Below, piece by piece: positions 1 to 64,000 of a stretch of 64,000 bases of DNA. The notes under the pieces are model-generated. The model ran no database searches, was not told the DNA's origin, and was given only the letters and a program-made list of their open reading frames with translations. Position numbers and translations under genes: made by a program. The DNA lies in contig QPMI01000066.1 of the NCBI GenBank assembly GCA_004431415.1, positions 434,001-498,000 on the forward strand, written 5' to 3'. The DNA comes from Cyanophora paradoxa CCMP329. Lineage: Eukaryota; Plantae; Glaucophyta. How positions within the stretch are numbered: the stretch's first letter is position 1; each line of letters opens with the position of its first letter.

Positions 1-676
1 CCCATTTCTTCGGCTGCAGCTGAAACTATCGAGAAGTCCGAAAGCCTCGCGTTGCGCTCAATGTAAGCCGCCGCCGCTCCAACTCCGGGCTCCCAACTGC
101 GATCAAATATAAATTCGAGGAACTGGCCCGGCGGCGAATAAGAGCGCTGCGCATGCATATGCAGATGCATATGCGCATGCACACACCCGTATTCGAGGCA
201 TACGCGGCAGAATGCAAGGGCGCTCGGAACATCTTGCATTACCTCTGCGGTTGACTGCCCGTACAGAGAGCGCAAGAAGGCCTCGAGCTCGAAGAGCTCC
301 GGATCCCCCCCGCAAGCTGTCGGCTCCCCAATCTCGAGCACCTTCGCGGATGCGCGACGAGAGCGTTATAATTACACACCGCGCCACCTCTAGATCTGTT
401 TTCGCGCGCGCCCGCGCGCGCGGGCACCTGCGGGCTCCCGATGCGGAGCGGGGCGCGGCGTGCAGCTGACGAATTCGAACTCCATCGCTCGGAAAGGAGA
501 GCATCAAAGAAAGAAGCTTGCCGCAGATACTGCAAAAGGCTTTGATCTTGATCTCACGTGAACTTCGGAAATTAAAGCGCAACGCGCACATCCGAATCGA
601 CGAAGAAGCTTCTTTTGTGGCCGCGGATGACGAGCTCGACGTCCGCGTAGCGCACGACGTCAAAGTGCCGATCCAT
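1..676 (-). CDS. BTB/POZ-domain protein, 5' part (runs off the left edge)
   Basis: Spliced reading from ATG 676: MDRHFDVVRYADVELVIRGHKRSFFVDSD | YLRQASFFDALLSERWSS...SPQ | VLEIGEPTACGGDPELFELEAFLRSLYG. This matches the BTB pattern (DV.LV.....F.V....L...S.FF.AL...W ... F..LL..LY). Junctions are GT-AG, phase 0. Confidence 0.75.
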
Positions 677-1025
677 CGAATTTGCGGTTCCAACTCTTTT
701 CATTCTTCTAGCTAGGTTCTCTCCTTCGAACTTCGGAAATTCTCTCTCGCCCCCTTCTTCTCCTCCTTCCCCCCTCCTTCTTCTCCCCTCTCTCTCTCCC
801 CCTCCCTTACCCTCCCTTCTTCTCCCAGCTCCTCAGGCCTGCGGCCCCCAAGAATACTATGATACCTCCTTAAATGTGACGTTAGCAGACCAGGCCGCGA
901 CCTTGACACGGCGTTCAGGGCCTCTGTAGCTCCGGAAAAGACTTCTCGATTGAACCATTTGATAATAAAACCAATAATTACATGCCCATGCCATATGCAT
1001 GCGCTGTGCTGAACTAAAGCTAGCC

Positions 1026-4000
1026 TCACGTGTCGGAGGCCCGGCAGGGGAGGTCGGTGAGGAGGGTGCGGCACCACCAGCGGCCCAGGCCGGCCTCCCT
1101 CAGCATGACGATCGTGAAGCGCGGGCGCAGGTTCGCCTCGGGGTAGTGCGGGGTGAAGAAGAACTTGTGCACGTCCACGCTTTGCCTGCCGTTAAAGCGT
1201 TCGAAACAGCTTTAACGAAGGAGCTTAAGCTTCAGGCGGCGCACGGCCTGTCGAGGGCGGGCGACTTGGCTCGGAACTGGTACAGGTTGATCACCACCTT
1301 CTCCGTCCCTTCGCCGTGCCGCATTCAAGGACTTACGATACAGAAAAGAAGGAAAGGAGCGAGAGGGGGCGCACCCGGGGTGACGAGGTCGTTGTACTTG
1401 AAGACCCAGCGGACGGGCAGCTGCTGAAACTGGCACCTGCCGGGCAGGGGCCGTCAGCACTCGGATCGCCACTCTCTGTCCTCTTGTTCGAGATCGCAGC
1501 TTATATTATTTAAGCTCATGGTTCGCGGCTCAAGCTTATAAGCTTGTTCTCTCTTTCATCGCAAGCTTATAAGCTTGTTCTCTCTTTCATCTCAAGCTTA
1601 TAAGCGTGTTCGATTTCAGAGGGGGCGCACTTGTAGACGAGGTAGCCGCACTCCTCCTGCGTCAGGAACGTGTTGCACGCCTCGTAGCAGTACGGGTTCT
1701 CCCTGTAGGTAATCATAAATTATAAGACGTTATTGTAAGGGTGCTCCGATCAGAGACAGGAAGGGTTATGCAATGTGAGGAAGGGTCTTGAGAGCGAGAA
1801 GGCGATGCTATCGTCAGCGTGCCGCAGTGCGGCGGGCGCTGCGCATTATACGGATCCGACGGCTTCTTGTATTATGCTTGTATGCCTTAGCGGTTGCGCA
1901 TCGACGTCGTTGCCAGCGGCGGGCGCGGCGCTGGCGCCAGCGGCAGCGCACGGCTTCTTCTTGTGTTTATAAATTATAACGGACGGATTGAACGGCTTCT
2001 TCTTGTGTTTATAAATTATAAGACGTTATTGTAGATCAGAGACAGAAGGCGATGTAATTCCAGCGGCGAGAGCAGAACCGCACCGGATCTCGAAGCCGCC
2101 GATGAGGACGTTGTCGTCGCTGACGTTGCTCGGGGGCTGGAACCCCTCGTGCACCGAGATCTGGGTCTGCGCGGGCGGGCACGTGCACGTTCAGAGCAGA
2201 TGGGGTCGGGGCTGTCATCGATATCGGGCCGCTCTTTCGTGCTTAGATCTTGAAGCCTAGCTAGACTCTAAGAGCCGGGGACTAGTATCGGCATCGGGCC
2301 GCGCACGTAGTTCGGCGTCCACAGAGACTAGCTTCGGACTTGGGTTAGAGACCATGCTCAGATTAAAGGCCCTGGTTCCAGCTCCAGACATTTTAGGGGC
2401 GGGGGGCGCACGTAGTTGGGCGTCCACATCATGTGGCAGGTGACGTTGGCGAGGCGCGGGGAGAGCGGCTTGTACTCCGTCCCGTTCCAGAACTGCGCGG
2501 AAACGAGCGAAATTGAAGCTCTTCAAGCGCGGGCACTAGCGGGGGGAAGCCGAAGAGTTCGATTCGCAAACTAGCTATAGATGCCTTAAAAGAAGCGGAC
2601 CTTGTTGTGGGAGCCGACGCGGAAGCGCTGGATGAAGTCTTTCCCCAGCACGTAAGGCTGAGATTAAATATTTAAGATTACAATGATGCGGCGTCGAGCA
2701 ACGGCGAGCAGGCGGGCCGGGCCGGGCGGGCCTGGACGGCGATCTGGAAGTTGGTGTTCTCCTGGTAGCCCCACCGCCCGAACTCGAAGTCGAGCTCCCG
2801 GAACGCGAACGGCCGCGCCGCTGCGGGAGGCGGCGGCGGCAGCGTCGGTCGAGGCCGCCGTGCAGGGCGGAGCGCTTGGGCCGGACCGGTGTAGCCGAAG
2901 TCGTAGGTGAAGAGGCCGAGGATGGCGTAGTTGTCCAGCTCCTCCACCTGCCCCGTGGAGGAATGGGAAGAGCGCAGATGGCGTGAGGCGAAGGGCGCAG
3001 GTAGGGCCGAGGGGCCCGAGGCGGGAGTAAGGGGATCTAGTTTGAATCCGGGGAGGACCGGGGCAGGCGGTGTCAAGGTCTCGATCCCGAGCGAGATCTA
3101 GCCTGAAGGGGAAGGCCGGGGCCGGCGGGGGCGAGGGCGGACCGAGTTCTTGCCGACGCCGGAGATCCAGAAGGTGTAGTTGCCGTACCCGAGCGGCTCG
3201 TGCGAGACGATCTCGGAGGAGTACCACTGCACCCGGTTCGTCCCATCCGCCTGCAGGAAGGAAGGAACCTTCTAGAACTGCTGCCGAGGGCGGGCGCCGG
3301 CGTGCGGGCGGGCGCGCCTGGGTCTTGTTAATGTTGAGGTGGAGCACGTCCTTTCCGTCGTCCGACACGTACAGGATCGGCTTCCTGCCAGCGCGCGGGC
3401 AGGCGGGCGCGTCTCAGAATTACATAACAGGCGGGGCGGCGTGGGCGTGGGGCGCGCTTGTTGTAGAAGAAGGCGGGCCCCGGGAGCTCCAGCTGCCGGC
3501 GGCAGACGGGGCGGGCGGGCGGGCCTCAGACAGACAGACAGACAGAAGAGAAGAGACAGAGACAGACAGACAGAAGACGGACCTTGTCGACGGAGAGCTT
3601 GGGGATCCAGAGGGTGTCGGCCCAGTGGAGGGCCCCGGGCTCCCGCCCCGCCTGCGCGCCCCCGATCATGATCAGCTAACATCACGAGCTTCCAACTTTT
3701 CCAACACATTTAGAGCTCTCTCCAAATTAAATGAGACCCTTTATGAACCATCTAGAGCGAAACCCTCAAGAAGGCCGGACCTTTACACCATCTCGAATTT
3801 ATATCGCGAATTTATGCACAGTCTAGAACGAAGGCCTCTAGCTACAGAAGGCCGGACCTTGACGTTGCAGAGGGCGTCGGCGGCGACGCGGTCGGGGAGC
3901 ACGCCGAACTCCGCCATGATCGCCACCTGGGGGGGGGGCGGGCGGAAGTTGGGCGAAGGGAGGCTGAGCGGAAGGGAGGGAAGGAGAGAGGGGCGGGGGC

Positions 4001-7000
4001 CCCGGGCGAGAGCCAAGCGTGGGGAGGGGGGCGAGGGCGGAGGCGGAAGGAGGCTGAGCGGGGGGGATGGGGGATGGGGGGAGGGGGGAGGGCGAAGGCT
4101 GAGGCTCGGGGAGGGCGGGGGGTACCTTGTCGTAGTCGGCGGGGTACACGAAGGCGGCGATGATCGCGGCGCTCTGCTCCGGGCTGTCCTTGGCCACCTG
4201 GCGCCGGCCCGCGGAGGGAGGGAGGGAGGGGGCGTCAGACTGCGCCGAACGCACACGCATCTTGCTGGCTAGAGCGTCGCGTCTGGGCCGAAATCTGGGC
4301 CGAATTCAGGAGCAGACATCTGGCCGACCTGGTACAGGCTTGCCAGCTCGAACGAGCCGTCCTGCGTGGACGGGCGGACGGGCAGCCAGTCAGCCTCGGG
4401 CAGAGCCTCTTCGCTTTAGGCAACGCCGGGCCGCGCTTTCCTCTCTATTGCTTTCCATGTGCGGGGCGGGGCGGGGGGGACCTGGGCGAGGATCATGGAG
4501 GGCTCCTCGAGGGTCGGCCGGGACGCCCACAGGTTGTCAATGAAGAAGTAGAACGCGATCTGCTAAAAGAATCAACACGATGAAAAGATATAGAAGCTAA
4601 AGATATATAGAAGAAGTAGAACGCGATCTGATGGGAGCTTAAGCTTAAGAAGCTTAAGCTCAAGCTTGAGAGGCTGTAAGCTTGAGGGTCAGGGCGCGAG
4701 CCTGGTAGGAGCGGGAGGCGTTGAGGCCGTGCACGCGCCCCGCGACGAGGCCCTGCGTCCCGTAGGGGGGGTACACCTCGAACTCGATCCGGCACGTCTC
4801 GTTGGGCTGGGGGCGCGGGACGGGGAGGCGCGAGCGGGTTCTGTCAGAAACGACGCGAGACGAGTGGGCGGGGCCCCGGGGCTGAGCGCGCGCCTTGACG
4901 TATGGAGCCGTGGAGAAGAAGGCAGAGGCGGGAGGGGTACCGGCGCCGGCGGCGCCCGGGTCGAGTTCGAGGACGTCGGCGGGCGTGGGCCAGGCGGCCG
5001 CCCCCGAGCTCCTGCCGGGCGTTAGGCAGGGAGGGAGGGGGGTACAGGAGAGAACTGGGGGTACGCGCACAGGAGGGTCTCGTTGGAGGTGGTCGGGGGG
5101 GTAACGGGCGCCGTATCGTTGAGGACGGGGGCGGAGGGGTACGGGGAGTCGTTGTCCGAGTAGTAGACGGCGGTGCGCTGCGGGGGGGTACGACGTTCGA
5201 CGCGAGAGAGAGAGGGCTTCGGGGGGTACGACGCGGACCTGGTCGTAGGGGGCGACGCTCGGCTCCGGAGGGAAGGGGTACAGGAACGCGAGGTGCACGA
5301 TGGGGACCTGCGAGAAAAGAGTTCGAGGGGGGTACGTGGTACAAGGTGTGTGCGTGTGAGGGGTACGACGCACGCCGCAGACGCGGGAGGGGCGGGCCTC
5401 GAGGGCGGCAGCGCCGCGCCCGGCGGGAAGCGCGAAGGTCACCGGCACCGGCATCTGAACGGGCATTAGCGACCCCTTCCCTCCCTCTCTGCTTCAAGGG
5501 GGTACAGAACAGAACAAGCGGACCAGGGGCACGGAGTTGCACTTGAGCTCCCAGCGGAGGAGGCGGGGGGCGCCCTCGGGCCAGCGGGCCCAGGCCATGG
5601 CCCCCGCCCACAGCTCCCGCAGCGCCGTTTCGGACGCCTGCCGCGTGGCCGCCCGGGCTCGGCTCGGCCCTCCGCGGGCGGATAGAGGGAGGGGCGCCGC
5701 AGAGAAGCTACGCGGACCGACCAGCGGCGGTTCTAAAAGCGCGGCGGCAAGCGCCCTAGCAGAACAGCATGTGAACAGCTTAGGAGCTTAAGACAGCTTA
5801 AGAACACAGTAGCTAAGGGCGGCTTTACGAAGTCGATATCGATGGGCGAGCCGGACGTCAACAACGGAGCCTAGCGGGCCTCGGGCCCCGCCCGGCGGCG
5901 CCCCGGGCAGGGAGATCTAGGCGCACGAGGGGCGAGGTGGCATCGAAGTTGAGGACGAGGGCGGAGGCGCGCCGCGCCCGCGAGACCGTCGCCTCCACCA
6001 GCGCGCTCGCCGCCTGGGCCCGCCCCCGCCGCACCAGCAGCCTCAGACGCAAAGAAAGGGGCGGAATCTCTAGAAAAGAAGGCTGGCGGGGGGAGGTTAG
6101 GGGCCGCGCGGCAGAGGTTAGGGGCCGCGCGGCCGAAAGGATAGAGCAAGCAAGCGAGCTCTAGAACAGAGGGCTCGCGGGGCGGGGCGGAGCTGGGCGG
6201 GGCGGGGCGGGGGCAGGGCGGGGCGGGGCGGGGGCAGGGCGAGGTGGGGGAGGAATCGCTAGAACAGAGGGCCGGCGGGGCGGGGCGGGGCGGGGCGGGG
6301 GCTCTGCACCCCCACGCCGGTGTTGAGGGCGGCCTCGCCGCTGGCGGCGATCGCGAAAGACCGCACGCGCCGCTCCCCGGAGCCCGCGTCGGGCGCCCTG
6401 CGCGATGAAACGATGTTAATAAAGGAGAAGGAGGGGATTGGGAAAGAAAGAAGATCAAGGTTAATTTGTTTGGTCGAGGCGATGAAATAGTGAGGGCGCA
6501 GGAAAGAACGAAAGAAAGAGGGCGCTCGAGGCTCTCTTTCCCAGCTTATAGTTAGCAGGAGAAGGAGGGGATAAGGAAAGGAAGAAGAGATTAGGAAAGA
6601 AAGAAGATCAAGGTTAATTTGTTTGGTCAAGGCCCTCTTTGTTTCTGGCTCCTCTTAGCGGCAGTAAGGCTCCCTGAGTCTACACCACATCGAGCGGCGC
6701 ACGTTGTGTAGGACGGCGCCCGGGGCGGCGGGGAGGAGATCGAGGCGGGAGCCCGGGGGGAAATAGATTCTTATCTAAAAATCCGTATATAGTTTCTTTT
6801 AGCAATATTTCTAGCTAAGATATCGGGCGGCGCACGTTGTGTAGAAGGGGAGCTCGGGCCCGGGCGCAGCGCCCGGGGCGGCGGGGAGGAGATCGAGGCG
6901 GGAGCCCGGGGGGAAATAGATTCTTATCTAAAAATCCGTATATAGTTTCTTTTAGCAATATTTCTAGCTAAGATATCGGGCGGCGCACGTTGTGTAGAAG

Positions 7001-10000
7001 GGGAGCTCGGGCCCGGGCGCAGCGCCCGGGGCGGCGGGGAGGAGATCGAGGCGGGAGCCCGGCGGGAGATCCCCGAAGGCCGGGTGCGGCACCGAGAGCA
7101 GCTGAACGAAGGGCGGCGGCGGCGGGGGGGTCAGCGAAGACTTGCGTCTTATGTCTTATGTCTTAGACTTGCGGAGGGCGCGGCGGGGGTACGGACCTGG
7201 ATGATGCTCGGGGGGGAGGAAGTGGCGTTGCGGGAGGCGGGGGAGAAGCCGAGCAGGGCCGCCACCCGGTCGTCCCTGCAGGCGGGATACAGGCTTCAGA
7301 GTCAGACGAAAGCTGCAAAGCTGGATGGATGAAGGGACGGCGCGGCGGCGGCGCGGAAGGAAGGGGTCGGGCTAGCGCTAGGGGCTCTTTCGGCCGTGGC
7401 CGCGGCCGCGGGCCCATACAAAAGAGGGGGCGGCTCGCCTGGCGCCGTCGACGAGGCAGCCAACGCAGGAGGACGTCGAGACGAGGCGTGCCCCAGGCTC
7501 CGCCCCCAGCCACCTGGAGATTCGATCCGATTAGATCCGGGGACTCGATCTGGGCGGGGGTACGGTGCGCACGCGACGAGGTTTGAGACCTCCTGGGAGG
7601 ACATCGCCAGCGTACCCGGGAAGACCAGGACCTGGGGTACGTGATCGGATGAAGCGGGGAGGAGATGAGTCAGGAGTACCGGACCTTGAAGTGCGGGGCG
7701 AGGAGGGAGGGGCCGAGGGCGGCGGGGGCCCCCTGGGTTCCATCTGCGGGAAAGTGGGGGGGGGGGGGGGGGGGGGGGGGTTGTTTGAAAACGGGGAACA
7801 TGGGGGGAAACGGGGGGGGGGGTAGAAGCGCACTGTGGGACCAGGAATCGGAAATGACGTGGAAGACGCGCCGGCCAGAGTGTGCCTTGTCGGGCTGCAG
7901 CGCCCCGGCGCGCCTGTACCCCGCCGCCTCGAGGCGGCGGGCGGCGCTCGCGACCTGCTCGAGGTGGCCGGGGTACAGGGCGGCCGTGCGGCTCGAGTTG
8001 TAGAGCAGGACGGGGGGAGGAAACGCCTCGGCGCGGGCCAGCTCCGGGGTATCGTAGCGCCAGCCGACGGTCAGGGACAGGGAGGGGGGTACCACCAGTC
8101 CCGGGGGGTGCACGGGCCGCACGCCGTACTACAGAGAAGCCTTAGAAGAAGAAAACGGAAAAGGATGCTAACATCTTACAGCACGCACGGCGAGGGTGGC
8201 CCAGGGGCGGAGGGGCGAGGAGGCGATCGGGGCGCTGCCGTTGGGGGCGGCGGCCGAGTAGACGCGGAGGCGCCAGTGGTACTGCGCGAAAGGGAGGGGG
8301 GGGGAGGCCGACGTCAGAGGGGGGAGAAGAGGGGCGGGGGCGGGCGGGCGCACCCGGCCGCCGTCGGCAGTGGAGGGGATCCCGTTGACGCCCGCATCTA
8401 TTGTGCGAGAAAGGATGCGTTGGATCAGGGGGTGATGGGGCGGGGCGGGGCGGGGCGGGGGAGGGTACCGGCGTCTCCGACGGTGACCCGCAGCGCGCAG
8501 GTCGACGCCTCCTGCGAGCGAAAGCGAACGAAGTGAGGGGTAGGGGGGAGGAAAGAGGGCAGGGAGAGGGGGGAGAAGCACCTGCACCGTGACGCCGTCC
8601 GTCGTGCAGGCGCGGTACCCCACCGGATCGATCCCCCCGCCGTTCAAGAACGGGACCTGTGTTCTATTTTAAGAGCGGGGGAAAGGGATGGGAGGGGGTA
8701 CGCGCCTCCTTGCTAGAGGGGTCGACAACAAGCATGGGAGAGGTGGTCGCCCCCACGACCTGGCGCCGGGGGGTAAGGGAAAGGCCCGTCTGAAATCGGG
8801 TCGGCGAGGAAATTTGTACCCGTTCCGTGCCCGACTGGACCAGCTCCGCGGTGATCGAGAACATGGGGGGGTACGCGAGGTCGCCGGGGGCGGTTTTCAC
8901 GCGGAGCTGCGCGGGTAAAAGAATCTATCTCATCAGCCTGGGCGAGACGCTGATCCTAAAAATAGCGCACGCTGCGGGGGGTAAACGTGGCGTAGACCGT
9001 GAGGTCGTAGTTGTTGGGGGCGACCGTCGCCGGGGCACCCGCCAGGCGCACGGCGGGGGGTAGAGCCTCCCACGCGTCCCGGGGGTACGCGTGCAGGAGC
9101 AGGGAGGCGGAGGGGGCGACCGAGCCGAGGAGGAGGACGGCGCGCGTGGCGTCACCCGCGACGCCCACGGGGTTCCAGGCGTCCATCGCCTCCTGCGAAC
9201 GAAGGTGAGGCCTCTACCCCCTATCCACATGCTCTATTTTTAGCGCAGGGCGGACGCGCCTCGACGACGGAGAAGGGGGAGAGGCCGGGCAGGACCACGA
9301 CGCTGTCGTCCGCCTGCAACGGCAGCCAGTTCCGCAGCTGGCGGGAGGGTTTGGGGGGGGTACGCAATCAGTCGAGGGGTTGGGAAGAAAAGAGAATGGG
9401 AGGTCAGGGGGTACCGCGATGAGCCACTCGCCGGGCTGCAGGACTCGGTACGCGGCGGTTACTCCGGAGGAGGAGCCGGCCACGCGCATCTGGAGGGGGT
9501 TCACGATTCGATTCGTACGAGGGGGAGAAGCGGAAGGGGGGTACGGGCGAACCCGAGGGAGGAGCTCGATGGCCGCGGATCGGAGGAGGACCCGCTCGTA
9601 CCTTCGCAGAGAAAAAGGGTTCAGAAAAAGAAACAATGGGGGAGGAGGGAGGAGGGGATTGGGGGGTACCAGGCGGTTCGGTCGGGGAAGGAGGGGCCGG
9701 AGGAAGAGGCAAAGGACAGGGCAGAGAAGAGGGCCCTCGCGCCCGACCCGTGCCGCTGCGGCGTCCGCGAGTGAGTGAGAAGGGGCCGCAAGCGCGAGAA
9801 GCGGGGCGAGGCCGGGCAGGGCTGGACTCCGGGACAAGGGCGGGCGGCGGCGTCCTAGCTTAGGGCCAACTCGAAGCCCGAAGAGCAAGCGCGGAGAACC
9901 TACGAAGGCTTCCTAGACGGGGCGCTCTAGATCGAGGGCTAGAAGCGAGCAAGGAGAACGTTCACCCGGATCGAGGCGCCGACGCCGGCGGCGGCGAAGG

Positions 10001-13000
10001 GCGGGCCGGGGTAGGCCCCGGGGGCCCCGCAGGAGGCCCGGAACGTCGAAGGGTTCACCCCCGTCGCGTTCGCTGCGGCAATTGAGGAGAGCGGGGGATA
10101 CGGGACTATACGAGGTGTACCCGGGGGAAGGGGCGCGAGAAGGAGGCTGTAGAGGGGCGCGGCGGCCGGTGTCTGCGTGCCGTTTCCGCTGCGGGCAGTG
10201 AGGGGGGTACGGAGACGCGCGAAGCGGGGTAGGGGCGCACCTGGAGTTCAGAAAGAGGATGGCGGGGACGGGGGACGCAAAATTCTCTTCGCAAGACCAG
10301 AGGCCGGAGAACGCGCCGTCGGCGTCCGGGGAGGGAATGATCTGCGGGGGGGACGAAATTACGGCGTGGCAGGCAAAGCGGAGCGAGAAGAAGAGGGGCG
10401 GACGGCGGCGGGCCGGGGTACAGTCGCGTTCGCTGAGACGTTCAGACCGAAAATCGCGCCGAATAGGGCCGTCGCGTTCGACTGCTGCGGCGAAAGGCAT
10501 CACCTGTCGACTGCGGCGAAAGAAAAGAGGAAGGGCGCGCCTGAGCCGAGGGGCCGGGGAAGGGGGGTACGCCGCCCTCGGCGTACACGTGCGTGCCGCC
10601 GTCGCGTAGAACCGTCGAATTAATGTACGCCAGGTCGGCGAGGGGTACCGAAGCGGGGCTGCGCGGGAAAAAGGATTCATGGGGGAGTGTGGGGGGGGCG
10701 GGGGGAGGGGTTCAGCTAGGGTATTAAAAAGTGCGTACCCGGCGGGGAGGACGAGGAGGGGTACGCCGCGCCAGGCCCCGGCCCGGAGCTCTTCCGAAGA
10801 GATGAGGCGGCCCTGTGCGGATGGGGGTACAGCTGAGGCTGGGAAGGGGAAGGAGTCGCGTGGGGGTAAGGGCACCTCCATCCCAAGGTGGCCCAGGGCG
10901 GCGAAGAGTCCGAGGGACTGGGAGAGAAGCCGCCCGCCCGCCGCTGGGAGGAAAGGCGTCAAAGCGCGCGTGTGTGGAGACGGGCGCGGAAAACAATGGC
11001 GGACCGAGCGCCCCGGGGGAGGGTACGAGGATCGCGAAGTCGGCCCTGCGGTCCGGCGTGAGAAACAGGGGGGTACAGGGCGAGGAGGCGAGGGGCGCGC
11101 TTGGGCGGTTCGGAGCGCGGGAGGCGCGAGGGGAGCGCCTGCTCCTCGATGCGTGCGAAAACCTGCGGGGAGGGGGGTACGTCGAACAGGAAGGGGATAC
11201 GCTGTGTTTCGCGAACCGTCGAAACGGAAGCGAGGGCGGCCTTCGGCTCGCGGCCCGCCTCCACAACGCCCATCGTCTGGGTACGGGAAGTGGTAAGCGG
11301 GCGAGAGAACGGTGTACCCCCTCACAAGAGATCCGTACCCTGCGCTCGTCGTCGAGCCACCGCCGGTCGCTCCAGTGCAGCACGTACGCCCCCGCCGCCC
11401 CCTGTACCCGGGAACGTTGGGCGGTGCTGGGGAAGAGAAGCGGGGTACAGGCGCACCCGCACGAGGGACTCGAGGACGGCTCCTAGGAGAAGGGGGCCCT
11501 GGGACGCCGCCTGCCCGCAGCAGCTGCGCCGAAAACGACATGAGGGGGGTAGAGGTCCGGGGGGAGGAAGCCGCACCCGGGGTACCCGATCTCGGAGACG
11601 AGGACGGGCAGACCCGAGGCCCATGCCGCGTGCGCGATACCCCACCGGAGAACCTGCAAGCGGGGGGGGGGGGGGGGGATGAGAATCTCCGGCTCAGGCG
11701 CTGCGTTTGCGGGTGGGGGTACACGCACCAGCCGCTCCTCGTCCGTCTGGGCGGCCGAGACGTACGACAGGGCAGTAAAGTCTGGGGGTACAGAGCGCAA
11801 GCTCGCGTGTCGGACGGGAATGGACGGGAGGGGGTACAGGGGGACGGCGCACTGAGGGCGGCGCCGCGGGCGGAGCAGGCGGCGGCGATGGCGGCGATGT
11901 CTTCCCCCCCTACCGGGGGCCGCAGGGTACCCGCCTCGTACCCGATCAGATGCCGCGTGCCTGCGAACGAAGGAGGACCTCGGAAGCGATCCGGGGGTAC
12001 AACAAACGAATCTGAATCCGATCCCGGCGGACCGTTCCGGCGGAGGGCGGCCGCGAGGTCGGCTGCGAAAGACGCGACGGACGAGGCGCGCCAGGCGCCC
12101 AAGTCCTCGCAGGCCGCGCTGCGGGGGGGGGGCGGGAGGGGCGGGCGGGCGGGCCGGAGTCACTCGCTGAACCAGCGGCTCGGTTCGGCTCGGTCGCGGG
12201 GGGCGGGGCCGGAGCGGCGCGGGGCCGGGCGGGGCGGACCTGGGTGGGTCGGAGCAGGAGGGCGGCATCGAGTCCGCGGCGGCCTCGAAGCTCGCGTGAC
12301 CCACGCCCCAGCGGGCGGCCAGGGCCGCAGGGCTGCTCTCGGGGATTAGCGTGATGTCATCAAAAAGAGGCGGGACAGGGTACGCGCCTTCCGCCGTAGC
12401 GGGCCCGGAGCCACTCGGCGAAGGCCGCCCGGGCCGCGGGCTCGTACCCCCCCGGGGCCCCCGCCCCGTAGCGGCCGCGGTACCCCAGGTGCGAGCCGAC
12501 GGCGACGGCGGCGATGGCTTCGTCGCCCCCGAAGCGCGCCGCGAAGCCTTCGGCGAAGCGGAGCGCCCGCGCCCGCGCCGCAGGGTGCTCGAAGGACGTC
12601 CGAGGGCCCACCCAGCGGCCCGCCGCCCGGCGCCCGTCGGGCCGCCCACGGACTCGGCGCCGCCGGCCGCCCCCGGCGGGTGCAGGGCGTACCAGCCCGG
12701 ATCGGGCTCGGGGCCGCCGCCGGCCGCCGCCTCCGCCCCGGGCGTCCCCGGGGCCCACTCGGGCTGCCCCCGCCCGCCCCGCCGCCACCACTCAGCGGCG
12801 GCCGGCGAGCGCGGGAGGCGCGCAGCGCAGCGCACCGGTCGGTCCACACGCAGCACGGCGATGACCCGCACGCCGTAGCGCCGCGCCGCGTCTGCGAACG
12901 AAGCTTCGAAGAAGAAGAAGAAGAAGCATAGGGGAGGCGGGCGGGCCCGGCCCGGACCGAAGAGCAGCGCGTAGTCGGAGAAGTCGAGGGACGCGTTCGC

Positions 13001-13448
13001 GCCGCCCGCGTCCGCGTGCGCCCAGTGCACGTCCACGCGGGCGCTGTTCGCCCCCGCCTCCCGCATCGCGAGCAGGTCCCACTCGACCTTTGCGTTCGAA
13101 TCGACATCGGCGGCCCGGCTCGGCCCGGCCCGCGGCCGCCGATCGGGCGGGGCGAGGCGCAGCGCGGCCGCACCTGCGTTGCGGTCGGGTGCTCGCCCTC
13201 CTCCCACGCCCACGCGCGGTACGCTGCGCAGCGGGCGCGGCGCGTCAGACCACCTCACCCTCCGAGCGCTCCGAGCGCCCCGGCGCACCGAATCCGCGCC
13301 CCAGCCACGGTTCTGCGGCATCGGGATCGTACAGGTAGCCATCCTTCAGCGTCAGCAAGCCTCCTGCGGCTCCCTGCAAGGCAGCGAGGCCGGCGAGCAG
13401 CAGCAGCGCCACCACCGCCCGCCGGCCGCCTCCCGCACGCTCGCGCAT
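1026..13448 (-). CDS. Large secreted multi-exon glycoside hydrolase: signal peptide, GH42-like (clan GH-A) barrel and trimerisation-like domain, beta-rich middle region, C-terminal GH16 domain
   Basis: ATG 13448 gives MRERAGGGRRAVVALLLLAGLAALQGAAG (signal peptide). GH42-like segments: DLLAMREAGANSARVDVHW, FAEWLRARYGG...AALAARWG, PVLVSEIG, EELRAGAWRGVPLLVLP. GH16 segments: LHLNINK, WYSSEIVSHEPLGYGNYTF, LDNYAILGLFTYD, RELDFEFGRWG, EKVVINLYQF. Stop TGA at 1026-1028. Continuity as one gene is inferred from unbroken same-strand exon spacing; not every exon was resolved. Confidence 0.7.
1130..3390 (-). other. GH16 catalytic domain exons with intact ExDxE motif (ELDFE, 2783-2797)
   Basis: The exons join in frame across the junctions checked (for example KTQ|ADG and AVQ|PYV) and give the GH16 beta-jelly-roll motifs in the expected order. 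Confidence 0.8.
6695..7062. repeat. 153-bp tandem repeat (about 2.4 copies) spanning an exon end, its donor site and an AT-rich intron piece
   Basis: TATCGGGCGGCGCACGTTGTGTAGAAGGGG recurs at 6821 and 6974. A degenerate copy starts near 6695. Confidence 0.9.
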
Positions 13449-14073
13449 CTCTAAGCTAGCTGCAGACTCTTGCGACAAAGGCTCCCATCGCTGCTGATGA
13501 TCTTCGCGGCGCTCGGCAGGCTTCGGCTAGCTGGCTGTGGCTCACAAGCGCTGCAGCAGACGGTCCAGCTCCTAAAGCTGCAGCCTACAGCTGCAGAGCT
13601 TTAAATTTGTATCGATCGAGAAGAAGACGCGGCTCGAGGCCTGTCCCCGTACCCCTATCGATACCGGCTTGAGCTTGAGCTAGCCTTCTAGCGGCTAGCT
13701 GGCTCCTCAATGCTCGAGCTCTCGCCGCCGGCGCCCGGCGCGGCGCGGCCCGACGTCGACGTCGACGTCGACCGCCGGCGCCGGACCGCACGAGCCCGCG
13801 GCCGGCTGCCGGGCGCGCGCCGGGCGCGTCGCGATCGGCGCGCGCGAGCATCTTCGCTAGCGCTAATATAAGCTATAAGCTAGCCGGGCGGAGAGGGGCA
13901 GGCCCTATAGCCGCAGCGCCCGGCTCCTCCCCCATCCTGAACTTCCACTCCGGATCCTCTCGATCGCCGCGCGAGCTCCTCTCCTCTAGATCCAGATCTC
14001 CCTGTCCTCGCCTTGATAAACAATTTCCTCTCCTGCCGCGCGCGCGCACAGCTGCAGGCGCCCCCGCGAATAT

Positions 14074-15826
14074 ATGGTGCGCCGTCTATATATCGGTATT
14101 TCTAGATCTGCATCACCGATGCGGACCGCTGATGCCATGACGCCTGCGAAATCCGATTTTCGCAGCCGGAGACACGATCGAGGGCCAAGCGCCGCGGCGT
14201 CAGTGGCCCCAATGCCGCGGCGTCAGTGGCCCCAACGCCGAAGCGGAAATACGGGCGTCGCGGCGAAGCAGAAGGTGCACGTGCGCGTCGATCGCCGCGA
14301 GCTTCTGCAATCGCCGATCGCGAGCGCTTTTTTGCAGCGAGTGCGCTCTCGCTGGAAACGCTGCCGGACGACGTTCTCTGGAAAGTGCTCGAGCACCTCG
14401 GAGCAGCGGACGCCTTCGACTCGCTGGCGGGCGCGAGCCGCCGTCTGCGAGACCTCGTCTATGGCCACGGCACTTGGAGCTCGCTTTCGCTGCCGTGGCC
14501 CTACTTCCGCAAGCACCTCGCGTCATTGCGGCACGTGGAGGAAAAAAAGTGGCCGATCGTCAGCCCGCAACGAATTCTGGAGGCCTGGGCGGCCCGGGTG
14601 GAGAAGGGCGGCGTGAAGGTGCGCTCGCTCAGGCGTCGGATCCGGACGCGAAAAGCTTAAGCGTTCCATGACTTCACTGCAGGCGCGGTCCTTTCAGTTG
14701 GACACGACGATCGATTGGGACGACGTCGACAGGGACCGGTACGTACTATGGCTCGGCGGACACGGCGGCGCTCTGGAGGAGAGGTATACGTACGGGGCGC
14801 ATCTGGACGCGATGTGCGACGTCGAGACGCCGCACCGGTACCCGCAGTGCAATTACGGCGGCTCCGAGTTCTGGGGCCGGGTTTTCCCCTTCCTCCGCTT
14901 CCTTCGCCACATGGGCCCCGATCTGCAAAGCATCTCCATCACCCACGGCGGCGTGCGCCCATTGATACGACTGTCTGCGCGAATTTGAATCGATCAATAT
15001 CGCAATTTTGCTTATTCCCGTTTCGAATTCGTGCATCAGATCTCGCCGCCGTACGGTCTCTCTCCGGCCATGAATGCCGACTGGCGGCCAGACGGTGGTC
15101 CAGACTACGACTACATGATGCTCTGGCAGGCGGAGGAAAAGGCAAGCTGGGAGCCCTTATATAAAGCCTTTCCTTGACCGATACGGTGCAGGCTCTGATG
15201 GGCAGGATATACGTGGCTGCGCTCCTGGCACAGCTCGCGCCTCTCGGCTCCACCCTTCAGAGTTTCTCGATCCGCCTCTGCTCCGAGCCGCCTCGCGCCG
15301 GTGCGACACCATAAAAACTCTCGACACCTTTCGCCGTTTTTCCTGGCTGAGCTGGGCGCGGCGCATGCAGTCAAAAGCTATCCCATTCGAGGGAGTTCGT
15401 GTGCTTTATATATTCGCGAAATCGCGCAATCGTCGTCACATTTCGCGCATGCGCAGTCCAGTCCTGCAGGGGCCCTTGGCGAGAGCTGGAGCCGGCCCTC
15501 GCCCCCTTCTCCGCCCTCCGCCGCCTCCACATTTACGCCGTGCACCTCCTCGAAGACGAGGAGCTGCGCACCGTCGGCGCCGCGCTGCCGTCCCTCCGCG
15601 AGCTTGGCACCTGGTGCGCAGGGGACGAGAAGAGGGGCGCAGTCGACCCCGCGGCGCGCCTCGCCCGCCTTCAGGAGCTCATCCCAAGCCTTGAAGCGGT
15701 ACCTAGAAGTTTTCGAATTCCGGACTAGGTTATAAATAAATTATCATCCGCTGATCGATCCTGCAGGCCCCCATCAGCAAGATCAAAGAAAACGCGTACC
15801 GGGATCCGGACGACGTGGACTACTAG
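14074..15826 (+). CDS. F-box protein (multi-exon)
   Basis: ATG|gtgcgc...ttttcgcag|CCG gives M|PETRSRAKRRGVSGPNAAASVAPTPKRKYGRRGEAE. The next exon, SALSLETLPDDVLWKVLEHLGAADAFDSLAGASRRLRDLV...W, is an F-box motif. Later LRR-like exons include LRRLHIYAVHLLEDEELRTVGAALPSLREL. TAG at 15824-15826. Confidence 0.8.
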
Positions 15827-17012
15827 GCTCGAACCCGGTGGCTCCTATACACCGCGGCCCCTTACACAGACTGTGACACCGGGGCAGGCCGAGGCTTATA
15901 GCAAAAGGCCTATAGCTAGGACCCCCGTTTTACTATTTGTTTTTGCAAGAGTGATACCCCCGTTTTACTAGTGATACACTAACTCGAAATGCCCGCCCTC
16001 CCGACTACTAGACTCGAACCCAAGGGTCCCTTATACAGACTGCGACCCCCCCGACTGTGAGATTAATTATAAAATTATGAGGCCGTTCGACGAAAGCCCG
16101 CCTCCTCCAGGTCCCGCCCTTCCCCCTCAGATGAAAAATTACTGAAATATCCGATGATCCCTTGAAAGCACTGTACATACAGCAGTTGAAAGGAGCAAGC
16201 GAGTCCCCGGGGCCGGCCCTTCGAATTCTGACTCGGCGCTCTACGCGCAGGAGATCTAGATCGCAAAGGAGCCGCACGGTCGGGGAAGAATTCTATGTCT
16301 ATGTCAAATTTGCATGAATTTCTGCATGTGACCCCCCATTTACTGATGACATTACGAACGAAATTCACACTCTGTCAATGGGGCGGAGGAGCAGCGCCGC
16401 ACCTCGGAAGAGGACGACCTCCGCGGCCTTTGTTCTATGTCAAATTTGCATGAATTTCTGCATGTGCATCTGAATTTCTTTCGTAGTGTCATCAGTAAAT
16501 GGGAGGTCATGAACTGATTCACGGAGTCGCGTACATTCAAAGAGACTCTGAGATGAAATTGAATTAAATAGGCACAAGAAAGCCTAACGTTGGCAGGCTC
16601 TTAGATCTGCTGCTGCAACACAACGCGTACGAGCAATATTTAAAGCTAATCAAGACTGTACAGTGGCGTGGTTCAAACCCAAAACTGCGGGGAACACACT
16701 GGAGACGGGCTGACTGATCATCGGATGTAAAAACGAAATACATGTATGCGAGCGGCCGTTTCTAGAGGCCGCTGACCGTCGGACTATTGAAAGCCGACAA
16801 AATAATCATCGAATAGCACGAAGTACATGTAGATTGGGGGGGGGGGGGGGGGGGGGGGGAAGAGCGCACAACATGTACGTGTACAACTACAGGCCGCTGA
16901 CTAAAGCTAGTGACAGCCGACAAAAATAATTGAGCGGTGAAATCTACCTGCACTGCGGCAGAACAATTCAGCTGCAGAAACACGGATGGCTGGAGCTGTC
17001 GCTACTACTAGG

Positions 17013-20000
17013 CTAGTCGGCGATGGACATGGAGTTGGAGGTCCTGAAGAACTTGCGGAGGTCGGCGAGGGTCGGCAGCATCTCCTTCGGGAGCATGCGG
17101 AGGAGCTCCGTCGAGCGCCCGCACTCCTCCGTCAGCTGCAGGATGCTGCGCCGCGGCCGCGCATAAGTACAATATGATGTAATCGCAGGAGCGAAGCATT
17201 AGCTATATAAAGATAGTGTGTGGATTAGCTGTAGCGGTCTGCGCGCGCGCGCATGTGTGTGTGCTTATGATAGTATAATCGCAAGAGCAATATTAGCTAT
17301 ATAAAGCAGACTAAATAGCTTTATAGCTATATAAAGCGGACCGATTAGCTATATAAAGAGGACTCGGCGTTCTTAAGCTCACATGGGGCGGAAGACAAAT
17401 GCGTAGACGGCGGCGAGTGCGGCGAGCTGGGCGGCGAGGACGGCGGCGGCGACGATGAGGGCGCGGGTCAGGTCCTCCGCCGCCGCCGCCAGGTACATGT
17501 TCTGGCTCTGCTGCAGCCCCTCGTCCATGTAGTTGCTGCGCGCGGGGCGAAGTTTGGCTCTTGGAGTTCGGAAGGCGGCGAGAAATATATATGTGTTCCC
17601 GACCTGTGGAGGTCGTAGAGGAGGAGCATCGGATCGGACGCCGGCTGGATCGACGACTTGGATCTGGAAAGAGAGAATAGAATAGGTCGGCGAGCGCGAA
17701 GCTAAGCTAGAACGGATCTTAAGTGGGGGGCGCACGACCCGAACTTGGAGGGGCCCATCTTCTTCCCGCTGGTCTTGTACAGCGGGTGCGGCGTCGGGTC
17801 GGAGAAGAAGGGCGCCGCCGTGTTGATCTCTCCGCTGCACAAAGGTTTCAGATATATATATAAGAAGAAGACAGCTTTTGCTGAACGACCATCTTGCTGT
17901 AATATTGCTATATGCTTTTATAAGAAGACAGCATATTATAAGAAGACAGCTTTAATGGCCCACGCACTCGGAAGAAGCTGTTATATGCTTATACGCTTTT
18001 ATAAGAAGACAGCATATTATAAGAAGATAGCTATGCGGAACAAATTAAATATTCCGCGCACTCGTCGGTGAAGCCCTCGTTCTCCTTGAGGCTTTTGCTA
18101 AACGACCATCTTGCTATAATATTGCTATATGCTTTGCTATATTATAAGACGGCAGCATATTATAAGAAGACATCATATTGTAAGAAGACAGCTTTAATGG
18201 CCCGCGCACTCGTCGGTGAAGCCCTCGTTCTCCTTGACCATCTTGCGGGCGGTCGCCACGTACTGCTGGACGCAGAAGTCCAGCCCTTGCATCACGAACG
18301 TCTTCAGGTAGCCGACCTGTGTACGGGCGTGGGCGTAGGTGTTCCGCAGCTCAGACTTGGCCGAGATCGAAAGGGATATATAGTACAAATTTATTATAAG
18401 TTTCGGGTTTCGCGGACCGTCGCGTCGTCGCACTTGCCGTCGAGTCGGAGGCACCCCGGTTCGTACAGCAGGCTCTGCTGGTCCTTCTTCCTGCTCACGG
18501 TCACGATCACGGGACTTTTAATTATCGATATCTAATGGAAAACAGCGCGGCCCATCGGAAGACGAAACAGATTTTTCGCACCCTGAGTACTGGCTTACGA
18601 GGCCGACGCTCTCGTTGCCGTACTTGAGGCCTACGTGCGCCAGGTGCAGGTCCTGATTCAAAAAGTTAGAAAAGCACCAAAATTAAAGAAGAGAACGCTG
18701 TGATCAGAAAAAGTTCTTAAAGCGCACGCTGATTCGGGCGACAGTGCGCATGATGGACTCGGCCTTGGAGAAGCCCTGCACGGATCGCGAAAATCAATAA
18801 ATTCGAACGATATGGGATCATGATCAATCACGCAGAGCGAGCGGACCGTGGCGCCGTCGTCGATGTAGGCCTCCCGCCCGATGTACGCGAGCTCGCGCGC
18901 GAAGTAGCGCCGGTTGCCGGCGAAGCGGATGACGGTGGAGGCCGAGGAGGCGCCCTGGATCCGATGATCCGTGGCGCACGTTTCAGTTAGAATTCGCCCA
19001 AGCGATCGATATGCAATATTAGAAATTGGTTTTTGAGAGACTACGGTGGGTTGGTTGTAATATAGGTGGTTCTACGTATATATATACGTGGGTAGTAATA
19101 TACGAATCACAAATCGAAGAGATAGCAGACGTCGACAATCGCAAGACACGCAATCATATAAGAAACCGATTTTGGTTTAATTCTCGGCACCTGGACAAGG
19201 ATGCATGTGATTATGTATGCGGTGGTCATGAGGAGCGCCAGAGAGATGAACGCCGCCATGTAGCGGTTGCGCATTCGGACCTAGAGCATTTGACGGTTAA
19301 CGTTACAGCGCGTTCGCAAGTAAACATAGATGGATGTATACAGAACGCGCTCACAAATATCGAGTTGGTCTTCTCCTTCTTCTTCGAGTGCTCATGATCA
19401 AGCTTAGGGCTGTCCTCCTTCATGGCCGACGCTTCAGCGCCCGGGAGCGGTTCGGATGACTGCTTTGCCTTGGCCGTCTCTGCCTTGGGGCTCGGCGGAG
19501 CGATGCCGGCGAGGGCCAGCGACAGATTCGAGGCGGCCGCCGAGCGCCGTCCGTGGGCCTCGAGTTCAGTATCGCGCGTCGAGGTTGGGGCGGGCGCCAC
19601 TTGCGCGCCGGCCGAGCCCTCGCTGCTGCTCCCGTCGTGCATGAAGCGCGGCTTGGAATGGACGTGCTTAAGCTTGTCGTGCGACTTGCGCGCGCTGGCG
19701 TTGGCGTCGCCGGACTTTCGGTGAAACGAGACGCGGTCGCGCTCCTGCCTGCGGCCCAGCGACAGGGAGCCTCGCCACCCACCGGGAGACCAGTTCGTGC
19801 ACGACGCGTCGGACCCCGCGCGCTGCCGGATGATGGAGCACCCAGGCGCCGGCGCCGGCGCAGGCGCAGGCGCCCCAGCGCCCTCCACTCCAGAGCCGGC
19901 GGCGGGCTGCAGCAGGCGGTGGTCGACATCCACGGCGCCTGGAGGGGCCAGCATGATTTCGTAGTCACAGTCGGATCCCTTGTCCACGTGACAGGAAGCG

Positions 20001-23000
20001 TCGCCGTCCCGAGCGACAGGAAGCACCGCCTCCTCGGGCGCTGGAAGTGTTGGAGGGGTGCGTTTCGGCTTCAGCGCGTGCACCGAATCGAACCGATCGG
20101 TGTCCGCCGTCACGAGCGCCTCGGCGGAGCGCATGCTCGACTGCGAGAAGATGGCTGCCGGCTTCTCGGAGCGCGAGCCTTGCCCGTTGGACGAAGACTG
20201 CGAGTCGTCGGAGCCCATTGTCAGCGGCACCGGTTCAGCGAAGTCTCTCTCCGATTTTCCCTCGCGGGTCAGCGCTGGAGCCGCATGCACAGCTGCCTGT
20301 GGGGCGGCTGGCGCTTGCTCCGGCCATCGGCTTGCAATTGGACCCACCGCCTCGGACATTGCGACCGACTGCAGATCGCTCGAGCTCACGACGTGCGCAC
20401 GCGCCGCCGGATCCTGCAGAACGGCCCACGCCGCAACGGACTTCGAGTTCTGTGACGAGACCGCAGCTGCAGCTGCCGACGTGACGGCTGTCCTGGTACC
20501 GTCCGCCTCGGCTGCCGGTGCCTGCTTCTTTTGAAGGTGCATGCGTTGCGTCTCCAGAGACTGCACCGCGTCTGCACTGAAGGTCAGCTAACGGCCGCGG
20601 AGACGAACATGACCATGGCCACGATGCCATTAATATTGAGGAACGCAAACCTCGTGCGATGGCGGCGGCGAAGGCGTCCGAAGACCGGCGGCGGTTGCGG
20701 CGCCCGAAGCCTTCCAGGTGCACGCCGGCTTTCTTTGCCTTTGGCGACCCGCCGACGCCGGCGCCGCCGCCCGAAAGCTTAAGCAGGTTGCCGAGGCGGT
20801 CGTGTCCGCTCCTCTCCGTGTCGGGCGCCTCTAGCTCGTCGGACGAGTTGGCGCCGTCCTCGCGGCTCTTCCCGTCCCGCTCGCCCGAGCTCTGGCCCTG
20901 GTCGACGTCGTCCTTGACCCGCTCCGTCGTTTCCTCCGAGGACGACGAGTCCTCCTCGCCCGGCCCCCTCTGCGCCGACGCTAAGAAGAAGCGGAGCAAA
21001 GCTTATGTGCGCGTGCGCGCGCGCACCATCTTGGCGTAGTAGCGCGCGATCTTGCGCAGGGCCTTGCGGGGGATGAGACCGATGATGTCCGACACCCCCG
21101 TCTTCGTCCTTTGCACGCGCAGGATCGACGGTTGCAGCTGACAGCGGAGGATAACGTCAAGACATGCGGATACGTTTTAAAAGCGAAAGACGCGGAATTC
21201 CAAGGGTCGCACCACGCAGAGGACGAGGAGTGTCATAGTGCCGAGCGTCGCTCCCAGCACGGCGCCGAGCAGCCCGAAGGACATCGTCCGGTCCTGCTTA
21301 ATCTGCGCCGAGATGTTACAATAGAGCTTATATTACAGCCGTTGAGCACGCGCACCTCATCCTCATAGATCAGAACCCCGCGGAGGACAGCGTCTGTCAG
21401 TGCGCGGGGCCCGTTGTCCTGCATAAACCTGCGCGCAAAAATAGGTATGGAGTGATAAAGAGGGGCGCCTGGATTTTAACGGACCGGAACGAGTCCACCG
21501 TCGGGGCCTTGAGAGCCGCCGCCATTGTGAGAGTGGAAAACTCCTGCGACAAACAACCCCGGACTTCAGCTAACGCTCGGAAACGCCTTCCCGCACAACG
21601 ACGCGAACGACGCACGGAGGCGCGCGAGACGAACTCGGATCCGAGGTCCCACAGGCCCGTCGAGGAGCGCATGCGCGTGGGCGACGCCGAAGACCCGCTG
21701 GCGCCGAGGTACCGCACGAACGGGATCTCCTGCGCGTTCCACAGCCTCTGTGCGCGGGCCGCGCACGCCATGTCGGTCAGCTACGAATCCGAGAAACGAG
21801 GCCTTCAGATCTACACGATCGGAAACGGACGGACCAAAACGCTTTTGGCGGACGAGGCCTTGTATTCGGGACCCCCGAAGTACATTGCGGCGTGGGTGTC
21901 GTGGAATTGGCTCGCCCGGACTTTCAGGCGACCGATCTGAACGAGAACTCGAGACTCAGCTAGAGTGCGCGCAATGCGAAAAGCAACAGGAAACGGGAGC
22001 TCGCCTGGTACGAGTAGATGTCGGAGTTGTTGACGAGGGCCGCCAGATGGGCGGTGCGCGAGTGGTCCGTCACGCTGCGTCAGAACACGCTCGCGTGAAT
22101 TGGAGAGAAAAGAGCAGGACCGGAGCCGCGAGGCGCCGTAACATTAATCGTGAGCGAACCTGACGATGTAGCGGGCCTGAGACGACATCGCGGTGATGAG
22201 ATAAAGGCCTGAGGAGAGAGCCGGTGAGATCGATGCCATTATAATAATTATCCAGATCTAGAGGGTCTTCTTCTATGAAACAGCGAACCGTTCTGGATGC
22301 TGTCGAGGAAGATTCGGTTGATAACGTAGAAGGCCGTGACAAGCGCAGCCAGCACGCCCAGCCCGATGAAGACACTGCGCCGTCAAACGTTATCAGCTCG
22401 AACGGAAAACGCAAGCTTGTCATTCAAGCGTCTAGCTTCCCGCACCCGTCATTCAAGCTTATTCCAAGCTTATCGTGAAATTCAAGCTTATCGTTAATTA
22501 ATCAAGCGTCTAGCTTTGAATTCCCGCACCCGATCTGGAGTCGCTTCACGGCTCGAAGCTGCCCCTCGTTGTTGAGGATCTGCTCGTAGCTCGAGCCGGC
22601 GGTCTTCTTCTTCTTCTTCGCGGTGACGCGGCTCGAGATGTGCTGCGCCACGTGCCCCTCGTCCCCGTTTATGGTGCTCCCGCCGTCGCTGCTCGTCGCT
22701 TCCACCTGCGATGAACATGCGTTGAATAATGTTCTATAAGGCTTATGTAGCCATGCTAAGAACGTTAACTGAGACAGCTTTTACCTCGCTGGCGTCGCCC
22801 TCGATGGTCGACCCGTCCTGCGGGTCGGAGCGCAGCTTCGCCTCCTTCTCCTCGATTTCATCCGCCTTGACGTTGAGCGCGGCGGCCTGCGCGCATACGG
22901 CCGCCGTTGTGAGCGGGATCTAGCGCGGTCTCTTGATATAAAAATCCGTTTTGTAATCGGCACCTTCTCGGGATCGTTGAGGACGGAGCGGACAAAGTCG

Positions 23001-26000
23001 GCGTAGGCTCGGAGGAGCATCTTGCTGTTCTTGTACTTGCGAAGCAATCTGCGAGCCCGGACCGTCAATATTCGAGACGCTCAAGGCGAAGCAGATGATT
23101 CTATTTGGCGCACGCATCGTAGGCCTGGCTGGCAGCCTTGGCGGCTGCCGAGACCCGCGCAATGTAGTGGCTCGCGTTCAGCAGGAACTGGCGGCACGAA
23201 GATTATAATCACATTGTAAATTATAAAGCGGAAGGCGGAGCGGGGACCTTCGCGTTGTTCCGCCGCGCGATGCCGGCCCAGAAGTGCTTCGTGAGCTTGA
23301 GAGCCTCGGCGTGCTTGGCCGTCGCCGTCGAGAAGACCTGGTCCCCGGCCGGCCGGGATCGAAAGTGAGCTCGGAGCACATTGAGACAGAACCGATCAAA
23401 TTGAATCATAAAGAGTTCTCGACGCGCCTGCTCGAATTCGAGGAGGGAGAGCGAATTGAGAGTCTGGCCCACGCTCGCTCCGTGAGTCAAGTTCTCCCAC
23501 CTGTGGCAACATAAAAATTTACGAGTCTGAAATTTCGTCTCGAAGCGATATCCAAGAGACGTACATTCGCTGCTTCTCAAAAACCTGATAACGAAGGCGC
23601 GGCGGGCAGTCAGGTAGATGCAACAAAAGAATTCGAAGGGAGCGGATAAAGACGGACGAGGTAACGAAGATCGAGCGCAGGGCGGCAGCTCTCCGCCGCG
23701 ATCCGCATCCGCTGCGCCGCGGTCGCCGTGTCCCCCTTGTAATCTGGTAGTTGGACAGCGAGTCAGCGACTCGTGAGCGCGACTCTAATTCGAAAGCGAG
23801 CCATGACCGGGCTCGAGCTCCGTGATTCGAAGCTTAATAAGGCGCACGGCGGATGAACAGCGCGTGGGCGATTCGGATGTACGCCGAGCGTGGGAAGGCG
23901 GCCATGCCCTCGCGGAAAATCGCCTCGGCTGCCGTCAGGTCGGCGTTCCGCTGCAGCGCGATTCGCGCCCGAACTTCGTACTACAGAAGAAACAACGTTA
24001 ATTCCACTCGACGAAAACCATGCAAATTTATAATTATAAGTACCTGGCACTCGACGAGGAACAGGAGATTGCAGGCGTCGAGGACGGCAAAGAAGCGCGG
24101 GGCGGCGGCCTCCTTGAGGCTCGCCGCCGCGCTCGAGAGCCGGCGCGTGACGGTCCTGCGGGCCGTGCGGGCCGAGCGCACGAAGTCTCCCGCGAAGGAC
24201 GCCACCTCGATGTTCCTCCCGTCGTGCTCCGCGTCGTGATCGTCTTGCTCGCGATCGGCGATCGCGAGGACGGCGGCCCCGCCGACGGAGGAAGGCGAGT
24301 GGGCCATCGGCATCGAGAGGGACGCCGAGGGAGACGTCAAAGTGTAGGATCCGGAGCGGCCCTGCCCGCGGTTCGCCTTCCAGCTCGCCGAGTTGGGCTG
24401 CGTCGCCGTCAAGAACCGCACACGCAGATCTGCGGTGTCGCCGCTGTCAGTGGAGTTTGGCTAAAGTGAAATGCTCAGCGCACAGACTGCCACCGCGCCG
24501 CCGACGAAGGCCGGTATGAGCAGGAGCTGGGTCAGGACGGCCCAGTGCCGCGCGGACGGGCCGTCCACGTCCGTCGCGTTGCGGATGAGGAGGGAGGTGA
24601 TCGGGAAAGTGGCCGCCGCGAGGAAGAGGCCACCGCGCTGGGAGCCGGCGCCGCAGGGTCGAGTCAGAGGAGAGGAATAAAGTTACACTAAGATCGCAGG
24701 CGCACGAAGGCGGATGTGAAGGTACTGTAGTACGGGACCTGTGGTGTCGAGAGAACAATATTAATGTTACCGAACGGCGCAGATGTTATCCGGATCCCTT
24801 CTTAAGCTTTAGAGCGGGCGCACCGAGGTAAGGAGGAGCAGCCAGAGGGAGATCAGGAGGACGAAGTTGATGCCGTTGTTCAGATCTGAACGCGAAATTT
24901 AATTCAGCTTGAAAAACGATCCGTCGTAATGTGAGATTCCAATTGGAGTCCGACTAAAGCCCGACCTGTGAGATTGTTGAGGAACAGGTTGATGAAGATC
25001 ATCGCTGCCTGAACAGCAACTGCACAAAAGCGTCATTCAGAAATACGAAATAGGGCGAAGTAATTGCACGAGCGGCGGCGGACCGTAGAGGAAAGTGAAG
25101 CGACCGTGCGGCCGCGCTTCGACTCCCGCAGAGACGGGCGCCGAATCGTAGAAACTGGTCGAACCAAAAACAGTCAGTGCCGAGAATAAAGCAGAATGCG
25201 CTTTAACACTTGCGGGGGGCGTACATGAGCGCGAAGAGGAGGCAGTACGGGACGAAGAGCAGGAGGATGACGATCGAGACGGCGAAGTACACTACCCCAA
25301 GGCTCCTGCGAGCGCCACGCGATAAATATTCAATTGCGAGCCAGAACAGCCGAGTTCGACTCCAGTGCACGCTAACCTGAATGCCTCGCATGAAGGAACA
25401 GTGTTTTCCACTGAGCGCGCGCGCGTTAGACACCTCCGCACATCATGAACGTCGACTCGAGCTCGCGACCGCTGGGGCCGGGCACCTGAAACGGCCGCGA
25501 CGTTCGCAGCACCGCGGCCGGCGGCGATGTAGCAGCCGAAGGGCTGCGAGAGGATCTGGGTGACTGGAATCTGAGGTGAAATTCGAAGTTCATGATCAGA
25601 CCGAAGGCTCGCATAGATTCGATCAAAGGAAGGCAATCAGATTAAATGAGATAGAGATAATATAATTAGATAAGACGAAGCTCAGACTGAGCGCTTCCAT
25701 ATAGTAAATCCAAGGGAGGCCCGAGCTCGAGCTCACGAAGGCGGCGTCCACGAGGAAGTTCGCGAGGAGCCGGCAATCAAAGATTAGATTAGATAGAGAT
25801 ATATATAATTAGATAAGACGAAGCTAAGACCGAGTGCTTCCATATATAAAGCAAAGCAAGGCCCGAGCTTACGAAGGCGGCGTCCACGAGGAAGTTGGCG
25901 AGGAGCCGCAGGAAGCGGATCGGCGTGACCCGCAGGGACTGCGACTGCGCGCACATGCACACCCCGGCCTTAGCCTCGCGATCGGGCGCAGCGAAATTAA

Positions 26001-27112
26001 AAGGGGGAAATAAAAAGAAGACCCGCGCACCAGGCTCATGTAGAAGACCCACGCCGTGAGGGCGAACAGCAGGCCGATGAGGGACACGACGAGCCAGAAG
26101 ATCACTATCGGCTCGACGTTCGCCGCCATGGACTCCGCGTTTCCTGCGCGCGCGCGGACGATATCGATATCAATCAGATCTACCGGAAGACCAGATCTAG
26201 ACTCCGGCGCGGCGGACCTGGATAGTAGAACCACGAGGTGACGGTGCCGGGGAAGCCGGGAGGGAGGGAGAGGGACATGAGCTGCGGACAGCAATACGAA
26301 TTTCAATCAATATTTGACGGATCGCGTGGAGATCAGCTAATAACAGAGCGGTAGCGACTAATATTGACCTGGGTGAAATCGTAGAGGGCGAAGATATAGG
26401 GGAGCACGACGCGTATCCAGACTCCGGGCTGCTTCCCCGTCCGGTCCGTCTATTCGAAAAGCATTAGCGACCCCGCGGCCGGTGCCGACCAGGCATGCAA
26501 AGGTGAGAGTTCTAAGCGCACCAAATAAAATAGGATGACGAATCTGCGCCCCCGCGGCAGTGGATTTAGTGAGTCACTGGACTTCAGAAGGGTGCGCGCG
26601 AGAGCCCGGCCCGGCCCCGGTGGGGCCCGGGTGCCGAGGACACGCACGTGATTTCCTCAGCCTTCTTGTACAGTATCTGCAGGGCAGAGGAGCTCTGGTT
26701 CGCCGTGAGGCGCGCCGCGTTCGGGTCTGCGGGCCGGGACCGTGAGATGCACGAATCTTATAATTAGGATCTTATAATTAGAACGACAATATCTAGAAGA
26801 CGGACCGTAGTCGTGGTAGACCTTCATCTTGCCCGCGGCCGCCGCTGCAGCTGCGGGGGGCCCGAGGACCCCGAACGAGGGGACGCCGGGGCCCAGCTGC
26901 TGGTTGCTGTCGATGCTGGCCCGGTCGCGCAGGCGGGAGCCCCGCATCCCGTGGCCGTGCCCGTGTCCGTGGTCGCGCTCTTCCGCCCGCGCGCTCTCGT
27001 GCGCGGCCACAGGGGACCTCCCCCCCCCTATCGCGAGGTCCCCAGCGGGCCCCGAGAGAACGTCAACGTTCAGGGGGCTGCCGCGGCTGCGCCTCTGCAC
27101 TGCCGCCGCCAT
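17013..27112 (-). CDS. TmcB-like (tiny macrocysts B related) polytopic membrane protein
   Basis: N-terminal TM exons (IFWLVVSLIGLLFALTAWVF, YFAVSIVILLLFVPYCLLF, RPHGRF). TPR-like region AEAIFREGMAAFPRSAYIRIAHALF and LLRKYKNSKMLLRAYADFVRSVLNDPEK. A long disordered exon at about 19400-21000, further TM helices, and the family-type tail LTEECGRSTELLRMLPKE. Stop at 17013-17015. Family assignment is from recalled motifs. Confidence 0.7.
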
Positions 27113-28602
27113 CGAATGCGGTCGCGAGCGCAGAGATATCGATCGTGCAAACGCCGCGGTTGTGCTCGGGCCGCTCGAGAATTCCGCTGGCTGCAAGTTG
27201 CCCTCTAGGTCGAAATCGATCTAGATCTGCCGGGCCTAGCCTGGGCTGTGTAGCTGCTGGGATGCAAGCTTTGAACGCTCAGCTATGTATTGCTTATCGG
27301 AGGCATTTCGCTGATACTTTGGTGCGCAGAACAGTGCCGCACTGCAAGATCCGACGGTCCGGTCCGGCTCAAAGCTTAAGCTTCCAATGGCGAGCTGATC
27401 GTGCGTATACGTACACTGCGTCGCGAGCCGCGGGCCGCCGTCCAGCGCAGAACACTGCGCGCGAGTCTGCGACACCAGTGCTCGGCTAGCCACTGAGCGC
27501 TCGGTATATGTATACCGTAGTACGTCTCCGCTGGCAGGTACAAAACAAGACGATGATCAGCTGCAGCTGCTGAACGTCTATATATGCGCCGCGGCGCTCG
27601 CTCGAATCGGACCACGCTAACCGCGCGCGCGTGCTATCGTTGAATTGAGCGTATGCTAGCTGGGGATCGCTGTAGTCTCGGCGATCGCCGGGCGCGCGCG
27701 GGCCGAGTCGCTAAGGTTAAGACCGTACGCGTCGATCGCGACCGCAGCGCTAGGTAGCAGCGCAGCACGCGCAGCAGCACGCGCACTGCGGCAGCACCGC
27801 GCCGCGTCGCATCTCGCGGCTTTCTGCTGCAGATTCGATCGTCGAGCTCCGACTCAACTCGCGTCGCACGGTCGAGTCGAGCAGCCTGCAGGGGAGGGGT
27901 ACGTGCACGGTCGTCGCATCTTGCGTTTTTTCTTCAAGATTCATTTGCGTCATCGTCACAACTGCAAGCTGCAGCCTGCAGCCTGCGCATGCAGGCTGCA
28001 GGAGCTTGCAATTGCCGCAGTGCATGCATGCCATGATGCATGCGGCGCCATGCGCAGGCTAGCAGCCGCTGAGCGCAGCTTGCAATTGCTAGGGCGGCGC
28101 CGCGGCGAGGCTAGCGCTAGCTCAACGGCTGCGCAGCCTGCGCATGCGCAGCCTGCTCAGGCCCTGCTGCGTTGCAGGCTTGCAGCCTGCGCATGCGCGC
28201 GCTCAGCGGCTAGCCGCTGAGCGCTGCTGTAGGCTGCAGGCTGCAGCTGCCTGCGCAGCTGCAGGCAGCGCAGCAAGCTAGCGATAGCTGCGCGCGCCTA
28301 GGCCAGCTGCAAATCGCAAGGGGGGCCAGCTGCTTCCCCCCCTCAAGCTTGCGGCAGTGCAATTGCTACCTGTCGGATCGATTGTCTGTCACGCTGTCCA
28401 AGTCGGCCAGTTCGCAAGATTAAGATGGCAAAAGTCTTTTTACTGTACCCTGTGAAGCGCCCGCGGCCTCGCCGCCGAGTCGCCGGCCCTAGATCGCGCG
28501 CGGCCCTCGCTGTGGACCGCAAGTTAAGTCGGCCCATGGCCAGCCCTGGCAGCTCCGCCGGCGCGGTACCAGCCCTGGCAAGTTAAGTCGGCCCAGCCTT
28601 TG

Positions 28603-29073
28603 CCGGGCGGGGCGGAGGCGCGCCGCGGCGGCGGGCGGTGGCGCGGCTCGACGGGCGCGGCAGAGGCGGGGCGGGCGGCGGCAGGCCGGGGCTGGCCGGC
28701 CGGGGCAGAGGCGCGGCGGGCGGCGGCGGGGCTCGCCGGGCGGGGCGGACTCGGGAGGCGCGGGCGGCAGCGCGGCGTAGGCGCGGCGGGCGGAGGCGCG
28801 GCGTGGCCCAGTGGCGCGGCCCGACGGGCGGGGCGGAGGTGCGGCGGGCGGCAGCGCGGCTCCCCGGGCGGGGCGGAGGCGCGGCGGGCTGCAGCGCGGC
28901 TGGCCGGCCGGGGCAGAGGCGCGGCGGGCGGCGGCGGGGTTCGCCGGGCGGGGTGGAGCCTCGGAGGCGCGGCGGGCGGAGAGGCGGAGGCGCCGCCGCT
29001 CGCCGCACGGGGCGGCGGCGCGGCGGGCGGCGGCGGGGCTCGCCGGGCGGGGCGGAGGTGCGGCGGGCGGCGA
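28603..29073. repeat. GC-rich minisatellite, ~40-bp unit, about 10 degenerate copies
   Basis: The unit GGGCGGGGCGGAGGCGCGGCGGGCGGCGGCGGGGCTCGCC recurs, for example at 28826, 28866, 28906, 28946 and 29045. Confidence 0.85.
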
Positions 29074-30188
29074 CGACCTGCAACTGCCGTCTTTGTTTAT
29101 TTAATTTTTAGACCTCACCTTGCACATCCTGAGACGAGTGGAGGGCGGGGGCGAGTCGAAGACCTAGTATTCCCGGGCTCTCCGAGTCCGCGCGCCGCGC
29201 CGGGGCTCTCGCCGGGCCGGAGGCCGCGCGCTGGCTGGAGCCTACGTATACCGGTCTACCGCCGTACCGGGTAGCCGACGTCGACTCTCTAAGCCGACTC
29301 TCTCGGGGGGCGCCGCTGAGCACATGCCCCGCCGAGGGGCGGCATCGCGACTGATTCAAGCCTTTTTCAGTCTGTTAACGTTTGAAATCAGGCCGATCAC
29401 GAATCCTCCGAATTCGAAATCAGGCTGACTCAGTGAGCCTGTTTTGCCAAGTTGCCAAGCCTGTTTCCGCCTGATTTAAGCCTAATTTAACCCCGGCTAC
29501 AGCGGAGCCGGGCGCCTGCAGAGCGACGCCGCGACCAGCAACGATCATCCATTAGCGCGCGCTTTGACCCTCTTCAGGAATAAATAATCGCGACTCCGTG
29601 CGGATGCCGCCCCGCCGGCCCCGCCCCAGTCGGTTCGGGGGACAAAATCCGATGCATCGATATCATCATTGAGTCAGGGGCGCGTCGCGCGCGGCAACGG
29701 GCGCCCGTCAGCTCGCGATCGCGCAGGCTTCCCCCCAAGTTCCCGGGTCCTGTGCACCGCTGCGCAGCGGGAGGTCCCAGGCCCTGAGGGCGCACTGCCT
29801 GCCGTGGCCCCCCCTCCAGGTCCGAAAACGTTAACCGTCGAGTGTTCGGAACCCGGCATATATACCCGCTCCGCACGAAACCAAACATTACGCGCGTAGC
29901 TGCGGCATACTAGCTTACGATTATGCTGCGGGTTTCGTGCCAATCGCTTCTCTTCGAATTCATTGTTCCAGACCGCGGCCGCCTATAGCTAAGCCAGACG
30001 CGCTCGCCACATCGTCGACCGAGTCCGCGCGCGCTTCTACGCTTATCATTGCACGTTGAAGCTGTGAAGGCTCGAGCTCGACCTATGCTGCACCCGCGAG
30101 GCCAGCGACTGCAAGGGAGCTCTGTCCCCCGGGGCACGTCTCACGGTCAGTTCAACGAGAAGAAGTATGTTAATCATATGGCGCGTGA

Positions 30189-33100
30189 TCATGGGCTCGA
30201 GGGCGGCACCTCGAGCGCCCCTTCGTCGCACATGTACGCGGCCTCGAAATCGTCGTCCTCGATCTCCATCTCCTGCAAGAGGTTACATTAATACTTCTGA
30301 TATTAACTTAGTAACTAGTAACATTAATTGCAGCTGGAACCAGCCATTAATATTGAAGAAACCGGGAGATCTAACCGCGCACGCACCTCGAGCGTGGCGC
30401 TCTCCTCATCGAGGGTGACAACGGCATTTACGTCCTCGTCGAGGCGGCTGTACGGCTCCGAGCACGTCGCGCTGATCTTGCCATCCGAGCCGATCTTGCA
30501 GCACTTGAACTTGTTCGTGGACGAGTCGTAGACGCGCGCGTACTTGTTGGCGGGGCCTGAGTTGTATCTGTCGATCGTCGTGATCAGCGCACTGCGGCAC
30601 GCCTGCTGCTATTGCAATTGCTAGCGCTGCTAGTCGAGAAGCGCAAGCCAAGGGTCCGGATTATTACCGCTCGTAGTACTCATCCACGTTGTACTCCATC
30701 GAATAGGCCCGGAAGTCGCAGTAGCTCGCGTCGATCGTAGTGCCGCTCGGAGAGCTCGAGGCAATGGGGGTGAGGGTTTTGATGGTGCCGCCGGGCTCTC
30801 TAGCAGCCACGATCTTTGCTGTGACTGTGTACGCATTGTTCTGGAAAGTGTCCACGACGGGGGGGCATGTGAGTCTGGTCATAGAAAGATTGAGGTCATC
30901 AGCCGCGCGTGCGATTCCGTGAAACAACGCTGAATTCTTTGCCAGCCACGCACGGGTCCTTGTTCTGAGCGTAGGCAACGACGTTGTTGCACTGCCTGTT
31001 CATGACCAGGGTTCAATGTTAGCAACATATATAGCATTATATTATAATTTTATATTATCCGTGATCAAAAGTGCTGGCAAGGAGCACGCACAGATCCGAG
31101 CAGCATTGCGCGAGCTTCTGGCATGTTCCTGCACGCAGTCGGAGTCGGAAGGAAATTAAATCACACGATCATGCACCCATTACATTAGTATTTGAACCAT
31201 TCTTAATGACTGGAATGGTCTGGAGAAATCGCAACAGCCTACATTATTTGATTCTAAAGATGTGGTGAGGGGAAGATGCATCGTGTGCATCTAGATGTGA
31301 TTTTACGGACTATAGCTAGCGAGAATGCTAACATGTCTACTTCGCGATATGTAGCTCGCAATTCGGCCAACAAGCGTTTTCTACTATGAACGCCTCTTTC
31401 CTGTTTGGAGCGATTGTCTGTATCGCAAGTCGATTAAAATGGGCGAGAAATAGGTCGCGAATCGTGAGGGGAGATCAAAATATCGACATGAGCTGGCAAA
31501 TGACGAATGCGGGATATATACCGAACAGATAGAATAAGTTCTTCACTAAAACTATTTACCTGAGTGGGGGTCCTTGTAGGCGCGGGCACTGGCGTTCTTG
31601 CACATAGGAGTTCCGATGGCCCCTCCGACGCTGAGCGCAAGACGCATTGGGTTTCAATCAATTTGCGCACTATTTGGGATCCGGATGCGCGCGCATGCAT
31701 CGTTAATTATAATGAAAGTGCAAAGACGTACTAGTTATATAGCTTCGATCCGCCGACGATGTCGTAAATACCGGCCCCCACTTCCGTCCCCGACGCACAG
31801 TTGAGACTGCGAAAACTGAAGTCAATGCCGCGGAGCGCAGAGCCTCGGAGGGCGAGGGAGTCCGTCAGCACCTCGAGTAGCAGATCTTTTCACGCGCGCG
31901 TATCGATGCATTTAATAATCAGTCGATTTATAATTACGAGAAAAGCTGGAGTAGGAAAATGTTAAGCACTAAGAAAACTTAAATAAGCACCGGCACGCGG
32001 TTCGTGCAAGTGCCGTTATTATTGTAGTACAGGTATTCATTGTACGTATCCAGCCCGCAGGCGTCACTGCGATTCTCAATATAAGCTTAAGCTTGAAAGA
32101 TATGCCTAGCATCATGCGTGCACGCACACGCCATCGCTCGAAGAAAAGATCGAGTCGCCGGTGCAAGTGCTGGGCGTATGGAGGAGAAATAGTGAGTACG
32201 ACGTCGACGCGAAAATGCGCAGGAAGATAGAGAAGAACTGCATTCCGGCACGGACTTTGACTTGAAGCAAACCTGCGAGAATAGAGCGCAGCACGGGCGT
32301 CAGGTCTGCAAACGTGAACAAAATGTCCAATTGCTGAAAAGATGCTTACGGCCGGCTGCTTGCAGGTCATGGGGCCAGTACTCTCGATAAAAGACTTGCA
32401 AGTATTTCCATTCGCGTCTTTGCCGCATTTGTTGAAGTCGAAAGACATGCCTTGAATGCTGAAAGCTGGACCACTGCAGTCTTCCGAAAGGAAGCAGGCG
32501 CTGCAAGTACGCAACAGCAAATAAATATGCGAATTCTCTTGATCGGACAATCGCATTTCAAATTTATGTTGTTCAATTACAGTAGTAATATATAACTAGA
32601 CCCCTATTTCGCGATCGCGCAGGCGCACCTTTTCCCGGTAATTTTCGTGCAGCTTCCTCCGGTGTCCTTGCCCGTGAAATACTCGCTGCAGCAACGTGCG
32701 TGTGTCATGGCGCATCATCACTGCGAGTGCGCAGCACAAGACAGCAAGCACCTGGGGCAATTCTTGATGAGGTTCGTCGACAATACAATGCCAGTGTCGG
32801 AACAGTTCTGACGAGCGCATATGTCAGGACATATTGCATACGAGGGCCCAGCCTATATATCACTAAAAGGCGCCCGGCTTGCTTGCTTGCCTTGGTCATG
32901 TGGCAGGTGGCCTGCGAAGACGAAGGGGGTCAGCTTGCGAATGCGCAGGGGCTCTCGACGCACGAGACATGAAAGTGCGAACCATCTTAGAGCACTTCGA
33001 AGATCCTCCGCCAATGAAGCTTTGGGTACCCGTTGGGCATGTCACCGTATTTTGATTTTCCCACGAGTTCGCCGGAGGGCTGCGTTGCGACCGCGAGTGG

Positions 33101-36100
33101 TTTGCGTTGGATTCGGCAGCAAGATTTCATATTGAATGATCCATGCAAATATATAGCGGTTGGGGCGCATGCCGATGGGCATTGTTTTAGGATAATGATG
33201 TCGAATATGATTATATAAATAGCTCTCGATTTCATTTCTTTCGGGAAGCGTAAGGTAGGAGCTCGCACGTCTCAGTTCCGTATACGCTCGTTCCAGAGCA
33301 GTCGGCCTTCGCACGCGAAATTAAATAAGCGAACTGCAAACAAGCCAGTAAAATTTAAGAAGCCGAACTGGTTACCGTTGTAAAGCACTTCGGAGCAACT
33401 AGGCTACAGGCGGACCCCGTGGCTGCCGCCTTCACGGCGACGGCGCCGGTGACAGCGGCGCAGCTCTTTCTGCACGCGAAACGCAAACAGCAGTCATGAT
33501 CAGTCAGGGCGTCTGCTTAAGCAGCCACTCAGTGGAGAGAAGCCAAAATCACGGACACAGACGCGGCGGCTTCCGTGCCGTAGACGGGCGTGTCCGAGCT
33601 GCGCCGCGGTCAACGGCACGAGAAGCCAGAAGACGGCGAGCTCGATCTTGCAATTACAGCTTCGCGAGCATGGCTCTTACCAGGTGTCCGTCTTGTAGCA
33701 AGCAGCTCGATTTGTGCACTGGTTATTGGTTGTGTCCAGGAAGGAAGCAGTGGTCCCTGTGTTCACACAACGTTAGCTACATGTATATGAACATTAGCTA
33801 TATTGATAGCGCTGTACATATACGATATAATATTGTCAGAGAAGCGTGATGGAAATCCGAACCTGCCAGGCACTCTTCCGCTTTCGAGACAGTTGCAAGG
33901 ACGCTCCCGCTGCAATCTGGAGCCGCATAGCACTTGATGTTTGTCGCCTTGCATATGCCGTCGCTCAGGCTCTTAAAGCTCAGCGTCGAGTCTGTCGGGC
34001 ACTTGTCGCTAGGCGCGCGTCAGTCCGGATATCAAATTTCCAGGGCGAATTGGAAATCGTGCGGGGAGTCTCGTACGCAGAAAACGCAAACATCTTGCCC
34101 GCCTGGCAACTGGTGTCCGTCTGCCCGCAATGTGTCAACTAAATAATTTCTGCAACACAGAGAGCAGAAGAACTTCGGAGCGCACATAGCACTCGACGCC
34201 CCTCTGCACCCCGCTGCTAGAACACGTGTAGGAAGAATAGCCAGCCTCCTTCACAGCTTGAGTACCCGCCGGGCAGCGGTTGTACGCGTCCTCGTTGCTC
34301 ACCCCCGCCGGCTTGCTGCGCACGTCGAACAGAAATTAAGACGAATCGTTGTCGTTTTCTTTTACCGAGCTAGCGCTTGTAATTCATGTAATGCCCAGAA
34401 AACCCGCAATATTAATCGCACTACAGATCGTAGCTCGTCATCGTGCCGGCGTCCGAACAGTTGAAGGTCGAGAAACTGCACATTCAGCCTCAGTTCGCGA
34501 ATCTTCGCTGCTGATGAGCGACTATAGCTAAATGGTACCAAATCAATTTGCGAATGGTGCAGTTTCCGTAGTTCTCCTTAGATATAGTCTGCCAGCGTAT
34601 ACGTACTGTTCTGTCAGATCTAGATATGCGAACGAATGGCAATGGCAACGTCAAATTCGTATGTGCTAAGCGCACCGCTGCAGTACCAGCTGGGCAGTTC
34701 GCCTTGTCGAAGACGTACGTCGGAGTGGTGCCGCACTTGTGATCGGAGTAGCTGTAGATTGCGATTGCACAAGCGGTGAGGATAAGGAGTAATTTGGCGA
34801 TTGAGTAAGAAACGAGCTGTCGGTATATACGTACCAGGCAGTGCCCAGCTGGGGGCTGTAGTTACACTGATGCGATCCAGTGTCTGCATCCCTGACTGAT
34901 TTGGTGCCAATCTGACCATGGACCCCGAATATCAAATTATTTATAAGAGCCCGAAAAGATATCGATTGCTATAATTACAAGTGCAATAACCGCTGACCGG
35001 GCAGCGGCCCCAAGCTTGTTCATCCGTGACTCCAGGTGGCTGGCTATTGGACTGTTAGCTAAGAAAAGAGATTCATCTAGCTCTTCTTCGCACTAAAGCT
35101 TGCATCTGAGTATACAATTGGAGGGGAGGCGCGCCAAAGAGACGCACTACTTTTCGAAAGGATTACCGGTGGCGTCTTTCCCGATTGAGGGCTTGGTTGA
35201 ACAATACCTGTTGTTTCGGCGATCGCTGAGCTCCACTCGAGAAAGCAATCGATATCTATCAGGAAAGGGCTCACCTATCGGTATAGCAGAACAAGTTCGC
35301 TGATTTGCATTGATATTCGTCATCTTTCTTGAAGGAGTTCGCTGATATGAATGCGAAGGCGTTAGAGTGTACATATATATTGCGAATGGCACATATTCTA
35401 TTTAATTATATAATTATTCACCTGAATCCGGGCATTTCGACCTGATCGCAAGTGCAAGCTGTGAGAAATCGGGCCGGCGTGATTTGTAGGGGGGGCCGAG
35501 GAGGCGACTCACACGTCAAACGCGCGGACAGACGTCCCAGATTCAGTGCAGTCGGTGCTCTGCGCAATTCGAGTCAGCCCGAGCACGATATACATGTACT
35601 ATTATATATAATTACTTCGCTCTAAAAAGCTATAGCCAGTTAGCGAGGAAATAGCGGGAGTTGTCTTCGCTCATTATTTTTAGTGTTTCAGCACGAAATT
35701 AAAAGCTCTCTAGTTGAACGATTCCAGCGTATAAGAATCGTGATCACCTGGTAGCAAGTTCCTCCGTTCTTGACGCTCCAGTAGTTACAAATATTCGAAT
35801 ACGCCCCTCCAATACTGAAAGCTTTTGTCCTATACATGTCGAAGAAATCGGAGAATTAGCTTGCGCTTTGGGATTTCTAGCTTACATTCGTCACATCAAT
35901 ATCAAACTTATTACCCATCCGGGCAGCGAAGCCACGCGTCATGGTCCGAGACGCCGCTCGGCTGGCTGCAAGAACGAAAATATATGAGCTTTTCAAAAAG
36001 TTTTCCTGTGGTATGACTATGACACATTTAAAGTAAGGAGACCATTTAGGAAGCTAGAATATCTATTAGCTTCAAATTTCGAGTTTTAGAAACCGATCGA

Positions 36101-37170
36101 TTAATATTGCAAGGCCGTGAGACGTCTCGCACTACTCAGTATAGACGTTGCCGGCGGCGTCCTTGGCAATCGTTGGAGTACCGTTGCAATAGCTGTCGGG
36201 ATAGCAGAGGAGAGCCGAGCGAGTGCATGTGTCGCCGCTCCCGTTCAGGTTCCAGCTCGCAGTCGTTGAGGGACACTTCGCGCTGCTCACGACCGAGAGC
36301 ACAGAAATGTTACTAAAGTTAGCGGAACGCGCAGCATGAATTCGAATGGGACATCGATGAACTGCCCGGCCATGGCCAGTGCATGCGCACGTGTCCTGCC
36401 CATAGATGTAGGTGACATCGCTTCCGGTGCTCTTGCAATTCAAGTCCTTGTGGCAAACGACGAATTTGTGGGCGGCTTTGCATGTGCGGTCGCCCCCGTT
36501 CTTGTACGCCAGAGTACCACCCTGGCGGCGAAGGCGACGTCAATATCCATGCGGGGAACTCTAAATAAACACCGTGGCACTGTTTGTGCATGTGGCCATG
36601 GGCAACGGGGCGTATGTGTGTACGTACCGGGCAGCGGGCAAATGCTAGTTCGTTGGTCGTGGTCCCGGGCTGGCTGCGGTCGCAATTAATCCGATGATCG
36701 TGCGTCAATCGCGCTGAAACTGGGACGGGGCAGTGCGCACTACTCAGTGACGGGGCTGTTTGAAGCTGGGTCCCGTCCAACCGTCGGAGTGCCGGAACAG
36801 TCGCTGCGTAAACGATATCGATTGATTGGATGCGTATAGTAATAGCTGGGAAAGGAATGCTTGAGAAGCTAGCGCTAGTACTGAGTATGTATACCTGGAA
36901 GCATAGCATAACAGTTTGGCTGGCACGCAAGCGTCGCTGCCTCGCGCTTGCCCGGAGAAGTAGGCGGCGTTCGAGCAGAAGGTAGTGACAGAATCACCGC
37001 TGCAATGCGATGGTCAGCTTCGAATTCGGAGATCGAGCTCGTAATGACCCGCCGGGGCGTATACGTATATATATACATACGCACCTATCGGCGCTCTGCG
37101 CCACGCTCCCGGAACAGTCCGTTGAAGTGTAGCACTTCGCCGGAGACGGCTTGGAAACCAACGGGCCCAT
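30189..37170 (-). CDS. Large Cys-rich repeat protein of unknown function (30 or more short exons)
   Basis: ATG 37170 gives MGPLVSKPSPAKCYTSTDCSG. Recurrent modules after splicing: KCFTT|ADCSGTSVYGTET, ACYKTDTC|SDTPVYGTE, ACFLSEDCSG, LCYPDSYCNGTP. Terminal exons ...CSEPYSRLDEDVNAVVTLDEESATLE|EMEIEDDDFEAAYMCDEGALEVPPSSP*. Could be two adjacent genes. Confidence 0.6.
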
Positions 37171-37665
37171 TGCGGCAGATTGTCTGTTCTAAACGACCTA
37201 GCTATAGGCCTGTCGAACTTCCGAAGTTCGAATTCCGAAGTTCGGAATGCGAAGCGCACGAGGCGACGGCGAGGGGGCCGGGGCGGTCGGCGTCGCGTCG
37301 CCGCTGGCTGCAGACTCGATGCTCTAGACTCTGTGAGAGTCTAGAACCCAGATCGATATCGTCCGACGGTCGGAAGAGACCCGATGATCTAGCGCTGCCG
37401 CCGTCGTAGACTCGTCACTCGTAGCCTGCCGAGCTCGAGCCTCCGGAGTCCGGAGCCTCGGAGCCAGACTCTGAGACTCTAGACTGAGACTCTGAGACTC
37501 CCCGGAGACTGAGAGTCCCCGAGTCCGACTCCAGGCGCCGGGCCGCCGGGCGGATCATCGGATGCTCAGCGGCTCATTGCCAGTGCTCACTGCTCACTGG
37601 CACTGTCTGGCAGCCGGCATGCTCGGGAGTCGGGACTCGGGAGTCGGTACCGTAGGCCCGGCGTA

Positions 37666-37930
37666 GGGCACTTAAGTACCGCGGGCACTTAACTAACGCG
37701 GTACCAAATCAACGCGCCAAATGTTTGTTAAAACGCGGTAATTTAATTGGTACCGTGGTAATTTGCTGCTGAAGTCGCCCCATACTGACATGATGATACT
37801 GTACCACCTAAAATTACTGCCCCATACAAGCCTCAAATTTTTAAAACCGCGTTAATTTGGTACCGCGGTATTTCGCTCAGAGGGCCATTTTTGAAACCGC
37901 GTTAATTAACGCCGCAGTAATTTAGTGCCC
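37666..37930. mobile_element. MITE-like element with imperfect ~40-bp terminal inverted repeats
   Basis: Left end GGGCACTTAAGTACCGCGG...TTAACTAACGCGGT. Reverse complement of the right end GGGCACTAAATTACTGCGG...TTAATTAACGCGGT. AT-rich interior with internal ACCGCGG/AACGCGGT repeats. No clear target-site duplication. Confidence 0.65.
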
Positions 37931-38013
37931 GATCGCGACGGTAGTAGAGAGTCGGCCGCGGTACACAGTACCGGACCTACGCACCGGTATATATACCGTG
38001 TACGTACTACGGT

Positions 38014-38370
38014 ATAGAGCTGCGGCTCGAGCTCAAAACCTGCGGCTCGAGCCAGCTAGAGCCGGCCCGCTCCAGCCTCGAGCCAGCTCGAGCCGGGCTC
38101 GAGCCGACCTGTATTTAATGACTCGCGATCGGGAGTCGGGACCGCGACATGTACACGCGCTGGAAACGAGCTGTCTACGTCAGAGGCCGTCGGAGGCCGC
38201 CTCTCGCCTCCCTCCGGGATCCGGCTCGAGCCCGGCTGGCCGGCTCGCCCTAGCTCGCCCCCCCCCTGGCTCGAGCCAGCCCTCCCCTCTCGGCTCGAGC
38301 CGCCGGCTCGAGCGAGCCGCCCCTCGCCATGGCCACGAGCCGGCTCGAGCCGGGGAAAAGGTCGGCTCGT
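38014..38370. repeat. Two clusters of the palindrome (GG)CTCGAG(CC), five copies each
   Basis: Copies lie at about 38023-38105 and 38222-38350, separated by a unique spacer. Confidence 0.7.
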
Positions 38371-39554
38371 AGTACCGGTACCGGTAGTACCGTACGGTAG
38401 ACGGTAGACCTTATAATTACAGTCGGTACTACTACGTATACCGTACTAGTAGTAAAACTGTGGTATTGATATCGTTCGACGGTTTCGCGTTGTACCCTCC
38501 AGTTCCGACGGGCTCCTAGTAGCATTCTACTAGCCTTCTAGCACCGTGCCACGGTGGTCGTGCACGTCGTACGTCACGGCGTGCGCACTGCGGCATGCCA
38601 CGGTCACCGCCGACTCACCGGGTGACACGCATGCCACGGTCACCGGGTCACCGGGTGACACCGGCCTCAGGGCCTGACACCGTAGTGGGCCGGTAGTGGC
38701 CCGGTACTAGCTGGCCCGGTAGTAGCCCGGTACTACTGTAGTATATGGTACCACTGGGGCCGTGTGACTGGCCCAGTGGGCCGGCAGCACTGCGGCATGA
38801 ACACGGTTCATTCCCCCAATCGCGATCGTACGCGTCGAGCCCGCCGGGGCGCGACTGTCGCAGTGTCGCTGCAGTGTCGCAGCACTCTGTCGGGGAGTAC
38901 TACCCCGGTAGTCGACCGTGACGGGGACTCGGCCCGAGTCGACTCGGCGAGCACCGGGCCGCCGGGCGGCCCGGGCCCGGGCCGGGCGGGGCCCGGCGGG
39001 CGCCGGGGCCCGGCCGCCCGGGGCCGGGGCCCCCCGCCGAGCGGCCCGAGCCCCCGCCCGGGCCGCCGCCCCCCCGGCCCGGCCCTACTACTGCCGCCCT
39101 AGGCCTGGGCGGCCCGGGCGCCTGCCCCCGCCGGCCCCCCGGTCCGATGATCGACTCCGATCGCGACTTCGAAGCTCGGCGTCGAGTCGGCGAGGGCCCG
39201 ATCGCGAGAGTGCGCATGCTGCTGGATATCGATGATCCTGCAGCTGGATCCCCACTCCGGACTGCTTCGAATTCCCCCCTGGGGCCTGGGGCCGCCCCCG
39301 GATGGCGTCGACCTGATCATGACTCGATCGCGAGCTCGAGGACAGATCGATTTCGAATTCTAGTTCTAGCCAGGCCTCGGGGGGGACCGGAGGGGAAGGG
39401 GGAAGGGTAGGGGAGATAGATGAAAACGCAATGATTGGAGACGGGCCCGGGGGGGAGGTGGACTCGAAGGGAAGGGCCCGGGGGCGGGCCCGGGGAGGGA
39501 GGGGGGTGGGGGGGGGGCGGGGGGAGGCAGGGAGGGGGTTCGGGGGTAATGCTG

Positions 39555-42294
39555 CTAGGGGAGGAATGCGCCGCGGACGGAGCGCCGCTGGTCGATGGGG
39601 ACACGGCAGGAGGGGCAGGCGGGGGGCTTCGGGGCCGCCGGCGGCGGCGGCGGGCGGGCGGCGAGCAGCGCGCCGTAGCAGCCGTCGCAGACGGTCATGT
39701 GGCGGCAGGGCAGCAGCAGGACGGAGGGCGGGCGCTCGGTGCAGACGACGCAGAGCGACTGCTGCTGCTCGGCGCGCTGGCGGGCCGCCCGCTCCTCGTC
39801 CGCCTGCCGCTGCAGCGCCGCCGTCGCCTCCGCCACGCGCGCCGCGACGAGGGCCGCCGAGAGGGCGGCCGCGCCCTCGGCGAGGCGCGCCTGCGCCGCC
39901 TCGAGCTGGGCCGCCGAGAGGCCGGCCAGGCCCGCGGGGGCGACGGGCACGCTCCCCGCCAGGCGCCCCTCCAGCTCCGCCACCCGCGCCTCCAGCCCCG
40001 CCCTCTGCGGTCCCGGCGCGGCACAAAAGTTAATGAGAAGGATCCGAACTTTTCATGATCAGGGCCGCCTCACGTTTGCGAGGGCGGCCTGCAGGGCGGC
40101 CGCGCGCGCCTCGGCGCCCTCCGCCCGCCCCAGCAGCGCCTCCTCCCGCATCATACCCTGCGAATCCGAAGGATTGGGAGCCGCTTAGGCGATCGGGGAG
40201 GGGGGCCCCGGGATCCGGAGACCAGCTGGAGAATAAACTGAAACTAGCCGGAGATTAATGCATTGTGGGGGCCTCTGGAGAGTTGATGGAGAATTTTAGG
40301 AGATTTCGTCTCCGCGCTATTATTTTAAGCTTAAGCTTAAGCTTAGGGGCGGCGCGGCCAGCTCGAGGTAATTGGCGCACGTCGGCAAGGGCGTCCGCGA
40401 GGGTCTCCGCCCGTGCCGCCTCCACGCGCGCCTTCGCTTCCGCCTCCGCCACCGCCAGCCGCTCCCGCGCCGCCGCCGCCTCCACCCGTGCCGCCTCCGC
40501 CTCCCGCCTCCCTTCTGCCGCGAGCGTCTTCTGCCGCGCCGCCTCCGCCCGCGCTGCTTCCGCCTCCCGCTTTGTCTCCGCAGCGAGCTTCTTTTGCCGC
40601 GCTGCTTCCGCCCGCGCTGCTTCTGTTTCCTGCTTCTCCTTTGCGGCGAGCTTCTTTTGCTGCGCCGCCTCCGCCCGCGCCGCTCGCCCCTCCGCCCGCG
40701 CCTCCTTGACGCGCTCCTCTGCTTCCGCCTTCGCCGCCGCCAGCCGCTCCCGCGCTGCCGCCGCCTCGGCCTGCGCCTCCGCGAGCTGCCGTCTTAGCGC
40801 CTCCTCCGCCGCCGCGGCCTCCCGCTGCCATTCCCGGTTCATTTTTACCACCTCCGCCCGAGCCTCCTCGTAGCGCTTGGCCAACTTTATAGCCGTCGCC
40901 ACCTGCCCCAGCGCTTGCTCAAGGGCACGCTCCAGATTTGTTTCCGCACGATGCACCGGCTGCTGCTCCGCCTCCTGCCCGGTCTCAACGTCAGCCCGAA
41001 GGAGCTAGCGCTCAAGGCATAGTGGACCAAATATTAAGTGGCGCCGGCGTGCAGACCTCCGGCTTCAGCCGCTTTGCCTCCTTGGGGTCCGCCGAGCCCC
41101 CGCCCTCCCCCTGCTCGTTCTCCTTCTCCGCCGCGGAGTGCCCCGCTGACCCCTCCTTCGCAGCTGTCGCCGCCTGCTCCCGCAACCGCGCCGCCTCCGC
41201 CTCGGCGAGAGCCAAGGCACGCTCCAGATCTGCCTCCTCAAGACGCGCTTGCTCCAGGACACGCCCCAGATTTGTTTCCGCGCAATGCACAGGCTGCTGC
41301 TCCGCCTCCTGCCCGGTCTCGGCGTCAGCCCGCAGGAGACAGCGCTGAAGCTAAGTAGATTGAGCCGGCGCCGGCGTGCTGACCTGCGGTTCCAGCCGCT
41401 TCGCCTCCTGCCGCTTCGCCTCCTCGAAGTGCGCCGAGCCCCCGCCCTCCCCCTCCTTGTTCTGCGCTACGGAGCGCCCTACTGAACCATCCGCGTCGTC
41501 CTTGCTTCCCGCAACGGCGCCCTCGCCGCCGGCCCCGGGGAGCGGGGGGGGGGCGGCGGGCCCGGGGCTGGCTCCGGCGTCGGCGCCAGGGAGCGGCGGG
41601 GCGGCGGGCCCGGGGCTGGCGCCGGCGTTGACACCGGGGAGCAGGGGCGGGGCGGCAGGGCCAGGGCCGGGGTTGGCGCCGGCTCCGGAAGGCGGGGGCG
41701 GGGAGGCGGGCCCGGGGCTGGCGTCGACGTTGGCGTCGTCATCGGAGAACTCGCCGGGGTCAGGGTATAAGGACTTGAACTCGTCGTCCACGTACTTCGG
41801 GGCACCTCCAGCCCCAGCCGCGCCGCCTCCTGGGGGCCCACCTGCATCGCCCCCGCCGTCATGCACTATTATCTATCGCGGCTCCAGGCGGGGTGGGAGA
41901 CGGGGGAGGGAGGGGGAGGGGGAGAGGGAGTGGGGGGGGGGGGGGGGCGGGGCCGGGGGGGGGGGGGGGTGGGGGGGGCGGAGTTCACCTTCTGGACGAT
42001 GAGCTCCTGGATCTCCGATCGCTTCCACTCAATGTGGTCCACCGAGAACCAGTCCTCTTTCTGGGGCGCCGCAGGAGATAAGAGAAGAGCGGAGCTGCGG
42101 GATGCCTATATGTATGGGATGGGGCAGGCTATTGTCGGGGGCACCATGACGACGAGGGGGCCCTTCTTGTCGCGGACGAACGGTACAAGGGGGTCCCGAA
42201 TGAAGCGCTCGATGTACTCGAGCACGAAGACTCCTCCATCTGTCGAGCTGTCTTGCTTCGGCACCTGCCCACGGCCGCGGTCTGGAAATGCCGG

Positions 42295-42326
<32 letters not shown>

Positions 42327-44611
42327 CTGCGGCTGCAAGCTTAATTATATAAGCCCCGCCCTGCACACCTCGGCTGTAATCTTGGTGAAGTAGACGGGCG
42401 CCGAGGATGGCCTGGTGGCCTCTGAGCTCTGGGCACGGGGGGGCCGGAATCGATCTTCTTTTTGCCAAGCATTTCGCAAGTATCTGAGGTCCATGGCCAT
42501 GCATATGGCCAGGGCGGGGTCAGTAAATCGAGGGACTGGATCCGGATGCGCCTAGGGAGGGCAAGGGCACCCTTCGATCATGTCCAGGGCCACCTTGTTG
42601 GAAGTTTTCATGGAGCTGAGGTACATGATGCAGGCCCGGTCCCTGCCCTCGAGCACCCGTAGAGCTTCCATCACAAACGCACGCCGCGGGTTGCACACGA
42701 TTGTCAGCGCCCAGTGTGCTCTGCGGGATTTGGACCCTCCAGCTCAGCCAGAGCGGCAGCACCAGGCGTAGAAGGGTCGGCTGCGTACTCGTCGAGCCCT
42801 TGAAGCACGTGGACAGGGATGAAGAGGTAGTCGAGGGTGAAGATGTCGACATTGCGCGTCCACCTCCGCACCGCCTCGTAGTTCCCCTCCGGGTCCCCCC
42901 CCTGGCCCCACGCATGGTTAGCCGTCCGAAGTTCGGTCCGAATGGTTTTAAAATTCACTGCAGACCAGGCTCAAACGCGTGTAAAAGAAAGAGTTGAAGA
43001 AGTGGCAGCGTAGGGGCCGCTCGCCGCGCTCTGCCCGCGTTCGGTTCACATTTGGCAGGAGCTCCACCTCAATGTACCTGCATCACCGGCAAAATTGGGC
43101 GAAAGTTCGAGTCATAATGAATCGACTGGACGAGTCGAGTCGAGGGCGCGCGGGCGCGCTTGAGGTAAAAATCGATGACGTTGTCGTTGAGCATCTCGCC
43201 TGGCCTCAACCGCTCGAAGTCCCTCTTCGTCAGCGCCTGCTGCCGCGTTTAGAATTCAGCCCGTCCCGCAAACCCGGCGGGGCGGCGCACGACGGCGCGT
43301 TTGTGCCCGGGCGGGTAGAGCAGGATCTGGATCATGCCTGGATCCGAGGGCGATTCAATGCGTCTGGAGAGCAAGGGGGCGATAGGGCGTCAGTGCAGCG
43401 GCGGCCAGGGGTGTGCAGCAGGGCGGGGCTGTGGGCAGACCTGGACTCTACGTATACGTTCGCGGGGCCCAATTTGGGTGCTGGGAGAACGTAGCGCGCA
43501 AAATCCTCGTTCCTGCGGCGCGCGCAAGCGCTTAAATGCAAGCACAGATCTAGGAATATTTATATGCGCTGCGCCACGGGGACATCGCCCTGGGACGCGC
43601 GCATTACAGCTGACCTCAGCCAGGCAGAATTGTCGTGCGCGATCTTCAAGGAAGGGTAGCAGCAGAGCGCGCTCATTTCTGATACTTGCCGTTGGTGTTC
43701 CGGAGTGAAGGGAAAGATGAGGACGATGCAGTTCTTCTCGATCTCTGCGACACGCGCCGAAAGATGAGGCAAAGAAGCGGAATTCGACTTGTACTTGGCA
43801 AAGCTCACCCTGTGAGAACGGGTCGTAGTACGGATCGAATGCGAACTGTGCATGACCTCCCGCAATCAGCGCAACAAGTGAGGGCGACACGTCCATCGCC
43901 CCCACCCACCATGAGATCCGGATCCCGGTCGGTTCGAATGACCAAGAACAGGTGCGGTTCACTCTCGTATATCTGGTGCGCGCCCCCGCCCGCGATTAAA
44001 CGACGCCTACTGCCTAAAGAGCGCTGGCAGCATTTAGCGCACCTGGAAGTAGGATATTGCCTCCGAGGGGATCTTGACCGTCTTGGAGCCGTGCTTGCGC
44101 ATGCTGCATGCATATGGGCGGGCAGTGCACGTGATTATGAGAATGGGCAGCCGCGGGAGGCCTAGAGCAGGATCGAAAGGCGGAGGGAGGGGAGGGGGCG
44201 AGGGGGAGAAAGAGGGGGGGAGGGGGTACGGGGGGAAGCGGGGGAGGGGGGGGGCGCGCAATAGGGGGAGGGGAAGGGGCGCACTTGCTCAGGACGGGGA
44301 TGTCGAGCTCAAACTCGACATCTTTCTGCACGGCGCCCACGTTGACACGCACTTCGAACGGTTGGTCTATCCACCAGGTCCCGATGCGGCCCAGCTTCGG
44401 CCGGAAGTGCATCTGCACCTAGCGCCCGCACCACAAAGTGACCACTTGCGTACATTGCAGGACCGGCGCGCACCTTGACAGCCGCAGGGCCGGTCGCGGC
44501 CGGCTCCGCGCCCGCGCCGCCCGCCCGCGCCGGCGCCGCGGGGCCCCGAAGCTCCAGGCGTCTCTGCAGTCGAGCGCGCAACTCCTTCTTGCGATCTTGC
44601 TCGCTCTTCAT
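39555..44611 (-). CDS. SENP6/7(Ulp2)-like C48 peptidase domain (catalytically substituted) + low-complexity linker + coiled coil + C-terminal C3HC4 RING
   Basis: Exons: LLYPPGTNA|ALTKRDFERLRPGEMLNDNVIDFYLK|YIEVELLP...CHFFNSFFYTRL, YEAVRRWTRNVDIFTLDYLFIPVH...HWALTIVCNP...CIMYLSSM, YLRNAW, VPKQDSSTDGGVFVLEYIERF, DWFSVDHIEWKRSEIQELIVQK|IIVHDGG. All downstream junctions are phase 0 into the Ala/Glu/Lys coiled coil and then CVVCTERPPSVLLLPCRHMTVCDGC...CPSCR. Stop at 39555-39557. Confidence 0.8.
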
Positions 44612-45680
44612 TAAAGAACCTGCCCGGTGCGCATGCGCTGATCATCTGCCGGCCGCGCGCGGCGCCCATGCATGGCGATGGCCATGCATGCGCATGCATA
44701 TGCATATCATGGGCGCTGGGCCGGGCGGCGCACCTCAATCGCGACACGCTATGAGCCGAAGCCGATGCGAGGAAGCTGCCAGCTGTTTGCTTCGTCGCGC
44801 CCCGCGGCCGCGGCCCGGCGCGTGTGCCCGCGCGCGGCGCTGGCTGCAGCGCGGCTCCCCCGCCGCGGGCCTGCGCACCGCACGAAGTCCGCGCTCACTC
44901 AAAGCTACTAGGCTACGTGATGGGAGCACGTTAACGCTCGCTCGGTGTCCACTCGCAGCGTTCGCTTGCAACCAACGTAGCGGCGCGGGCGACTACGCAG
45001 CTGCCGCCTTCCCGCGCGTTCGCTGCAGGTGTTTGCTGTCGCCTCGCGAGGATGCGGGATCGCCCTGCCCGCGGCGCGCCAGCGCCGGTCCGCCTGCTTG
45101 CCAGCGCTTGCAATGTACCGGTACCCCTAGGCCTGAGCTCGAGCTCTAGATCTCAAGAGGCCATATGCATGGCCAGGGCCTGGCGCTGGGCGCCGGCCGC
45201 GCCTCAGGGCCGCCTGGGCCCCCCATGGCCAGGCTACATATGCATGCCCCCCAGGCCCTGAGGCCCGGCTCTCATGATCAGCTGCAGAGCCTGGATCCGG
45301 AGCCGGTGCGCGCGCGCCGGGCGCCGGACGCGGACCGTCAAAGCGTGCAGCTGCGCCTGCAGCTGCAGACTTGCAATTGTATGCGAGTATAACAAGCTCT
45401 GAAACATTTCAATAGCTAGGCCGGCGCTCCGAGGCTCCAGCAAACATTCTGGGCCTACCCGACCTAGTAGGATACGATGGAGAAGCCGCGCTCTGCGGGC
45501 GCAGCACTAATACTGTCGATGCGGAGGCATCTCGACTGATATGGTACAACTAATCGTGGGAGCGAAAAGGACGGAAAAGCGGAAGAGGTAGAGGAACGAG
45601 AGCCCGTTCCAAGGCTCAGAGGTGCGAAAACTCTTAAGAGAAGAGCGGCAAAAGGCAGCCCGGGCTCGTGCATGTCCGAA

Positions 45681-48133
45681 TCAGACGAGGCGGGTAGAGT
45701 AGAGGAGGGTACCCGTCGCCCCGTACGCCTCCACGTACATGTACCCCTCCGGCGTGACGCTCAGCACCATGAAGCCCGCGCCCTGCAGGGGAAGTACGTC
45801 AAAAAGGACTCGCTTTTTTGCGCGCGTGGGGGGAGGGGGCGGGGCGAAGCGGGTTGGGGGTACGCGCGCGCCTCGTCGCCCCAGCGGAGCTCGGGCCGAG
45901 TGCCGAGGTAGGCCCCCGTGGAGGATCCCCCCCCGCTGATGAGCTGCTGGAACGCCGCCTTGGGCTGCGTGGGGTACGCTCGTGAGCGTCAGGGGGGTGC
46001 GCTCGCCTCCGCGAGCTAGGGGTACGGCTGGCGCACCACGATGTGCTGGAGGTTGTGGTCGTGGCCCGAGATGTAGAGGGGTACGCCGTACTGCTCCAGC
46101 AGCGGCTTGACGTGCTTGAGCAGGTCCTGGGGGTAAGGTAATCGGGACGGGGGGTCGGCGCCGGGAGGGGAGGGGTCGGCGCCAAGCACCGCCGAGTCGC
46201 CGTGGTGCCCCGCGCTGTAGATAGGGTGGTGCCCCACCACGATCTGTGCCCCCGCCGGCGGTCGGCGACGGCGAACGAAGCCCGGGGGGAAGAAGCTCGA
46301 GGGGGGTACGGCGCACCTTGATGTCGGCGGTGGATGCCTCGAGGGCCTCCTCGAGCCACGCGTACTGGTCGCCTGGGTTCTGGCTGCGGGAGCAGAAAAT
46401 CAAGAAGATTAGATTAGGGGGGGAGGGATTGGGGGGATTAGAAGATCAGGGGAGGGGGAGGAGGCTCAGGGAGAGCGCCGGCGAGGGGGTGGACGAGAAG
46501 AGTATCGAGGAGAGCAGGCTCTTGCTCGCTCTGCTCTAGAAAGCGAGCACGCAAAGATAGAGGGGGACGCGGCCCGGACGACCCAGCCACAACCTAAAGA
46601 AGCCCGAAGTCTAAGGGTCCCGAACCCACCCGTACCCCGAAGCGCACCTCATGATGTCCGACATGAACCGGTTCACGACCGGCGCCCGGTACCTAAAAAA
46701 AGGAAGGGGTCGGCGGGGGTACGGAGCGGGGAGGCGGGGGGTACGCGAAAAGGGGAGGGGTACGCACAAGGAGACGCAGGGCGTGGTATCCAGGAAGAAG
46801 ATGGAGAGGCGCTTGTCCCCGACGGGAACCGTCCGCACGTACTGGGAGGGGGGGGGGGGGAGGGGGGGGCGTGAGAGGGGGAGGAAGGGGGGGGTACGGA
46901 AGCGCACGTAGCGGGCGGGGAGGTTCCAGCGGCGCTGCTGCTCGCCGGAGGGGCCGCGCAAGCCCTCATAGTCCAGCTGGGCCTGCACGCTCCCGCCTGC
47001 GGCACGGCGGCTCTGGGGTCGGCCGCGGTTCCTTATATGGGGGGGGAGGGGAGATAGAGGGGGGTACCGAAGTAATCGTGGTTGCCGAGCGCGACGAGCC
47101 AAGTGACGTTCAGGCTCGGGTGCGAGTAGGCCTGCAATCGAGGGAGGGTTACGTGAGCGGCAGGGGTACGGAAGACACGGGCGGGGGGGGGGGGGGGGGG
47201 GGGGGCGGCGGGGAAAGAAGGGACGGGCGTGGTTTACGAAGAGCGAAACCCGCGCAATCTCATATATATGGCCCCGGGCTAGACGCCAGGCGGAGAGGGA
47301 AGCAGGGGCGCGCGCCTGCTCGAAGGAGAGCTGCCAGTGGGCGTCGGCGATGCCCGAGACGCCGTGGTTGTAGCTGCGGGGTCGGCCGGCGTCGGCCGTG
47401 GCGGGGCAGAAGGGGCGGGGCGGGGCGGGGCGGGGCGCACAAGTTGTCGCCGACCGAGATGACGTAGTCACAGCGCCGGGCGGCGCAGACGGAGCCCTGT
47501 AAACCGAGGCTCGGCGCGCAGCCGCGCTGCGCGCGCCGCGGCCCGCGGGCGATATGCGCACCATCGCCTTGGCGACGGCGGACTGCGACGCGCTGCCCTT
47601 GCGGCCCCAGTCCCCCAGGAGCGCGAAGCGGAGCACGCCGTCGCCGCTCGGGATGTCCGCGCGCTCGGGATCCGCGGGAGGCACGTAGCGGTTCGCCTGC
47701 AGCTCAAAGTACTTCACGCCCGCCAGGAGACCGCCTGCGGGGCGCCTCGCCGAGTCGGAAGGCCGCGCGCGGAGGCGAGGCGGGCGAGCTTGCAATCGCG
47801 CACCGATGCTGCAGGCCACGCAGCAGACCGCGACGAAGAACTTGACCTTCGCCCACCGCGTGCTGGTGGGATTGCCCGCCGCGGCGGCCGCGGCCGCGGG
47901 CGCCGCCGGGGTCGCGGCCAGTAGTGGCGTGGCCGCATCTGCGCCCAAGCGACTCGGCGGGTCAGATTGCGGCCGGGCGCAGCTGAGGGCGCATGTTCTT
48001 CTCGAGCTGCTGGCCTAGAGGCAGCTCTAACGTGGCCTGGCCCGAGATTGCCAGGCGAAGCGCGCGAGGGCCGCTAGGCGATCGACGATGCAGCGGAGTA
48101 CGCAGGGCAGCCGCAAGCACCTGCCGAGGCCAT
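45681..48133 (-). CDS. Purple acid phosphatase / tartrate-resistant acid phosphatase (ACP5-like metallophosphoesterase) with N-terminal membrane anchor
   Basis: All five metal-binding motifs are present: LGDWG, SVGDN.Y, LGNHDY, VGHHP and SGHDH. Probable first exon MASA (ATG 48133) splices to DAATPLL. Hydrophobic segment [12 protein letters not shown]. Stop at 45681-45683. Confidence 0.9.
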
Positions 48134-48247
48134 CCCCGCACTCGGCGGCGAGTCGGCGCAGGCCGCGGAAGCTCCGCTCCGAGACAGCGCAGCTGTCAGA
48201 GCTCTTTCAAGGGGTACAGGCACGCCAGCTTTCGATCGAAGTTCAGC

Positions 48248-49438
48248 ATGGCCGAGGCTCATGCATATGCGGCGTCCTTCAACGCGACCAACGACTCGGT
48301 ACTGTCGGCAGAAGCTGCGGTGCGCGGCGGATTACGCCCGCGCGCGGCGCGGTTGCAATTGTTCCTGGCTCACGTGCACGAGAGGTTGTTGATCCATTTA
48401 GATTGCAAGTGGCGGGACGACGGCGCCTCGACTCCTGCGGCTCCTTCTCACCCCTGCGTGCGGCGGAGGTGCGCTGCAGCTGGCTTCGGCAGGCACATCC
48501 GCATGCATCGCACGCGCTCATCCTTTAGCTTAGCTTCGATGATCTAAATCCAGCCATTCCAGCGATCCGCCCGGCCGCGCGCGCTCGGCGGCCCGCGCCG
48601 CGGGCGCGCGGGCCGCGCGCGGCCGGGCGCCGGCCGCGGGGCCGGGTCTCTATAGCTAGATCTGAGCCTGCAGCTGGGGCCCGCTCCGCGACCGCGCGCG
48701 GGGTCAACGTTGACGTTAGCGCGCGTGGGCACGCAGAATCCAGGATGCGCTCTTTCAAGGACGACATGCCGTGGGAGGAGATGCTGCGCGAGTTGGACAG
48801 CGGTGCGCAATTGCAATTCTCGATTTGCTATCGGTGCATGCCGTTGCGACGTCCGGTGATCATGATCATGAGCAGACGAAGGCTTCCACCTCCTTGCTCC
48901 AGTCGCGCTGAAGTACAAGGCACATCTGGAGGGATGTCGATCGGATGCACGTGTCGTCCGCGTCTCGTCAGAGAAGGACTTGCGGGAGATGGTGCGACAT
49001 GGCGCTTGTAGTTGCTCTTTATTACATGCTTTTGCGATTGTTAATTGGCCGCGGCCGGGGCCGGGGCAGTGCCGATACCTGGCGGACAACAATCGGCACG
49101 ATATCGAGGTGGTCGTGGTACCAGGGAGCGCTTGCGAGCGCCTGAAAAGATGGTTGCGCTCTCTGCCAGGCTGGATCATGGCAATGCTGATTCTCATATT
49201 TTATTTTGCCTTCATCATTACCGAGGGGAAGCGCAATCGCAAGTATTACCAGTGCGTACACACCAAACGCTGGCAGCCCCCGTTTCCCCTGAGCCCATCG
49301 GCCGCGGCCGACTGCTCACATTTAATCGATCACTGGTTCCTAGAAAGCCTAGGCCTAGGCTGGACCATCTCATCGCCTCACGGTTTCTTTGGTACGCTTC
49401 ACAATATTTTGCTCGGAGATCCAGATTCAGAGCTATAG
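48248..49438 (+). CDS. Hypothetical multi-exon protein
   Basis: cagcATGgcc start (MAEAHAYAASFNATNDSVLSAEAA|gtgcgc). Exon-like blocks with canonical sites: MRSFKDDMPWEEMLRELDS|, EGFHLLAPVALKYK, CRYLADNNRHDIEVVVVPGSACERLKR. No recognised domain; ends uncertain. Confidence 0.4.
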
Positions 49439-50397
49439 CTAGGAATAGCAGCTGCAGGATTGAAAGCAGAGTTCACTTTTCAATTGCTATATATAGGATT
49501 GCAAGATGTAGCTATAGGATTAGCGATTGCGATCAGTCAGCGCGGTAGCGGTTCTGCAGCATGCGCGCAGCATGCGCAGTAGCTATTAATAGGAGTTCTC
49601 CCGGCTTCCAATTTGTTATTCGAAATGCAAGCATATGCTGAGATTGAGATCACGATAATAAATTGTTCTGCAGCCTAGACTCTAGATCTGCGCGTCACGG
49701 CGTGCGACTGCTGCGAAAGGCTACATGGCGCCGTCAAGCTTTAAAGCTGCAGCCGGCCACAACCTGTCGGCCAGGCTCCGGCCCCCTGGCCCTTTCAGCC
49801 CCCCCCCCCCCCCCCCCCGCTGGGCCTCGTACCCCTACCGTACCCCTCTTTTTCATCGCTGGGCCGGGTCTTCCGTAGGCATACTGAGTATGCATTCGCA
49901 CACTGCAGCTGCAGCAAGCGCAGTGCAGACTGCAGGAAAAATTTCTAGAGCATGCGCACCAATGCCGTCGACGTCGACAGCGCGATCGACGCCTGCAGCC
50001 TATCTCTAGCTGCCCTTGACAAGTTTGTAAGTTTGTAGAGCCTCAGACGCTGGTAAGGTTGCGAGATTAAAATTGGGAAATCGGATCGAACCTCGCAATC
50101 GAATCGTCGAATTCGACAAATTAGATCCGACAATAAAAATACAAACAAGCAGCTACAAGATATCTCCGTGTACCGTAACTGCTGCGCACGTGCACGGTGG
50201 CCGCTCCGAGGCTCTACTCGGCGTCCGCGAAATCGACCTCCGTCTGATCATGGATTTTTATCAGCGCCCAGCAGAATGAAACGAAATCTAGAACCCATTG
50301 TGTTAACGTTAACGTTCTTGTTTGCTGCTAATTATGTTTTGTTCGGCGAGCATAAATTAGAGACGTCGACGATGTTAATCTTTGATTATAATTGGAT

Positions 50398-51861
50398 TCA
50401 TAATTTTTTTATAATCTCATCATGATCATCGACGTGCGACTCGGCGATGAAGAGCTCGAGATATGAATTCGAATAGAGTGCGCGCGCGAGCGATCGTTGG
50501 ACCGCACCGTGCACGTGGCGGCGTCGACATCGGCAAGGACGTCGGCCTCGACCGTGTCCAGCTCCACCTCCTGCGCGCGACCAGCAGCATTAATTACAAT
50601 TCATGTTCATGGTCAGCATTTGCGAGCAAGGAACTTTAGTCTTGAGTGATTATATATAGCTATAGCTAGGGGACCTCGAGCTCCAGATCCGAGGCCTGAG
50701 GCTCGCCGTCCGACGGTCGGGCGCGGAAAATTTGATCGCACTGCGACAGGGGGTTGTGCGCTCATGATCAGGGGCTCACGTCTTCGGCGAGGATCTGGTT
50801 GGCCTTGTCGAGCTCGTAGTAGCTGTTGTAGTTGTAGTTGTAGGGGTCGTTGTAGTTGTAAAGGTCGTTGTAGTTGTAGAGGGCGTTGTAGTTGTACGGG
50901 TTGTTGTAGTTGTAGGGGTCGCTCGCTACCGAGGCGTTGGGGTTCGTGTCGCACTTCGGCGAGTAGTCGGCGGCGTACATGTCGAGCGCGCCCCACTTGC
51001 CCTCCGGCCCGTTCCACTTCTCCGTCAAGACCGCCTTGGCCCCCGTCTTGGCCCAGCACTCCCTGCGCGTGCGAAGATGAGCCTCCTAATCATAAGAGTC
51101 TAGGTGCACGTGCACGCGAAGCTCGCGAAATATTATAATCAATTATAATGGTTTCGAATGCGAAGCGCTGGCGCACTCTTTGGTTGCGACCTCTCCGAGG
51201 CTCTTGCCCGTCGTGCCGTACAGACCGCACCTGCGAAATTGAAGCTATTAAGGGGCGATCATGATCACGACTCGGCGATCATGACTTGACGTCGACTTTT
51301 ATTTGTAATTATATAATGTACACGTGCAAGCCACTGCAAGCTAAAGGACTCCCGGGAGCTTCGAATTCGTGGTCCGGGCCGGGGCCGGGCGCACTGAGAG
51401 CCGTCGTAGCAGGTAAGCTTCTCTTTGAAGGAGATCTTCTCAGTGCACATCTTTGAGACTTTCAGCGACTCTCCACCCAGCCCTTTCACGCCAGTGAGGC
51501 CGGCGACGTCGTTTGTCGCGCTCGTGTAACAGTACCTACGCGAACCCGTGCGCCCTACGTTAGGGACGGCGACCGCGACCGGTACAAGATGTTCATCAGC
51601 ATTGTGCCGCAGATCTAAAGCGCACGCTTCAGCTTCCGCGCGGTTAATGATGATCTTGCCCTCCTGGTTTTTCATAGGCCCCTTAGAGAGCGACACCGCC
51701 GTCGACGCGTGCGTGTAGCTGTTGCCCAGCTTGGTGTAGCCGTCGAAGCACTCGTACGTGATATCGCATTTCGCGTAAGTCATGTTGAAGTCGCCATTAG
51801 TAGCCGACGAATTCCCGGAGTTGGGATCATAGTAAGAGCCCGATGAGTAGTAGCCTGACAT
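50398..51861 (-). CDS. Cys-containing protein with Tyr/Asn hexapeptide repeats and an acidic tail, unknown function
   Basis: ATG 51861 has an in-frame stop just upstream. Exons MSGYYSSGSYYDPNSG...AKCDITYECFDG, YCYTSATN...LTCYDGSQ, CGLYGTTGK, ECWAKTG...DPYNYNNPYNYN...LDKANQILAED|EVELDTVEADVLADVDAATCT. The 3' end is uncertain (50768 if the later intron is retained). Confidence 0.65.
50815..50920 (-). repeat. Coding 18-bp tandem repeat (xxYNYN, about 5.5 copies)
   Basis: GTTGTAGTTGTA recurs every 18 bp on the + strand and encodes DPYNYN NPYNYN ALYNYN DLYNYN DPYNYN YNSYY. Confidence 0.9.
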
Positions 51862-54350
51862 TGCCGCTTATATGTCTCAGTCTTGTCGCTTGAAGCTGTG
51901 GATGACAGCACTGCGCGCGCCGTACGATCAGCATGCGAGCTCCCGGAGTCCATAAGACTCCCCGGGATTCAATCTATAGCTATATATCTAGACCCAGCTG
52001 CAGAGCTCGAGCAGCCAGCCGCTGATCATGAGCTGCAGGAGGTCTAGCTACAGATCTAGATGTGGCCATGGCGCCGGCCTTCGCCGCGAGCTCAAGTGGG
52101 CCCGGTGGGCCGAGAGCATTGACGCTCCGCGAGGGTAGTTTAGAGCGGGACATCGGCGCACCGGCCGCGGGACTCGGGGAATCGAACTTCGGAAGGACTC
52201 TGCTCGATATCCTGCGAGGGACCTCTGCACGCGCACACTGTGACTGTGTGACAGGCTGCACCTACGTATACGCCTGCAGCGTCAGCTGGACGGGCCGGAC
52301 TCTTCAAGGCTTGTGAGCTCGAGCGAGCGCGGCGTCGGCGCGCGCGCGTCGCCAGCCTGAGCAGCTGCCGCAGTGCACTGCGGCACTGCGGCAGGGCCCC
52401 GGGCCCGCGGGCCCAGCTGCAGGACTGTGCACGTGATCGGCGGCTAAGAGCTTTCCGACATCGACCTTAAAAAAGCTTCGGACCGTCGGACTGACGAGTC
52501 CTGCGCTGCAGTTTGCAGGCTGCAGGCTGCGCATGCAGGACCAATGGGCCATTGCAGGCTAGCGCTGCATGCGCAAGCTTAAGCTTAAGCGCCGGCTGCA
52601 CTAGTATAGTCTAGTACTAGAGCTGAGTACTGCCGCTGCAGCGCTGGCTCAGCGGCTGATCGATATCGAAGCATTATTATCGATCACGTTTGAGATTAAT
52701 TGCAAGTAACTTAGTAACTTTTTAACAGAGGGGAAAGAGCTGCGCATCAGCAGCGCATGTAGTACTGAGTACTAGCTACCGGCGTTACAGTGCGTCACTG
52801 AGTCACGGCGTAACTACGGTTACCGTAGACTCCGTAGTACGCGCGTCGATTCCCGACTCCCGACTCCCGAGTCACGGACCGTCGGACTCCCGCCGGGCCG
52901 GGAGTCCGGGATCCCGGGATTCCCGGCCCAGATTCCCGGCCCGCCGGCGGGACCGGGCCTTCCCGGCCCGGGGCCGCGGATCCGCAATGATCATGATCAT
53001 CGGATTACGCATCGATATCCCGGCGGAGCAGCGCCGGACTCCCGGGAGCTGCGCATGCAGAAGAGCTTCATAGAGGTTTGGGAGGCGGCTAAGAGGGTTT
53101 CGGAGGCTAGGTCACGAGTTTTTTTCAAACTCGAAAAGGTAACTTGAAACTTGAAAACAGTTTTTCTCTTTTTCTCTGGGTAGCAGCCTCTCAGAGTCTG
53201 CGCATGCGCATGCCCTCTGGCACTTCCGCCAGCCTGCCAGTGGCTGCCGCAGTGCCACTGGCTGCCAGCATGCAGCCTCAGAAGCAGGTCCTTGCCGGCG
53301 GCTGCCCTACTAGGCTAGGACCCTAGCTAGGCCTGGCCGCCGGGGTTTAGCTGCCCTAGCATTTTTCAATTTTTCTTTCTGGACAGCCGCTGAGGCTGCG
53401 CACTGCGGCATGGCGCCGCGCGCATGCATGTGCGCGCGGCTGAGCCTGCCAGCTGCAGCAGGCTAGGGCTGAGCGTGCTGCTGGCGTCGCGAATTTCGGA
53501 AGCCACCGGCATCGCGTCGATGATCGCGATCGGGCCCACTGATCAGAATTTTCTATAGATCTCGTTCGGGAGCAGGTAATCGGCGACGAACTTTCGGAAC
53601 TCGATCGGTTGGACGATCGCGAAGCGCCCCGATATCGATCGCGAGCCGTCGCAGCCGATGATCGATGACCGCTCCGCGCGCCTGCGGGAGACGCGCGGCA
53701 TGCGCAAACACGACCGGCGCCCTCGATCGCGAGCTCGCATATATATGCACGCACATGCACGGCGGCGCGACCCCGGGGCGCCTGCGGACGGGGAATCTAG
53801 ATCTATCTCGAAATGAAGGCGAAAACGAAGGCGAAAACGAAGGGACGCTTGTGCACCGAGGCCGGTTGAATTCAAAATTCAAAACAGCGATACGTTGAGG
53901 CTGGCTGAATTCCTCGAAGTGCTGCTAGCTATAGCGCTCTCTCGAAATCAATTATAGCCTCTAGCTTCAAATTTTCAGTCAACGGCAAGCGTGTGCTTAA
54001 GCGCTTCCCCCCTCGCCCTCCCCCCCCCCTCCCCCCCCTCCCCCCCTCCCCCCCTCCCCCCTGCCCTAGGCCTCCCGCGGGGGGGGGCGATGTCCCCCCC
54101 CCCCCCCCCCCCCGCCCCCCCCCCCCCCCCCCCCCCCCCCCCTTCTCGCTAATCATGAGCCGCGGGCTGCCCCTTGCAGGCTCTTCCCATTAATATTGCC
54201 CCAACCTGCAGCTGCTCCAATATTTATGGACCCAGTTTAAAATAGAATTTCACACGCTCATATATTTACTGACCGCTCATATATTTACTGACCGATTCGA
54301 GAACTAATGGAACACCGACGTGGATCGGTCGATATCCTAAAAAATCAGGC

Positions 54351-56397
54351 CTAGGCCTCCGGCGGAGGCGCGGCGCTCGGGACGGATCCGGAGGTGGCGA
54401 GATAGAGGGCCTTGTCGATGCGGGGCTTGGAGCGGAGGCCCGAGACCCACTCGGCCGGGACCGCCGCCGCGGGGCCCTGCCGCGCCCCCAGCACAAGCCC
54501 TGCGCGCGGCCCCCTATTTGGGGGTGGCGCGGCGGGCCGGGGGCGGAAGGGCCAGGCAGGGGGGTACCGATGAGCATGCCGCGGGCGGCGCTGTCCCCCC
54601 CGACGGCCGTGTTCGCCACCAGCGCGGCCTTGAGGGCGTCTGGCGCGTTCTCGTACTTGGCTGCGGCGAAAGAAATTGAATTCAAGGGGTACGCGATAGG
54701 CGAGGGGGGTACGCGCGCACCGATGAAGTAGACGGAGACGGGGACAGCGTAAGGCGCGTAGCAAGCCGTCGAGAGCACGAGCTGGTGTAATGGATCATTC
54801 AGGAGGGGGGGTAGGTGATCTCGGGGGGGGGTACACTGCGGAGATAAACTGCACCTTCTCCCCCGAGGGAAATTCCTGCACGCCCAGACTCTTGACCGCC
54901 TCGTAATCGTCGGGGAAAGCGGCGTCGGCGGCGGCGGCGGCGAGCCCCTGCTCGACCTTCTCCCGCAGCTCAGCGTCCCCGATCGTCTCCACCGCCTGCG
55001 GCCGCGGGGTCTCAAGCGTGAGCTCGGCCCTGCAGAAGATCACGAGGGGGTGGACGCGGACCGCGCGCATGGCGGCGGAGGGGACGGCCCCGTGCAGCAC
55101 CGCGTGCGCCACCCGCGCGAAGAACTGCGCCGAGGGCCGCCGCAGCGTGAGCGGCGTAGGGGGAAAAAGACCGCAGCGTCAGCGGCGCTCGCGCTCGCAC
55201 CTCGGCGGCGGGCGCAACGAGGCTGCCGCCGTGGGTGAGGCCTGCCTGGGACCGAGCAGCCTGGACCTGGGCGCAGCTCGGGATCAGCGGAGCTCAAGGA
55301 GCGGTGGCAGAGCGGATCATCGGATGCGGACCAGCTTGTCGAGGTCCGACTTGTCGGCGAAGCGGTACAGGAGCGGCGCGATGCGCGAGGCGCCCGCCAG
55401 TTCGTTCGACTCGGAGGCGGCCTGCAGAGGAAGAAGGTTTCAAGCTCGAAGCAGAAGTATCGAAACCTTATTTTCGAAGCTTATATAATTATCGGCGCAC
55501 CTCGAGGGGACCCTTGCCCGACTCGAGGTTCGCGAACGTCTCCTTGCAGGCGTGGTCCTTGTACCCTCTGTAGGCCCCGAACCAGGCGTTCCACTGCCGC
55601 TCCAGCATTAGATTGCAAGAAGTACAAGTGAGACCCTAGCTATCGCGAGAAATCACTTTAAACGAGCTGCGAAACCCCGCGAAAATATTAATCGAGCCGC
55701 GAAAACCCCCGATCTAGAGATATTGCGCCGCAAATTTAGTCTAGGGGCGCACCTCCTTGATGAATACCGACGCATCGAACTTTTTGTGCGAGGCGACATT
55801 CTCCTGAGAGGCTTCGAAGTGAGCGCGAAGTCGATGGAGCTTGAGGCGATGCAATTTCGCGACTCGAGTGCGTGCGGGCGCGGCGGACCAGCAGCAGGAT
55901 TGCCTGGTCGCCTACGTGCGTGAGATCGCCCGCCTCTTTCCCAACGTGGTACTGGTTCAGCTCGCCGGGCTGCAGTGCGGGTCACGTGAGAGGAATCCAA
56001 AGCGCAGCTACAGCGAATTCATTCTCTTGCTCCCGCATGTGCGCGCCGCGGGTGCCACGGGCGGAATTTAATTGCGATCGGGGCGCATGCGCGCCTTGAT
56101 GAGCCTATCGGGGGTCCCGTACTTCTCCTTGATGGCATCTGGGTTGTACTCCCAGTGCACACCTAATAATGGACGGGCTCAGAAATTCAAGCCCGAATTC
56201 CGAAGCAATCGGAGATAAATTCGCACCGAGAGCGAGCGCATCGCCCGCGAATGCGGCGTAGAGGGCGTTGCGAGCACGCGCCTCGAGCTCCGGCGATCGG
56301 GAGACGACGCTCTGCAGCTGATGAAAGAGCTCGATCGCGAGGCACTGCGGCACGCGCGTTTCCGCGATCGCAGCGCGGGAGCGCGCACCTCGGCCAT
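54351..56397 (-). CDS. ADP-ribosylglycohydrolase family protein (J1-crystallin/SelJ-like subfamily)
   Basis: Exons ARNALYAAFAGDALALG|VHWEYN, YHVGKEAGDLTHVGDQ, SNELAGASRIAPL, ARSQAGLTH, ALVANTAVGGDSAARGMLIG|LVLGA...VPAEWVSGL. Stop at 54351-54353. Confidence 0.88.
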
Positions 56398-56693
56398 TCC
56401 GTCCGCGTCGACGTTGAGCGTCCGAGAAGCTAGCGAAATTTGCGAGTCGATTGCAAGAAGTCTTGAAGAAGAGGGAGCGTGGGTACGTAGGGTTTCGAAA
56501 AGAGAAAACCGCCTTGAGAATCTAGGGAGGTCAATTTAAGGAGACAAGAGGAAATTCAGAAAGACCGCTGCTAGAGGCCTAGTTAGGAGATTCCGAGACC
56601 TAAATCTAGACCGCTAGCTAGCGCTGCTGAGGGACCGGAGGAAAATCAGGACACACGAACGCCTGCACATAAAATCTGTTTTGCGGGCGCGTA

Positions 56694-57954
56694 ATGGCCT
56701 CCGGCTGGGTTACGCCACCGGGATCGCGGGCGGTCTGGGCGCCGGCTCCGGTAGGGCGCCTCGAAGAGTGCGTCGCAGAAGCCGCGCAGCAGAAAGCGGC
56801 GGCGGCCGCGGCCCAGAAGGAGCTCGCCGATCTAAAAGGCGACATCATTTGCGACTTCGCCGAGCTTTTCGAGCGGTGCTGCATTCGGGGCGAGGCGGAA
56901 GCGCTGGGCGTTCGCGCGGACGTCTCGATCTCCTCGCGAAACGAGGACGACACACCGCGTGCGAGTCAATTCCTTTGCGCCGCATTTATTCTCGCACACG
57001 CAAGGCGAATATTTGCGGACCGCATGCGCAGATCGAATTCGCGCCCACTCGCTCGTCTTAAAGGTGCGGAGACCGCGAAATTCAGTTGTATTTCTAGATC
57101 TGCAAGTATTACTTGCAAGCTTAAGCTAATTTCTTCAACGCTATCCGAAACAAAGGCTCGCTGTGAAGTTTTCCGGACGATGCTCTGCATCAAGGTTAGC
57201 ATTTCGCTTCTTCTTGATTACAAGCCGTTGCCCGAATTTTATTAAAAGCCCCCCTGAGCTGTTTTTTTATTTTCGCAATCATAGATGCGAGAAGCGGAGA
57301 GCGGGGACATCGACGCGACGAATTTCAGGAAGGGCACAGTGCTCGCGCTTCTGCGCTTCCTCTACACGTCGGAGGTCCGGATCTAATTATCAGATGCAAT
57401 ATTAATTAAAGAGCCTTTCATTTTCTGAGCTGACCTTGAAGCCGTCTGTAAGATCCAGAAAGGGTCGACGCCCATCGAGCTCGTCGATTTGATCCGCGCG
57501 GCGCAGTACTACCAGCTGCCGCGGCTCCTGGGCGCCTGCGTCGAGCGCCTCGCCCTCTGCGAGGTGCTCTCGGTGGGGGAGGCGCTCGAGGTCTTCGGCG
57601 CCGTCCACGAGATATCCGCTGGATCCGAGCCCCCGGCCAGCCCTTCCGGCCAGGTAATTAAATATATATCTGCTGAATTTCTCCTGGACTTGTCTAAGGG
57701 ATTCCTCCTGGCCGCTGCGCAGAATGGAAGCCCAACCTCCAGCTCCAGCCCGTCCAGCCAGGCCCGCAATTTTCTCAGTGGCCTTCAAGGCAGTTCTCTC
57801 GAGCTCTCTCGCGCGCGCGCAGATGCGGCGGGTGGCGGTGAAGGCGCTGCGGGCGCGGCGGCGCGAGGTGAAGGGGTGCCCCGCCTTCCACGCCATGGTA
57901 GCCGCGGGGGCCGTGGACGTCGTCAAGGACCTCTTCGGCGTCCTCGTCGAGTGA
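56694..57954 (+). CDS. BTB/POZ-domain protein
   Basis: DFAELF...ADVSI, ARCEVFRTML, MREAESGDIDATNFRKGTVLALLRFLYT, LVDLIRAAQYYQLPRLLGACVERL. Stop at 57952-57954. Confidence 0.85.
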
Positions 57955-58520
57955 AATCAATCGAATATGTAATTATAATTTCCTCGGTGCGGGGGGCCGG
58001 GCCGGGCCTGTGCCTCCCAGTGAGCTCGAGGACTTAAGCTTCAACGGCTGATCATGAGATGCCATGATATCGATGGTATTCGAAGGTGGAATATTTATTC
58101 CGTTCGCCCATGCATGAATAGGGCCCATGTACATGCACATGTACATGTATGCCGCGCCACTCATCGACTTGAGCTTTATTCGTTTAGTTAATTATATAAT
58201 CGACAACAGAAGAAGCCCGCCACGGCGTGCCTCCCAGTAATTAGTCTTCCCAGTAAAAGCCCGCCACCGGCAGGCCTCGTCCCCTCCTCGACCCGCCAAT
58301 CCGACCCACTAGGTGCTGGCAGTTAAAATACGCTGGGCCTCGCTGGGGGATCCTTAGTCGCACGCCTCGCTCGGGGCCTCGAGCACAGGACCGCCGCCGC
58401 TCTCATCGGCTAGACATCGAGGCGGGCGGCGGGTACGTTATTACAAGGGTGGGGGGTAGGGTGGAGGCGGGCCTCCCGGGGGGACGGGGGGTACGAGAAA
58501 AAAAGCGGGGGGTGGGCGCC

Positions 58521-60873
58521 CTATGCCTTGCCCGCCGCCTTCATAACCTGCGAGGAGGAGTGAGCTCGGGTTCGAAAATCCTGTACCCAAGCCCCAGGGG
58601 TACGCACCTCGAGCATCTTGTCGCCCATGCGCGCCGGGGAGTCGACCACGTGCACGCCCGCCTGCGAAGGGCCGAGACGTTAACGTGCGCGGGGGGTACA
58701 GGCGCGCGCGGGGGGGGGGTACGCGAAACGGCGCACGTTCCGGAGGTAAGCGATCTTCTGAGGCGCGCCGCCCTTGCCGCCGGCGATGACGGCGCCGGCG
58801 TGCCCTGCGGGGGGTACCGGTTGGCTTCGGCGGGGACGGGGGGATACGCGAATCAGAATGAGCGCAGCGCACCCATGCGGCGGCCGGGCGGGGCGGTGAC
58901 GCCAGCAATGAAAGAGACCTGAGGGCGCGAACGGCCGTCAGAAGAAGGCCCCCCGAACAGGCCCGGATAGCGTTTCAGATGCCTAGGGGCCTTCCGCGCC
59001 CTGCGAGACGTCTAAGAAGGTCTGAGAGGGGAACGCACGATGGGCTTGGTGGTCTTGGACTGGACGATGAAGTCGGCCGCCTCCTCCTCCGCCGTGCCCC
59101 CGATCTCCCCGATCAGGATGATCCCTGCGCGGGGCCCGGCCGTCGGGCGGGGCGGGGCGAGGACGGACTCGCAGGGGGCGGGGGGAAGGAGGAAGCGGGG
59201 GCTAGAGCGGGGGCTACGCTGCAAGGGCCCGGGGCTAGACGACTGCTCTGGAAGCGTTCTGAGTGAGGGCCCTATGTGGGAGCGCCCCGACGAGCCCCCT
59301 CAGTCTGGGGCGACCCAGCGAGGGCCCGTAGCTAGAGCCGCTACGAGAGCTAGAAAGGGCGGAGGCAGCCGCTATGACGACGGCTGAGGCCGTACGGAAG
59401 GGAAAGGGAGGCCGGCGGGAAGGAAGGAGGGCTAGACGGCTGCTCTGAAAGCACGAGTACTCGCGGGGGCGGGCGCACCCTCGGTCTAGGGCTAGAACTC
59501 GATCTAGAACTAAACGGGTTCGCGGGGGCGGGCGCACCCTCGGTCTGGGGGTCCTTGACGAACTTCTCGAGGCAGTCCACGAAGTTGGTCCCGTTGAAGG
59601 GGTCACCGCCGATTCCCACCACCGTCGACTGTTAGACGGAGACGTGGTTAGGCGGAGGGGAGTCGGCGTGGCTGGGATGGGATGGGATGGGGAGCGGCGG
59701 GATAGGAAGGAGGCGGGCTCTGGGCCCGCGGGCGCATCCGCTAGCGGGGGCGAGCGGCAGCTAGGCTTCTGCCCTCGGGAGGGCCCGCGGGCTGTTTTGT
59801 CAGCGTACCTGGCCGAGGCCGACGCGCGAGGTCTGGAAGACGGCCTCGTACGTCAGCGTGCCGCTCCTCGAGACCACGCCTGCGCCGCGGCGGGGCGGGG
59901 TCAGGGTCGAGGCGGGCGGGCGGGGCGCCGCGTTTCTCGTGCGCGTGTCCCGCGCACACACGCACGCACCGATCTTGCCGGGCTTGTGAATGAAGCCGGG
60001 CATGATGCCGATCTTGCACTCGCCGGGCTGCGCGCCCGCCCGCCGTCAGCGCCGCCGCTCGGCCGGGGAGATCAAATCTCAGAGACGGGGCCGGAACCGC
60101 GCGCCTTGATGATGCCGGGGCAGTTGGGACCGATGAGGCGCGACTTGTTCTGGCGCGTCATGTGGTACTTGACCTGAGGGCGCGCGGGGAGCTCGCTCGC
60201 TCGCTCGCTCGCTCGGCGGAGAGGGACGGGAGCCGGATGGGGACGGCGTCGAGGCACGGACCTTGACCATGTCGTGCTGAGGAATGCCCTCGGTGATGCA
60301 AACGATCAGGCGCATCTCCGCCTCGACGGCCTCCATGATGGCCTTGGCCGCGCCCGGCGGCGGGACGTATATGACCGTCGCGTCCGCGCCAGTCGCCGCC
60401 TTCGCCTGCGCGTCCAAGTATCGCATACTGCGCCGATGCCGGCAGCGGGCCGCGGGGCCGGGGCGATGTCGCAAGCCTCACCTCAGCGACCGTGTTGAAT
60501 ACGGGGAGGTTCAGGTGCGTTGAGCCGCCCTTGCCGGGAGAAACGCCACCGACCATCTTCGTGCCGTACGCTATCGCCTGCTCCGAATGGAAGGTGCCCT
60601 GACAAAAGGTGCTTGCGTAAGCGGCAGATTGGAGGGCCGCGTACGCAGGGCCGCGGGAGGACGACGACGTCGTCGTCATGTACGACTGCCTAGAATGGCT
60701 TCGGGAGGCCGTACCTGCTTGCCCGTGAACCCCTGGCATATCACCTTCGTCGTCTTATCGACGAAGACGGCCGGCTCTGTGCTCAGGGCCCTCGCGTGTG
60801 CAGCGACGGCCAACGAGGGCCGGGCCGCCGCCCGGACGCCCAGGGAACGGAGCGAGCACAACGCGAGAGCCAT
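58521..60873 (-). CDS. SUCLG1: Succinyl-CoA ligase alpha subunit, mitochondrial
   Basis: Arg/Ala/Ser-rich presequence, then [84 protein letters not shown] and RMGHAGA. The last exon is VMKAAGKA*. Confidence 0.97.
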
Positions 60874-60996
60874 TTTGTGGTACCCCAGCGCCGCGCCGCG
60901 CTACCCCCTTGCCGGCGAAGTTCGCCGCAGTTCGGGTATTCTGGGGCCTCTGGGTGCATTGACCGCGTCGCTGGCGACGGGCTGCACGCCTAAGCC
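60874..60996. promoter_or_regulatory. Putative compact bidirectional promoter (123 bp between divergent ATGs)
   Basis: SUCLG1 ATG at 60873 (-) and COG4 ATG at 60997 (+). Positional inference only. Confidence 0.6.
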
Positions 60997-63900
60997 ATGC
61001 CGGGGGCGAAGAAGGCGGTCTACGAGCTGACCGACCTGGCCGAGATCTCCAAGGCGCTCCAGGACGTCAATAAACGTGAGAAGAACGTCGATGGCGAGCT
61101 GGACCAGCTCTTCGCGAACCGCACGTCCCTGCAAGCGAAGCTCGACCAGCTCCAAACGCTCCAGTGCGCTTCCGAACGCGCAGTCGCCCTAGCTGCGTTA
61201 GCTGCGCCGGCGGACCGGCCGCGCCCCCGATTTCTCATCGCCGCGCGCCGTCTCCCGCCCAACGCAGGCCGACGCTGGAGCGGGTGCGCGAGGACGCCGA
61301 CGCGCTCTTTGTAAAGATTTCGGAGACGTGCAGGCTTGCCGAGGATGTCAGCGGCAAAGTCCGCGAGCTGGACCTCACGCAGGTCCGCCGCCCGCCGCTG
61401 CCTCGGAGCCCGCGCCGCCTGCGCCCGGCCGACGCCGCGGCGCAGTCGCGAATGGTCTCGACGCTCAAGCGCATCGACACGATTATCCACCTGAAGGCCA
61501 GCCCGCCCCGCCCCGTCCCGCGCCGCCGCCCGCCTCGGCCGCGCTCTCCTGAACCGCGGCGCGCAGGAATGCGGCGAGAAGGTGCAGCAGGCGCTGGCGC
61601 GGGAGGACTACGAGGAGGCCGCGAAGCACGTGGGCTGGTTCCTGGAAGAGGAGAGCTCGCTCCCCGACGAGGCGGGCAAGTCCGACATGCGCTCCCGCAT
61701 CAAGCTCGTCCAGGAGAAGATTCTGACCAAGTTCCGAGCCGCCGCCCACGCGCGCAACCACCAGAACGTCTTCGCGTGCGCCCCTACCCATGCAGGACTT
61801 ATTTCCACTGTTCGGAGTTGAACCCGCGCCCAGGTACACGAAGCTGCTTTCGAGGGTCGGGCTCCGCGCGGAGGGTACCACGGAAGTCTCCCGCTACGTC
61901 CAGGAGGTCGTCCGCAGGTGCCGTACCCCCCTCTCGCCGCAGGGCGCCGGGGTACCCCTCTGAGAGTACGGTACCCCCAGCGAGGCCGAGAAGCTCATCG
62001 ACGAGGCCGCGCGCGTCTCGCCGCCCCCGTATCTCGCACTGGTCCGCCCCGGCTCCCGTACCCCCCTGGAAACCCTGTACCCCCTGCGGAGCCATAACCG
62101 TACCCCCCTCAGGTCTCCAGCCTGCTGGAAACGTTCGCGGGCCGCATCGATCAGGTCGGCAACCTCGCGGAGGAGTGCTTCGGGCAGGGTACAGGCCAGC
62201 GCATCCTCCAGCAGGTACGCCCGCGTACCCCTCCTACCGCGAATCGCGCGGTACCCTTCTGAATCCCCGTACCCCCAGGTCTTCTCGCAGGGGGACGAGC
62301 ACACGTCGTCCGTCCTCAGGCGCTACATCGAGTACAGGAACCTTGCGAACCGGGTACCCCACCCCTCGCATCCGGCGTCTCCGCTAGCCCTGTACCCTGC
62401 CGACTTCTCCCCCCCACAGATCAAGGACGCGAACGCGTCGGGCGGGACGGTGGGCGGGCTGGCGGGGGCGCTGGCGGGGGCGGCGGGGCGCGGGGCCCGG
62501 CGGGGCGGGCGCCGGGGGCGGCGGCGCGGAGCGGGACGTAAGGGAACTGGACGTGCTTCTGGACGAGGCGGCTATGCTCGCCCAGGTCCGTGTCCGCCCG
62601 TGTCCGGGCCGGCCCGGGACGCCCGGGCCGTGTTGGGCCGTGTTGGGCCGTGTTGGGCCGTGCCGTGCCGCGCTGGAAGCGGGCGCCGCCGCCTCTTGCT
62701 AGTTCGCAAAGGGGCCCCGCCGCTTGTTGCAGCGCTGCCGCCCTTCCCCGTCCCCGCCGAGGCCTGCGCTAGCGCGAGCGTTAGGGCCCAAAGGAGCAGC
62801 GTCCGCCGCCCCCGCCTGATGCCCGGCCCTCGCCCGCCGCCGCCCGCGCAGCGCTGCGAACAGTACCACCGTTTCCTCAAGAACACCGCCACGGTCCGCT
62901 CCGCCCCCTATGAAGTCCGCGCTCCCCCTCACCTCTCGCTCGCCCCCCGCAGAACGCGTACAAGGCGGCGGGCGGGGAGGCGGGCCTCGACGTGCCCTCG
63001 ATGATCCGCGGCTCGATCTCCTTCCGCGTCCTCCAGGAGCTCATCTCCCACTACGTCGGCCTCGAGCAGGCGCGCCCCCTCCGTCTTCCTTACTACTCAC
63101 ATGCTTAGTCGCTCTGCTCGCTTAGATGATCCTGAAGGCTTAGATGCTTAGATGCTTAGAAAAGTTACGTCGGCCTAGAAACAGTTAGAAAAGTTGCTTA
63201 GGCCTAGAGCAGGCACGCCCCGCCCGCCGGCCGCTTAGAGCTTAGACGCTTAGAGCGCTTAGAGCGCTTAGAGACGCTTAGAGCGCCAGAGCAAGCGGGC
63301 GATGCTGAGATGCTGCGTCGGCCCCTCGAAGAACACTTGGACGCTTAGACGCTTTAGACGGTTAGACGCTTAGACGGAGCGGTGTTTAGCCCTTCGAAAC
63401 ATTAGAAGCGAACGAAGCTTAGACGCTTAGTCGCCTCCCCCGCCCGATGGTTGCTTAGAGCCTAGACGCTTCGACGCTTAGCCCTTCGAAACATCCCGCA
63501 CCGCTCGCTCACGGGCCGCCCCCCTCCTCCCCGCAGATATTCATGCAGGACAACGTGGGCAAGGCGATACGCATCGAGGAGGCCATCCCCGGGGGTTACA
63601 CCACCTCCCTCGTCGACGAGGTCCGCCCCCGAGAAAGCAAAGCCATCTGAGCCGTCTGATCTGACCTCTTTCTCCCCCCCCTCCCCCCAGGTCTTCTTCG
63701 TGATGCGGAAGAGCGCCCAGCGCGCCATCGCCACCGGCAGGCGAGCGGGGGCCCCCCTCCTCGCTCCCCCTCGCCCCTTCCATCGGCTGACGCCGTCCCC
63801 GCCCCCGCAGCGCGGCGGCGGTCACGGCGACGCTCTCCAACCTCGTGGGCGTACTCGGCAAGGTGCCTTGCTAGCTAGCTTTCTCTGACCGAACCTAGAT

Positions 63901-64000
63901 CCAAAGAACTCTAGCCACCTTCATCCGATCAAACCTAGATCTAAAGAACTCGACCAGAGCTAACCAACCTTCCGTCCCTTCTAGCGCCCGCCTTTCTTTC
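60997..64000 (+). CDS. COG4: Conserved oligomeric Golgi complex subunit 4, partial (runs off the right edge)
   Basis: ISETCRLAEDVSGKVRELDLTQ|SR, ALAREDYEEAAKHV, ELDVLLDE, LQELISHYVGLEQ|IFMQDNVGKAI, TTSLVDE|VFFVMRKSAQRAIATG. Confidence 0.92.

Follow-up and report, generated by a model that had tools for sequence, protein, structure and literature searches.

Does this locus encode a SUMO protease that has been turned from an eraser of SUMO into a reader that delivers SUMO conjugates to a ubiquitin ligase? An earlier note on the window (the whole 64,000-nucleotide stretch of DNA analysed, from the glaucophyte Cyanophora paradoxa) had proposed as much, from a Ulp2/SENP6-7-type C48 domain with an altered active site followed by a RING. 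It had placed these features on the minus strand, where we also found them.

The whole transcribed gene, as far as its extent is seen in spliced RNA contigs from three studies, covers 39555..44619 on the minus strand. Twenty coding exons run from an ATG at 44611 to a TAG stop at 39555-39557, and exon 1, which starts at 44619, is itself joined by splicing to a further 5' exon. Exon lengths total 3305 nt which, with one base that is absent from the window, gives 1102 codons (the product is stored as P0001, to which residue numbers refer). The contigs were spliced at GT..AG or GC..AG sites across both halves of the gene, C48 and RING; the intron at 43078-43159 is GC-AG. Exon GC3 is 0.67-0.89 and GC2 is low. 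The missing base was located by comparing the window over 39300-44800 with three RNA-type runs, which are spliced, and a DNA-type run, which is not. All four runs, the DNA run included, carry an extra base behind 41798, at 41798/41799 (C-run 41799-41802), and no other base difference from the window was reported within that span. With the base restored, all 20 exons are in frame. Four of the splice joints in the earlier note were recovered, EPQ|EAE at 41307/41383, KPE|EAE at 40973/41056, LAD|GMM at 40156/40380 and LAN|RAG at 40004/40074. The fifth, IVQK|IIVH, was wrong because the window lacks the base at 41798/41799; the exon starts at 41841 and, with the base restored, the junction reads IVQK|VGPQ...VPPKYVDDEF. 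In a further correction, the exon following ...SNK extends to 42571, and is succeeded by exons 42369-42483 and 42145-42264.

If the two halves were separate transcripts, or their union an artefact of assembly or annotation, such as a transposon-borne Ulp1 fragment lying beside an unrelated RING gene, the question would fall away. The listed RNA contigs do break at 41625/41642-41676, none of them bridging 41626-41641, and the halves differ in depth, the word depth of the 3' contig being about 1.8 times that of the 5' contig in two runs. An extra transcript with an internal start may therefore exist besides the full-length one. However, the contigs of both halves stop inside a single uninterrupted open exon (41384-41841), where they meet a 51-nt tandem repeat (41530-41734, period 51, 4.1 copies), and assemblers commonly break at tandem repeats. 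Read depth was present in the bin that holds the break in all RNA runs, and one DNA contig covers 41598-41882. An independent EukProt gene model, Cyanophora paradoxa protein P023358, is the product of the gene at 39555-44619 and likewise unites the two halves. As for a transposon origin, the C48 domain is one of the host's Ulp2 type, has a paralogue in the host and is accompanied by a PH domain; transposon proteins were not seen among the long ORFs of the window. We consider separate transcripts or an artefact highly improbable; a C48 domain and a RING in one gene model are supported, as is, to the extent that contigs allow, their presence in one mRNA.

From the N-terminus, the product comprises a predicted PH-like domain, a C48 domain of the Ulp2/SENP6-7 type, a Pro/Ala-rich linker, an Ala/Glu/Arg-rich helical region of about 375 residues and a C-terminal C3HC4 RING. 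The PH-like domain (exons 2-6, 43615..44418, minus strand, approximately residues 47-185) is a prediction from the modelled fold. Its AlphaFold2 model has a pLDDT of 71 and matches PH-like domains at Z 9-12.8, in agreement with the earlier suggestion that the N-terminal exons are PH-like. A Pfam search of this region at E up to 10 gave no match, the PH_ULP family (PF25352) included; that family sits at the equivalent place in a plant ULP, a Solanum protein with PH_ULP and C48.

The C48 domain (exons 8-15, 41989..43363, minus strand, approximately residues 225-492) was assigned from Pfam, alignment with SENP7 and Foldseek. The gene product matched Peptidase_C48 (PF02902) over residues 251-454 with E 3.9e-23 and 82.9 bits (cut-off 20.7); searched exon by exon, three C48 pieces gave weak matches (2.7e-4, 0.006 and 0.011). 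The best Foldseek match of the C48 model was 7r2e_A, a chain of a SENP7-SUMO2 complex (E 8.4e-17, target TM 0.80), and matches to SENP7, SENP1/2/5 and Ulp1 had E values of 1e-17 to 1e-9. Both profile and CE-clan fold thus place the domain in the C48 homologous family. Within that family it belongs to the Ulp2/SENP6-7 branch, as had been claimed: the best PDB match was human SENP7, aligned across the domain at E 6.7e-28, versus 1.6e-16 for SENP1. A tree grouped it with Ulp2-like proteins, a branch with 99/98 support separating P0020 and P0027-29 from the Cyanophora pair (this protein and a paralogue) and the other homologues fetched, which are taken to be Ulp2-type.

The active site was compared residue by residue with that of SENP7, and independent codon arithmetic returned the same four codon positions as the earlier note (all on the minus strand). 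His339 of the HW motif (CAC, 42714..42716) lies opposite SENP7 H794 in a column that is invariant in the homologues. The oxyanion-hole Gln of PKQ, Gln429 (42253..42255), is kept according to both the SENP7 alignment and the conserved columns. At the catalytic Asp site, opposite SENP7 D873, the gene has Ser372 (AGC, 42615..42617), where 17/17 outgroup sequences have Asp and the paralogue has Cys. At the nucleophile site, opposite SENP7 C926, it has Gly435 (GGA, 42235..42237), where the paralogue and all 17 outgroup sequences have Cys. The 40-residue exon 42145-42264, aligned separately with SENP7 (3eay 256-284, E 6e-6), also puts the catalytic Cys opposite Gly. Two residues past Gln429, Ser431 replaces an Asn. 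The earlier note had asked whether raw reads would show TGC and GAC at the two changed codons. No other letters were reported there in the RNA or DNA runs, so neither codon is an assembly error. Of the His-Asp-Cys triad of active C48 peptidases only the His is present. With Gly for the nucleophile and Ser for the Asp, the product cannot be a cysteine protease and, judged by these residues, is a non-peptidase homologue of C48.

Among the 29 other C48 homologues fetched, 23 match the Gln...Asp-Cys-Gly loop, none has Gly at the Cys position and none carries a RING. Orthologue searches found none, and C. paradoxa is the one species in which the gene is known. Its closest relative is a paralogue in the same genome, EP00741_P007991 (P0004), recovered as its sister with 100/99 support. 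P007991 shares the PH-like domain, the C48 domain and a KYVDDEFKSL motif with 51-54% identity over these parts; across all comparisons of the two paralogues it is 51-66% (59% for the PH-like region). Divergence is about 35% within C48 and about 46-49% over the whole shared region. Unlike the RING gene, P007991 keeps the Cys and the catalytic-loop Asn and lacks a RING; its N-terminus and C-terminal tail are long and disordered. The existence of a Cys-keeping, RING-less paralogue fits an eraser copy turned into something else. The Asp is absent from both. As the paralogue's Cys (TGC) and the Ser (AGC) are one base apart, loss of the Asp probably preceded the duplication, and the ancestor of the pair may itself have been an unusual enzyme. 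The Ser at 42615-42617 therefore stands as reported, but it is not part of the conversion to which it had been ascribed.

We assessed constraint on the domain in those C48 columns, approximately 41, that show conservation of 75% or more among 18 outgroup homologues. The protein deviates at five of them, three of which are common to the paralogue; the only private deviations are Asn431Ser and Cys435Gly, both in the catalytic loop. The terminal branch of the dead-C48 gene is 0.29, compared with 0.21 for the paralogue (1.4x). The pattern fits a maintained pseudoenzyme and not decay, since the private losses are the Cys and a nearby Asn only, the SUMO-contact residues are kept and the branch is just slightly longer. 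These data bear on whether the gene is an expressed but functionless, lineage-specific fusion, in which a protease duplicate lost its Cys, ran into a helical-RING region and is now drifting. A gene seen in one species, with a repetitive and recently duplicated linker and helical region, would suit such an origin. Drift is harder to reconcile with 20 exons in frame over 1102 codons once the missing base is restored, with a codon-position GC pattern that is kept, with a branch only 1.4 times the paralogue's despite the C48 divergence, with private losses limited to the catalytic loop, and with transcription and correct splicing in three studies. We regard it as decidedly improbable.

Four residues are described as contacting SUMO across the family, namely the Asp in the LND motif, a Phe in FNSFF and the Trp residues of RW and HW, and a NEDD8-specific family member departs at the contact Phe and Trp (PMC12098989). 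All four contact residues are kept in the Cyanophora protein (D254, F292, W313 and W340, the register being mapped by motif). The first clamp residue over the di-Gly, for which SENP5 has Trp and SENP6/7 have Phe (PMC12098989), is Met in both Cyanophora paralogues, and with Gly and Ser in its catalytic loop the protein might have a changed groove. No SIM-like motif was found outside the folded domains of the gene product; the sole SIM-like core flanked by acidic residues falls within the PH-like domain, in a stretch predicted to be a beta-strand. Any reading of SUMO must therefore come from the C48 domain. The protein thus lacks the SIMs of known SIM-based SUMO-targeted ubiquitin ligases (STUbLs), which does not count against STUbL-like working. 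A Ulp1 catalytic domain whose Cys is mutated can bind SUMO as well as SUMO2 chains and conjugates (PMC3216068).

The same residues can be weighed for a RING ligase that uses its dead C48 and PH module as a general protein-binding scaffold for a non-SUMO partner, independently of SUMO. Pseudoenzymes often acquire new partners, and PH-like folds bind many ligands; the catalytic loop is altered at two positions, the Asp is lost in both paralogues and the first clamp residue is Met. This reading is unlikely in our view, as D254, F292, W313 and W340 are all kept and no private change falls outside the catalytic loop, as expected of a kept substrate groove.

Beyond the C48 domain, exon 16 (41384..41841, minus strand), characterised from reads, a repeat search and the paralogue, encodes a conserved KYVDDEFKSLYPDP motif that is common to the gene and its paralogue, followed by a Pro/Ala/Gly-rich repeat linker. 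Exons 17-19 (40074..41308, minus strand) encode the helical region, defined by composition (A 33%, E 17%, R 11%), internal duplications and joints. It had been called a coiled coil. Heptad periodicity was significant in residues 641-760 (z 4.4), which bears out that description for this part; the rest of the region is without heptad periodicity.

The RING (39606..39752, minus strand) is intact and in frame, as the earlier note had it. All eight zinc ligands are present (residues 1025-1073), and a 16-residue C-terminal tail follows. The zf-C3HC4_3 profile (PF13920) matched the last exon at E 1.3e-12 and the gene product at E 3e-11 (residues 1022-1079). Ligand pattern and Pfam match agree with the C3HC4 cross-brace of RING-type E3s. 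A 20-residue Pro-rich insert lies between ligands 6 and 7, and the closest solved RING sequences are those of CGRRF1, XIAP and cIAP (E 6e-5 to 6e-4). That the RING is intact, C-terminal and set on a long spacer also bears on whether the protein is instead a regulatory pseudoenzyme in competition with P007991 for polySUMO substrates, or shielding them from it, its RING serving its own turnover or that of P007991. With three elements in common (PH-like domain, C48 domain and KYVDDEFKSL motif), the paralogues could meet the same partners, and Cys-mutant Ulp1 traps conjugates. Such a RING and spacer exceed the needs of a decoy, and we think this role quite unlikely.

The explanation that we prefer would begin with the duplication of a host Ulp2/SENP6-7-type SUMO protease gene in the nuclear genome of C. 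paradoxa. P007991 would have kept its Cys and a long disordered tail, and the other copy would have lost the Cys (to Gly) and the neighbouring Asn (to Ser), otherwise retaining the PH-like domain, protease fold and SUMO-contact residues, with the linker, helices and IAP/CGRRF1-like RING downstream. The dead C48 domain, possibly together with the PH-like domain, would hold SUMO or a SUMO conjugate uncut in the old substrate groove. The helical region may pair RINGs, and the RING would recruit a charged E2 and ubiquitylate the bound conjugate. The protein would then resemble a STUbL whose reader is a folded substrate trap in place of short SIMs. We give this explanation, taken as a whole, somewhat less than an even chance. 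More tentatively, it may be the first natural STUbL to read SUMO through an inactivated SUMO-protease domain, built by duplication of a Ulp2-type eraser and fusion to a RING.

The known SUMO-ubiquitin crosstalk runs through SIM-based ligases. The Cyanophora sequence suggests that SUMO-tagged proteins may also be marked for ubiquitin by an undescribed route, and a dead SUMO-protease domain joined to a RING would, if STUbL-like, be a second way of building such a ligase. Such a protein would also illustrate clearly the change of an eraser into a reader, and would be nature's equivalent of the SUMO trap made in the laboratory. The reach of these results is that of one gene from one species, studied by sequence and model analysis. 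The Cyanophora pair, with and without the Cys, offers a ready-made comparison of what the protease fold contributes beyond catalysis, and the absence of the Asp from both copies raises the question of how the Cys-keeping copy works.

Compared with the polySUMO-editing proteases SENP6, SENP7 and Ulp2, the Cyanophora protein has the same fold and the motifs LND, FNSFFY, RWT, HW and PKQD, but differs in having Gly for Cys, Ser for Asp and a RING. Plant ULP2-like proteins have PH_ULP just upstream of C48, and the predicted PH-like domain of the Cyanophora protein is likewise placed. Its RING is similar to those of XIAP, cIAP1/2 and CGRRF1 in C3HC4 spacing, extreme C-terminal position and short tail past the last Cys; it differs in the Pro-rich insert, and the N-terminal domains are unrelated. 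The STUbLs RNF4, Slx5/Slx8 and RNF111 have the same proposed logic, a SUMO-reading part and a RING that ubiquitylates SUMO conjugates. The RING of RNF4 is at the extreme C-terminus, as in the Cyanophora protein. Known STUbLs read SUMO via short SIMs (PMC3216068), whereas the Cyanophora protein would do so via a folded, inactive protease domain. A comparable case is the engineered SUMO trap Ulp1(3)C580S (UTAG; Elmore et al. 2011, PMC3216068), likewise a C48 domain without its nucleophile, which leaves uncleaved the SUMO, SUMO2 chains and conjugates that it binds and was used beside a separate RNF4 protein. That trap is a laboratory Cys-to-Ser change in the Ulp1 branch; in Cyanophora the loss is natural, from Cys to Gly, in the Ulp2 branch, with the RING on the same polypeptide.

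The gene is carried on the minus strand, in GC-rich, eukaryotic surroundings. Approximately 17 kb away, an open reading frame at 61164-62387 on the plus strand matched the N-terminal domain of COG4, a Golgi complex subunit (E 3.5e-7), and resembles an ordinary host gene. On the basis of its joints, frames and splice dinucleotides, the minus-strand gene has 20 coding exons, from an ATG at 44611 to a stop codon at 39555-39557. Four public sequencing runs were aligned to 39300-44800; three, from three studies, were spliced and represent RNA, and the fourth yielded unspliced contigs and was taken as DNA. RNA contig joints in all three runs read CT..AC on the plus strand, corresponding to GT..AG on the minus strand, and a GC-AG intron at 43078-43159 was supported by spliced contigs in three runs.

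An extra base behind position 41798, in the C-run 41799-41802, was present in every one of the four runs, the DNA run among them, and the window therefore contains a one-base assembly deletion at 41798-41802. The exon lengths sum to 3305 nt; restoring the base brings the coding sequence to 3306 nt, which encodes 1101 residues and a stop. Because of this deletion, the earlier note had resorted to an IVQK|IIVH junction, which proved to be wrong: the real junction is IVQK|VGPQ, after which the frame runs through VPPKYVDDEF. The other proposed junctions (EPQ|EAE, KPE|EAE, LAD|GMM and LAN|RAG) were confirmed by joints at 41307/41383, 40973/41056, 40156/40380 and 40004/40074, respectively. Exon 1 starts at 44619, after an AG, and RNA contigs continue upstream for 376 nt (run X1) and 365 nt (run X2) through an unplaced splice. 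As the stretch from 44619 to the ATG at 44611 has no in-frame stop, the true start may sit in an upstream exon.

We then considered whether the C48 and RING halves are joined in a single transcript. One X1 contig spans 39717-41625 and another 41676-44617 and beyond, while a contig of run X15 begins at 41642. Contigs of both halves thus stop within the same open exon, 41384-41841, which contains a 51-nt tandem repeat in 4.1 copies (41530-41734). Assemblers tend to break at tandem repeats. Reads were present in the contig-break bin in all RNA runs; no bridge across 41626-41641 was found among the RNA contigs listed, and in two runs the 3' contig had about 1.8x the word depth of its 5' counterpart. 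An independent EukProt gene model unites the two halves. The evidence that both belong to one mRNA is strong but not final.

A full HMMER scan of a representative library with the 40-residue Cys exon as query yielded four proteins: P0001, P0004 and two repeat artefacts. P0001 (1089 aa; EukProt EP00741_Cyanophora_paradoxa_P023358, tig00000254_g22564.t1) is the gene's own predicted product. Relative to the RNA-supported model it lacks 19 residues (VPPKY...PDPGE), a skip that surrounds the assembly deletion, and has 7 extra residues, FQFILQL, from a micro-exon without RNA joint support. Whole-protein analyses rest on this stored sequence, whose numbering is used here, and exons were also searched individually.

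Both domains proposed for the product were recovered on P0001 by Pfam: Peptidase_C48 at residues 251-454 (E 3.9e-23) and zf-C3HC4_3 at residues 1022-1079 (E 3e-11). The top PDB sequence match of the C48 domain was human SENP7 (6.7e-28), with SENP1 behind it at 1.6e-16; searched alone, the Cys exon matched PDB and the His/Asp exon did not. AlphaFold2 modelling of residues 40-500 (pLDDT 74.5) gave a structure closest to the SENP7-SUMO2 chain 7r2e_A (E 8.4e-17, target TM 0.80, 32% identity). The N-terminal exons, which had been likened to the PH-like region of SENP6/7, gave no Pfam match. Residues 44-185 were nevertheless predicted to form a beta-sandwich with a capping helix (pLDDT 71) resembling the PH-like domains of FACT, SHARPIN, USP37 and Rpn13 (Z 9-12.8). 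The Pfam family PH_ULP occupies the same place in a Solanum ULP, and the Cyanophora region has no sequence match to it.

Between the C48 and RING domains lies a Pro/Ala/Gly-rich repeat followed by an Ala-, Glu- and Arg-rich stretch of approximately 375 residues. A coiled coil had been proposed here; significant heptad periodicity was confined to residues 641-760 (z 4.4), and we therefore refer to it as a helical region and not as an established coiled coil. It contains a 63-nt (21-residue) repeat in 3.4 copies at 40469-40684. Two runs showed a non-canonical AC..GC RNA joint at 40483-40762 that skips 278 positions and has only 21 on one side; being within the 63-nt repeats, it is better explained by assembler collapse than by splicing. 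A stretch of about 334 nt, running from the end of one exon through an intron into the next exon, is also duplicated at 81-89% identity (40911-41016 versus 41245-41350, and 41040-41121 versus 41367-41463). The C-terminal half has been enlarged by recent internal duplication.

Alignment with SENP7 placed H794 opposite His339 (CAC, 42714-42716), D873 opposite Ser372 (AGC, 42615-42617) and C926 opposite Gly435 (GGA, 42235-42237), with the oxyanion Gln retained. An assembly error at these codons was rejected, as no other letters were reported there in any of the four runs, RNA or DNA; the proposed replacement of the nucleophile Cys by Gly is therefore upheld. Of the 29 other C48 homologues fetched, 23 matched the Gln...Asp-Cys-Gly loop in a motif search and none showed Gly at the Cys position, and all 17 outgroup sequences aligned at the nucleophile column had Cys. 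None of the 29 has a RING.

P0004 (EP00741_P007991, tig00001234_g7730.t1; 1496 aa) is a paralogue on another contig of the same genome and is sister to P0001 with 100/99 support. Identity between the two is 51-54% across the PH-like and C48 domains and a short motif, KYVDDEFKSL[Y/H]PDP. P0004 keeps the Cys nucleophile and has no RING. At the catalytic-Asp position, occupied by Asp in 17/17 outgroup homologues, it has Cys. As P0004 also lacks the Asp, and TGC is one base from AGC, the Asp was most likely gone before the duplication. Contrary to the earlier reading, Asp-to-Ser is thus not part of the proposed conversion. The shared motif adjoins the C48 domain downstream (window about 41745-41795, minus strand; P0004 residues about 735-750) and is near-identical in the paralogues; the database protein lacks it owing to the assembly deletion. 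It could serve as a functional linear motif.

Approximately 41 C48 columns were at least 75% conserved in 18 outgroup homologues, and P0001 deviates at five. Three deviations are common to P0004 (Asp, Leu-to-Met and Glu-to-Ala); the two private to P0001, Asn431Ser and Cys435Gly, both fall within the catalytic loop, and a single deviation is private to P0004. Terminal branches were 0.29 for P0001 versus 0.21 for P0004, and exon GC3 was 0.67-0.89 with low GC2. Judged from these comparisons, the pattern is that of a putative maintained pseudoenzyme and not of a decaying copy. A transposon-captured Ulp1 fragment was also rejected: the domain belongs to the host Ulp2 type and has a paralogue in the host, and the surrounding long open reading frames gave no transposon domain matches.

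Word-based searches with residues 40-500, both in the context of the full-length protein and on their own, or with the RING region 1005-1089, which are limited by shared words and length, found no orthologue or other C48 + RING protein. Scanning metagenome contigs with the paralogue alignment gave no relatives, the ESM Atlas feature search gave no usable match, and no paper or database protein with a C48 + RING architecture was found by searches with known limits.

Across the family, SUMO is contacted by the LND Asp, an FNSFF Phe and the RW Trp, and the di-Gly is clamped between a first Trp, which is Phe in SENP6/7, and the HW Trp (PMC12098989). By our own motif mapping, D254, F292, W313 and the HW clamp W340 are all kept, and P0001 and P0004 both have Met as the first clamp residue. 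NEDD8-type specificity was rejected: NEDD8 proteases ranked far lower in structure matches to the residues 40-500 model, and the Phe and Trp at which the NEDD8-specific member deviates (PMC12098989) are kept. No SIM-like motif was found outside the folded domains of P0001. The Ulp1 catalytic domain with its Cys mutated binds SUMO as well as SUMO2 chains and conjugates (PMC3216068).

The observation in the earlier note is confirmed, with the corrections given above. Its reading, in which a SUMO eraser became a reader by joining a dead C48 domain to a RING, is plausible and fits every test run, but SUMO binding, E3 activity and their coupling, which form its functional core, are inferred. All eight ligands of the RING are present. 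Ligands 6 and 7 are separated by a 20-residue Pro-rich insert, a 16-residue tail follows the domain, and the RING is nearest to those of CGRRF1, XIAP and cIAP.
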